64,000 nt of DNA from NCBI GenBank assembly GCA_964016885.1, contig OZ024762.1, forward strand, positions 15,004,001-15,068,000, given 5' to 3'. The stretch comes from Eledone cirrhosa. Taxonomy: Eukaryota. Both the position numbers and the translations under genes were made by a program. Numbering within the stretch: position 1 is the stretch's first letter; the number at the start of each line of letters is the position of its first letter. The notes under the pieces are model-generated. The model worked only from the letters and a program-made list of their open reading frames with translations, was not told the origin of the DNA and ran no database searches. This document shows, piece by piece, positions 1 through 64,000 of this stretch.

Positions 1-282
1 TACATATAAATGTGTATACATATGTATGTGTCCGTATCTGTGTTTGTATGTATATTAATATATATCTCTATATGCCTGTATCTGTGTGAGTTTATTAATA
101 TATATATACATGTGTATATATATATGTATATGTCCATATCTGTGTGTGTGCTTTAATATATACCTGTATATGTATGTGTCCTTATCATCACCATTAACGT
201 TTAACGTCCGTGATCCACGCTTGCATGGGTTTGGACGGGGGTTTTCCCACTTGAGGCAAGAGTGATTATCTTGCTCGCATAG

Positions 283-955
283 GACTATCTGGCGGTTTTC
301 TACAGCTGGATGCCCTTCCTAACACCAACCACATTTACAGTGTGGGGCTGGGAGGTTTTTACCGTGTTGCCTACACGGCCACATTACAGCGTGGACTGTC
401 TGGCGGGTTTTCTACAGCTGGATGCCCTTCCTAACACCAACCACATTTACAGTGTGGGGCTGGGAGGTTTTTACCGTGTTGCTTACACGGCCCCATTACA
501 GCGTGGACTGTCTGGCGGGTTTTCTACAGCTGGATGCCCTTCCTAACACCAACCACATTTACAGTGTGGGGCTGGGAGGTTTTTACCGTGTTGCCTACAC
601 GGCCACATTACAGCGTGGACTGTCTGGCGGGTTTTCTACAGCTGGATGCCCTTCCTAACACCAACCACATTTACAGTGTGGGGCTGGGAGGTTTTTACCG
701 TGTTGCTTACACGGCCCCATTACAGCGTGGACTGTCTGGCGGGTTTTCTACAGCTGGATGCCCTTCCTAACACCAACCACATTTACAGTGTGGGGCTGGG
801 AGGTTTTTACCGTGTTGCCTACACGGCCACATTACAGCGTGGACTGTCTGGCGGGTTTTCTACAGCTGGATGCCCTTCCTAACACCAACCACATTTACAG
901 TGTGGGGCTGGGAGGTTTTTACCGTGTTGCCTACACGGCCACATTACAGCGTGAA
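283..955. repeat. 112-bp tandem repeat, 6 copies, inside a reversed retroposon tail
   Basis: ORF starts recur every 112 nt; variants run A-B-A-B-A-A. Confidence 0.95.
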
Positions 956-1177
956 CTGTGTGTTTTTTGTCCTTATCTATGTGTGTATTAATATATACCT
1001 GTTTATGTGTCTGTGTGTCCATATCTGTTTGTGTTTATTAATATATATATATGTGTGTGTTTATTAATGTGTGTGTGTGTGTGTGTTTATTAATATATGT
1101 GTGTTTATTAATGTGTGTGTGTGTGTATTATATTTACATCTCTTTTCTCCTCTTTCTAGTGGCAAAGGGTTTTTGAG

Positions 1178-1860
1178 ATGTCAGACCCAAATGACCAACT
1201 CCACCCCACCATACCACCACCACCGCCTCCCCAGTATCTCAACACCGCCGTTGCCGCGGTAACCGCCGCCGGCCTCGTCGGTCCCCCGCCACCGACCGCC
1301 ATTGTCGGCGCCGTCGGCACGTTCAACAGCTACCGTCCGGCCGTCGCTGTCAACGCTGTTGGCGTGGTGGGGGGTGTGGGCGGTGCAGTGATCACTGCGG
1401 GGGGCTACAGGCCGGACTACAACGATGCCTACCGCACCGACTACAGCACGCCGACCAGCTGCCCCCCTCCTCCTGTCATCCCGGTCGGTATCGTGCCGGG
1501 GGGTGGCAGCAATGCCAACAACAGCATGGTCCAGTCTTCGGCAGCGGCAGCAGCAGCAGCCGCTGCTGCTGCTGCTGCTGCCGCCGCCGCGGCCGCTGCC
1601 TCCTCCAACGTCTCCATCTCTGCGCCCTCGTCGGGCAGCAACACTGTCAGCCCTCCCCCGCCCCCGCCGCCACCTCCCAGCGCCACCAGCCCCGCCACCA
1701 CCCTCAGTCCGACCACCATCACCACCAGCACCACCAGCGGCAATAGTAACTCTGGCTACGACACGGCCTACAGCGACAGTGATTACCGTGACGATTATAG
1801 CTACGACGACAGACATGGCTACCGGAAGGACTCGGAGTTCCGAGATAGGGACCGGGACAG
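1178..1860 (+). CDS. RBM5: RBM5/10 coding exon 1 (Pro/Ala/Ser/Thr-rich N-terminus, start of RD region)
   Basis: Acceptor tttctag before 1160, ATG at 1178, donor AG|GTGAGC at 1861. Phase 2 matches the next exon. GC-rich island. Confidence 0.8.
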
Positions 1861-4800
1861 GTGAGCAGGTCTATTTTGTTATGTCTTTCTTTTGTTTTAT
1901 CTATTTCAAATACCACTTTGGAAGAAGAATCAGGATGGAGAGAGAGGTGCTGTACCCCAGCAAGTTTTATGAAAGGTGGGTGAAAGTGACGAGAATGGCC
2001 CCAGTGAATGGGCCTTCTCTCTATATCAGCCTGTAGGTTGAGGAAAAGGAGGAGGAGAGGAAAGGAGTACAAACTCTTCGTACTCTTAGAGATGAGGGTT
2101 GCACATTTTTTTCGGGGGTATGTGTTACCAATATAAACTGTCTCCCCCTATTGGGGAAAATCGACTAACTTTTTAAATTGCATTTGTGATAACATTTTAC
2201 ATGTTATTGTTGTATGTAAACTTCCCCCTTTGTATTTGTCCCCTTCTTTTGTGCCCCTGTGGCTAATAAAGAAACATATCTATTTGTTTAGTCAATAGAA
2301 AGGGACAGTGCCCATCACTTTGACTTTCATAGTGAAGCTGTGCAGCCTAGTCATTAAGAGTTTTGGACTGATGATGTTAGTGAAGCTATGGGGCCCAGTT
2401 ATTAGGAGTGTTGAACTGGTGATAATAGGGAAGCTGTGGGGCCCAGTTATTAGGGGTGTTGAACTGCTGATAATAGGGAAGCTGTGAGGCCCAGTTATTA
2501 GGGGTGTTGAACTGCTGATAATAGGGAAGCTGTGGGGCCCAGTTATTAGGGGTGTTGAACTGCTGATAATAGGGAAGCTGTAGGGCTCAGTTATTAGGAG
2601 TGTTGAACTGGTGATAATAGGAAGCTGTGAGGCCCAGTTATTAGGGGTGTTGAGCTGCTGATAATAGGGAAGCTGAGGCCCAGTTATTAGGGGTGTTGAA
2701 CTGGTGATAATAGGGAAGCTGTGAGGCCCAGTTATTAGGGGTGTTGAACTGGTGATAATAGGGAAGCTGTGGGGCCCAGTTATTAGGGGTGTTGAACTGG
2801 TGATAATAGGGAAGCTGTAGGGCTCAGTTATTAGGGGTGTTGAACTGCTGATAATAGGGAAGCTGTGAGGCCCAGTTATTAGGGGTGTTGAACTGGTGAT
2901 AATAGGGAAGCTGTAGGGCTCAGTTATTAGGGGTGTTGAACTGCTGATAATAGGGAAGCTGTAGGGCTCAGTTATTAGGGGTGTTGAACTGGTGATAATA
3001 GGGAAGCTGTGGGGCTCAGTTATTAGGGGTGTTGAACTGGTGATAATAGGGAAGCTGTGAGGCCCAGTTATTAGGGGTGTTGAACTGCTGATAATAGGGA
3101 AGCTGTGGGGCCCAGTTATTAGGAGTGTTGAACTGGTGATAATAGGGAAGCTGTAGGGCTCAGTTATTAGGGGTGTTGAACTGCTGATAATAGGGAAGCT
3201 GTGAGGCCCAGTTATTAGGGGTGTTGAACTGCTGATAATAGGGAAGCTGTGAGGCCCAGTTATTAGGGGTGTTGAACTGGTGATAATAGGGAAGCTGTGA
3301 GGCCCAGTTATTAGGGGTGTTGAACTGCTGATAATAGGGAAGCTGTGAGGCCCAGTTATTAGGGGTGTTGAACTGGTGATAATAGGAAGCTGTGAGGCCC
3401 AGTTATTAGGAGTGTTGAACTGGTGATAATAGGAAGCTGTGAGGCCCAGTTATTAGGAGTGTTGAACTGCTGATAATAGGGAAGCTGTGAGGCCCAGTTA
3501 TTAGGGGTGTTGAACTGCTGATAATAGGGAAGCTGTGAGGCCCAGTTATTAGGGGTGTTGAACTGCTGATAATAGGGAAGCTGTGAGGCCCAGTTATTAG
3601 GGGTGTTGAACTGCTGATAATAGGGAAGCTGTGAGGCCCAGTTATTAGGGGTGTTGAACTGCTGATAATAGGGAAGCTGTGAGGCCCAGTTATTAGGAGT
3701 GTTGAACTGGTGATAATAGGAAGCTGTGAGGCCCAGTTATTAGGAGTGTTGAACTGGTGATAATAGGGAAGCTGTAGGGCTCAGTTATTAGGGGTGTTGA
3801 ACTGCTGATAATAGGGAAGCTGTGAGTCCCAGTTATTAGGGGTGTTGAACTGCTGATAATAGGGAAGCTGTGAGGCCCAGTTATTAGGGGTGTTGAACTG
3901 CTGATAATAGGGAAGCTGTGAGGCCCAGTTATTAGGGGTGTTGAACTGCTGATAATAGGGAAGCTGTGAGGCCCAGTTATTAGGGGTGTTGAACTGCTGA
4001 TAATAGGGAAGCTGTGAGGCCCAGTTATTAGGGGTGTTGAACTGCTGATAATAGGGAAGCTGTAGGGCTCAGTTATTAGGGGTGTTGAACTGCTGATAAT
4101 AGGGAAGCTGTAGGGCTCAGTTATTAAGGGGTGTTGAACTGCTGATAATAGGGAAGCTGTGGGGCTCAGTTATTAAGGGGTGTTGAACTGCTGATAATAG
4201 GGAAGCTGTGAGGCCCAGTTATTAGGGGTGTTGAACTGGTGATAATAGGGAAGCTGTGGGGCCCAGTTATTAAGGGTGTTGAACTGGTGATAATAGGGAA
4301 GCTGTGGGGCCCAGTTATTAGGGGTGTTGAACTGGTGATAATAGGGAAGCTGTGGGGCCCAGTTATTAAGGGTGTTGAACTGGTGATAATAGGGAAGCTG
4401 TGGGGGCAAGTTATTAAGGGTGTTGAACTGGTGATAATAGGGAAGCTGTGGGGCCCAGTTATTAAAGGTGTTGAACTGGTGATAATAGGGAAGCTGTGGG
4501 GCCCAGTTATTAAGGGTGTTGAACTGGTGATAATAGGAAGCTGTGAGGCCCAGTTATTAGGGGTGTTGAACTGGTGATAATAGGAAGCTGTGAGGCCCAG
4601 TTATTAGGGGTGTTGAACTGGTGTAATAGGGAAGCTGTGGGGCCCAGTTATTAGGGGTGTTGAACTGGTGATAATAGGGAAGCTGTGAGGCCCAGTTATT
4701 TGGGGTGTTGAGCTGGTGATAATAGGGAAGCTGCGTGGCCCAGTAATTAGGGGTGTTGAACTGGTAATCATAAAGCTGTGCTGCCTAGTTACATGGACCA

Positions 4801-7548
4801 CACAGCATTTGGTATTTTATCTCATATTGGCTCTAGTCACACTCTACTGAAAGAAAAATGAATACCTGCAGCTCTAGGTTAAAGTGAACATATTTATCTA
4901 AAAATCTTCCATCTTAATTTTATATCAAAAACCTTTGTCAAATTATGTTCCAGACACCAATCTTAATAAAGAGAAAGTTATATTATTATTTCCTCAAAAT
5001 TCTTAATTTTCATAATTATTTGTAATGTATTTAATTAGAAATATGTCAATGAAAGAGTTATGTAAAAAGCTTCCATAATTTTACATAAGAACATTTGTTA
5101 ACCCTTTAACAGATAAACTGGCCATACCAGCCAGAATTCTCTTACCTCTTTCTGTTCAAACTAGCCATAACTGGCTGATTATACTTATGTTAATGGTATG
5201 GTTTTCAAAATAAATAATATCAAAGTCTTGTTGCTTCGATATTATGTGAGGTAAAGCCTTTACTGTGAAAATACAATAGTATATATAGAGTAATGTAAAT
5301 GTTAAAGGGTTAAATTATGTTCCAAATACCAACACAATAATAATGAGAAAGTTATATTACTAATTCATCCAACAAGTTGATTACCGTATTTCCCGGTGCC
5401 GAAGACGTTTTGTCCTCCAGGACTCACCCTAATTTTTACAACCAAAAATTAAAAAAAATAATAATAAACAACCATCGGGCTCCAGACCACATGGTAGATT
5501 TTTGAGACTTATTTTAGGAAAGAAATAGTGTCTTTAACGCTGGGAAATACGGCAGTTTCAATATTATTTGTAAATGATAGGCAGGGTCTTTTAATATAAT
5601 ACTATATGGTAAGGAAATGTTTAATATTTCTGTATATTATAGATGTGCTTGTTTCTATTTGGTAGATCTCATCGGCCTGACAGGAGGGTGCATGACCGAC
5701 GCAGGGGTCGTGTAGTGGACCGATCTCAAAGGGATCGAGACCATGATAGGGACCGTGATCGCGACAGAGGCTTCGACCGAGACAGAGACCGCAGTAGAAG
5801 TCGTGATGGACGAGACAGAAAAGAACGAACTTCTCGAGAACGTGGCGACCGATATGAAGAAGGCTTTGATTGTGATGTAAGGTTCTGCTTATAAATTCTT
5901 TTATTCTTTTTCTGGATTTCAGTACAAGAATAAAGACCCCACACAATCTCCCACTGTCCACCCCCACCCACTCCATTGGCATCCTGTTGTAAGAAATGGT
6001 AACCCACAAGTCCACCCCCGAAATATCGGCATTCAATCTTTTGTTAATATGTATATCCTACTATTTAGAATAGATACACTGTATCCTTGCATGTCTTAGT
6101 TAACAGAGACAAACTTCTAAGTATTTAAATATATTGAGAGTTAAAGAAAATAATGTTTTTTTTCATTTATTAGAAATAGGAGCTTTTACCATGTTTTGAT
6201 TAAAGGAATTAGTTTGATAATGGGGTTTAAAACCCTCTAAAATGGAAAAAGATGAGTATTGAAGTCAATACTCATCCTTTTCCATTTTTTAGGGTTTTAA
6301 ATCCCATTATCGGACTAATTCCTTTAGTCAAAACATGGTAAAAGCTCCTATTTCTACTAAATTTCAAACTTCGCTAACTGTCTTCAAAACAAAGGAATGT
6401 TTTTCATGTTTTTGCTCATATTTTATGATACTAAATTGTTTCTATGGCTCGATGCCCTTTCTAACATCAACCACTTGGGCTTAGGGAAGGTCTGGTGACC
6501 ACGTCTAGCTCCTACAGATCTGTATTTTTGCTTGGTTTCTATGGCTCGATGCCCTTCCTAACAACAACCACTATTGGGCTTAGGGAAGGTCAGGTGACCA
6601 CGTCTAGCTCCTACAGATCTGTATTTTTGCTTGGTTTCTATGGCTCGATGCCCTTCCTAACAACAACCACTATTGGGCTTAGGGAAGGTCAGGTGACCAC
6701 GTCTAGCTCCTACAGATCTGTATTTTGGCTTGGTTTCTATGGCTCGATGCCCTTCCTAACAACAACCACTATTGGGCTTAGGGAAGGTCAGGTGACCACG
6801 TCTAGCTCCTACAGATCTGTATTTTTGCTTGGTTTCTATGGCTCGATGCCCTTCCTAACAACAACCACTATTGGGCTTAGGGAAGGTCAGGTGACCACGT
6901 CTAGCTCCTACAGATCTGTATTTTGGCTTGGTTTCTATGGCTCGATGCCCTTCCTAACAACAACCACTATTGGGCTTAGGGAAGGTCAGGTGACCACGTC
7001 TAGCTCCTACAGATCTGTATTTTGGCTTGGTTTCTATGGCTGGTTGCCCTTCCTAACAACAACCACTATTGGGCTTAGGGGTCAGGTGACCACGTCTAGC
7101 TCCTACAGATCTGTATTTTGGCTTGGTTTCTATGGCTGGTTGCCCTTCCTAACACCAATCACTATTCGGCATAGAGAACTAGTGTCAAAAATATTCTAAT
7201 GTTATTCAGGGATGGCAGCAAAGAAAAAGTCAGGTAGGCCACCCAGCTATAAAAAAACATTGTAAACATCCCATCCATCCCATACCAACATGGAAAAATG
7301 AATGTAAAAACGATGATGATGATGCACCGTCTTATCCACCATAATGCTGTTATCCTTTTTTTTGTTTTGTTTTTGGGTTTTGCTTACAGAGCTCTAGTCG
7401 TGACAGCGGTGAAAGTTTCAGGGACCAGGAGAGTGGCCGAGACAGTCGTGAAGACCGAGCTGGAGAACGATGGATGACTGATACACCAACATACACCATA
7501 CTTCTTAGAGGTCTTCCAAACCAGATTGACGAAAAGGATGTAAGTTGA

Positions 7549-7583
<35 letters not shown>

Positions 7584-10500
7584 CTTGTGTATATATACAT
7601 TTCACACACACACACACACACACAGTTTGTGACAAAAGACATGATAGCCTCCCTAGTGCTGGTGATCTACACAATAAAAGCACCCAGGACCCTTGAGTTT
7701 GTGACAAAAGACAGAACTACTCATCTGCACTCGATAGAATATATGACCATACATAACGAGATGAAGACCCCTTGGCCAGCCTGTCCGGGGAGGTCAGTAA
7801 CCCCACTTCAGTACTGACTTGATCTATGTAGACCCATCCAACCCTTGGTAGCAAGGAAAGTGGACATTATACGATGATATATATCGGAAAAGAGTCAGGA
7901 CCGCGTCTGCTGAGCTCCGGTCGTTTCAACAGCTAGATCCGAACCTAGCTGTCAAAACAGCCGGATCTCAGCCGTCAGGGTCCTGACTCTTTTCATATTA
8001 CCCACTCTGCTACCCTAAGTATTGAGTACTCTGGTGCATTATGGTCCACCTGGTTTCTTACCACACCCTCTTTGTTGTGTGTGTGTATATATATATATAT
8101 ATAAGCACTCACTGTAAATGAGGTTGGTGTTAGGAACGGCATCCAGCTGTAGAAATGAAGCCAGAATCAGTTCTCGTACGAGCAAGGCATGGTCAGCCGA
8201 CCAGCTACTGCCCACAACAGGGCAACCCGTCAAACCCATACCAGCGTGGAAGAACAGATGTAAAATGGTGATGATGATGATGATAAAATATGACAAAAGA
8301 CTTGTGTTTCTGAAAATGTATGCTTAATCTACCTTGTATTAAAGTGTGTGAGTGTGTATATATATTTATGTAAGTTGGCCTATTTCTCTCTTTCTCTCTG
8401 CTTTTGTATGTCATACACACACATATCTATATTTTACGAGGATTATGTGACTCCCCTCCCTCAAAAATCAATGGTAAAAAGGTAGGGAGTTAGTCAGCTT
8501 ATATACACCATCTAAACATAATCTGTTGATTAGCTGCCTCGGCTTATAAATGGGGGTTGGATTTTTGCCCATTTCTCAGACATAAAATAAAGGGGAGTTG
8601 GGTTGGCTTCTATTCGAGTATACACAGTAGTTTACATATTAGTTTTTGTATACATTATATTGTAGATTTTAACAGAACTTATGATCATTGGTCTCAGTGT
8701 GAAAGATGTCCGATTAATGAGGAAAAGTTCCGGTGAGTGTTTTATTATATATATATATGTTTGGCTTTTTTTTTTTATTTTTTTTTTTTTTTTTTTTTTT
8801 TTTTTGTTGATGAATTTATATATAAATCTACTCACTGAGGGCATTCTGGGAATATTGAAATACACATATATATATTACATACATATATATATATGTATTT
8901 ATTTATTTATATATATATATATATGTGTGTGTGTGTATATCTATGACTTTGTCATGTATATACATACATAATATATATGTGTGTATGTGTGTGTCTATCT
9001 GTATATGTGAAATTGATGGTGTTTTATTATTACTTTTTTGTTTTTTTGGGGAGGTTTCTTTTTTTGTTGTTTTTTTTTTCCCAAATAATATTGGCTTTAT
9101 TTTACCAGGGTCTATTTTTGTAATATCTGAAGATAATCTTTGATTTATTTTTTGGAAAATGTCTTGGATATGTGATGATAATAATAACCTAACCAATTTC
9201 CTTTTCATCCACAGCCATTTTTCTTTCGATATCTTGTATAACAGCAATCTGTATTAAATCTTAATGCCCTCTATCACATGAAACCACATTATCCCTTTAG
9301 CATTTAAACCAGCTGTATCCAGCCAGAATTCTCTCACCTCTTTCTGTTCAAACCAGCCATAACTGGCTGCTCATACCGACGTTAAGGTATTGTTCTCAAA
9401 ATAAATGATATCAAAATCTCGTAGATTCGATATTATGTGAGATAATTATGTAAGATAAAGCCTTTACCACAAAAATATAATAGTATACATAGAGTAATGT
9501 AAATGCTAAAGGGTTAACTGTACCGAATTTCACGCACCAGGCATGGGTCGACTTGAAGCTATAGTAAATTACACTTGCCCAAGATGCCATGCAGTGGAAT
9601 TGAACCCTGGACCTCATGATTGAGAAGCAAACTTCTTAACCATCCAGCCATGTTTGATCTTCACACCTTTGCCACAAGTAGTTTTATCCGTTTAGCATTT
9701 AAACTGGCCATATCTGGCCAGAATTCTCTCACCTCTTTCTATTCAAACCGGCTGTAACTGGCCGCTCATACTGACGTTAAGGTTTTGTTCTCAAAATAAA
9801 TAACATCAAAATCTCATAGATTCCATATTATGTGGCCTTCACTACAAAAATACAATAGTAAATATAGAATAATGTAAATGCTAAAGAATTAACAAAACAT
9901 CCTTGAAAAGTACAAAACACCACTATGACTGCATCTCATTAAAAAAATTAGACCCTTTGATGGTTATATTTCTAAAACATTTGATACCAACTTGGCCACC
10001 AAAACTGGCTCTGGTTCTATGAAAGAAAATCTCCCAGCTAAACTGACATAGGAATGAGCTGTAACAACAACAACACTTCTACTACAAAATAAATATCTAT
10101 TCTAAACTCATGTGAATTACTTGCTCTCTCTTGCTTCTTGGTCAGATTTTCTATTTTTAAAAATGGATTTTTATGACTATAAAGTGTTTGGTGATCAAAC
10201 TGAGACAACATATGGTAGAAAGGACTCCTTAGTCTCAGCTGCAGAAACCTTGCCCACCAAAGGATGGGAGGACCCTGAGTTGTGTCAAAGACTTGACAAC
10301 CTTCCCTGTGCACTCGGTAGAATGTGAGACCGTACATAAGTGTGACAACAGATCCATGGCTTGTGTGGGAGGTCAGCAGCTCCACTTTAGTACTGACTTG
10401 TCCAACCCTTGCTAGCAGGGAAGGTGGACGTTAAAACGATGATGATGATGATGATGAATCTTCCCATAGGCCCCCTACTACAATTACACACCCACTGCCA

Positions 10501-13500
10501 GATTGTTTTATGGCAAGTATAACAATCAAAAGACAGGCATTTTTATACTTTAGGGAAGGACAAATGCTTCATAGTGTGTTTTGTGTGCAATAAAGTACTT
10601 GCAATTTTGAACTTGGCTCACAGACTAATCCTACCTTTGGGAATCACTGCAGTTCGCGAGCTTCCCAGGTTGGGAATCACTGAAGTTAACAGGCTCCCTA
10701 GGCTATGAATCACTGCAGTTCACGGGCTTCCCAGGTTGGGAATCACTGAAGTTAACAGGCTCCCTAGGCTGGGAATCACTGCAGTTTGCGGGCTTCCTAG
10801 TCTGGGAACTACTGTAGTTCACGGTCTCCCTAGGCTGGGAATCACTGCAGTTTACGGGCTTCTTAGGCTGGGAATTGCTGGGGCTCAGAGACCCCCTCCT
10901 AGGGTGAGGGAATCACTGCTTTAAAGACATGAGGAAATGGAGGTGGGTGTAGGGACAGCGTTAGATTTTCACCTTCTTCCCAATTGACTGGATCGTCTTT
11001 TATTTCCAGTCAGTCAGATTTTTTTTTTACCAGAAATAACCAAAAATATTTAGTTTCAGCTCATCTCCATCAGTTTCTTATGGTAAGTAAATAGCAAGTT
11101 TGATGAATGACTCTTGAATCTACTAATCCTACTTTAATGATGTATTATTATTGTTGTCATTGTTGTTGTCTTTATTAGGGCGGTGGGTTGCTGGAATCGG
11201 TAGAGCGTTGGCAAAAATGCTTCGCAGTATTTTTTTCGGCTCTTTACATTCCGAGTTCAAATTCCGCCAAGGTCAACTTTGCCTTTCATCCTTCAAGGTC
11301 GATAAAATAAAGTACCAGTCAAGTACTGGGGTCAATTTAATTGACTTTCTCCTTCCCTTCAAATTGCTGGCCTTGTGCCTAAAGTAGAAACAATTATTAT
11401 TATCTGCATTATCCTTTTTCTTAAATCTTAGTTTTAGATGTGTGTAATTTCAGTAAGAAGGAGTTCATTGTAATATAAGTTCATATGAAGTATGTAAGAT
11501 ATACATGATTTCTTTTAATGGAAAAGGGATATTAAAAGGGTAGGCTATCTGTAATTGATCTTGTAGTTTAAAATGTTGGTATTTGATCCTGTAGTTTAAA
11601 ATGTTGGTATTTGATCCTGTAGTTTAAAAGTGTTGGTATTTGTTCCTGTAGTTTAAACTGTCATTATTTGATCCTCCAGGTTAATCCTGCCGAGGTTAAC
11701 TTTGCCTTTCATCCTTACGGGGTCGATAAAATAAAGTACCAGTAATGTACTGGGTAATTGCTGGCCTTGTGCCAATAGTAGAAACAATTATTTGATCCTC
11801 CAGTTTAAAATGTCAGTATTTGATTCTGTAGTTAAAAATGTCAGTATTTGATTCTGTAGTTAAAAATGTTGGCATTTGATCCTCCAGTTTAAAATGTCAG
11901 TATTTGATCCTCTAATTTAAAATTTCAGTATTTGATCCTCTAGTTAAAAATGTCAGTATTTGATCCTGTAGTTAAAAGTGTTGGTATTTGATCCTCCAGT
12001 TTAAAATGTCAGTAATTGATCCTGTAGTTTAAATGATTTATTGTCAGTTTAAAATATCTATATTTGATCCTGTAGTTAAAATGATTTATTGTCAGTTTAA
12101 AATGTCAATATTTGATCTTGTTCAAAATGATTTATTGTTAGTTTAAAATGTCTGTATTTGATCCTCTAGTTAAAATGATTTATTGTCAGTTTAAAATGTT
12201 GCTTTTTGATCTATTAGTTTAAAATGTCAGTATTTATTCAACAGTTAAAACTGTTGATGTGTCTGTTAATTATACAGAAACCTATTGAATGTGGGTCTTT
12301 TTATATCTATGAATGAATGGTTAGAGAGGTGGCACTACTCGAACAGTAGTTTATGAAAGAACATTGAGTTTGATAACTGCATTGAGCTCTTTGCTGCAAA
12401 CAGTTATTTTATTAGTGCCAGTCAGGTAGAGCCACTACTTCTCTAAATTGAGAGATCGCAGCTCTGATACTATGGGCATGTGATTAGAATGTCTCAGGAA
12501 AGAATCACTGGACAGATTTTGCTGGCAAAACCAACCAGCAAGAGACCCAGGGGTAGACCCTGAGCAAGATGGTTGGCTAACATCCATGAGCTTGGCTGGT
12601 CTGGCTTGGGGATCCAGCCAGATCAGTTGGAGACAGTTGCAAAGAAGAAAATTGAATGTCTCTCTCTCTGTCTCTTTCTAAAAAAATATAAATGACCCCG
12701 TCGTTATTTTATTGATCACTTCATCACCACATTTCTATTGAAAGACACTGCCTATAATTTTCAAGTAACTAAGACTTTGGAAAAACATAGCAAAATAGCT
12801 TTCTCGTTAAGCTGGTATTTGGAACATAATTTAACAAAGGTTCATGTATTGATGGAAGGTTTTTTTCATAAATGTAGTAAACATTTAAAAATATACTGTT
12901 TAGTATTGTGAAGGACCAGGTGCAGATTGAAGCTGTTTAGTAGGAGTTAAAAGATTTAAACCTCTGTTATGTCTTGTGTGTGTATTCTTGTTTAGGGTTG
13001 TTTTTCTTTTCTTTTTTTTTAGAGGGATGGGGGTGGGGGGGGTTATAGCAAAACCAGTTCGTCTAAAATTGTTCTTCACAAAATATTTTTTTTAACCAGT
13101 TTTTAAATAATTTTTTTTTTTTTTCTAAGAAGCCATATTCTATTTGTACATTTTTACATAAATTTTTTTTAAATCTGAGAAAAAAAAAATTGAGAATAAA
13201 TAAAAAATTTTTTTTATTTGTTTTATATTTTTTCTTTTCTTTTTGTGAAGGTGCATAGCCTAGTGGTAAGGGTGTTGGGCTTACGATCTTACCTATCGTG
13301 GGTTCAATTCTTAGACCAGGTGGCACATTGTGTTCCTAAGCAAAACACTTTTCACTTCACGCTGCTCCAGTCCACTCAGCTGCTGGTGCTGTTACTGAGG
13401 GTTAACTCCTGTGGTAGACTAGCGTCCTATCCAGGAGAGGGGGAGTCTTGTACTCTCAGTCACATAATAACGCCAATGAAATAATGAAACCGGGATAAAT

Positions 13501-14331
13501 TCTGGCGGCCTGATCAGCCCCCAGGCTTGTGATGGACCCCCTCCTTTTTTTTTTTTTTTTTTTTTTTTTAACCTTTTCTTTATTTTAATCGGACAAAAAA
13601 AAAAGCACTCTACATCCCGCCCCTAAAAAATTGATGGTAAGTTTCTCGGGGAAAAATTAATCACCCTCAGTGAGTGGGTTTATTATTATTTTTATTTTTT
13701 TTATTTAAATTTTTTTTTTTTTTTTTTGACCTTGGGTTTCACGTGTTCTGGTTGGTTTCAGATGATAACCGCCATAATTTTTAAAAATTAGTTCCACTAA
13801 TGCGGGACATTCTGAATACTTACGCAGGTGCATCCCGTGGGTTTGCTTTTGTGGAGTTTCAGAACGTAGCAGATGCCCAGCGCTGGATGGAACAGAATCA
13901 GGTCTTACAACAATTATCTAAGACTCTTGTATTACCGGTACAGTAGACAAAAAAAAAACATACACACATACATACATACATACATACATACACACATACA
14001 CACTTATCTATTCTGACACATACATGCATACATATTTACATGCATTCACACACACAATATATACATGCACACATACACAATATATATATGTATATGTGTA
14101 TATATGTATATATATATATTACTCATACAGTTTATAGTGATAGACAGCGTGTCCTAAAAAAATGTATACACACTTTGATTACCTGTACAGGTAATATTTA
14201 TTAGAATGTTGCTCAAGTGTGTATACATTTTTTTTTTTTGGACACCCTCTATATATAATTAAGTCTGATTACATATATATGTGTGTATATATTTATTTAT
14301 ATATATATATATATTACTCATACAGTTTATG

Positions 14332-14370
<39 letters not shown>

Positions 14371-17300
14371 TTTCTCTCTCAAACACACACACACATCACA
14401 TGATACCCAGTCATTTGCTGTCTAAAGCAGTTTTCTGTACTGCCAAATTTTATATTCTTTCTTAATGTTGTTTGTCGTTTTGTTTTTCTGTTTCTCTTTA
14501 CCTTTACCTTGTTTAAATAAAGGTTTCTATCTAATTTTTAAATAACCGAATGATACTACTACTACTGCTACTACTACTATTACTACTACTGCAATATTAC
14601 TGTCGGCCTTTTCCTTTTTTTTTTCTCTCTCTCTCTCTCATTAGCACATGTGTAGCTACACACATATATACATATATACACACACATGCACACTATACTA
14701 CACTATATTATATATATATACCATACTATTTGTCTTGTACAATAGACAAGTTGTTTATGATTCTAGAATAACACACCCTTTAACACTTTGCTAACATATT
14801 TCTAATGAAAGGCACTGCCAATTTGTTTTTAAATAATTTTGAAAATAATCGAGAATTTAGAGGGATTTATTAATATAACTAACTTTCTCATTATTAAAAT
14901 GGTGCTTTCATTCTTACGGAGTCAATAAAATAAAGTACCAGTAATGCACTGAACTGATTTAATTGACTTCCCCTCCCCCAAAATTATTGGCCTTGTGTCT
15001 AAATCAAAAACTAAAATGGCATTTGGAATATAACTTAACAAAGCTTCTGACATAAAATTATTAGGGTTGTTAAATAAATATAAACACTTAAACCTTTTTG
15101 TTACCATATTTCTAATTAAAAAAAAACACTGCCTATTATTTTTAAATGTTGAAAATAATCAAAAATTTTGAGGGATTCTGTAATATAAATAACTTTCTTA
15201 TTATTAAGAGGGCAGTTATTGGCAGAATCGGTAGACAATGGACATGCTTTGCAGCATATAGCTATGTCCCTTTACAATCTGAATTTAAATCCCGTCAAGG
15301 TTAGCTTTGTTTTTCATCCTTACGGGGTCAATAAAATAAAGTACCAGTAACACACTGGGAGTCGATTTAATTGACTTTCCCCTTCCAAAAAATTATTAGC
15401 CATGTGCCTAAATCAGAAAGCATTATTATATTCGACGGTGGATTGGAAAAATCAGTCGAGCGTCGGACAACAAGCTTTGCAAATACTGCTGAAGTTAGCT
15501 TTGCCTTTCATCCTTGCAGGGTCAATAAAATAATGTACCAGTAATGCACTGGGGTTGATTTAATAGATTTTTTCATCCCTCCTCTCTCCCCAAGTTGCTA
15601 TTATTATTAAGTTGGTGTTTAGAACATAACTTCTATAAAATTATGATGGGTTTTAGATAAATATAACCACATAAACCCTTTAGCATTTAAACCGGCCATA
15701 TCCGGCTAGAATTCTCTCACTTCTTTCTCTTCAAACTGGCCAAAACCAGCTGCTCATATTTATGTTAAAGTATTCTCAAAATAGGTAATTAAAAAAATCT
15801 CATAGATTCAATATTATGTGAGATAAAGTCTTTACCACAAAATACAATAGTATATATAGAGCAATGTAAATACTATGTGAGATAAAGTCTTTACCACAAA
15901 ATACAATAGTATATATAGAGTAATGTAAATACTATGTGAGATAAAGTCTTTACCACAAAATACAATAGTATATATAGAGCAATGTAAATACTATGTGAGA
16001 TAATTATGTTAGATAAAGCCTTCATCACAAAATACAATAGTATATATAGAGCAATGTAAATACTATGTTAGATAAAGTCTTTTCCACAAAATACAATAGT
16101 ATATATAGAGCAATGTAAATACTATGTGAGATAATTATGTTAGATAAAGCTTTCACCACAAAATACGATAGTATATATAGAGCAATGTAAATACTATGTT
16201 AGATAAAGTCTTTTCCACAAAATACAATAGTATATATAGAGCAATGTAAATACTATGTGAGATAATTATGTTAGATAAAGCCTTCATCACAAAATACAAT
16301 AGTATATATAGAGCAATGTAAATACTATGTTAGATAATTATGTTAGATAAAGCCTTCATCACAAAATACAATAGTATATATAGAGCAATGTAAATGCTAA
16401 AGAGTTAGAGATATTTATTAATTATGCTGTATTTTGGCTGAGATAGAGATAGGCTGTAAGTTGGCAGAGTCCTTAGAGCGCTGAATTTGTTACAGCCCTC
16501 CATGATCTGAGTTCAAGTCCCACCTTAATCTACTTTGCTTTTCATCCTATCAGAGTCGATAACTAAAGTTCTATTCCAAGGGTGATGTGGTGGATTGTCA
16601 GAATTGTTAAAGAGCAGGATGGAATGCCCTGCAGTGTCTGTTCCAGCTTTGTATGTTCTGAGTTCAAATTCCATCCCAGCCACCTGTCACCAGAAAAGCA
16701 GTGACACTTCTGCCATTAGTTGTGACCAACAGGCAGTGTCAACAATGGAAAGACCAACAGAAACTTAGTTTCCTTGCTTTAATCTAAGGCTCAGGCCTTA
16801 CTTGCTAGATATTTACAGAATGGTTGGTGTTGGGAAGGGCATCCATCCGTAGAAAACCAGCCAGAAACTCTCCTATATGAGCGAGACATGGTCACCCAAT
16901 CCAACTTGCCTCTAAATGGGACAAACTCGTCTAACCCATGCTAGCATGGAAGATAGACGTTAATCGATGATGATAAGAGTTAACTGTCCAGCTACAGCCC
17001 CATTATTAGAAATGCTTTCATCCTTACGGGGTTGATAAAATAAAGTACCAGTAATACACTGGGATAATTGCTGGCCTTGTGCCAAAAGTAGAAACAATTA
17101 TTAGAAATGCTTTGTAAATTGTCCAGCATTGATTTGGGGATTTAACCCTGTAGTATTTAAGCAAGCTGTAGCCAGCCAGAATTTTTTCACTTTCTGTTCA
17201 AACTGGCTGTAACTAGCTGTTCATACTGATGTTAAGGTATTGTTCTCAAAATGAATAATATCAAAATCTCAGATTCAATATTATGTGAGATAAAGCCTCT

Positions 17301-17755
17301 ACTGTGAAAATACAATAGTATATATAGGATAATGTAAATGTTAAAGGGTTAAGGACAAGAGGTGGGGGTTCTGACGCAGAGTTATTCCTATGTGGTCATG
17401 TTGGCAATTCTTTTGTTAATTTGTGCCTCTAAAGTTGTCCCCCTCTTTTGTATTTTATTTTTCATTTCTAAACCCATATATGCATCATACACACTTGCTT
17501 TTTGTCCTTTCTCTTCAAATATCTGAAGATTCTAGATTATATCCTTTCACAATTTGCCACATACATGCACCTTGCCCTTGCACAACAAAATGTGACCACA
17601 TAAATATACAAATATATGTATATATGTATTTGTATATCTGTATATATGTATGTATATATATATATATATGTGTGTATATATATATATGTATGTATGTATG
17701 AATGTATATATGTGTGTATGAATGTATATATGTGTGTGTATATATGTATGTATGA

Positions 17756-17814
<59 letters not shown>

Positions 17815-20800
17815 AATGTATATATATATATGTGTGTGTGTATATATATATCTATACACACACGCATATACATATATACACACAAACAGACATGTTTAGA
17901 GAAAATGCTATCTGCTTTTTTAAATTTAAAAATTGAGCTTTCTGCAGCATGCTTCTTTGGTTGAAATAATGTCCTATAAAAAAGAAAAGAAAAAAGGAAA
18001 TGTCTTTTAGTTTTAAACCAATGCATGTGTATTTCTTCTTTTCTTTATTATATATACTGATACATAGATACCAGTTGATATTGTCTCTTTTCCTCTACCC
18101 TCTCTACCTCTCACTCTCCTTTCTTTGATTTTATATATATCATCATCATCCTTGCTGGATTTACAATTGTGCTACGGTGTTCTTAAGCACATTAACCCCT
18201 GACACAGTGTCATCTAAAGTGACATTAACCCTGTCACAGTGTCATCTGTAGTGACATTAAACCTGTCACAGTGTCATCTGTAGTGACATTAACCCTGTCA
18301 CAGTGTCATCTGTAGTGACAGTAACCCTGTCACAGTGTCATCTAAAGTGACATTAACCATGTCACAATGTCATCTGTAGTGACATTAATCCTGTCAGTGT
18401 CATCTGTAGTGACATTAACCCTGTCACAGTGTCATCTGTAGTGACATAAAGCACTGTCACAGTTTCATCTGTAGTGACATTAACCCTGTCACAGTGTCTT
18501 CTATAGTGACATTATCCCTGTCACACTGTCATCTGTAGTGACATTAACCCTGTCACACTGTCATCTGTAGTGACATTAACCCTGTCAGTGTCATCTGTAG
18601 TGACATTAACCCTGTCACAGTGTCATCTGTAGTGACATTAACCCTGTCACAGTGTCATCTGTAGTGACATTAACACTGTCACACTGTCATCTATAGTGAA
18701 ATTAACCCCTGTCACAGTGTCATCTATAGTGACATTAACCCTGTCACACTGTCATCTGTAGTGACATTAATTCTGTTATCTGTAGCGACATTAACCCTGT
18801 CACAGTGTCATCTATAGCGACATTAACCCTGTCACAGTGTCATCTGTAGCGACATTAACCCTGTCACAGTGTCATCTGTAGCGACATTAACCCTGTCACA
18901 GTGTCATCTGTAGTGACATTAACCCTGTCACAGTGTCATCTGTAGCGACATTAACCCGTCACAGTGTCATCTGTAGCGACATTAACCCTGTCACAGTGTC
19001 ATCTGTAGTGACATTAACCCTGTCACAGTGTCATCTGTAGCGACATTAACCCTGTCAGTGTCATCTGTAGTCACATTATCCCTGTCACAGTGTCATCTGT
19101 AGTGACATTAACCCTGTCACAGTGTCATCTGTAGTGACATTAACCCTGTCACTGTCATCTGTAGCGACATTAACCCTGTCACAGTGTGATCTCTAGTGAC
19201 ATTAACCCTGTCACAGTGTCATCTGTAGCGACATTAACCCTGTCAGTGTCATCTGTAGTCACATTATCCCTGTCACAGTGTCATCTGTAGTCACATTATC
19301 CCTGTCACAGTGTCATCTGTAGTGACATTAACCCTGTCACAGTGTCATCTGTAGTGACATTAACACTGTCACAGTGTCATCAGTAGTGACATTAACCCTG
19401 TCACTGTCATCTGTAGCGACATTAACCCTGTCACAGTGTGATCTCTAGTGACATTAACCCTGTTAGTGTCATCGCTAGTGACATTAACCCTGTCACAGTG
19501 TCATCTGTAGCGACATTAACTCTGTCACAGTGTGATCTCTAGTGACATTAACCCTGTCACAGTGTCATCTCTAGTGACATTAACCCTGTCACAGTGTCAT
19601 AGCTAGTGACATTAACCCTGTCACACTGTCATCTGTTGTGACATTAAGCCTGTCACTGTGTCATCTGTAGCGACATTAACCCTGTCACAGTGTCATCTAT
19701 AGTGTCAGTAACCCTGTCAGTGTCATCTGTTATGACATTAACCCTGTCACAGTGTCATCTGTAGTGACATTAACTATGTCTCAGTGTCATCTGTAATGAC
19801 ATTAACCCTGTCACACTGTCAGCTGAAGTACATTATCCTTGTCACAGTGTCATCTGTAGTGACATTAACTCTGTTGTCATCTGTAGTGACATTAACCCTG
19901 TCAGCGTCATCTGTAGTGACATTAACCCTGTCACAATGTCATCTGTAGTGGCATTAACCCTGTCATCTGTAGCGACATTAACCTTGTCACAGTGTAATCT
20001 GTAGTGTCAGTAACCCTGTCAGTGTCATCTGTAATGAGATTAACCCTGTCACATTGTCATCTGTAGTGACATTAACCCTGTCACAGTGTCATCTGTAGTG
20101 TCAGTAACCCTGTCAGTGTCATCTGTAGTGACATTAACTCTGTTACAGTGTCATCTGTAGTGACATTAACCCTGTCACAGTGTTATCTGTAGTGACATTA
20201 ATCCTGTCAGTGTCATCTGTAGTGACATTAACTCTGTTACAGTGTCATCTGTAGTGACATTAACCCTGTCACAGTGTCATCTGTAGTGACATTAACCTTG
20301 TCACAGTGTCATCTGTAGCGACATTAACCCTGTCACAGTGTCATCTGTAGTGCCATTAACTCTGTCCCCTGTCACACTACTGTCATTGTAGACAAATTAA
20401 CCCTATAACGTCTCACTGTCCCTTCACACGTTGAACCCTTCCTTCATCTCATTCATGTGCTTTTGTGTCAACAAAGACTTCATAAATTGTGTATTTTCAT
20501 TATGACATACACACACACATACATATACATGTATTGTCCCATAACTCCTGATGGGGTCGTAGGGGTGCCATAGTATCATACAGAATTTATAGGGTATCTT
20601 AAGCCTGGCAGAGGCCACCCCTCTTCAGGTCACACATACATATATACAGATACAAACATACATATGCACACACACACATACGTATATATATTTAATTACA
20701 TAATAAACAACACAAGATAATTGTTTTGTCTGATGAACGAACTAGATGTTCCTTTGGTAATGAAATAATTATATTGTGTTGTTTATAATATAATTAAATA

Positions 20801-21099
20801 GCTCTGTACATTACATAGAACATTCTTTTTCCTTTTCTACAGAAATACTTAATACACACACACACATATATATATAACTAGTAGCCTTCCTAGTATGTTT
20901 TTAGTCACATTTTCCATATTTTGTGTTTCCTTGTTTCTGGTAGTTTGTCATGTACACACATCTGACGCATACATACATGTACACACACACACACACTCTC
21001 TTTCACTCACATACATACACATTCCTAACATTTTTATTTCTTTTTAAAGAAATTAGATAAAGCACATATTTAGCATGCTTGTGTGATTTTAAACTAAAG

Positions 21100-21148
<49 letters not shown>

Positions 21149-23219
21149 CATCTTCACTCTTCTCTCCCATCCTATCCTACATTAAGATATTCAAAAGAAT
21201 TAAGGGAGTGGTTTAATTTATCTTTGCTTATTTTAGAGTTCTTCAATATTCTTTTTCTCCTCCCTTCAACATCTATGCATAATGAGATGTGTATTAAAAG
21301 AAAGAAAAAAAATGTGCCTTTCCTTCTCCCTCTCAGCTACAACCCATTCTTGTTTCACACCAAGCCCCTTTCACCCTTTGGCACTTGCACCTTGAACCTT
21401 TTGTCACAATAGTTCACTGCCTGTTATTTTCAAGCCATTTTCAAAATAATCGAGAATTTGAAAGGATTTAGTAATATAACTATCTTGTGGATTGGCAGAA
21501 TTGTTACTGTCAAACATTTGCTGTATTTAGTTACAGACTTTTACACTCTGAGTTCAAATCCTGCAGGTGTCAGCTTTGCCTTTCATCTTTAAAGGTGTCA
21601 AAAAGAATGCTTTGCTGCATTTGATCTGACTCCCTACATTCTAAGTTCGGAGTTGTGACTGACAGATAATATCAGTAAAGGAAAGACAAATGGAAACATT
21701 GTTTCCTTGGTCTGATCTGACAATCAGCTAGTTTCTTCTGTCAGGAGTTGTGACCAACAGATAGTATTAGTAATGGAAAGACCAATGGAAACATTGTTTC
21801 CTTGGTCTGATCTGACAATCAGCTCTTTCCTTATGCCAGGAGTTGTGACTAACAGATAATATCAGTAAAGGAAAGACAAATAGAAACATTGTTTCCTTGG
21901 TCTGATCTGACAATCAGCTCTTTTCTTATGCCAGGAGTTGTGACTAACAGATAATATCAGTAAAGGAAAGACAAATAGAAACATTGTTTCCTTGGTCTGA
22001 TCTGACAATCAGCTCTTTCCTTATGCCAGGAGTTGTGACTAACAGATAATATCAGTAAAGGAAAGACAAATAGAAACATTGTTTCCTTGGTCTGATCTGA
22101 CAATCAGCTCTTTCCTTATGCCAGGAGTTGTGACTAACAGATAATATCAGTAAAGGAAAGACAAATAGAAACATTGTTTCCTTGGTCTGATCTGACAATC
22201 AGCTCTTTTCTTATGCCAGGAGTTGTGACTAACAGATAATATCAGTAAAGGAAAGACAAATGGAAACATTGTTTCCTTGGTCTGATCCGATGGTCGGCTA
22301 GTTTCTTCTGTCAGGAGTTGTGACCAACAGATAGTATTAGTAATGGAAAGACCAATGGAAACATTGTTTCCTTGGTCTGATCTGACAATCAGCTCTTTTC
22401 TTATGCCAGGAGTTGTGACTAACAGATAATATCAGTAAAGGAAAGACAAATGGAAACATTGTTTCCTTGGTCTGATCTGACAATCAGCTAGTTTCTTCTG
22501 TCAGGAGTTGTGACCAACAGATAATATCAGTAAAGGAAAGACAAATGGAAACATTGTTTCCTTGGTCTGATCTGACAATCAGCTAGTTTCTTCTGTCAGG
22601 AGTTGTGACCAACAGATAATATCAGTAAAGGAAAGACAAATGGAAACATTGTTTCCTTGGTCTGATCTGACAATCAGCTAGTTTCTTCTGTCAGGAGTTG
22701 TGACCAACAGATAATATCAGTAATGGAAAGACAAATGGAAACATTGTTTCCTTGGTCTGATCTGACAATCAGCTCTTTTCTTATGCCAGGAGTTGTGACT
22801 GACAGATAATATCAGTAAAGGAAAGACAAATGGAAACATTGTTTCCTTGGTCTGATCTGACAATCAGCTAGTTTCTTCTGTCAGGAGTTGTGACCAACAG
22901 ATAGTATTAGTAATAGAAAGACCAATGGAAACATTGTTTCCTTGGTCTGATCCGACAATCAGCTAGTTTCTTCTGTCAGGAGTTGTGACCAACAGATAGT
23001 ATTAGTAATAGAAAGACCAATGGAAACATTGTTTCCTTGGTCTGATCTGACAATCAGCTAGTTTCTTCTGTCAGGAGTTGTGACCAACAGATAGTATTAG
23101 TAATAGAAAGACCAATGGAAACATTGTTTCCTTGGTCTGATCCGACAATCAGCTCCTTTCCATTTTCCTCTCTTCTACTAACTAGCCAGACATTGCTATC
23201 ATTCCCCTGTATATTGAAT

Positions 23220-23250
<31 letters not shown>

Positions 23251-26200
23251 CCTACATACCATCTCCTACATTTAAAATTTTTTTTTTTTTTTTTTTCAAT
23301 GTGTTTCTTCTAAGGTTTTCTTTATATCACACCCCTCCCACTGCCTTTTAATTTATTGATGATGATGATGATGATGATGATGCTGTTAGTGCACTTCCAC
23401 CACTGCCGCCGCTACTATTACTACAGCTGCCCTTCAGCAAGCCTTTAATCTAACACCACACACACACATACACACACATATACATACTACCAATGATATC
23501 CAACACACACACACACATATACATACCACCAATGATATCCACCACACACACATATACATACCACCAATGATATCCACCACACACACATATACATACCACC
23601 AATGATATCCACCACACACACACATATACATACCACCAATGATATCCACCACACACACATATACATACCACCAATGATATCCACCACACACACACACATA
23701 TACATACTACCAATGATATCCACCACACACACACACATATACATACCACCAATTATATCCACACACACACACATATACATACTACCAATGATATCCACCA
23801 CACACACACATATACATACTACCAATGATATCCACCACACACACACACATATACATACCACCAATGATATCCACCACACACACATATACATACCACCAAT
23901 GATATCCACCACACACACACACATATACATACTACCAATGATATCCACCACACACACACACATATACATACCACCAATTATATCCACACACACACACATA
24001 TACATACTACCAATGATATCCACCACACACACACACACATATACATACCACCAATGATATCCACCACACACACACACATATACATACTACGAATGATATC
24101 CACACACACACATATACATACCACCAATGATATCCACCACACACACATATACATACCACCAATGATATCCACCACACACACACACACATATACATACCAC
24201 CAATGATATCCACCACACACACACACATATACATACTACCAATGATATCCACCACACACACACACATATACATACCACCAATTATATCCACACACACACA
24301 TATACATACTACCAATGATATCCACCACACACACACACATATACATACCACCAATGATATCCACCACACACACACATATACATACCACCAATGATATCCA
24401 CCACACACACACATATACATACCACCAATGATATCCACCACACACACATATACATACCACCAATGATATCCACCACACACACATATACATACTACCAATG
24501 ATATCCACCACACACACACACATATACATACTACCAATGATATCCACCACACACACACACATATACATACCACCAATGATATCCACCACACACACACACA
24601 CATATACATACCACCAATGATATCCACCACACACACACACACATATACATACCACCAATGATATCCAACACACACACACACATATACATACCACCAATGA
24701 TATCCACCACACACACACATATACATACCACCAATGATATCCACCACACACACACATATACATACTACCAATGATATCCACCACACACACACATACATAC
24801 CACCAATGATATCCACCACACACACACATATACATACCACCAATGATATCCACCACACACACATATACATACCACCAATGATATCCACCACACACACATA
24901 TACATACCACCAATGATATCCACCACACACACACATATACATACCACCAATGATATCCACCACACACACACATATACATACCACCAATGATATCCACCAC
25001 ACACACACATATACATACCACCAATGATATCCACCACACACACACACATATACATACTACCAATGATATCCACCACACACACATATACATACCACCAATG
25101 ATATCCACCACACACACACACACATATACATACCACCAATGATATCCACCACACACACATATACATACTACCAATGATATCCACCACACACACACACATA
25201 TACATACCACCAATGATATCCACCACACACACATATACATACCACCAATGATATCCACCACACACACACACACACATATACATACCACCAATGATATCCA
25301 CCACACACACATATACATACTACCAATGATATCCACCACACACACACATATACATACCACCAATGATATCCACCACACACACATATACATACCACCAATG
25401 ATATCCACCACACACACACATATACATACCACCAATGATATCCACCACACACACACACACATATACATACCACCAATGATATCCACCACACACACACATA
25501 TACATACCACCAATGATATCCACCACACACACACACACACATATACATACCACCAATGATATCCACCACACACACACATATACATACCACCAATGATATC
25601 CACCACACACACACACACACATACATACCACCAATGATATCCACCACACACACACACACATATACATACTACCAATGATATCCACCACACACACACATAT
25701 ACATACCACCAATGATATCCACCACACACACACACACATATACATACCACCAATGATATCCACCACACACACACATATACATACCACCAATGATATCCAC
25801 CACACACACACACACATATACATACCACCAATGATATCCACCACACACACACATATACATACCACCAATGATATCCACCACACACACACACACATATACA
25901 TACCACCAATGATATTCACCACACACACACATATACATACCACCAATGATATCCACCACACACACACACATATACATACCACCAATGATATCCACCACAC
26001 ACACACATATACATACTACCAATGATATCCACCACACACACACACACATATACATACCACCAATGATATCCACCACACACACATATACATACCACCAATG
26101 ATATCCACCACACACACATATACATACTACGAATGATATCCACCACACACACATATACATACCACCAATGATATCCACCACACACACATATACATACCAC

Positions 26201-26747
26201 CAATGATATCCACCACACACATATACATACCACCAATGATATCCACCACACACATATACATACCACCAATGATATCCACCACACACACACACATATACAT
26301 ACCACCAATGATATCCACCACACACACACACATACATACTACCAATGATATCCACCACACACACACACATATACATACCACCAATGATATCCACCACACA
26401 CACACATATACATACTACCAATGATATCCACCACACACACACATATACATACCACCAATGATATCCACCACACACACACATACATACTACCAATGATATC
26501 CACCACACACACACACATATACATACCACCAATGATATCCACCACACACACACATACATACTACCAATGATATCCACCACACACACACATATACATACCA
26601 CCAATGATATCCACCACACACACACATATACATACCACCAATGATATCCACCACACACACACACATATACATACCACCAATTATATCCACCACACACACA
26701 TATACATACCACTAATGATATCAAACACACACACACACCAATGATAT

Positions 26748-26782
<35 letters not shown>

Positions 26783-29700
26783 CACAAATGATACCAAACA
26801 CACACACACACACACATAACACATGATATCCACCACACATACAGATACATAACACCAATGATATCCACCACACACACACAACACCAATGATACCCACACA
26901 CACACACAACACCAATGACACCCACCACACACACACACAGATGCACTCCACACATACACTACACCAGCACAGTGGTTTTAAACCATGTTGACAGTTAATT
27001 TTTTTCTCTTTAATATAATAACAAGGGTTTTCATTTTCCTTTTTAAATACTATTTATTTCTAATTGGCTTAGATAGGGTATTTATGCCTCGTTAGTTTAA
27101 TTAATAAACATTATGTAAAAAAAAAGAAAATACTTTTCCCCCCATAAACCCTTGTTTGTATCTACTTTAGAGTTCTCATTGCTTTCCATAGAGTAAAAAA
27201 AGAGAAATTATATATATATGTATATAATGTATATATATATATATATTAAACATACATATATATATTGTATAATGTGTATATATATATATATATTATATGT
27301 ATAATGCATAATATATATATATATATAAATATATGTACATATAATGTATATATATATGTGTGTGTATATATATATATATATATGTATAATATATATATAT
27401 TATGTATGTATATATATGTCACTTGTATCTTTTGTCTCTCTACAATAAGTACTATTTCTACTACTACTACTACTACTACTCTCTACATACTCTTACTACT
27501 ACTACTACTCCTACCTCTAGACATCACGTTGACCTGAGGCTTCCACAGACACACTCTTTGATGTTGTGTCCTCAATCTAGATCATGGCATTGGCAAAATG
27601 GATGATGTGTTGTTTTCGCATGGTTTCCCTTTCATTTATACCGGCCCTCTCCTTTTTGCTTCCAGGGTTCCCTCTATCTTCAAGACCAGTTCCATGTCAC
27701 TATGCATTACAGTCAGCCTAAAATGGGGCCTGAGAAGGCACAAAAAAGTGACTGGGTTTGTACAAAGGTAAGCTGGGTATTTTGTATTATGCAGCTCTTT
27801 TTTTTTTATTTCTTTTATTTTCGTTTTCTTACTTTTTGTTTCTGATTTTGTTACTTAGCCTTCTAGCATTTAAACCAGCCATACCTGGCCAGAATTCTCT
27901 TACCTCTTTCTGTTCAAACTGGCCATAACCAGCTGCTCAGACTGATGTTAATCCTTTAACATTTAAACCAGCCATACCTGGCCAGAATTCTCTTACCTCT
28001 TTCTGTTCAAACTGGCCGTAACCAGCCGTTCAGACTGATGTTAATCCTTTAACATTTAAACCAGCCATATCTAGCCAGAATTCTCTCACCTCTTTCTCTG
28101 TTCAAACTGGCCATAGCTGGCCAGAATTATCTCACCTTTTTCTGTTCAAACTGGCTGTAACTGGCCACTCATACTGATGTTAAGGTATTGTTCTCAAAAT
28201 ATATAATATCAAAATCTCATAGATTCGATTTTATGTGAGGTAAAGCCTTTACAGTGAAAATATAATGGTAAATATAGGGTAATGTAAATGCTAAAGGGTT
28301 AACACTTTAGCATTTAAACTGGCTGTATCTGGCCAGAATTCTTTCCCCTCTTTCAGTTCAAACCGGCCATAACTGGCTGCTCATATTTATGTTAAGGTAT
28401 TGTTTTACAATTGTCAAACTAGAAGAAAGATGATGATAGATTTTTATTTTGTCCATTTCAGTGTGGAGCTCACAATTTCAAACGAAGGGATTTCTGTTTC
28501 CAGTGCAGCGTATCACGAGAAGGTAAGTATGTGTGTGTGTCTGCCTGTCTGTCACTTAACCCAATGGTTAATATTGAGATTTTAGACTTCTATTTCATCT
28601 AAATATTCTATGTTTGCTTTGGACCATCTCGTCATTAAGATCCTGTAATGATCTAGCAGGAAATATCTAGTAACAGGTTTGTTAATTCAAATGTTTACAG
28701 CATCTTTACTAATAGACAGATTGTTGTGAAAATATGTAGTAATATCTTTTAACATCCTGTAATGATTTAGCTGAAAATATCTAAAACTAGGTTTGTTAAT
28801 TCAAATATTTAGAGTATCTTTACTAGAGGATAGATTGTTGTGAAAATTTGCAGTATTATCTCTTAACATCCTGTAATGATTTCGCAGAAATTGTCTAAAA
28901 TCTAGGTCTGTTAATTCAAATATTTATAATATCTTTACTAGTGGACAGATTGTTGTTAATATTTATCTCTTAACATCCTGTAATTATTTAACTGAAAATA
29001 TCTAATAACAGGTTTGTTAATTCAAATGTCTATAGTTTTTACTACATACTTGGTACACACTGTGAATTGGTTGGTCTTGGGAAAGGCTCACGGCTGTCAG
29101 AAAATAAGGTGGTGCCCCAGCATGGCCAAAGTCTAATGACTGAAACTAGTAAAAAAAAAAAATGGTGTTCCAGCATGGCCACAGTCTAAGGACTGAAACC
29201 AGTAAAAGAATAAAAGAATTGTGGTCTGTGGCTGTTACATAATGTCTTGTGATCATGGTGATGTGCTATAATTGGTCTCAAAATGGAATTTCAGAATCAG
29301 AACGAGCCAAACAAGGAGATGGATTTGACCAAGTTGGGACAAACCCTTGCAACAGTAAGTTTGCTCTTTGCCTGCTCTTAACCCCACCCCTTCCTTTGAA
29401 AAAAAACAAACTTTTGATACTAAACTGCTTCAGACTACCCCTGTTCTATGATACAAAACTGTTTATTTTAAATTTCATCATGAGTAAGTTAAATTATATT
29501 GCTAAAACCCTTAAAAATTAAATGTTTCTATTATTATTATTTTTTATATAATTATTTTTTGCAGCTTTGATATTCCGTGGTTTGGATGCACTCACCACCG
29601 AAGAGACTTTGTCCCAAGCTTTATCTCAGCAGTCATCACTTCCTCTGAAAAACATTAAGATCATTCGGGATGAATTAACAAACACCTCACGGGGCTACGG

Positions 29701-31574
29701 CTTTGCTGAAATGAGTTCCATCCTCGATTCTACACAGGTTTTGGAACATCTGCGTCAGATGAACCCACCATTTGAGGTTGAGGGCAAACTGATCTTGGTA
29801 GCTTTTGCCAAAAACACTTTCAGCACAGTGTACGTAGAAACCCTCTTTCTGCCTCATCATCATCATCTGTCTATTTTCCATGTTGCTATGGGTTATACCG
29901 GTTACCACGGGTTATACCAGTTACCACGTTCTGAGATTTGACAGACCAGATAACCACGCCTTCCTCATACGTTCCATTTTGATATCGTTTCTATGGTTGA
30001 TGCCCTTCCTGATGCCAACCATTTTACAGCGTGCATTAGATGCGTTTTATGGTGGTACCAGCACTACCACCTTACACACTGGGTGCTTTATATCATAGCA
30101 CCAGCACTACCACCTTACATACAGGGTAGAGTGGGTGCTTTATATCATAGCACCAGCACTACCACCTTACATACAGGGTAGAGTGGGTGTTTTATATCAT
30201 AGCACCAGCACTACCACCTCACATACAGGGTGTACTGGGTGCTTTAGAAGCAAACCTCAAAACCTGAGGTCCCCAACCACCAGGTCGCAAAGAAATTAAC
30301 TTGATTAAAATTATACAATAGATAAATTGAATATCGGACTTTAATGTTAAAAGATTTATTTAAATATTCAATATTCATCTACTTTAATAAATTGCTCTCT
30401 TTATCGAAATGCACTTAAATATCATATATGTGCAACTACCGGCCTGCGGAAAGGTTGTCCGGTATGAAGCCGATCCGTGGTATAAAAACGTTTGGAGATC
30501 GCTGCTCTAAACCACACAGCCTGCTAACATTCTTTTTTGTTTGTTTTACTCCACAGGATGGCAACACTTAACAGCCGGCCTACTTCATATTCCGGAGGTC
30601 AAATGGTGAGTAATGGTCAAATTTTACTGGGGTCAGCTTTTTTCATTTTTTTTTAATTAATTTCAGTCACATATGAAATAAGTGAGTTACAAGTCCAGGG
30701 CCTCATAGTTCAGTGGAGGGGTTAGGAGACATATATTTTGATAAAGGGATTTTGTCCTGAAATATAGTGAGCGAGACAATATCTTTTCATGGAGAGATTT
30801 TATCCTAAAATATAGTTGGAGGTGAGAGAGACAAATATCTTTTCATGGAGGGATTTTATCCTAAAATATAGTTGGAGGTGAGAGAGACAAATATCTTTTC
30901 ATGGAGGGATTTTATCCTAAAATATAGTTGAAGGTGAGAGAGACAAATATCTTTTCATGGAGGGATTTTATCCTAAAATATAGTTGGAGGTGAGAGAGAC
31001 AAATATCTTTTCATGGAGGGATTTTATCCTAAAATATAGTTGGAGGTAAGAGAGACAAATATCTTTTCATGAAGGGATTTTATCCTAAAATATAGTTGGA
31101 GGTAAGAGAGACAAATATCTTTTCATGGAGGGATTTTATCCTAAAATATAGTGTGATAGGGATGTTCTCTAGTCGAAGATTTATTGAGATCTTTAAAGAC
31201 TTTAACTGGTTTACTTTACGCCATGTTTTGTTTCTTCTCTTATCACATCAGCGTACCTGGAACTATGATCAACAGCATGGTGATTATTATTATAATCCTT
31301 CTGGTTATGAACATTCTACATTCTACGACCAAAACAACCCCCACTACACACCAGGCCAGAACTATGACTCCACTTACTACAACCAAAATTTCTCTCATCA
31401 AGGTATTATTTCACTCTTTATGTTCGTTAATATTTTTTACTCCATCTGTCACTCATTCTCTATCTACAGATCTGTATATTCTCACACAAAACTATAGTAC
31501 CAGTCAAATACTGGGGTTGATTCTTCCTCTATATTTCATTCTCACTTCCTCTCTCTCTCTTTTCTCTGGAAGAA

Positions 31575-31608
<34 letters not shown>

Positions 31609-31621
31609 ATGTATGTGTGTG

Positions 31622-31668
<47 letters not shown>

Positions 31669-34041
31669 GTATGGAAGATAGAGGAAACTATAGAGGTATA
31701 AAGTTGATGGACCAGGTCATGAAAGTAACAGAAAGAGTTATAGCACAGCTGATTAGGGACCGGGTGAATATAGACGAGATGCAATTTGGGTTTGTTCCAG
31801 GGAAGGGCACCACTGATGCGCTCTTCCTTGTGAGGCAATTACAGGAAAAGTACCTAGCTAAAAGTAAGCCACTCTACTTGGCATTTGTCGACCTTGAGAA
31901 AGCCTTTGACAGAGTTCCACGTGCAGTAATCTGGTGGGCTCTTAGAAAACTAGGAGTAGATGAATGGCTTGTGAAAGCGGTACAAGCCATGTATAGGGGA
32001 GCAGTCAGCAAAGTTAGGATTGGCAATGAGTATAGCGAGGAATTTAGCGTACAGGTTGGGGTCCACCAGGGCTCTGTTCTTAGCCCTCTCCTGTTCATCA
32101 TAGTCCTGCAGGCAATAACGGAGGAGTTTAAGACCGGATGCCCATGGGAACTCCTGTATGCTGATGACCTCGCACTCATAGCTGAATCTATGGTAGAACT
32201 AGAGAATAAATTCCAAACCTGGAAGCAGGGACTAGAGAGAAAGGGCCTCAAAGTCAACATGACAAAGACTAAGGTCCTTATAAGTAGACGAGAAAACAAC
32301 CCAGATCCCCTCAGGGAAATGGCCTTGCTCAGTATGTAGGAAAGGTGTAGGTAGGAACTCCATTCTTTGCCCCAAATGCAAACAATGGGTACACAAGAGA
32401 TGTAGCGGGATCTCAGGAAGCTTAATTAAGAATGTAGGATTCACATGCAGCAGCTGTGCTGAAACAGCAAGCAAACAGCCACAGGAAACAAGTACCACCA
32501 ATCTCTGGGAGGGCCCTGTAGAAACAGTAGACAGCTTCTGCTACCTAGGTGACCGAATTAGCAACGGAGGTGGGTGCTCAGAAAGTACAATAACTAGGGT
32601 AAGAACGGGATGGAAGAAGTTTAGGGAACTACTACCACTGCTAGCTGCAAAAGGCTTCTCCCTCAGAATGAAAGGCAGACTGTATGATGCGTGTATCCGA
32701 ACAGCGATGTTGCATGGTAGTGAGACCTGGGCGCTGAAGGTGGAAGACTTACGTAGATTAGAGAGAAACGAAGCCAGCATGCTCCGATGGATGTGTAACA
32801 GTAATATACGTGAACGACAAAGCATAAATGAATTGAGAGAGAGACTGAGCATAAGAGGAATCAAATGCTGCGTGCAGGAGAGGCGGTTACGCTGGTATGG
32901 ACATGTGATGCGTATGAAGGATGACAGCTGCATAAAAAGGTGCAGAGCACTAGAAGTTGATGGAAACCGCGGAGTGGGGAGACCCAAGATGACTTGGGAT
33001 GAGGTGATAAAAGCCGACCTTACCCAACTACACCTCTCAAAGTCAATGACACACGACCGTGACTTCTGGCGTCACGCAGTAATACAGGGTACCCGACCTC
33101 CCATGGGTACATGCTGAAGCATATAAACAATATGCCCCCCCCCCCCCCCCCCCCCCCACCGCAAGGTGGTCGTGGAGGTGCCACGGCAAAAAAGCACCCA
33201 GCCCACACTGTAAAGTGGACGTGTAGGCGCCACGAAAAAGCACCCAGCACTCACTGTAAATGAGGTTGGTGTTAGGAAGGGCATCCAGCTGTAGAAATCA
33301 AGCCAGATCAGTTCCTGTATGAGCAAGGCATGGTCAGCCGACCAGACACTGCTCACAACAGGACAACCCGTCTAACCCATGCTAGCGTGGAAGAACGGAC
33401 GTAAAACGGTGATGATGATGATGATGATGATGATGGAAGCGCATGGCTTAGTGGTTAGAGCATTGGGCTTGCAATCAAAAGGTTGTGAGTTCAATTCTCA
33501 GACCGGGTCTTGTGTTGTTTCCTTGAGCAAGGCACTTTATTTCACATTGCTCCAGTTTACTCAGCTGTAGAAATGAGATGATAGGACTGAGGTCCCTATC
33601 ATTCCACTACAAAGTGGTCGTGGAGGTGCCACGGCAAAAAAGCACCCAGCACTCACTGTAAATGAGGTTGGTGTTAGGAAGGGCATACAGCTGTAGAAAT
33701 CAAGCCAGAATCAGTTCCTGTATGAGCAAAACAAGGTCAGTCGACCGGTCACTGCCCACAACAGGACAACCCGTCTAATCCATACTGGCGTGGAAGAACG
33801 GACGTAAAACGGTGATGATGATGATATATATATATATATACATATAAACACAGATATATATCATCATCACCATTTAACATCCATTTTTCCACGCTAGCAT
33901 GGGTTAGACGAGTTGTCCTGTTACACACACACACAGAGCCATATATATATACGCACACATAGATATACACACATACATCATCATCATTATCACCACCGTT
34001 TTACGTCCGTAGCATATATATATATTTATATACACACACAT

Positions 34042-34075
<34 letters not shown>

Positions 34076-37000
34076 TGAATTGTTATATTTAGTCTGCCAT
34101 TGCCATAATAACTCTATTTCTTTCTCTTCTTGTTGTGCAGCTGATTCCACCAATGCTGCTGCTGCAGTTGCACAAGCTGCAATTCAACAAGCACAGGCCG
34201 CCAAACAATACCAGAAACATTATCAGAAACAGGTAATGTCAAAATCTATAACCTACAACTTGGAATATAGTCTGTATATATGTGTGTGTATATTTGTGTG
34301 TGTATATTTGTGTGTGTGTGTGTGTATGTATGTTTGTGTGTGTCCCTTTTTTGAAACATTTGGTGTGGAAGTGATGCTTTTTTTTATATATATACCTGGT
34401 AGAATTTCAGCTTTGGCTATGGAACATCATCATCATCGGTTAACGTCCATCTTCCACTTTAGCATGGGTTAGACAGGTTTGTCTTATTTAGAGGCAAGTT
34501 GAGTCAGGTGACCGTGTCTTGCTCATATAGGACTGTTTCTGGCTGGATGCCCTTCCTAATACCAAGTTATTTATATTTAAATGGGTAAGCTCCAAGAAGG
34601 GCCATCTGGCTGTATGTAAATCATTACCTCCAATAAAAAAAAAAAAAAAAGACCTCATGTCATTGTTTATGGTTCACAAACAATCAGCTTCCTGTTTTTT
34701 TAAAGGTGCAAGAACAACAGAAATTGGCAGAGATGTCTCCAGAGCAGCGTTTGGCGCACTTGGCCCAGAATTGGTCGCAGCAAAAGAATCTTTCTCCCTC
34801 TTCTCAGTCTTCCCAGTCACTACCAACTACTGGAACGACGGCGACATCGTCTGTTGTCACAGTCGGTGCACCGACCACTGTTGATTCAAGCACAGATTGC
34901 GCCACAGTCACTGCCGACAGTTCCACGCATAAAACCTCAGCAACTGTTTCCAAACTCCCTGTACTCCAGAGTTCACAGCCGGCCTTTCAAACGCCCACGG
35001 GGATGCCAGTTAATGAAGAGTACCCAAAATATCGTAAGTTTCTAAACCACACACACACAAATAGTGTGTGTTATGTTTTTTTTTTCTGCCCAGCTTTACC
35101 AGATGTGTATGTTATCTGTATTTTTCTGTCCAGCTTTACCAGATGTGTATGTTATCTAGTTTTTTCTGTACAGATTCACCAGATGTATGTGTGTTATCTG
35201 GGTGTTTTTCTGTCCACCTTCACTAGCTGTGTGTACCTAGTGTATCTGTTATCTGTTTTACTCAACATCTTCACCAGATGTGTCTATGTTATCTGTATTT
35301 TTTTTTCTGTCCAGCTTCACCAGATGTGTGTACCTATCAGTATGACGACAGCTCTGGATATTACTATGATCCTTCCACGGGACTATATTATGATGCCAAC
35401 TCTCAGGTATGATACAGTTTTAACACTTAACCCTTTTGATATCAAACCACCTGAAACTAGCCCTGGTTTTATGATACAAAGCTGTTTATTTTAAAGTCTT
35501 TATCATCATCACCATTTTACATTTTTTAATCAATTGTTATAAATAAATATATTTCTTTTTTTTCCAGTATTATTACAATGCTTCCACGTGCCAATTCTTG
35601 TATTGGGATGCTGAGAAATCCACTTACCTACCTGCACCAACTGGGGCTGGAGGACAGCCATGTGATGACAAAGACGGTGATAATAGGGGCAAAAAGAAGG
35701 AAGACAAGAAAGAAAAAGTGAAAATAGCAAAAAAAATTGCCAAGGTAAACAAACCACATTAAATTCTAGAAGTTTCTGTAAGTTAACCATGTGGTCATGG
35801 AGAAGGCTTGGCAGTTGGACGTTGTTTCATCTTCAGAGATCTTTTTTTTAAATTTTTTAGGAGGAAGTGGGTATTTAGAAAACTTTTTCTAGTAATGGAC
35901 ATCACATCGTTTTTAGAAGCGGCTATTTGAAATAAAGGGATATAACTCAATGTACACACATCATCACCATATGATGTCCATTTTTCCATGCTCGCATGGT
36001 CAGACGGGTCGTCCACGTCGAGAGACAAGTCAGACCAAGATTGTCCACACCGTACCTTTCTCTGACAGGACTGTAAATTTGGATGTGGTTTTTTTACAGC
36101 TGGATGCCCTTCATAACAACAACCACATTTGCAGTGTGGGACAACGTATATCAAATTATATTTGGGAAAAGTAAACAAGATAAAAAAAAACTTACCTATT
36201 TACTTTGATCTCCTGTAGTTCGTTGAGTAATGGCAGTTTTGAGCACAGAGAACCTCAACTCATCGGGGAACTTCTCAATCAAGAAAAAATTCTTCTGGGT
36301 TATCCACTACCAGCGATAATTTTGAATAGGGGAATTATCAGGTGATTTATGGTCAACAGAAGGGCAGTGGTGTGTGGACAATGGCAAGTAACAGGGCTGC
36401 TAGAAGAAGCAGTCCGATTCATAGATGCATACAACAGAGTTTAACATTTACATTACTCTATATATACTATTGTATTTTCACTGTAAAGGCTTTACCTTAC
36501 ATAATATCTCACAAATCATTTACATTACTCTATATATACTATTGTATTTTCACTGTAAAGGCTTTACCTCACATAATATCTCACAAAACATTTACATTAC
36601 TCTATATATACTATTGTATTTTCACTGTAAAGGCTTTACCTCACATAATATCTCACAAAACATTTACATTACTCTATATATACTATTGTATTTTCACTGT
36701 AAAGGCTTTACCTTACATAATATCTCACAAAACATTTACATTACTCTATATATACTATTGTATTTTCACTGTAAAGGCTTTACCTTACATAATATCTCAC
36801 AAAACATTTACATTACTCTATATATACTATTGTATTTTCATAGTAAAGGCTTTACCTCACATAATATCTCATATAACATTTACATTACTCTCTATATACT
36901 ATTGTATTTTCACTGTAAAGGCTTTATCTCACATAATATCGAATCTATGAGATTTAGATATCATTTATTTTGAGACCAATACCTTAACATTTTATTTTTC

Positions 37001-40000
37001 TTTGTTTTTAAATGGATGATGTTTGTTTTTCTCCTTGTAGGACATGGAAAAATGGGCAAAAACGTTGAATGCACAGAAAGAGGCCATAAAAGAAGGGTTC
37101 AAGAAAACTAATGTAAATATTATAGGTCCTATAGCACCGATGAAACGGGTGATTGAAGAACGAGAGTCTGCTACTGCTGATGCCGGCTATGCAATTCTTG
37201 AGAAAACGGTAAGCAGGCCCTTATGGTTTTTCTTTGGTTGTGTGTCTGTGTCTGTAAGGTGCCACGACAAAAAGCTCGCAGTCCACCATGTAAGGCTGCA
37301 GTGTTGGTGCCACAATAAAAAGTTCCCAGTCCACCATGTAAGGCTGCAGTGTTGGTCCTACAACAAAAAGTTCCCAGTCGACCATGTAAGGCTGTAGTGG
37401 TCCCACAATAAAAAGCTCCCAGTCGACCATGTAAGGCTGTAGTGGTCCCACAATAAAAAGTTCCCAGTCGACCATGTAAGGCTGTAGTGGTCCCACAATA
37501 AAAAGCTCCCAGTCCACCATGTAAGGCTGTAGTGTTGGTGCCACAACAAAAAGTTCCCAGTCCACCATGTAAGGCTGCACTGTTTGTGCCACAATAAAAA
37601 GCTCCCAGTCCACCATGTAAGGCTGCACTGTTTGTGCCACAATAAAAAGCTCCCAGTCCACCATGTAAGGCTGCAATGTTTGTGCCACAATAAAAAGCTC
37701 CCAGTCCACCATGTAAGGCTGCACTGTTTGTGCCACAATAAAAAGCTCCCAGTCCACCATGTAAGGCTGCACTGTTTGTGCCACAATAAAAAGCTCCCAG
37801 TCCACCATGTAAGGCTGCACTGTTTGTGCCACAATAAAAAGCTCCCAGTCCACCATGTAAGGCTGCAATGTTTGTGCCACAATAAAAAGCTCCCAGTCCA
37901 CCATCTAAGGCTGCAATGTTGGTGCCACAACAAAAAGCTGCAGTGTTGGGTATTCAGACTCGAGGAGGAGATGGGCTCAGCCATGTTAAAATCCTCAGCA
38001 CACACCTTGTGTCACAACAACACCCTCATGACTCCACCTGGTGTTACATGTCCATGCATACTATACATACATTGGCAATGAATTTCATTAATAAATATAT
38101 CATAACAAATGAGTTACGTAGCTTAGTGGTAAGGGTGTTGGTCATACAATCATATTGTTGTGGGTTCAATTCCTGAACTGGGTTGTGTTGTGTTCTTGAG
38201 CAAAACACTTCATTTCTCAATGCTCCAGTATACTCAGCTAAAAATGAGTACCAGCAATAGCTGGGGAGTTAACATTGCGATGGACTGGTTTCCTGTTCAG
38301 GGGGGAGTCTTGTGCACTCAATCATTTAAAGCCACCCAAACTGGGATAAGCAGTGGCCTGATGAGCCTGTGGGTTTGAGACATGGGTTCTTTAGGAATGA
38401 GTTCAGGGCAGTAGAGTACAATTTTAGGAAAGATTTAAATCTTTCACCATCATCATCATCGTTTAACGTCTATCTTCCACTCCAGCACGGGCTAGATGGG
38501 AGTTGTCCCACTTGAAGCAAGATTGGTAAGGTTTCCGAGTCTCGCTTGTATAGAACTGTCTGGCAGGTTTTCTACAGCTGGATGCCCTTCCTAACACCAA
38601 CCACATTTACAGTGTGGACTGGGAGCTTTTTACCGTGTTACCTACACGGCCACATTACAGTGTGGACTGTGTGTTTTTTTGTCGTGACACCTACATAACC
38701 TCTCTAGTTTGGACTGGATGTTGTGGTACCACCATAACTTTATAGAGAAAGGGTGGTGTTGGAGGGAGTGAAAGGAAGGAGTAGGGGTAGTGGGTTGGGG
38801 GTGTATGTTAGGTTTTGAGGTGCCTACTGACTGTAGGTTAACTTTGCACATAGGGAAGGCGGGTCTTCTGTATTACTGTGTGGCGCCAGAGATCTCGATC
38901 CAGTGATATTGTCTTAGATAGGTGCAAGTGTGCAAGGTCGGACTTTATCATGTCTGGGTCTACCTACTCCGTAACTTTGTTCTTCATTATTATTGCAGAG
39001 TAGTGGCAGAGGTCTGGAAGACAAAAGGTTGATGCCACCCCCATGTCCTATGGTAAGTACACTAACAGAACATCAGACATGTTGGTTGTCAAGTTGCAAA
39101 ACAGATGTTTTTGTGTGTGTATGATCAACATTTAACATACACTGAATCATAAATATATTTATATAGTTGCAGAATAGTTTTGTTTATCTTAGTTGTTACG
39201 TTGTAACTTCTTGAGGATAATCAGGTCCTAGCGAGCCGAAGCACCTCAAGTTATATGCTGACCCACTTCATTACTGGGTTGACGTGGATGGCCTCCAGCA
39301 TATCACAACGATTGCTCATATTTAGAGCAAAGAGTTTAATATTTAATGTGATGCAGTCATTATGTTGTTTTGCCCTTTGTGTGAATGTTTTGCTAATGTG
39401 GTTTCATGTGGTGCAGGATGTTAAGAGTTAAACTAATTATCATTATCGTTTTTTTCTTCAGACCCCTACTGAGAAGGCAGCAGCGGCGGCGGCGGCAGCT
39501 GCTGCTGCAGCTGAAGCAGTCGCAGCCAACAACCCAGCCCTTGTAGCTTCCTACGGGGGTGACAGTGATTCCGATGATGAATCTTTTGAGGCAGCTCCAC
39601 TACCTGGTAATACCCAACGAACAGGTGTACTTGACGAAGCCAAGCTGACAGACTGGAACAAACTTGCCTGTTTGCTGTGCAAACGACAGTTTCCTAGTAA
39701 AGAGGCCCTCACAAGACACACACAGCTCTCTGATTTACATAAGGTAAGTTCCATGAAAGCAGGAAGGATAAAAACAAAATAAACTTTTCTTTAATGCTGT
39801 TGACTATCACTCTGTCTCACAAAGTAATATATTGTGTCTTACCAACACATCTGGGATCTCTTCTTCTGAAAGTAGTTCATTATAAACTTCTTAAGACTGA
39901 CACATCTGACGACTAGGTTCGAAATTACTCTGGGACATAATATAGACATATGCATATATACAAATAAAACGTATCCTGTTTTGGTGCCACAATAAAATGC

Positions 40001-41696
40001 ACCCAGTCAATGCTATAATATGGTTGGCATTAAGGACATCCAATTGTAGAAACCAAGCCAGAATCAGTTCTGTATGAGCAAGACATGGTCACCTGATCAG
40101 ACTTGTCTCACAACAGGACAGCTCGTCTAACCCATGCTAGCGTGGAAAACAAACATTAGACTGTAATGATATGTACACACACACACACATATATATATAT
40201 AGAAGTGGTTATGCAACAGTTCACCATACCGAGAACAATTGTTTCACCTTAGCGGATCCTCAGCTCGTAATGGACATGGTTATACTGAACAGGAAGGACA
40301 ACCGTAATATATTTATATTTATAATAACTTGAGAGAGAATAACCAGTTTAAACTTACAACATAATTTTATTCTACATTTCAATGTATAACAGTGGACCAT
40401 AACTCAATATACATTGGACATTAGTTCACCGGTTTACATATCCTCAGGAATTTAAATATTGTTGTAACATAAAAACATGCAAAAGGTCATTTCATACCAC
40501 AGATTAGACTCATGTATCAAAAAAAATGTAATAACATGCAAAAAGTGAGTACATTTAAAAGAAAGAGCAACGCAGAAGCAGTGTAAATATATACAAATAA
40601 AAAGTATCCTGTTTTGGTGCCACAATAAAATGCACCCAGTTCATGCTATAATATGGTTGGCGTTAGGAAGGGCTTCCAGTTGTAGAAACCAAGCCAATGA
40701 ACTATTTATCTACCTTCACCTGACTTCTGTTTTTATTGTTCAAACATATATATATGTAAATGACTCTGTAACCCAGATTGATTTTCTTCAAGGATACCTT
40801 AAGCAGAGATCACCTACCACAAGAACTACTGGTCACATTGCCGAATCTCGCTGCAACCATCCTTCTAAGGACACATTGAGTTCTAACAACGTTATCAGCC
40901 CCACCACAACCAGGTGGACTTTGATATATATATATGTATGTATGTGGTACGGATCGACAGTGAAACATATGTAATATGTAATCAAATATGTATATGATAC
41001 AACACTGATGCTTTGTTCCCTAATGTATTAATACTGTATACACACACACATGGAGTTCTAACTGTTGCTGGTTGTTCACTGAAAGTGTTGTCTATAATTT
41101 ATTTATCTATGTATTTCAGCAAAACCTTGAAGTGATGAGAAAGAAATATAGTTCTGGTGCAGTTGATGGTGATAAAAAAGGACCGGTAGGAAAGACTTTA
41201 TTGTGATTTGTTTTGTTTCTGTGCATGGGATGTGTATATATGTGTATGTGTGTGCTTCCATAGAAACCAAGCCAGGACCTTGTTACCTGACCGGTCAGGC
41301 TTTAGTAGGTAAGTGACAGCTGTTTAACTTATGTAAGCATGGAAAATAGATGTGAAACTGTTATGATTATGATGACGATGATGATGATATATGTAATTAA
41401 AGGCAGCAAATTGGCAGAATCGTTAGAACATTGGATAGAATGCTTTGTGGTATTTGTTCTGGCTCTGTATGTTCTCTCAGTTCTGATCCCGCAGAGTTGT
41501 TAGAACGTCAGATAGATAAAATGTTTTGTGGCATTAGGTCTGGCTCTCAGCTCTCTCAGTTCAAAATCCTGCCGATATCAGCTTTGCCTTTCATCCTTTC
41601 GAGGTCAATAATATTAAAATAAAATTAAAATAAAAAAAAGTACCAGTCCAGTACTGGGGTCTATTCTTCCTCTATTTCTTTCTCACTTCCTCTCTA

Positions 41697-41769
<73 letters not shown>

Positions 41770-42925
41770 ATTTCTATCTGTCCTTCTCTGGAAGAAATCA
41801 TCTATGTTTGGACCTGGAGGGCTGGGGATGAGCTCTGCCGGGGTTTAAAACATGTCCAAGACATGCTGTATGGCATTACAGCGCCCTACTATTTCATCAT
41901 GACTTATGGGTCCATACATACATACATACATATAATTATTACAAGAGTGGGGGTGGGTTGGCAGTATCGGTAGAGCATCGGACAACATGCTTCGCGACAT
42001 AGAGTTACGTCCCTTTACGTTCTGAGTTCAAATCCCGCCGAGGTTAGCTTTGCCTTTCATCCTAACGGGGGTCGATAAAATAAAGTAGCAGTAATGCACT
42101 GGGGTTGATTTAATCGACTTTTCCCTTCCCTTCAAAGTAGGAACAATTATTATTCCAAGATTTAATGCCCAACAGTCACACTTAAGCTGCTTTTTTTTTC
42201 TAATTCTTGGCTCTTCAGGTATTCTATCTTATAATTAAAATAATTTCTACACCTTACTTCCCTAAGTTGTATAATAATATGTTACTGGTTTTAACTAGTA
42301 ACATTTCGTCTATAAAGTAGTTGGGGTAAAAAGTGTATCTAACTGTAGAAGCTTTGCTGGTCAAAGGGTTGAGTACACTCTTTAGTTGTGTTGAGGTCTT
42401 GGTAACCTCCTTAGTTAAAATAAAAATACACCCAGTACACTCTGTAAAGTGGTTAGTGATAGGATGGGTATCTAGCTGTAGAAATCTTACCAGACAAAGG
42501 ATTGAGAGGACTCTTTTGTTGTGTCAAAGACCTGACAACCTCCTCAGTGCTGGTGACACTATAAAAAGCATCCTGTGGTATCTAGCTGTAGAAATCTTAC
42601 CAGTACTGAAACATGTAGGTCTGTGATGACCAACCCATGCTAGGATGGAAAAACAGGTGTCAAATGATGGTGTTCATGGTTTTCGTGCTGCATCACATGT
42701 TTTACCCTTTAGCATTTACATTACTCTATATATACTATTGTATTATCACAGTAAAGGCTTTACCTCACATAATATTGAAGCTATGGGATTTAGATATTAT
42801 TTATTTTGAGAACAATACCTTAACATCATTATGAGCGGCTGGTTTAAATGCTAAAGGGTTAATGTTACTGTGTCATTGCATTGCATGCAGTGTGTTGTAG
42901 TAGTAGTAGTAGTGGCGGTGGTGAC

Positions 42926-42958
<33 letters not shown>

Positions 42959-45900
42959 CAATAATGGTCTTAAAGACTAGAACCTTTTATTGATATGATC
43001 ATCGGAAGCAGATGTTAAATGACGACGATGATGATAATGCCCCTTTTTTACTGTAGATTCTGTTCCAGCTAGCTCTCTCTTTGTCCCTTTCTAGCCCTGT
43101 CTTTAGTTCTATCTTTAGTTCTGTCTATCATCTATGTTCCAGCTAGCTCTCTCTCCTTCTCCCCCCCCCCCTCTCTCTCTCTGTAGCTCTATCTCTAGTT
43201 CTCTCTCTCTCTCTCTGTGTCACTCTCTATCTATCTATGAGTGTATCTCACTGTTGTGCCTCCTCCTACTCCTCCTCCCCAGTACCGAGACCGTGCTAAA
43301 GAGAGACGTGAAAAATATGGAGCACCATCCCCACCAGAGCCACGGCGCAAGTTTGAGACTCCCCTTGTGTAAGTTGCCTTTCTATATTTACAAGAATCAA
43401 GCTGGTTTGTTTTCTCCTTCCCCCCCCTTTTTTTTTTCTTCCAAAGAATGCTTTTATACCTGGGTGTTTGTTCTATGGTGTGGTAAGGTAGGGTATGGGA
43501 GAGGAGAGTAGGGCCAGTGATAGGATGAGGTGAAGATAAGGGGGCTCCTTAATTTTGATTTTTGATTTTTTTTTTCCATTGATTTTTAACAGCAAAAACA
43601 ACACCATCGTGAAAATTTGGGTTTCATTCCACATTCCAGAATGTTTTATAAATATGTTTGGATTTTTGGATGAAAGCTCTTCCTTTCTTAATTAATCGTA
43701 GAATATTTTGTTGTTGTTTTTCTTCTTTGCCCACCTATTCCTGGGAAGGTCGGTGTTGTGGTCGAGTTCTCAGACATGCCTTCAAGAGGGTCCTATCCGA
43801 AGCAACTGTCTCCAATCGATGCAGGTTGAATTCCCAAGCGAGACCAACCAAGCTTATCTAACCATCATGCTTGTTATCTACCTCTGGTTCACCTGCTGTT
43901 TGGATTTTCCTGTCTGTGAGATCTGTCTAGTGATTCTTTCCTGAAGAGACAGAGACATTTTAACCACATGTCTGTTGTACCGGAGCTGTGATCTTTTGAT
44001 GTAACAGCTCTATCTGGAGCAACTCCTCAATCTCTGAGCTACACACCCTATCGAGTTACATTACTTCAGAGACCTTTCACAGAAACCTCATTTTGGGCCC
44101 CTTGTAATTTACAAGCATATTCTTTCAGTCAGCTACCCAAGATTCATAAACCTAGGCACCAACAAGGGAGAGAAGAAAAAAGCTTATATATTACTAATAT
44201 GTATGTATGTATGTATGTACATTTAGTGTTGATGAAAGAGATAGTTTAAGGTTGATCCTGTAGCCCGTTACTCTGTTTCCCCTGTGTCTTAAAAGGTTTC
44301 TCAAACTCTACTTAACTCAGTTAAGTACTACCACTACGTACATATCTATAGACATATGTGTGTGCATATATATATATGTATGTATATGTACATATGTATC
44401 TTTATACATGTATACATATGTATGTATGTGTATATATCTGTAGATGTAGATGTACATATGTATCTATATATGTATATGTATGTGTGTATCTATACACGTG
44501 TATGTATATATGTATATGTATGTGTATATGTACATATGTATGTATCTATATACGTGTATGTATATATGTATATGTACATATGTATGTATCTATATACGTG
44601 TATGTATATGTACATATGTATGTATCTATATACGTGTATGTATATATGTATGTGTGTATATGTACATATGTATGTATCTATATACGTGTATGTATATATG
44701 TATATGTATGTGTATATGTACATATGTATGTATCTATATACGTGTATGTATATATGTATATGTATGTGTGTATATGTATGTATCTATATACGTGTATGTG
44801 TATATGTACATGTGTATGTATGTGTGTATATGTACATATGTATGTATCTATATACGTGTATATATGTACATATGTATGTATCTATATACGTTTATGTATA
44901 TGTATGTGTGTATATGTACATATGTATCTATATACGTGTATGTATATGTACGTGTGTATGTATGTGTGTATATGTATGTATCTATATACGTGTATGTATG
45001 TGTGTATATGTACATATGTATGTATATACGTGTGTGTGTACATATGTATCTATATGTGTATGTATGTTGTCTTTCCTGTGTTGTAGCTACGAGGAACCCA
45101 CCAAACAAGGTATCGGCAATGATAACATTGGAAATAAACTACTTCAGAAGATGGGATGGAGTGAGGGACAAGGTCTGGGCAAGAAAGGTCAGGGGATTGT
45201 TGCACCTATCCAGGTAAATACTTAATCCACCTCTTTCTTGCTTTTTTTCTCTTTAACCCTTTAGCATTTAACCAATTACCATTTACATTACTCTATATTT
45301 ACTATTGTATTTTCGTGGTAAATCCTTTACTTCACATAATTATCGAATCTATGAGATTTTGAGATATTATTTATTTTGAAAACAATACCTTAACATCAGT
45401 ATGAGCAACTGGTTACAGCCGGTTTGAACAGAAAGAGGTGAGAGAATTCCGGCTGGATATGGCTGGTTTAACCCTTTAGCATTTACATTACTCTATTTAT
45501 AGTATTGTATTTTCATGGTGAAGGCTTTACCTCACATAATATCGAATCTATGAGATTTTGATATTATTTATTTTGAGAAATAAAGTACCAGTAATACACT
45601 GGATAATTGCTGGCCTTGTGCCAAAAGTAGAAACAATTATTTATTTTGAAAACAATACCTCAACATCAGTATGAGCAGTCAGCTGTGGCTGGTTTGAACA
45701 GAAAGAGGTGAGAGAATTCTAGCCGGATATAGCCAGTTTCAATGCTAAAGGGTTAAACCGGCCATATCCATCCAGAATTCTCTCATCTCTTTCAGTTGTA
45801 ACCAGCTGCTCATACTGATGTTATAGTATTGTTCTCAAAATAAATATCAAAATCTCAGATTTGATATTATGTGAGGTAAAGCCTTTACCACGAAAATGCA

Positions 45901-46952
45901 ATAGTATATATAGAGTCATGTAAATGGTAGAGGGTTAATGTTATTTATCTATGGTGGCAGTAGAACCAGTAGAGCATCGCACGTTTTGTGGCATATAGTT
46001 ACGACACTTTGTTAAATCTTGTTGCGGTTAGTTTTGTCTTTCATCCTTACGGGGTCGATAAAATAAAGTACCTGTTATTACACTGAGGTTGATTTAGTAG
46101 TTTCCCTTTCCCCTCCACCAAAATTGCTGGCTTTGTGCTTAAATCAGAAACAGTTATATATCTATGGTAAATTGTGAGTGTCAGTAGAGCGTAAGACAAC
46201 ATGCTTTGTGGCATATAGTTACGACCCTTTACAGTCTGAGTGCAAATCCTGCTGAGGTTAGCTTTTATGTTTCATCCTTGCGGGGTCGATGAAATAAAGC
46301 ACCAGTCATGCACGGGGGTCAGTTTAATCAACTTTCGCCCTTCCCCAATATTGTTGGCCTACTGGCTAGTTTAGAAATCATTATTATTATTATTGTTGTT
46401 GTTGTTGTTGTTAGGGCGGTAGAGAGAGCGGGAGTGATAGAGAGAAAATGAGAAAGATATGTAGAGGAAGAATTGACCCCCAGTACTCGACTGGTACTTT
46501 CTTTTTATTGACCTTGAAAGGAAGAAAGGCGAAGTGGACCTTGGCAGAACTTGAACCTAGAACGCAGAGAGCCAGAATGAATACCATAAAGCATTCTACA
46601 AGAATGAAGCTGTCAAAGAAAGAATCTATTTATTCCTGGGTGTTTGTTGAGTAATAAGGACAAGTTTGAGGTTCCTCATAGGGACCAGGAGAGAAAGGGA
46701 CAGACTCTGCCATGGCACACTTTGTGTCACTAAGATGCCCTTACAGCTCCTTAGGTCTCTATACATAACGACTCTTTATACTATGTAATAATGGCTTCTT
46801 TGTCGTTTTTTTTCTCTCTCTTCTAGGCCCAGCGGAGGTTGGTGAGTGCAGGGCTCGGTGCCCGGGGTGCCAACATCGTCTTCGATGCCAGCGACTCTTA
46901 CAAGACAGCAGTAAAGAAAACCATGTTTGCACGCTACCATGAACTTGAATAA
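1178..46952 (+). CDS. RBM5: RNA-binding protein 5/10-like splicing regulator, 22 coding exons, about 1156 aa
   Basis: Manual join of 22 GT-AG exons with consistent phases, 3471 nt in total. Domain order RRM1-RanBP2 ZnF-RRM2-OCRE-C2H2-G-patch is diagnostic of RBM5/6/10. The invertebrate gene is likely a co-orthologue of RBM5 and RBM10. Confidence 0.93.
2330..4790. repeat. 48-bp minisatellite, about 50 copies
   Basis: Unit GTTATTAGGGGTGTTGAACTG(C/G)TGATAATAGGGAAGCTGTGAGGCCCA. Confidence 0.95.
5384..5552. mobile_element. pogo/Tigger-like MITE
   Basis: TA|CCGTATTTCCCGG ... CTGGGAAATACGG inverted termini. Confidence 0.55.
5666..5876 (+). CDS. RBM5: RBM5/10 exon 2 (RD/RS-rich)
   Basis: tag|A TCT CAT ... 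TGT GAT|gtaagg; encodes SHRPDRR...[10 protein letters not shown]...EEGFDCD. Confidence 0.88.
6171..6356. repeat. 92-bp-arm inverted repeat (hairpin)
   Basis: Arms 6171-6262 and 6265-6356 with 7 differences. Confidence 0.92.
6440..7165. repeat. 99-bp tandem repeat, about 7 copies
   Basis: 33-aa periodicity in the ORF track; contains the retroposon-tail motif GATGCCCTTCCTAAC. Confidence 0.95.
7390..7539 (+). CDS. RBM5: RBM5/10 exon 3 (start of RRM1)
   Basis: ttacag|AGC ... GAT|gtaagt; encodes ...[19 protein letters not shown] (RNP2). Confidence 0.9.
8666..8732 (+). CDS. RBM5: RBM5/10 exon 4 (RRM1)
   Basis: tgtag|ATT ... TCC G|gtgagt; encodes [23 protein letters not shown]. Confidence 0.9.
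10636..10920. repeat. 33-bp degenerate minisatellite
   Basis: Units of GGGAATCACTGCAGTT...CCCAGGTT/CTAGGCT. Confidence 0.85.
11178..11403 (+). mobile_element. abundant tRNA-like SINE family 2, representative copy
   Basis: GGCGGTGGGTTG...GAGTTCAAAT...CTTTGCCTTTCATCC...GTCGATAAAATAAGTACCAGT...GGCCTTGTGCC...(ATT)n. Other copies at about 15205-15600, 16455-16680, 21485-21650, 41400-41670 and 58960-59110 (-). Confidence 0.8.
11550..12260. repeat. about 28-bp minisatellite interrupted by a SINE fragment
   Basis: ATTTGATCCTGTAGTTTAAAATGTTGGT units; SINE piece at about 11680-11790. Confidence 0.85.
12400..12645 (+). mobile_element. fragment of a second RTE family (3' end of ORF)
   Basis: Decayed [37 protein letters not shown]. 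Related fragments at about 43725-44090 (-) and 63375-63570 (+). Confidence 0.7.
13250..13545 (+). mobile_element. tRNA-headed SINE (related core, different tail); relative at 38115-38380
   Basis: A/B boxes followed by the ttcacgctgctccagtccactcagc core. Confidence 0.7.
13828..13901 (+). CDS. RBM5: RBM5/10 exon 5 (74 nt, RRM1 RNP1)
   Basis: cgcag|GT GCA ... CAG|gtctta; encodes [25 protein letters not shown]. Both splice sites are weak. Confidence 0.9.
15810..16400. repeat. 59/72-bp tandem repeat amplified inside a MITE
   Basis: The unit equals the MITE subterminal segment. Confidence 0.9.
18190..20400. repeat. 32-bp minisatellite, about 70 copies
   Basis: Unit GACATTAACCCTGTCACAGTGTCATCTGTAGT. 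Confidence 0.95.
21649..23160. repeat. 95-bp tandem repeat, about 16 copies
   Basis: AGTTGTGAC recurs at 21651, 21746, 21841, 21936 and onward. Confidence 0.95.
23450..26960. repeat. compound satellite: fixed TATACATACCACCAATGATATCCAC plus variable (CA)n, roughly 85 units
   Basis: Direct inspection; source of the many spurious ORFs here. Confidence 0.95.
27666..27767 (+). CDS. RBM5: RBM5/10 exon 6 (end of RRM1, start of RanBP2 ZnF)
   Basis: tccag|GGT ... AAG|gtaagc; encodes [19 protein letters not shown]...DWVCTK. Confidence 0.92.
28462..28522 (+). CDS. RBM5: RBM5/10 exon 7 (RanBP2 zinc finger)
   Basis: tttcag|TGT ... GAA G|gtaagt; encodes [20 protein letters not shown]. Confidence 0.92.
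28635..29030. repeat. about 114-bp degenerate tandem repeat, 3.5 copies
   Basis: Recurring ATCCTGTAATGAT...GGTTTGTTAATTCAAAT. Confidence 0.8.
29295..29354 (+). CDS. RBM5: RBM5/10 exon 8
   Basis: ttcag|AA TCA ... AAC A|gtaagt; encodes [20 protein letters not shown]. Confidence 0.88.
29565..29829 (+). CDS. RBM5: RBM5/10 exon 9 (RRM2)
   Basis: ttgcag|CT TTG ... ACA GT|gtacgt; encodes LIFRGLD...[10 protein letters not shown]...[11 protein letters not shown]. Confidence 0.92.
30557..30605 (+). CDS. RBM5: RBM5/10 exon 10
   Basis: ccacag|G ATG ... ATG|gtgagt; encodes [16 protein letters not shown]; phases fit both neighbours. Confidence 0.82.
30735..31152. repeat. 56-bp tandem repeat, about 7 copies
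   Basis: Unit GGTGAGAGAGACAAATATCTTTTCATGGAGGGATTTTATCCTAAAATATAGTTGGA. Confidence 0.92.
31252..31402 (+). CDS. RBM5: RBM5/10 exon 11 (Tyr/Gln-rich)
   Basis: catcag|CGT ... CAA G|gtatta; encodes [19 protein letters not shown]... Confidence 0.85.
31668..33434 (+). mobile_element. 5'-truncated RTE-clade non-LTR retrotransposon (RT, PHD-like finger, C-terminus, 3' UTR, (GAT)n tail)
   Basis: RT motifs [39 protein letters not shown]; RTE C-terminus LHGSETW...[10 protein letters not shown]...GRPKMTW. One frameshift near 32300. 5' end abuts (TA)n. Confidence 0.93.
33435..33826 (+). mobile_element. tRNA-headed SINE with RTE-derived 3' tail
   Basis: A box TGGCTTAGTGG, B-box-like GAGTTCAATTC, core TCCTTGAGCAAGGCACTTT, tail matching the adjacent LINE 3' UTR, (GAT)n end. 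Confidence 0.85.
34141..34232 (+). CDS. RBM5: RBM5/10 exon 12
   Basis: gtgcag|CT GAT ... CAG|gtaatg; encodes [23 protein letters not shown]... Confidence 0.9.
34706..35033 (+). CDS. RBM5: RBM5/10 exon 13
   Basis: ttaaag|GTG CAA ... TAT C|gtaagt; encodes VQEQQKL...EEYPKY. Confidence 0.88.
35070..35335 (+). repeat. about 40-bp degenerate tandem repeat of the intron 13/exon 14 junction
   Basis: About 6 copies of TTTTCTGTCCAG-CTTCACCAGATGTG. Confidence 0.85.
35315..35406 (+). CDS. RBM5: RBM5/10 exon 14 (OCRE domain)
   Basis: gtccag|CT TCA ... CAG|gtatga; encodes [31 protein letters not shown]. Confidence 0.93.
35568..35744 (+). CDS. RBM5: RBM5/10 exon 15 (OCRE end, KEKK region)
   Basis: ttccag|TAT ... 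AAG|gtaaac; encodes [24 protein letters not shown]...KIAKKIAK. Confidence 0.93.
36440..36945. repeat. 72-bp tandem repeat, 7 copies, amplified inside a reversed MITE
   Basis: 24-aa periodicity in the ORF track; reverse complement of the MITE subterminal segment. Confidence 0.92.
37041..37208 (+). CDS. RBM5: RBM5/10 exon 16
   Basis: ttgtag|GAC ... ACG|gtaagc; encodes [10 protein letters not shown]...[15 protein letters not shown]. Confidence 0.93.
37255..37950. repeat. 48/45-bp tandem repeat, about 14 copies
   Basis: Unit GCCACAATAAAAAGCTCCCAGTCCACCATGTAAGGCTGCACTGTTTGT. Confidence 0.93.
38999..39052 (+). CDS. RBM5: RBM5/10 exon 17
   Basis: ttgcag|AGT ... ATG|gtaagt; encodes [18 protein letters not shown]; symmetric phase-0 exon. 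Confidence 0.8.
39462..39743 (+). CDS. RBM5: RBM5/10 exon 18 (C2H2 zinc finger)
   Basis: cttcag|ACC ... AAG|gtaagt; encodes [10 protein letters not shown]...[31 protein letters not shown]. Confidence 0.94.
40230..40267 (-). ncRNA. minimal type I hammerhead motif, antisense in RBM5/10 intron 18
   Basis: Minus strand CGAG-CTGAGGA-tCC(gctaa)GGt-GAAA-CAATTG-TT^-CTCG, with palindromic stem III. Confidence 0.6.
41120..41185 (+). CDS. RBM5: RBM5/10 exon 19
   Basis: tttcag|CAA ... CCG|gtagga; encodes [22 protein letters not shown]. Confidence 0.85.
41948..42153 (+). mobile_element. SINE family 2 copy
   Basis: Same head, core and tail as 11178-11403. Confidence 0.8.
43283..43368 (+). CDS. RBM5: RBM5/10 exon 20
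   Basis: ccccag|TAC ... CTT GT|gtaagt; encodes [20 protein letters not shown]... Confidence 0.92.
44340..45065. repeat. alternating purine-pyrimidine (TA/TG) compound microsatellite
   Basis: Direct inspection. Confidence 0.9.
45087..45213 (+). CDS. RBM5: RBM5/10 exon 21 (G-patch)
   Basis: ttgtag|C TAC ... CAG|gtaaat; encodes [30 protein letters not shown]. Confidence 0.95.
45253..45938. mobile_element. three joined piggyBac-like MITE copies (two reverse, one forward)
   Basis: Junctions at TTAA sites 45468-45471 and 45753-45756. Confidence 0.75.
45952..46390 (+). mobile_element. two tandem SINE family 2 copies
   Basis: The core tcatccttacggggtcgataaaataaagtacc occurs twice. Confidence 0.75.
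46827..46952 (+). CDS. RBM5: RBM5/10 exon 22 (terminal)
   Basis: ttctag|GCC ... GAA TAA; encodes [14 protein letters not shown]...[18 protein letters not shown]. Confidence 0.93.
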
Positions 46953-47042
46953 ACTTACCACAAAAACAGCTCAAATACACCTCAGTGACGATGATTTCTT
47001 CTGTGAGCTATGCTCACCCATTACTATTGTACATAGTTTGCT

Positions 47043-47095
<53 letters not shown>

Positions 47096-47104
47096 TTAAA
47101 TTTG

Positions 47105-47138
<34 letters not shown>

Positions 47139-47760
47139 CATACACATAAATATGTATGTAAATATACACATAAATATGTATATAAATATATATACATGTA
47201 TATATTCTTCCCCACCACCACTAATAACAATATCTGCTCACCGCCACCACCTCCAACACTTTTTTTCTCTCCTCTTGCTCTCATGCGCCCCCCTTCTCTC
47301 TCTCTTTGTCTGTGTGTCCTTTGCTCTCACACTCAGTTTATCATTCCAGATAATGGAAAAGACATTTTTTGTTGTTTCATTTTTTTTTTTTGAAGGATTA
47401 ATCTCCCTTTAATCATCTCCATAACCATCATTTAACCATCATTATTAAGTCATCATTCTTAAGCCATCATTTCATTAAACAAACAAGAGAGATTGTTCAA
47501 AACAAACAAGTGTCAGAAAATTTAAAAGAGACAAAAAAATTATTAAAAATAAAATTTTTTGAAAAAAAAAATATTTGCTGGTTTTTGTTTTTATTTTGTA
47601 TACGTATATAACAATGTATGTTTTTCTTGTCTCTCCATTTTTATATATATATATATATATAAATGAAGTATTTCCGTAGGAAAGGTAAAGGAAAAGAGTG
47701 CTCTATGTAGGCTACAGAGCTTTTTAGTTATGTAATAAGCAACAAGATAATTAATTAAAT

Positions 47761-47784
47761 AATAAATTTATTCTGATGAATAAA
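47761..47784 (+). promoter_or_regulatory. candidate polyadenylation signals of the RBM5/10 gene
   Basis: AATAAA at 47761-47766 and 47779-47784 at the end of the unique AT-rich 3' UTR-like sequence. AATAAA is common in this base composition, so support is weak. Confidence 0.4.
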
Positions 47785-48540
47785 GACAGACATAAGTGTC
47801 AAGCTCTTCAAGAAACCATTGGTAAATGAATTAAACGGCTTGAGCTCTGCCGTCGGGGTTAAACATTTTCCTATTACCCACTCTACTACCCTAAGTATTG
47901 AGTACTCTGGTGCGTCATGGTCCATCTGGTTCCTTACGACACTTCCTTTGTTATATATATATACAGTGAAGTCCCATTATAACGAAATTCACAGGGTATA
48001 AAATAAAATTCATTGTAAAACAGATTGAAAAAGATTTTGTTAGAAAGGTATTCATTATAACGAATTTTACCTGTGTATATATATATATATACTTATGTGA
48101 GTCCCGGGTTCAATCAGGGGTAACCACAGTAAGTGAAGTACTCAATACATTAGTAGAGTATATACAAAATTTAATATAGAAACGGCTTCTACAAGACTAG
48201 AACTGTTTCATTTGTAAGAAATCATCAGGAAAGCTGGCTTCCTTGGTGATTTCTTATGAATAGTTTAAGGAAACAACAAACAGGTACAAAAAGTCTTATT
48301 AGTTTCAGGCTTTATATGTAAAAGGGGAAAGAAAGTTTGACATGTTGGGCTTTAGCCCTCCTTCAGGAATACAAAATTGCTGATAGGATCACAAAGGATA
48401 TATATATATATATACATATAATAAAAAAGGATATATCACAAAGGATATATATATATACATACATATAATAAAAAACTTAGCAAAAATTAACAGAGAAGAC
48501 ACGACAACTAATGAAAACATGGTGAATATATTTATTGTAC

Positions 48541-48740
48541 TTAACCCTTTAGCATTTACATTACTCTATATATACTATCGTATTTTCATGGAAAATTTAT
48601 CTCACAATATCAAATCTACGAGATGTTGATGTTATTTATTTTAAGAACAATACTTTAACATCAGTTGAGTGGCCAGATACAGCCTGATTGAACAGAAAGA
48701 GGTAAGAGAATTTTGGCTGGCTTCAATGCTAGAGGGTTAA
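48541..48740. mobile_element. piggyBac-like MITE (TTAA|CCCTTTAGCATT ... AATGCTAGAGGG|TTAA), representative copy
   Basis: TIRs flanked by TTAA. Further copies at 5098-5313, 9291-9517, 9690-9892, 15673-16408, 17142-17352, 27855-28405, 36440-36990, 42703-42862 and 45253-45938. Confidence 0.8.
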
Positions 48741-49734
48741 GTATAAAATTAAATAAACTGCAAAATAAAATGTGTTGGTGCAAGTTTGTAGCATTCGCAT
48801 GTCAGTAAAGTATTTATATATTTTCAATATAAAACCAACTACATTACATAGTCTACCTGGTGCATTTTCTACCACTACCATTTTACAGAGTATACTGGGT
48901 GTATTTTATCCTGACACTACCATTTTACAGAGTGTACTGGGTGTATTTTATCTTGGCACTATCACTACCATTTTTACAGAGTATACTGGGTGTATTTTAT
49001 CCTGACACTGCCACTACCATTTTACAGAGTGTACTGGGTGTATTTTATCCTGGCACAGAGCCAGAAAGAATACTGCAGAGCATTCAAGATATATCATCAT
49101 CCTTGCTAGCAAGGGCTGAACAGGTCTAAGAACAAGCAAGTCACTACAGAAGTGGGGCTACTGACTTCCCAGACAGATCAAGGGGTCTGTATTTTGCTTA
49201 AGTAGAGTCATACATTCTATCCAGTGTAGTGTAGTTTTAGTGTCTTTTGACACAAAATGTAGGGTCCTGGATACTTTTATTGTGTAGATCACCAGCACTA
49301 GGGAGGTAGTCATGTCCTTGACACAACTAAAGGGTCCTCCCAAGCTTTCTACAATTGGATGCCCTTCCTCACACCAACCACTTCACAGCGTGTACTGGGT
49401 GTGTTTATCATTAGGGAAGTTATGTCCTTGATCTGACTGAAGGGTCCTTCTGACCCCTTGTGTGACAAGCTTCTATTGTTGGATGCCCTTCCTATCACTA
49501 ACCACTCCACAGCATCTACTGAGTGCGTTTATCATGTAGGTTATCAGCACTAGGGAGGTTCGATCTGACTGAAGGGTCCTTCCGACCCCTTGTGTGACAA
49601 GCTTCTATGGTTGGGTGCTCTTCCTATCACCAATAAAACATGGGATGGTCACTTATGGAACATCTTTGATAATAAGTCTGTTGGTTTGGAGATGACCTGG
49701 AATGAAAAAGCCACTACCAACACCCGGACAATAC

Positions 49735-50005
49735 ACCATAACTATCATCATACCACCACCACCACCATCATACCATCACCACCAACACTACCATCACCAC
49801 ACCCACCACCAACAACACTACCATATGTAACATCAACACCACCACCACCAACACTACCATCACCACACCCACCAACACTACCATCACCACACCCACCAAC
49901 ACTACCGTCACCACCACCAACACTACCATATGTAACATCACCACCACCACCACCACCAACACTACCATCACCACCACCAACACTACCATCACCACCACCA
50001 CCATA
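49735..50005. repeat. (CAC)n-based low-complexity repeat
   Basis: Direct inspection. Confidence 0.85.
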
Positions 50006-50024
50006 ATTATTAGCAATAAACTTA

Positions 50025-50062
<38 letters not shown>

Positions 50063-50086
50063 GTTTGTATCTCTCTCTCTCATATA

Positions 50087-50159
50087 CAGGGTGTCCCAAA
50101 ATATGTATACACTTCAACAGCATTCTAAGAAACGTGTATACATTTTTGGGGACACCCGG
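50087..50159. mobile_element. Tc1/mariner-type MITE (CAGGGTGTCCCA TIR)
   Basis: Palindromic and in TA context; copies at 50609-50714 and 14143-14248. Confidence 0.65.
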
Positions 50160-50577
50160 TGTATATATATATGTGTGTGTGTGTGTGTGTTTAACCATGG
50201 CACCTAGATATCTGTGTGTATATATATATATATATATACAATATATTAATAAATAGAAGCTATATTTATAAAACCATAATTATTTTATTATATATATTTC
50301 AAGGGCAACCAAGGTAGATTATGGTGCGCTTTCATCAGATAAAATAAATAAATATTTATTTATAAAACAAATTTGTATTTTATCTAATGAAAGCGCACCT
50401 TTATCTACATTGGTTGCCCTTGAAATATATATAATAAAAATAATTATGGTTTTATAAATATAGCTTCCATTTATTAATAATATATTGTATATTTACTCCA
50501 CTAAACTGTTGAGTGCTTTATATCAGTTATAAAAATGTTTAAGCTTGTTGAATCCCAACAAATTAAATATAACCTCT

Positions 50578-50610
<33 letters not shown>

Positions 50611-50825
50611 GGGTGTCCCAGAAAATGTATACATACTTCAAGACCATTCTAATACTAATAAATATTGCCAGTACAGGTAATCAAAATATGTATACATTTT
50701 TGGGGGACACCCTGTATATATATATATATATATTTAAAGGTTAAACAAGGTTCAATGAATAAATCAAAGAATAAGTTTTACAATAGATTGGAAGCACTCC
50801 ACAGCTATGGTTTTCCGGAATTATT

Positions 50826-51163
50826 AATATTAATTCAAAATATTAACAAAAATAGATATTCGTGTGATCAAGTATATTTTATTATACATATTTCAGAGGT
50901 ACTGAGCTATCTTCAACAGTACGTCCTCATCAGATAAAATAAGATGATGCATGACATACCCTGACTTAGTAGATGGTTAAGATTCAGTCATGGCAGTATG
51001 ACTGAATCTTAACCATCTACTAAGTCAGGGTATGTCGTGCATCATTTTATTTTATCTGATGAGGACGTACTGTTGAACTTAACTCAGTACCTCTGAAATA
51101 TGTATAATAAAATATACTTGATCACAGGAATATCTATTTTTGTTAATATTTTGAATTAATATA
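50826..51163. repeat. about 165-bp-arm palindrome of a hammerhead-bearing element
   Basis: Arms mirror around GGCAGT at about 50992-50997. Confidence 0.9.
51048..51114 (+). ncRNA. minimal hammerhead motif, family B (mirror copy at 50875-50941, minus strand)
   Basis: TATTTTAT-CTGATGA-GGAcGTACTG...CAGTACcTCT-GAAA-TATGTA-TA^-ATAAAATA. Confidence 0.62.
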
Positions 51164-51582
51164 TATATAAGCTTCGATTTTACTAAGCTTCCACTTATAT
51201 ATATATATATAAAGGTATTTATTTACGCTTTAATTTATATTTTTAATTATCGTGTCTATAGTCTGCCTTTCATAGGTTATAGATTCCATACACTGGTGGT
51301 TTTTCCCCTGTATTATTGATAACGCACTATATATCTCTCTCTGGTGTGTTACCTTCTCAACATATTATATTTTAAAAGGCTCAGGATCTCTTCCCCTTTG
51401 AGCACATTATTTACAGGGAATAACGACGGCCTATGCCTCCGTTAATTTATCGTGATATATATATATATATATATATATAAGTGGAAGCTTAGTAAAATCG
51501 AAGCTTTGGCTGTGGCCAAGCAAAGTCGACCTACAATAGGAATGAGTAGCAAAGCACTCAATAAGGGTAGGTCCCTAGAGTA

Positions 51583-51778
51583 ATAACTGTTTCTACTTTT
51601 GGCACAAGGCCAGCAATTAATCCAGTGTATTACTGGTACTTTATTTTATCGACCCCGTAAGGATGAAAGGCAAAGTTAACCTCGGCGGGATTTGAACTCA
51701 GATCATAAAGGGCCGTAACTCTATGCTGCAAAGCATGGCGTCCGACTCGCTACCGATACTGCCAATCCACCGTCCTTA
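51583..51778 (-). mobile_element. SINE family 2 copy
   Basis: Reverse complement of the family sequence; another minus copy at 63057-63226. Confidence 0.8.
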
Positions 51779-51838
51779 GAGTAATAACATACGTTTAAAT
51801 AGCTTGACAAATTGAAAATTGCGTTAGGCAAAAAAAAA

Positions 51839-51870
<32 letters not shown>

Positions 51871-52109
51871 ATACATATGTATATATATGTGTGTAGTATA
51901 AGTAACCATGTGTTTGGGCGGCGGTGGTGGTGAAGGAGGGGGAGGGGAAAGTCTTGTGTCTGTGAGACGCCAGCCGCCAAATGTTGTAGTTGGTGCAGTG
52001 AGAGCTGCAGCAGAACCAATCTGCTGCACCAGATTTGCACCATTCTGCACATCAGCGACACCAGCTGTATATCTATACCCTATTGTGTGTGCTGGCATTG
52101 TCTTCTGTA

Positions 52110-52705
52110 TACAGCAACAACAACAACAACAACAACAACTACTACTGCAGCAGCATTGACGGCGACAGCATCAATAGCACTAACAGTAATAACAGCAGCA
52201 GCAATAACAATAACAGTAATAACAGCAGCAGCAATAACAACAACAGCAGTGGCAATAATAACAACAACAGCAGCAATAAAAACAGCAACAACAACAATAA
52301 CAACAACAACAACAACAACAACAACAATAGTAGTAGCAATAACAATAACAACGACAACAATAACAACAACAACAACGATAGCAACAGCAGCAGCAGCAAC
52401 AACAACAGCAGCAGCAATAGCAACAACAGCAATAACAGAGCAACAACAACAACAACAATAGCAGCAATGATTACAACAACAATAGTAGCAATAACAACAA
52501 CAACAATAGCAGCAATGATAACAACAATAGCAGCAATAACAACAACAACAATAGCAGCAATAACAACAACAGCGACAATAAGAAAAGTAGTAACAATAGC
52601 AGCGACAACAACAACAACAGAAACGACAATAGCATCAACAACTGCAACAATAATAACAACAACAGCGACAGTAACAACAACAACAACGACAACAACAACA
52701 ACGTT
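52110..52705. repeat. (AAC/AGC/AAT)n compound trinucleotide repeat
   Basis: Direct inspection. Confidence 0.9.
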
Positions 52706-52834
52706 GACAGACATACAAAGTACAAAACAATAGAAAACCCTTACACGGTCGCTCGGCTCTGCCTGCTAGAAATAGCAGTCAAAGCTCCACCCAAACATTA
52801 GACAATAATATATATCGTAGAAGTCACGTCTATA

Positions 52835-52872
<38 letters not shown>

Positions 52873-64000: not shown

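Follow-up and report, generated by a model that had tools for sequence, protein, structure and literature searches.

A probable self-controlled splice switch with an upstream poison acceptor in the RBM5/RBM10-family gene of Eledone cirrhosa

The closest described system is found in the human genes RBM5 and RBM10. Exon 6 of human RBM10 (c.503-576) has 74 nt, and RBM10 promotes the skipping of this exon in its own message and in that of RBM5, the skipped message being then decayed (PMC5737846, in part), which agrees with the skipping-NMD circuit named in the preliminary description of the present locus. RBM5 exon 6 also spans 74 bases and responds to NMD loss (PMC6547761, in part). A term search of the main text of PMC5737846 gave no mention of 'alternative 3', 'retain' or 'retention'. 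In human cells RBM5 and RBM10 are placed on the branch-site-bound U2 snRNP, where they prevent the following step of assembly and switch on DHX15 (bioRxiv 10.1101/2023.09.21.558883, PMC13041897, both in part). The authors of that preprint (bioRxiv 10.1101/2023.09.21.558883) leave alternative 3' splice sites to later work.

Unproductive events that are kept for long at one position of the gene, with a changing form, have been described for SRSF5 (PMC4379411, in part) and SMNDC1 (PMC11357089, in part). These are mainly poison cassette exons, whereas the event reported here, which concerns exon 5 of the RBM5/RBM10-family gene of Eledone cirrhosa and was observed in RNA of a relative, is an upstream acceptor. 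Sequence similarity in SRSF5 extends out to sea urchin (PMC4379411, in part); at exon 5 a short intronic element matches between mollusc and human. The human circuit and deeply conserved unproductive splicing (SRSF5, SMNDC1) are therefore known, and what is new is a variant with an upstream poison acceptor in a mollusc. Among the titles and abstract beginnings of open-access listings there was no paper on an invertebrate RBM5/10 splice switch and none in which this exon has a poison acceptor upstream of it; the bioRxiv supplements could list a human counterpart of that acceptor.

The gene was modelled in the window, by which we mean the whole 64-kb stretch of DNA that was analysed, and its parts relevant to the switch are the following.

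1178 to 46952, + strand: RBM5/RBM10-family gene, 22 coding exons, 1156 aa, exon model without internal stop
8666 to 8732, + strand: exon 4, whose donor CCG/GTGAGT serves both acceptors of exon 5 (both junctions in sequence run X16)
13828 to 13901, + strand: exon 5, 74 nt, RNP1 part of RRM1, homologue of human RBM5/RBM10 exon 6
27666 to 27767, + strand: exon 6, containing a TAA (27719-27721) reached via skipping or a +1 frameshift

The gene encodes RRM1, a putative RanBP2-type zinc finger, RRM2, OCRE, a putative C2H2 finger and a G-patch; according to the exon model the two RRMs, OCRE and G-patch follow the order of the RBM5/RBM10 family. In single-exon scans both RRMs, OCRE and G-patch were above the Pfam cut-offs and the C2H2 matches slightly below; the RanBP2-type and C2H2 zinc fingers align with named RBM5-like proteins (tblastn, six homologues). 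The best single-stretch PDB matches were human RBM5 and RBM10, and the named homologues were mainly molluscan RBM5-like proteins, together with echinoderm RBM5/10-like ones. The G-patch and C2H2 region is likewise present in the human RBM5/RBM10 that act with DHX15 on the U2 snRNP (bioRxiv 10.1101/2023.09.21.558883, PMC13041897, both in part). One gene copy was found in E. cirrhosa, whereas human has two paralogues (RBM5 and RBM10), and exon 5 is single copy genome-wide in DNA and protein searches of the 3.0-Gb genome.

Some other features of the gene were observed. Exon 1 (1178-1860) encodes a long low-complexity N-terminus rich in Pro, Ala, Gly and Ser, absent from the bivalve, abalone and chiton proteins compared; exon 1 of P0006, from a distant relative, is identical to it at 73 of 228 positions. 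Intron 11 contains open frames (31521-33114) that by eye resemble a LINE-type reverse transcriptase, and about half of the 13.8-kb intron 3' of exon 5 is occupied by minisatellite arrays at 18189-20366, 21649-23154 and 23470-26880, with periods of 32, 95 and 37.

The homology of exon 5 to human RBM5/RBM10 exon 6, proposed in the preliminary description, was borne out, as both have 74 nt, the same RRM1 peptide and the same borders (phase 1 to 0 in E. cirrhosa). Human RBM10 exon 6 also shares with exon 5 the conserved flanks, a weak donor, a TCTGAAT element before the acceptor and a frameshift on skipping (PMC5737846, in part). The human donor, as the primers of that paper indicate, is non-consensus and follows the same AATCAG as in exon 5. 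The two systems differ in the event itself, which is exon 6 skipping in human RBM10 and RBM5 and use of an upstream poison acceptor in the relative described below. Around exon 5 the following elements were recognized.

13797 to 13801, + strand: CTAAT resembling a branch point, belonging to the coding acceptor (A at 13800), within the invariant block
13811 to 13820, + strand: TCTGAATACT element replacing the pyrimidine tract, 9/10 bases shared with the acceptor of human RBM10 exon 6, off register by one base
13902 to 13948, + strand: weak donor CAG/GTCTTA and conserved intron start, with a read-through stop TAG at 13944-13946

The human RBM10 acceptor sequence was taken from mutagenesis primers (PMC5737846, Table S2, in part). 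With one mismatch allowed, the 10-mer of 13811-13820 was expected 4.6 times on both strands of the 64-kb window and found twice, and our own arithmetic gives about 0.002 for an in-register 10-mer match by chance when five offsets and nine choices of 10-mer are allowed. The core of the element, UCUGAA, lies within a top RBM10 CLIP motif (PMC5499739, PMC10445532, both in part). In human targets, direct RBM5/10 binding found little support when motifs were mutated.

The coordinates first given for exon 5, its stops and its acceptors were all correct on recomputation. The coding acceptor is indeed pyrimidine-poor (10/17, tied second-lowest among 21), and CTAAT is a plausible branch-point sequence with its A 27 nt upstream of that acceptor. 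The donor had been called the poorest in the gene. Alone among the 21 donors it has no consensus base at +3 to +6, but its predicted U1 pairing (-5.6 kcal/mol) is stronger than that of four others. As had been claimed, skipping of exon 5 leads to the TAA at 27719-27721 and read-through into the intron to the TAG at 13944-13946; each of these stops has 16 junctions downstream, and in the exon model the premature stops at 13782, 27719 and 13944 all lie far upstream of the last junction. Retention of the introns flanking exon 6 of human RBM5, which the preliminary description states, was not found in term searches of the papers examined.

Poorer still than the acceptor of exon 5 is that of exon 8 (29270-29354), with 8/17 pyrimidines and a second AG six bases downstream; exon 8 has 60 nt, so its skipping preserves the frame. 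Two further candidates were rejected at exon 5. The in-frame ATG at 13800, as a restart, appears to be a by-product of the CTAATG branch sequence and lies behind a frame of 377 codons, and a U12-type intron is not suggested by the donors, which do not match the consensus of that class.

Upstream of exon 5 a second acceptor and its consequences can be described by four features.

13679 to 13727, + strand: T-rich tract, probably not a working pyrimidine tract, 5' of the branch-like TTGAC
13726 to 13761, + strand: upstream (poison) acceptor with branch-like TTGAC, TG-rich stretch and TTTCAG; orthologous site spliced in X16
13762 to 13827, + strand: exon extension via the upstream acceptor, with a length of 66 nt here and in X16 but 67 nt in both X5 and X12
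13782 to 13784, + strand: in-frame TAA brought in by the extension, preceded by 377 codons and followed by 17 junctions; position not conserved

This acceptor lies 66 nt 5' of the coding one, with its AG ending at 13761, and yields the in-frame TAA at 13782-13784 as first reported. The site had also been described as the better-looking of the two on account of a long T tract, and neither point held. It is not clearly stronger, because it has 11/17 pyrimidines against 10/17 at the coding acceptor, and the T tract is upstream of the branch-like TTGAC (13726-13730) and therefore unlikely to be a working pyrimidine tract. The stop at 13782 alone is no sign of selection, since a random AT-rich extension would usually bring in a truncation too. 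A consensus donor, G/GTAAGT at 13637, is found 125 nt 5' of the poison acceptor and is preceded, at a distance of about 31 nt, by an AG; the segment 13606-13645 is either a possible small cassette exon or a product of chance; two other GGTAAG occur in the same intron.

Splicing of this region was observed in RNA of relatives of E. cirrhosa. A sequence-run search with 13730-13955 listed 24 runs, of which eight were examined; five gave contigs (X5, X12, X16, X18 and X20), three of these being RNA runs (X16, X18 and X20), and X14, X15 and X17 gave no contigs, which is no evidence of absence. The search stretch confines the RNA evidence to the junctions of exon 5 in relatives, and the choice of runs by exact matches to the E. 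cirrhosa stretch brings a bias toward identity. In X16 a contig of 125 nt (depth 30.4) has exon 4 spliced directly onto the site orthologous to 13762, and a second contig (depth 32.2) carries the normal junction of exon 4 with the coding acceptor, contig depth giving no isoform levels. The extra poison 3' splice site of the preliminary description is thus used in a relative alongside the normal one. The first 14 bases of the X16 extension have nine matches to 13762-13775 (8/9 at the start), followed by 79/81 over 13776-13856. The X16 species is no close relative, because 6/30 exon 4 bases differ from E. cirrhosa, and its stop is likely at the same place, since a count of 8/19 sampled words fits two unplaced differences near 13776-13790. 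The upstream junction was present in one of the three RNA runs with contigs; X18 and X20 showed normal junctions alone, on both sides of the exon. The upstream acceptor was seen only among relatives of E. cirrhosa. A third AG at 13790-13791, which lies in the invariant block and whose use would insert 12 in-frame residues into RRM1, was used by no contig and was rejected. The protein P0006 is spliced up to exon 5 and then reads on into a similar intron start, with 25/25 identical residues in exon 5, which points to retention of the intron after exon 5 in a distant relative.

The flanks of exon 5 were found to be conserved. The genomic contigs of two other species (X5 and X12), unspliced from 13730, have listed changes only at 13766, 13777, 13784 and from 13909 onward, so that 13785-13908 is invariant and the 32 bases of the upstream acceptor (13730-13761) have no listed difference. 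Neither normal junctions alone nor an unconserved intronic flank, the outcome set against the idea at the beginning, was therefore found, as X16 uses the upstream site and the flanks are conserved. Within the extension X5 and X12 each have a one-base insertion, 13784 is G and the frame is shifted. According to our reading of the listed differences, the X12 insertion leads to a stop at 13775-13777 and that of X5 to the same frame as skipping. Since it has 67 nt and shifts the frame in these two species, the extension is not a conserved protein insert.

Exon 5 itself has no differences in X5, X12, X18 and X20, nor over the 29 nt covered in X16. When X16, X18 and X20 are counted by hand, the ends of exons 4 and 6 have 22 differences in 146 bases, whereas exon 5 has none in 177 (Fisher p 1e-8), a contrast that is inflated because the runs were found through exact matches. 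For 23 degenerate codons to stay unchanged at the rate of their neighbours the chance is about 1e-5 per species. Among sampled 31-mers, 11/19 occur in ten runs of five other organisms, 14/19 in one closer organism and 8/19 in X16, compared with 4/19 in runs shown to carry exon 5 alone. Because a relative splices the orthologous acceptor and the block is conserved, this arrangement is not due to chance, and we consider that it is a conserved unproductive-splicing element.

It is very improbable that a weak acceptor merely leaks, with the upstream junction as a harmless result, or that this junction serves to make a useful short protein, with the conservation having another cause. Such a view would fit the occurrence of the junction in one run only, a contig depth that sets no level and the fact that truncation is expected by chance. 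The upstream contig was nevertheless assembled at depth 30 versus 32 for the normal one, and the 32 bases leading up to the upstream AG are without listed change in two species, in contrast to the extension, where indels occur and the peptide tails therefore differ between species.

The preliminary description had drawn attention to a perfect palindrome beside the branch point and to a possible pairing of ATGCGG with CCGC. We therefore give here the two structural features.

13775 to 13790, strand not assigned: 16-nt palindrome, not a conserved feature, pair probability 0.03-0.04
13791 to 13893, + strand: predicted long hairpin (hypothesis) in which the branch point and acceptor flank are paired with exon 5, z -2.5 to -2.9

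The palindrome is present in E. cirrhosa as claimed, one of eight perfect 16-nt palindromes within the 64-kb window, but it is broken in both of the other species' genomic contigs (X5 and X12). The proposed pairing did not gain support, the CCGC/GCGG pair probability being 0.1, and with low pair probability and no conservation the palindrome and the ATGCGG/CCGC stem were rejected as functional elements. The only Rfam result in 13500-14000 was one chance match on a CA repeat (E 0.72), with none at the gathering score.

The long hairpin deserves separate attention, as the block could have been conserved as a structure, perhaps a substrate of RNA editing, that hides the branch point and the coding acceptor, so that splicing turns to the upstream acceptor once the hairpin forms. 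Cephalopods conserve the flanks of RNA-editing sites. The hairpin covers nearly all of the invariant block 13785-13908 and would for that reason explain the absence of silent changes; it is the best of 22 acceptors, with only 3 of 200 shuffles as stable at z -2.9, values that belong to a range picked after the fold had been seen. Ten neighbouring offsets give z > -1.6 and the wider region -0.9. The invariant block offers no variation for covariation, the zero letter differences in exon 5 across three RNA contigs speak against an editing substrate, and the hairpin cannot explain the shared TCTGAAT element, because the human exon differs at the pairing codons. We regard this structural explanation as improbable, while it may coexist with autoregulation.

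The borders of exon 5 were compared in other animals using 176 retrieved proteins, 118 of which carry the exon 5 motif, with taxon labels inferred from the peptides. In the open reading frames (ORFs) not called spliced downstream, the residue following exon 5 is Val, the mark of a GT donor, in 83/86, and the other three look like spliced proteins missed by the script. An A at +4 is possible in at most 32/80 read-through ORFs, corresponding to 12/29 similarity groups, against 16/20 other donors of the E. cirrhosa gene (p 0.009), and since so few groups are compatible with it a weak donor seems common at exon 5 across animals. On the acceptor side, Leu-Asn in the register of TCTGAAT occurs in 6/66 upstream read-throughs (P0001-P0003, P0005 and P0071-P0072), four of which are query sequences or near copies of one. 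Met is found at the place of CTAAT in P0001-P0003, P0005 and P0018, and six vertebrate-like ORFs have Met-Leu-Ser just 5' of exon 5, as the human primer predicts. The TCTGAAT element was absent from two arthropod-like DNA flanks (L002 and L004) and from most read-through ORFs.

A metagenome scan gave 80 loci, and the ten inspected comprised three animal-like RBM5/10 genes, one other eukaryotic RBM5-like gene and six unrelated RRM genes. The arthropod-like contigs L002 (1-222) and L003 (576-814) each have about 2 kb of uninterrupted coding sequence and keep an intron, upstream of the 74-nt exon in L002 and downstream of it (about 160 nt) in L003; they may represent RNA with retention or intron-poor DNA. 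In L005 (854-949), which is an RBM5-like gene of AT-rich eukaryotic DNA, neither border of the exon carries an intron.

Taken together, we suggest with a probability of roughly 0.6 that exon 5 and its flanks form a conserved splice switch with two acceptors, the upstream one predicted to trigger NMD, that is controlled by the gene's own product. A good branch point with a poor tract is what the branch-site targets of RBM5/10-DHX15 have in common with exon 5 (bioRxiv 10.1101/2023.09.21.558883, PMC13041897, both in part); that repression is known for human cassette exons, whereas the exon 5 system is known from sequence and from the RNA of a relative. With a good branch point, no pyrimidine tract and a weak donor, the spliceosome would be slow at exon 5. 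An excess of RBM5/10 on the U2 snRNP would then stall or reject the complex at 13800-13827, as in human cells, and splicing would be diverted, so that 13762 is used, the exon is skipped or the intron that follows is retained. As every diverted outcome truncates the frame, more protein would give less productive mRNA.

A conserved unproductive switch that lacks RBM5/10 feedback and is governed by tissue, temperature, other splicing regulators or the like would fit the junctions and the conservation equally well. Upstream use does differ between runs (1/3), and the human event is skipping and not acceptor choice. We nevertheless find this unlikely, since RBM10 represses precisely the homologue of exon 5, both in its own message and in that of RBM5, and RBM5/10 act at the branch site adjoining the 3' splice site. 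The element is therefore probably autoregulatory.

The feedback switch likely predates the split of molluscs and vertebrates, because the 74-base exon is the same as in human and a relative splices at the upstream site. As judged from sequence, the sensor exon was likely inherited from a bilaterian ancestor. We more tentatively propose that a single sensor of RBM5/10 activity came from the mollusc-vertebrate ancestor and that its output was rewired, to skipping in mammals and to an upstream poison acceptor in cephalopods, a scenario about which we have considerable doubt. If it is true, the shared bases would point to the cis feature by which a spliceosome becomes liable to RBM5/10-DHX15 rejection.

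Enriched motifs failed, on mutation, to account for what makes a site sensitive to RBM5/10. A natural target that has probably persisted since molluscs and vertebrates diverged, with a few bases in common and two competing acceptors 66 bases apart, would be a compact reporter for this sensitivity. RBM10 is a tumour suppressor and the gene of TARP syndrome, and lung cancers have splice-site mutations at exon 6 (PMC5737846, in part); our results suggest that it may be useful to look for non-coding variants in the TCTGAAT bases that precede exon 6 of human RBM10. For the family as a whole, the switch at exon 5 would extend the RBM5/10 feedback circuit beyond vertebrates.
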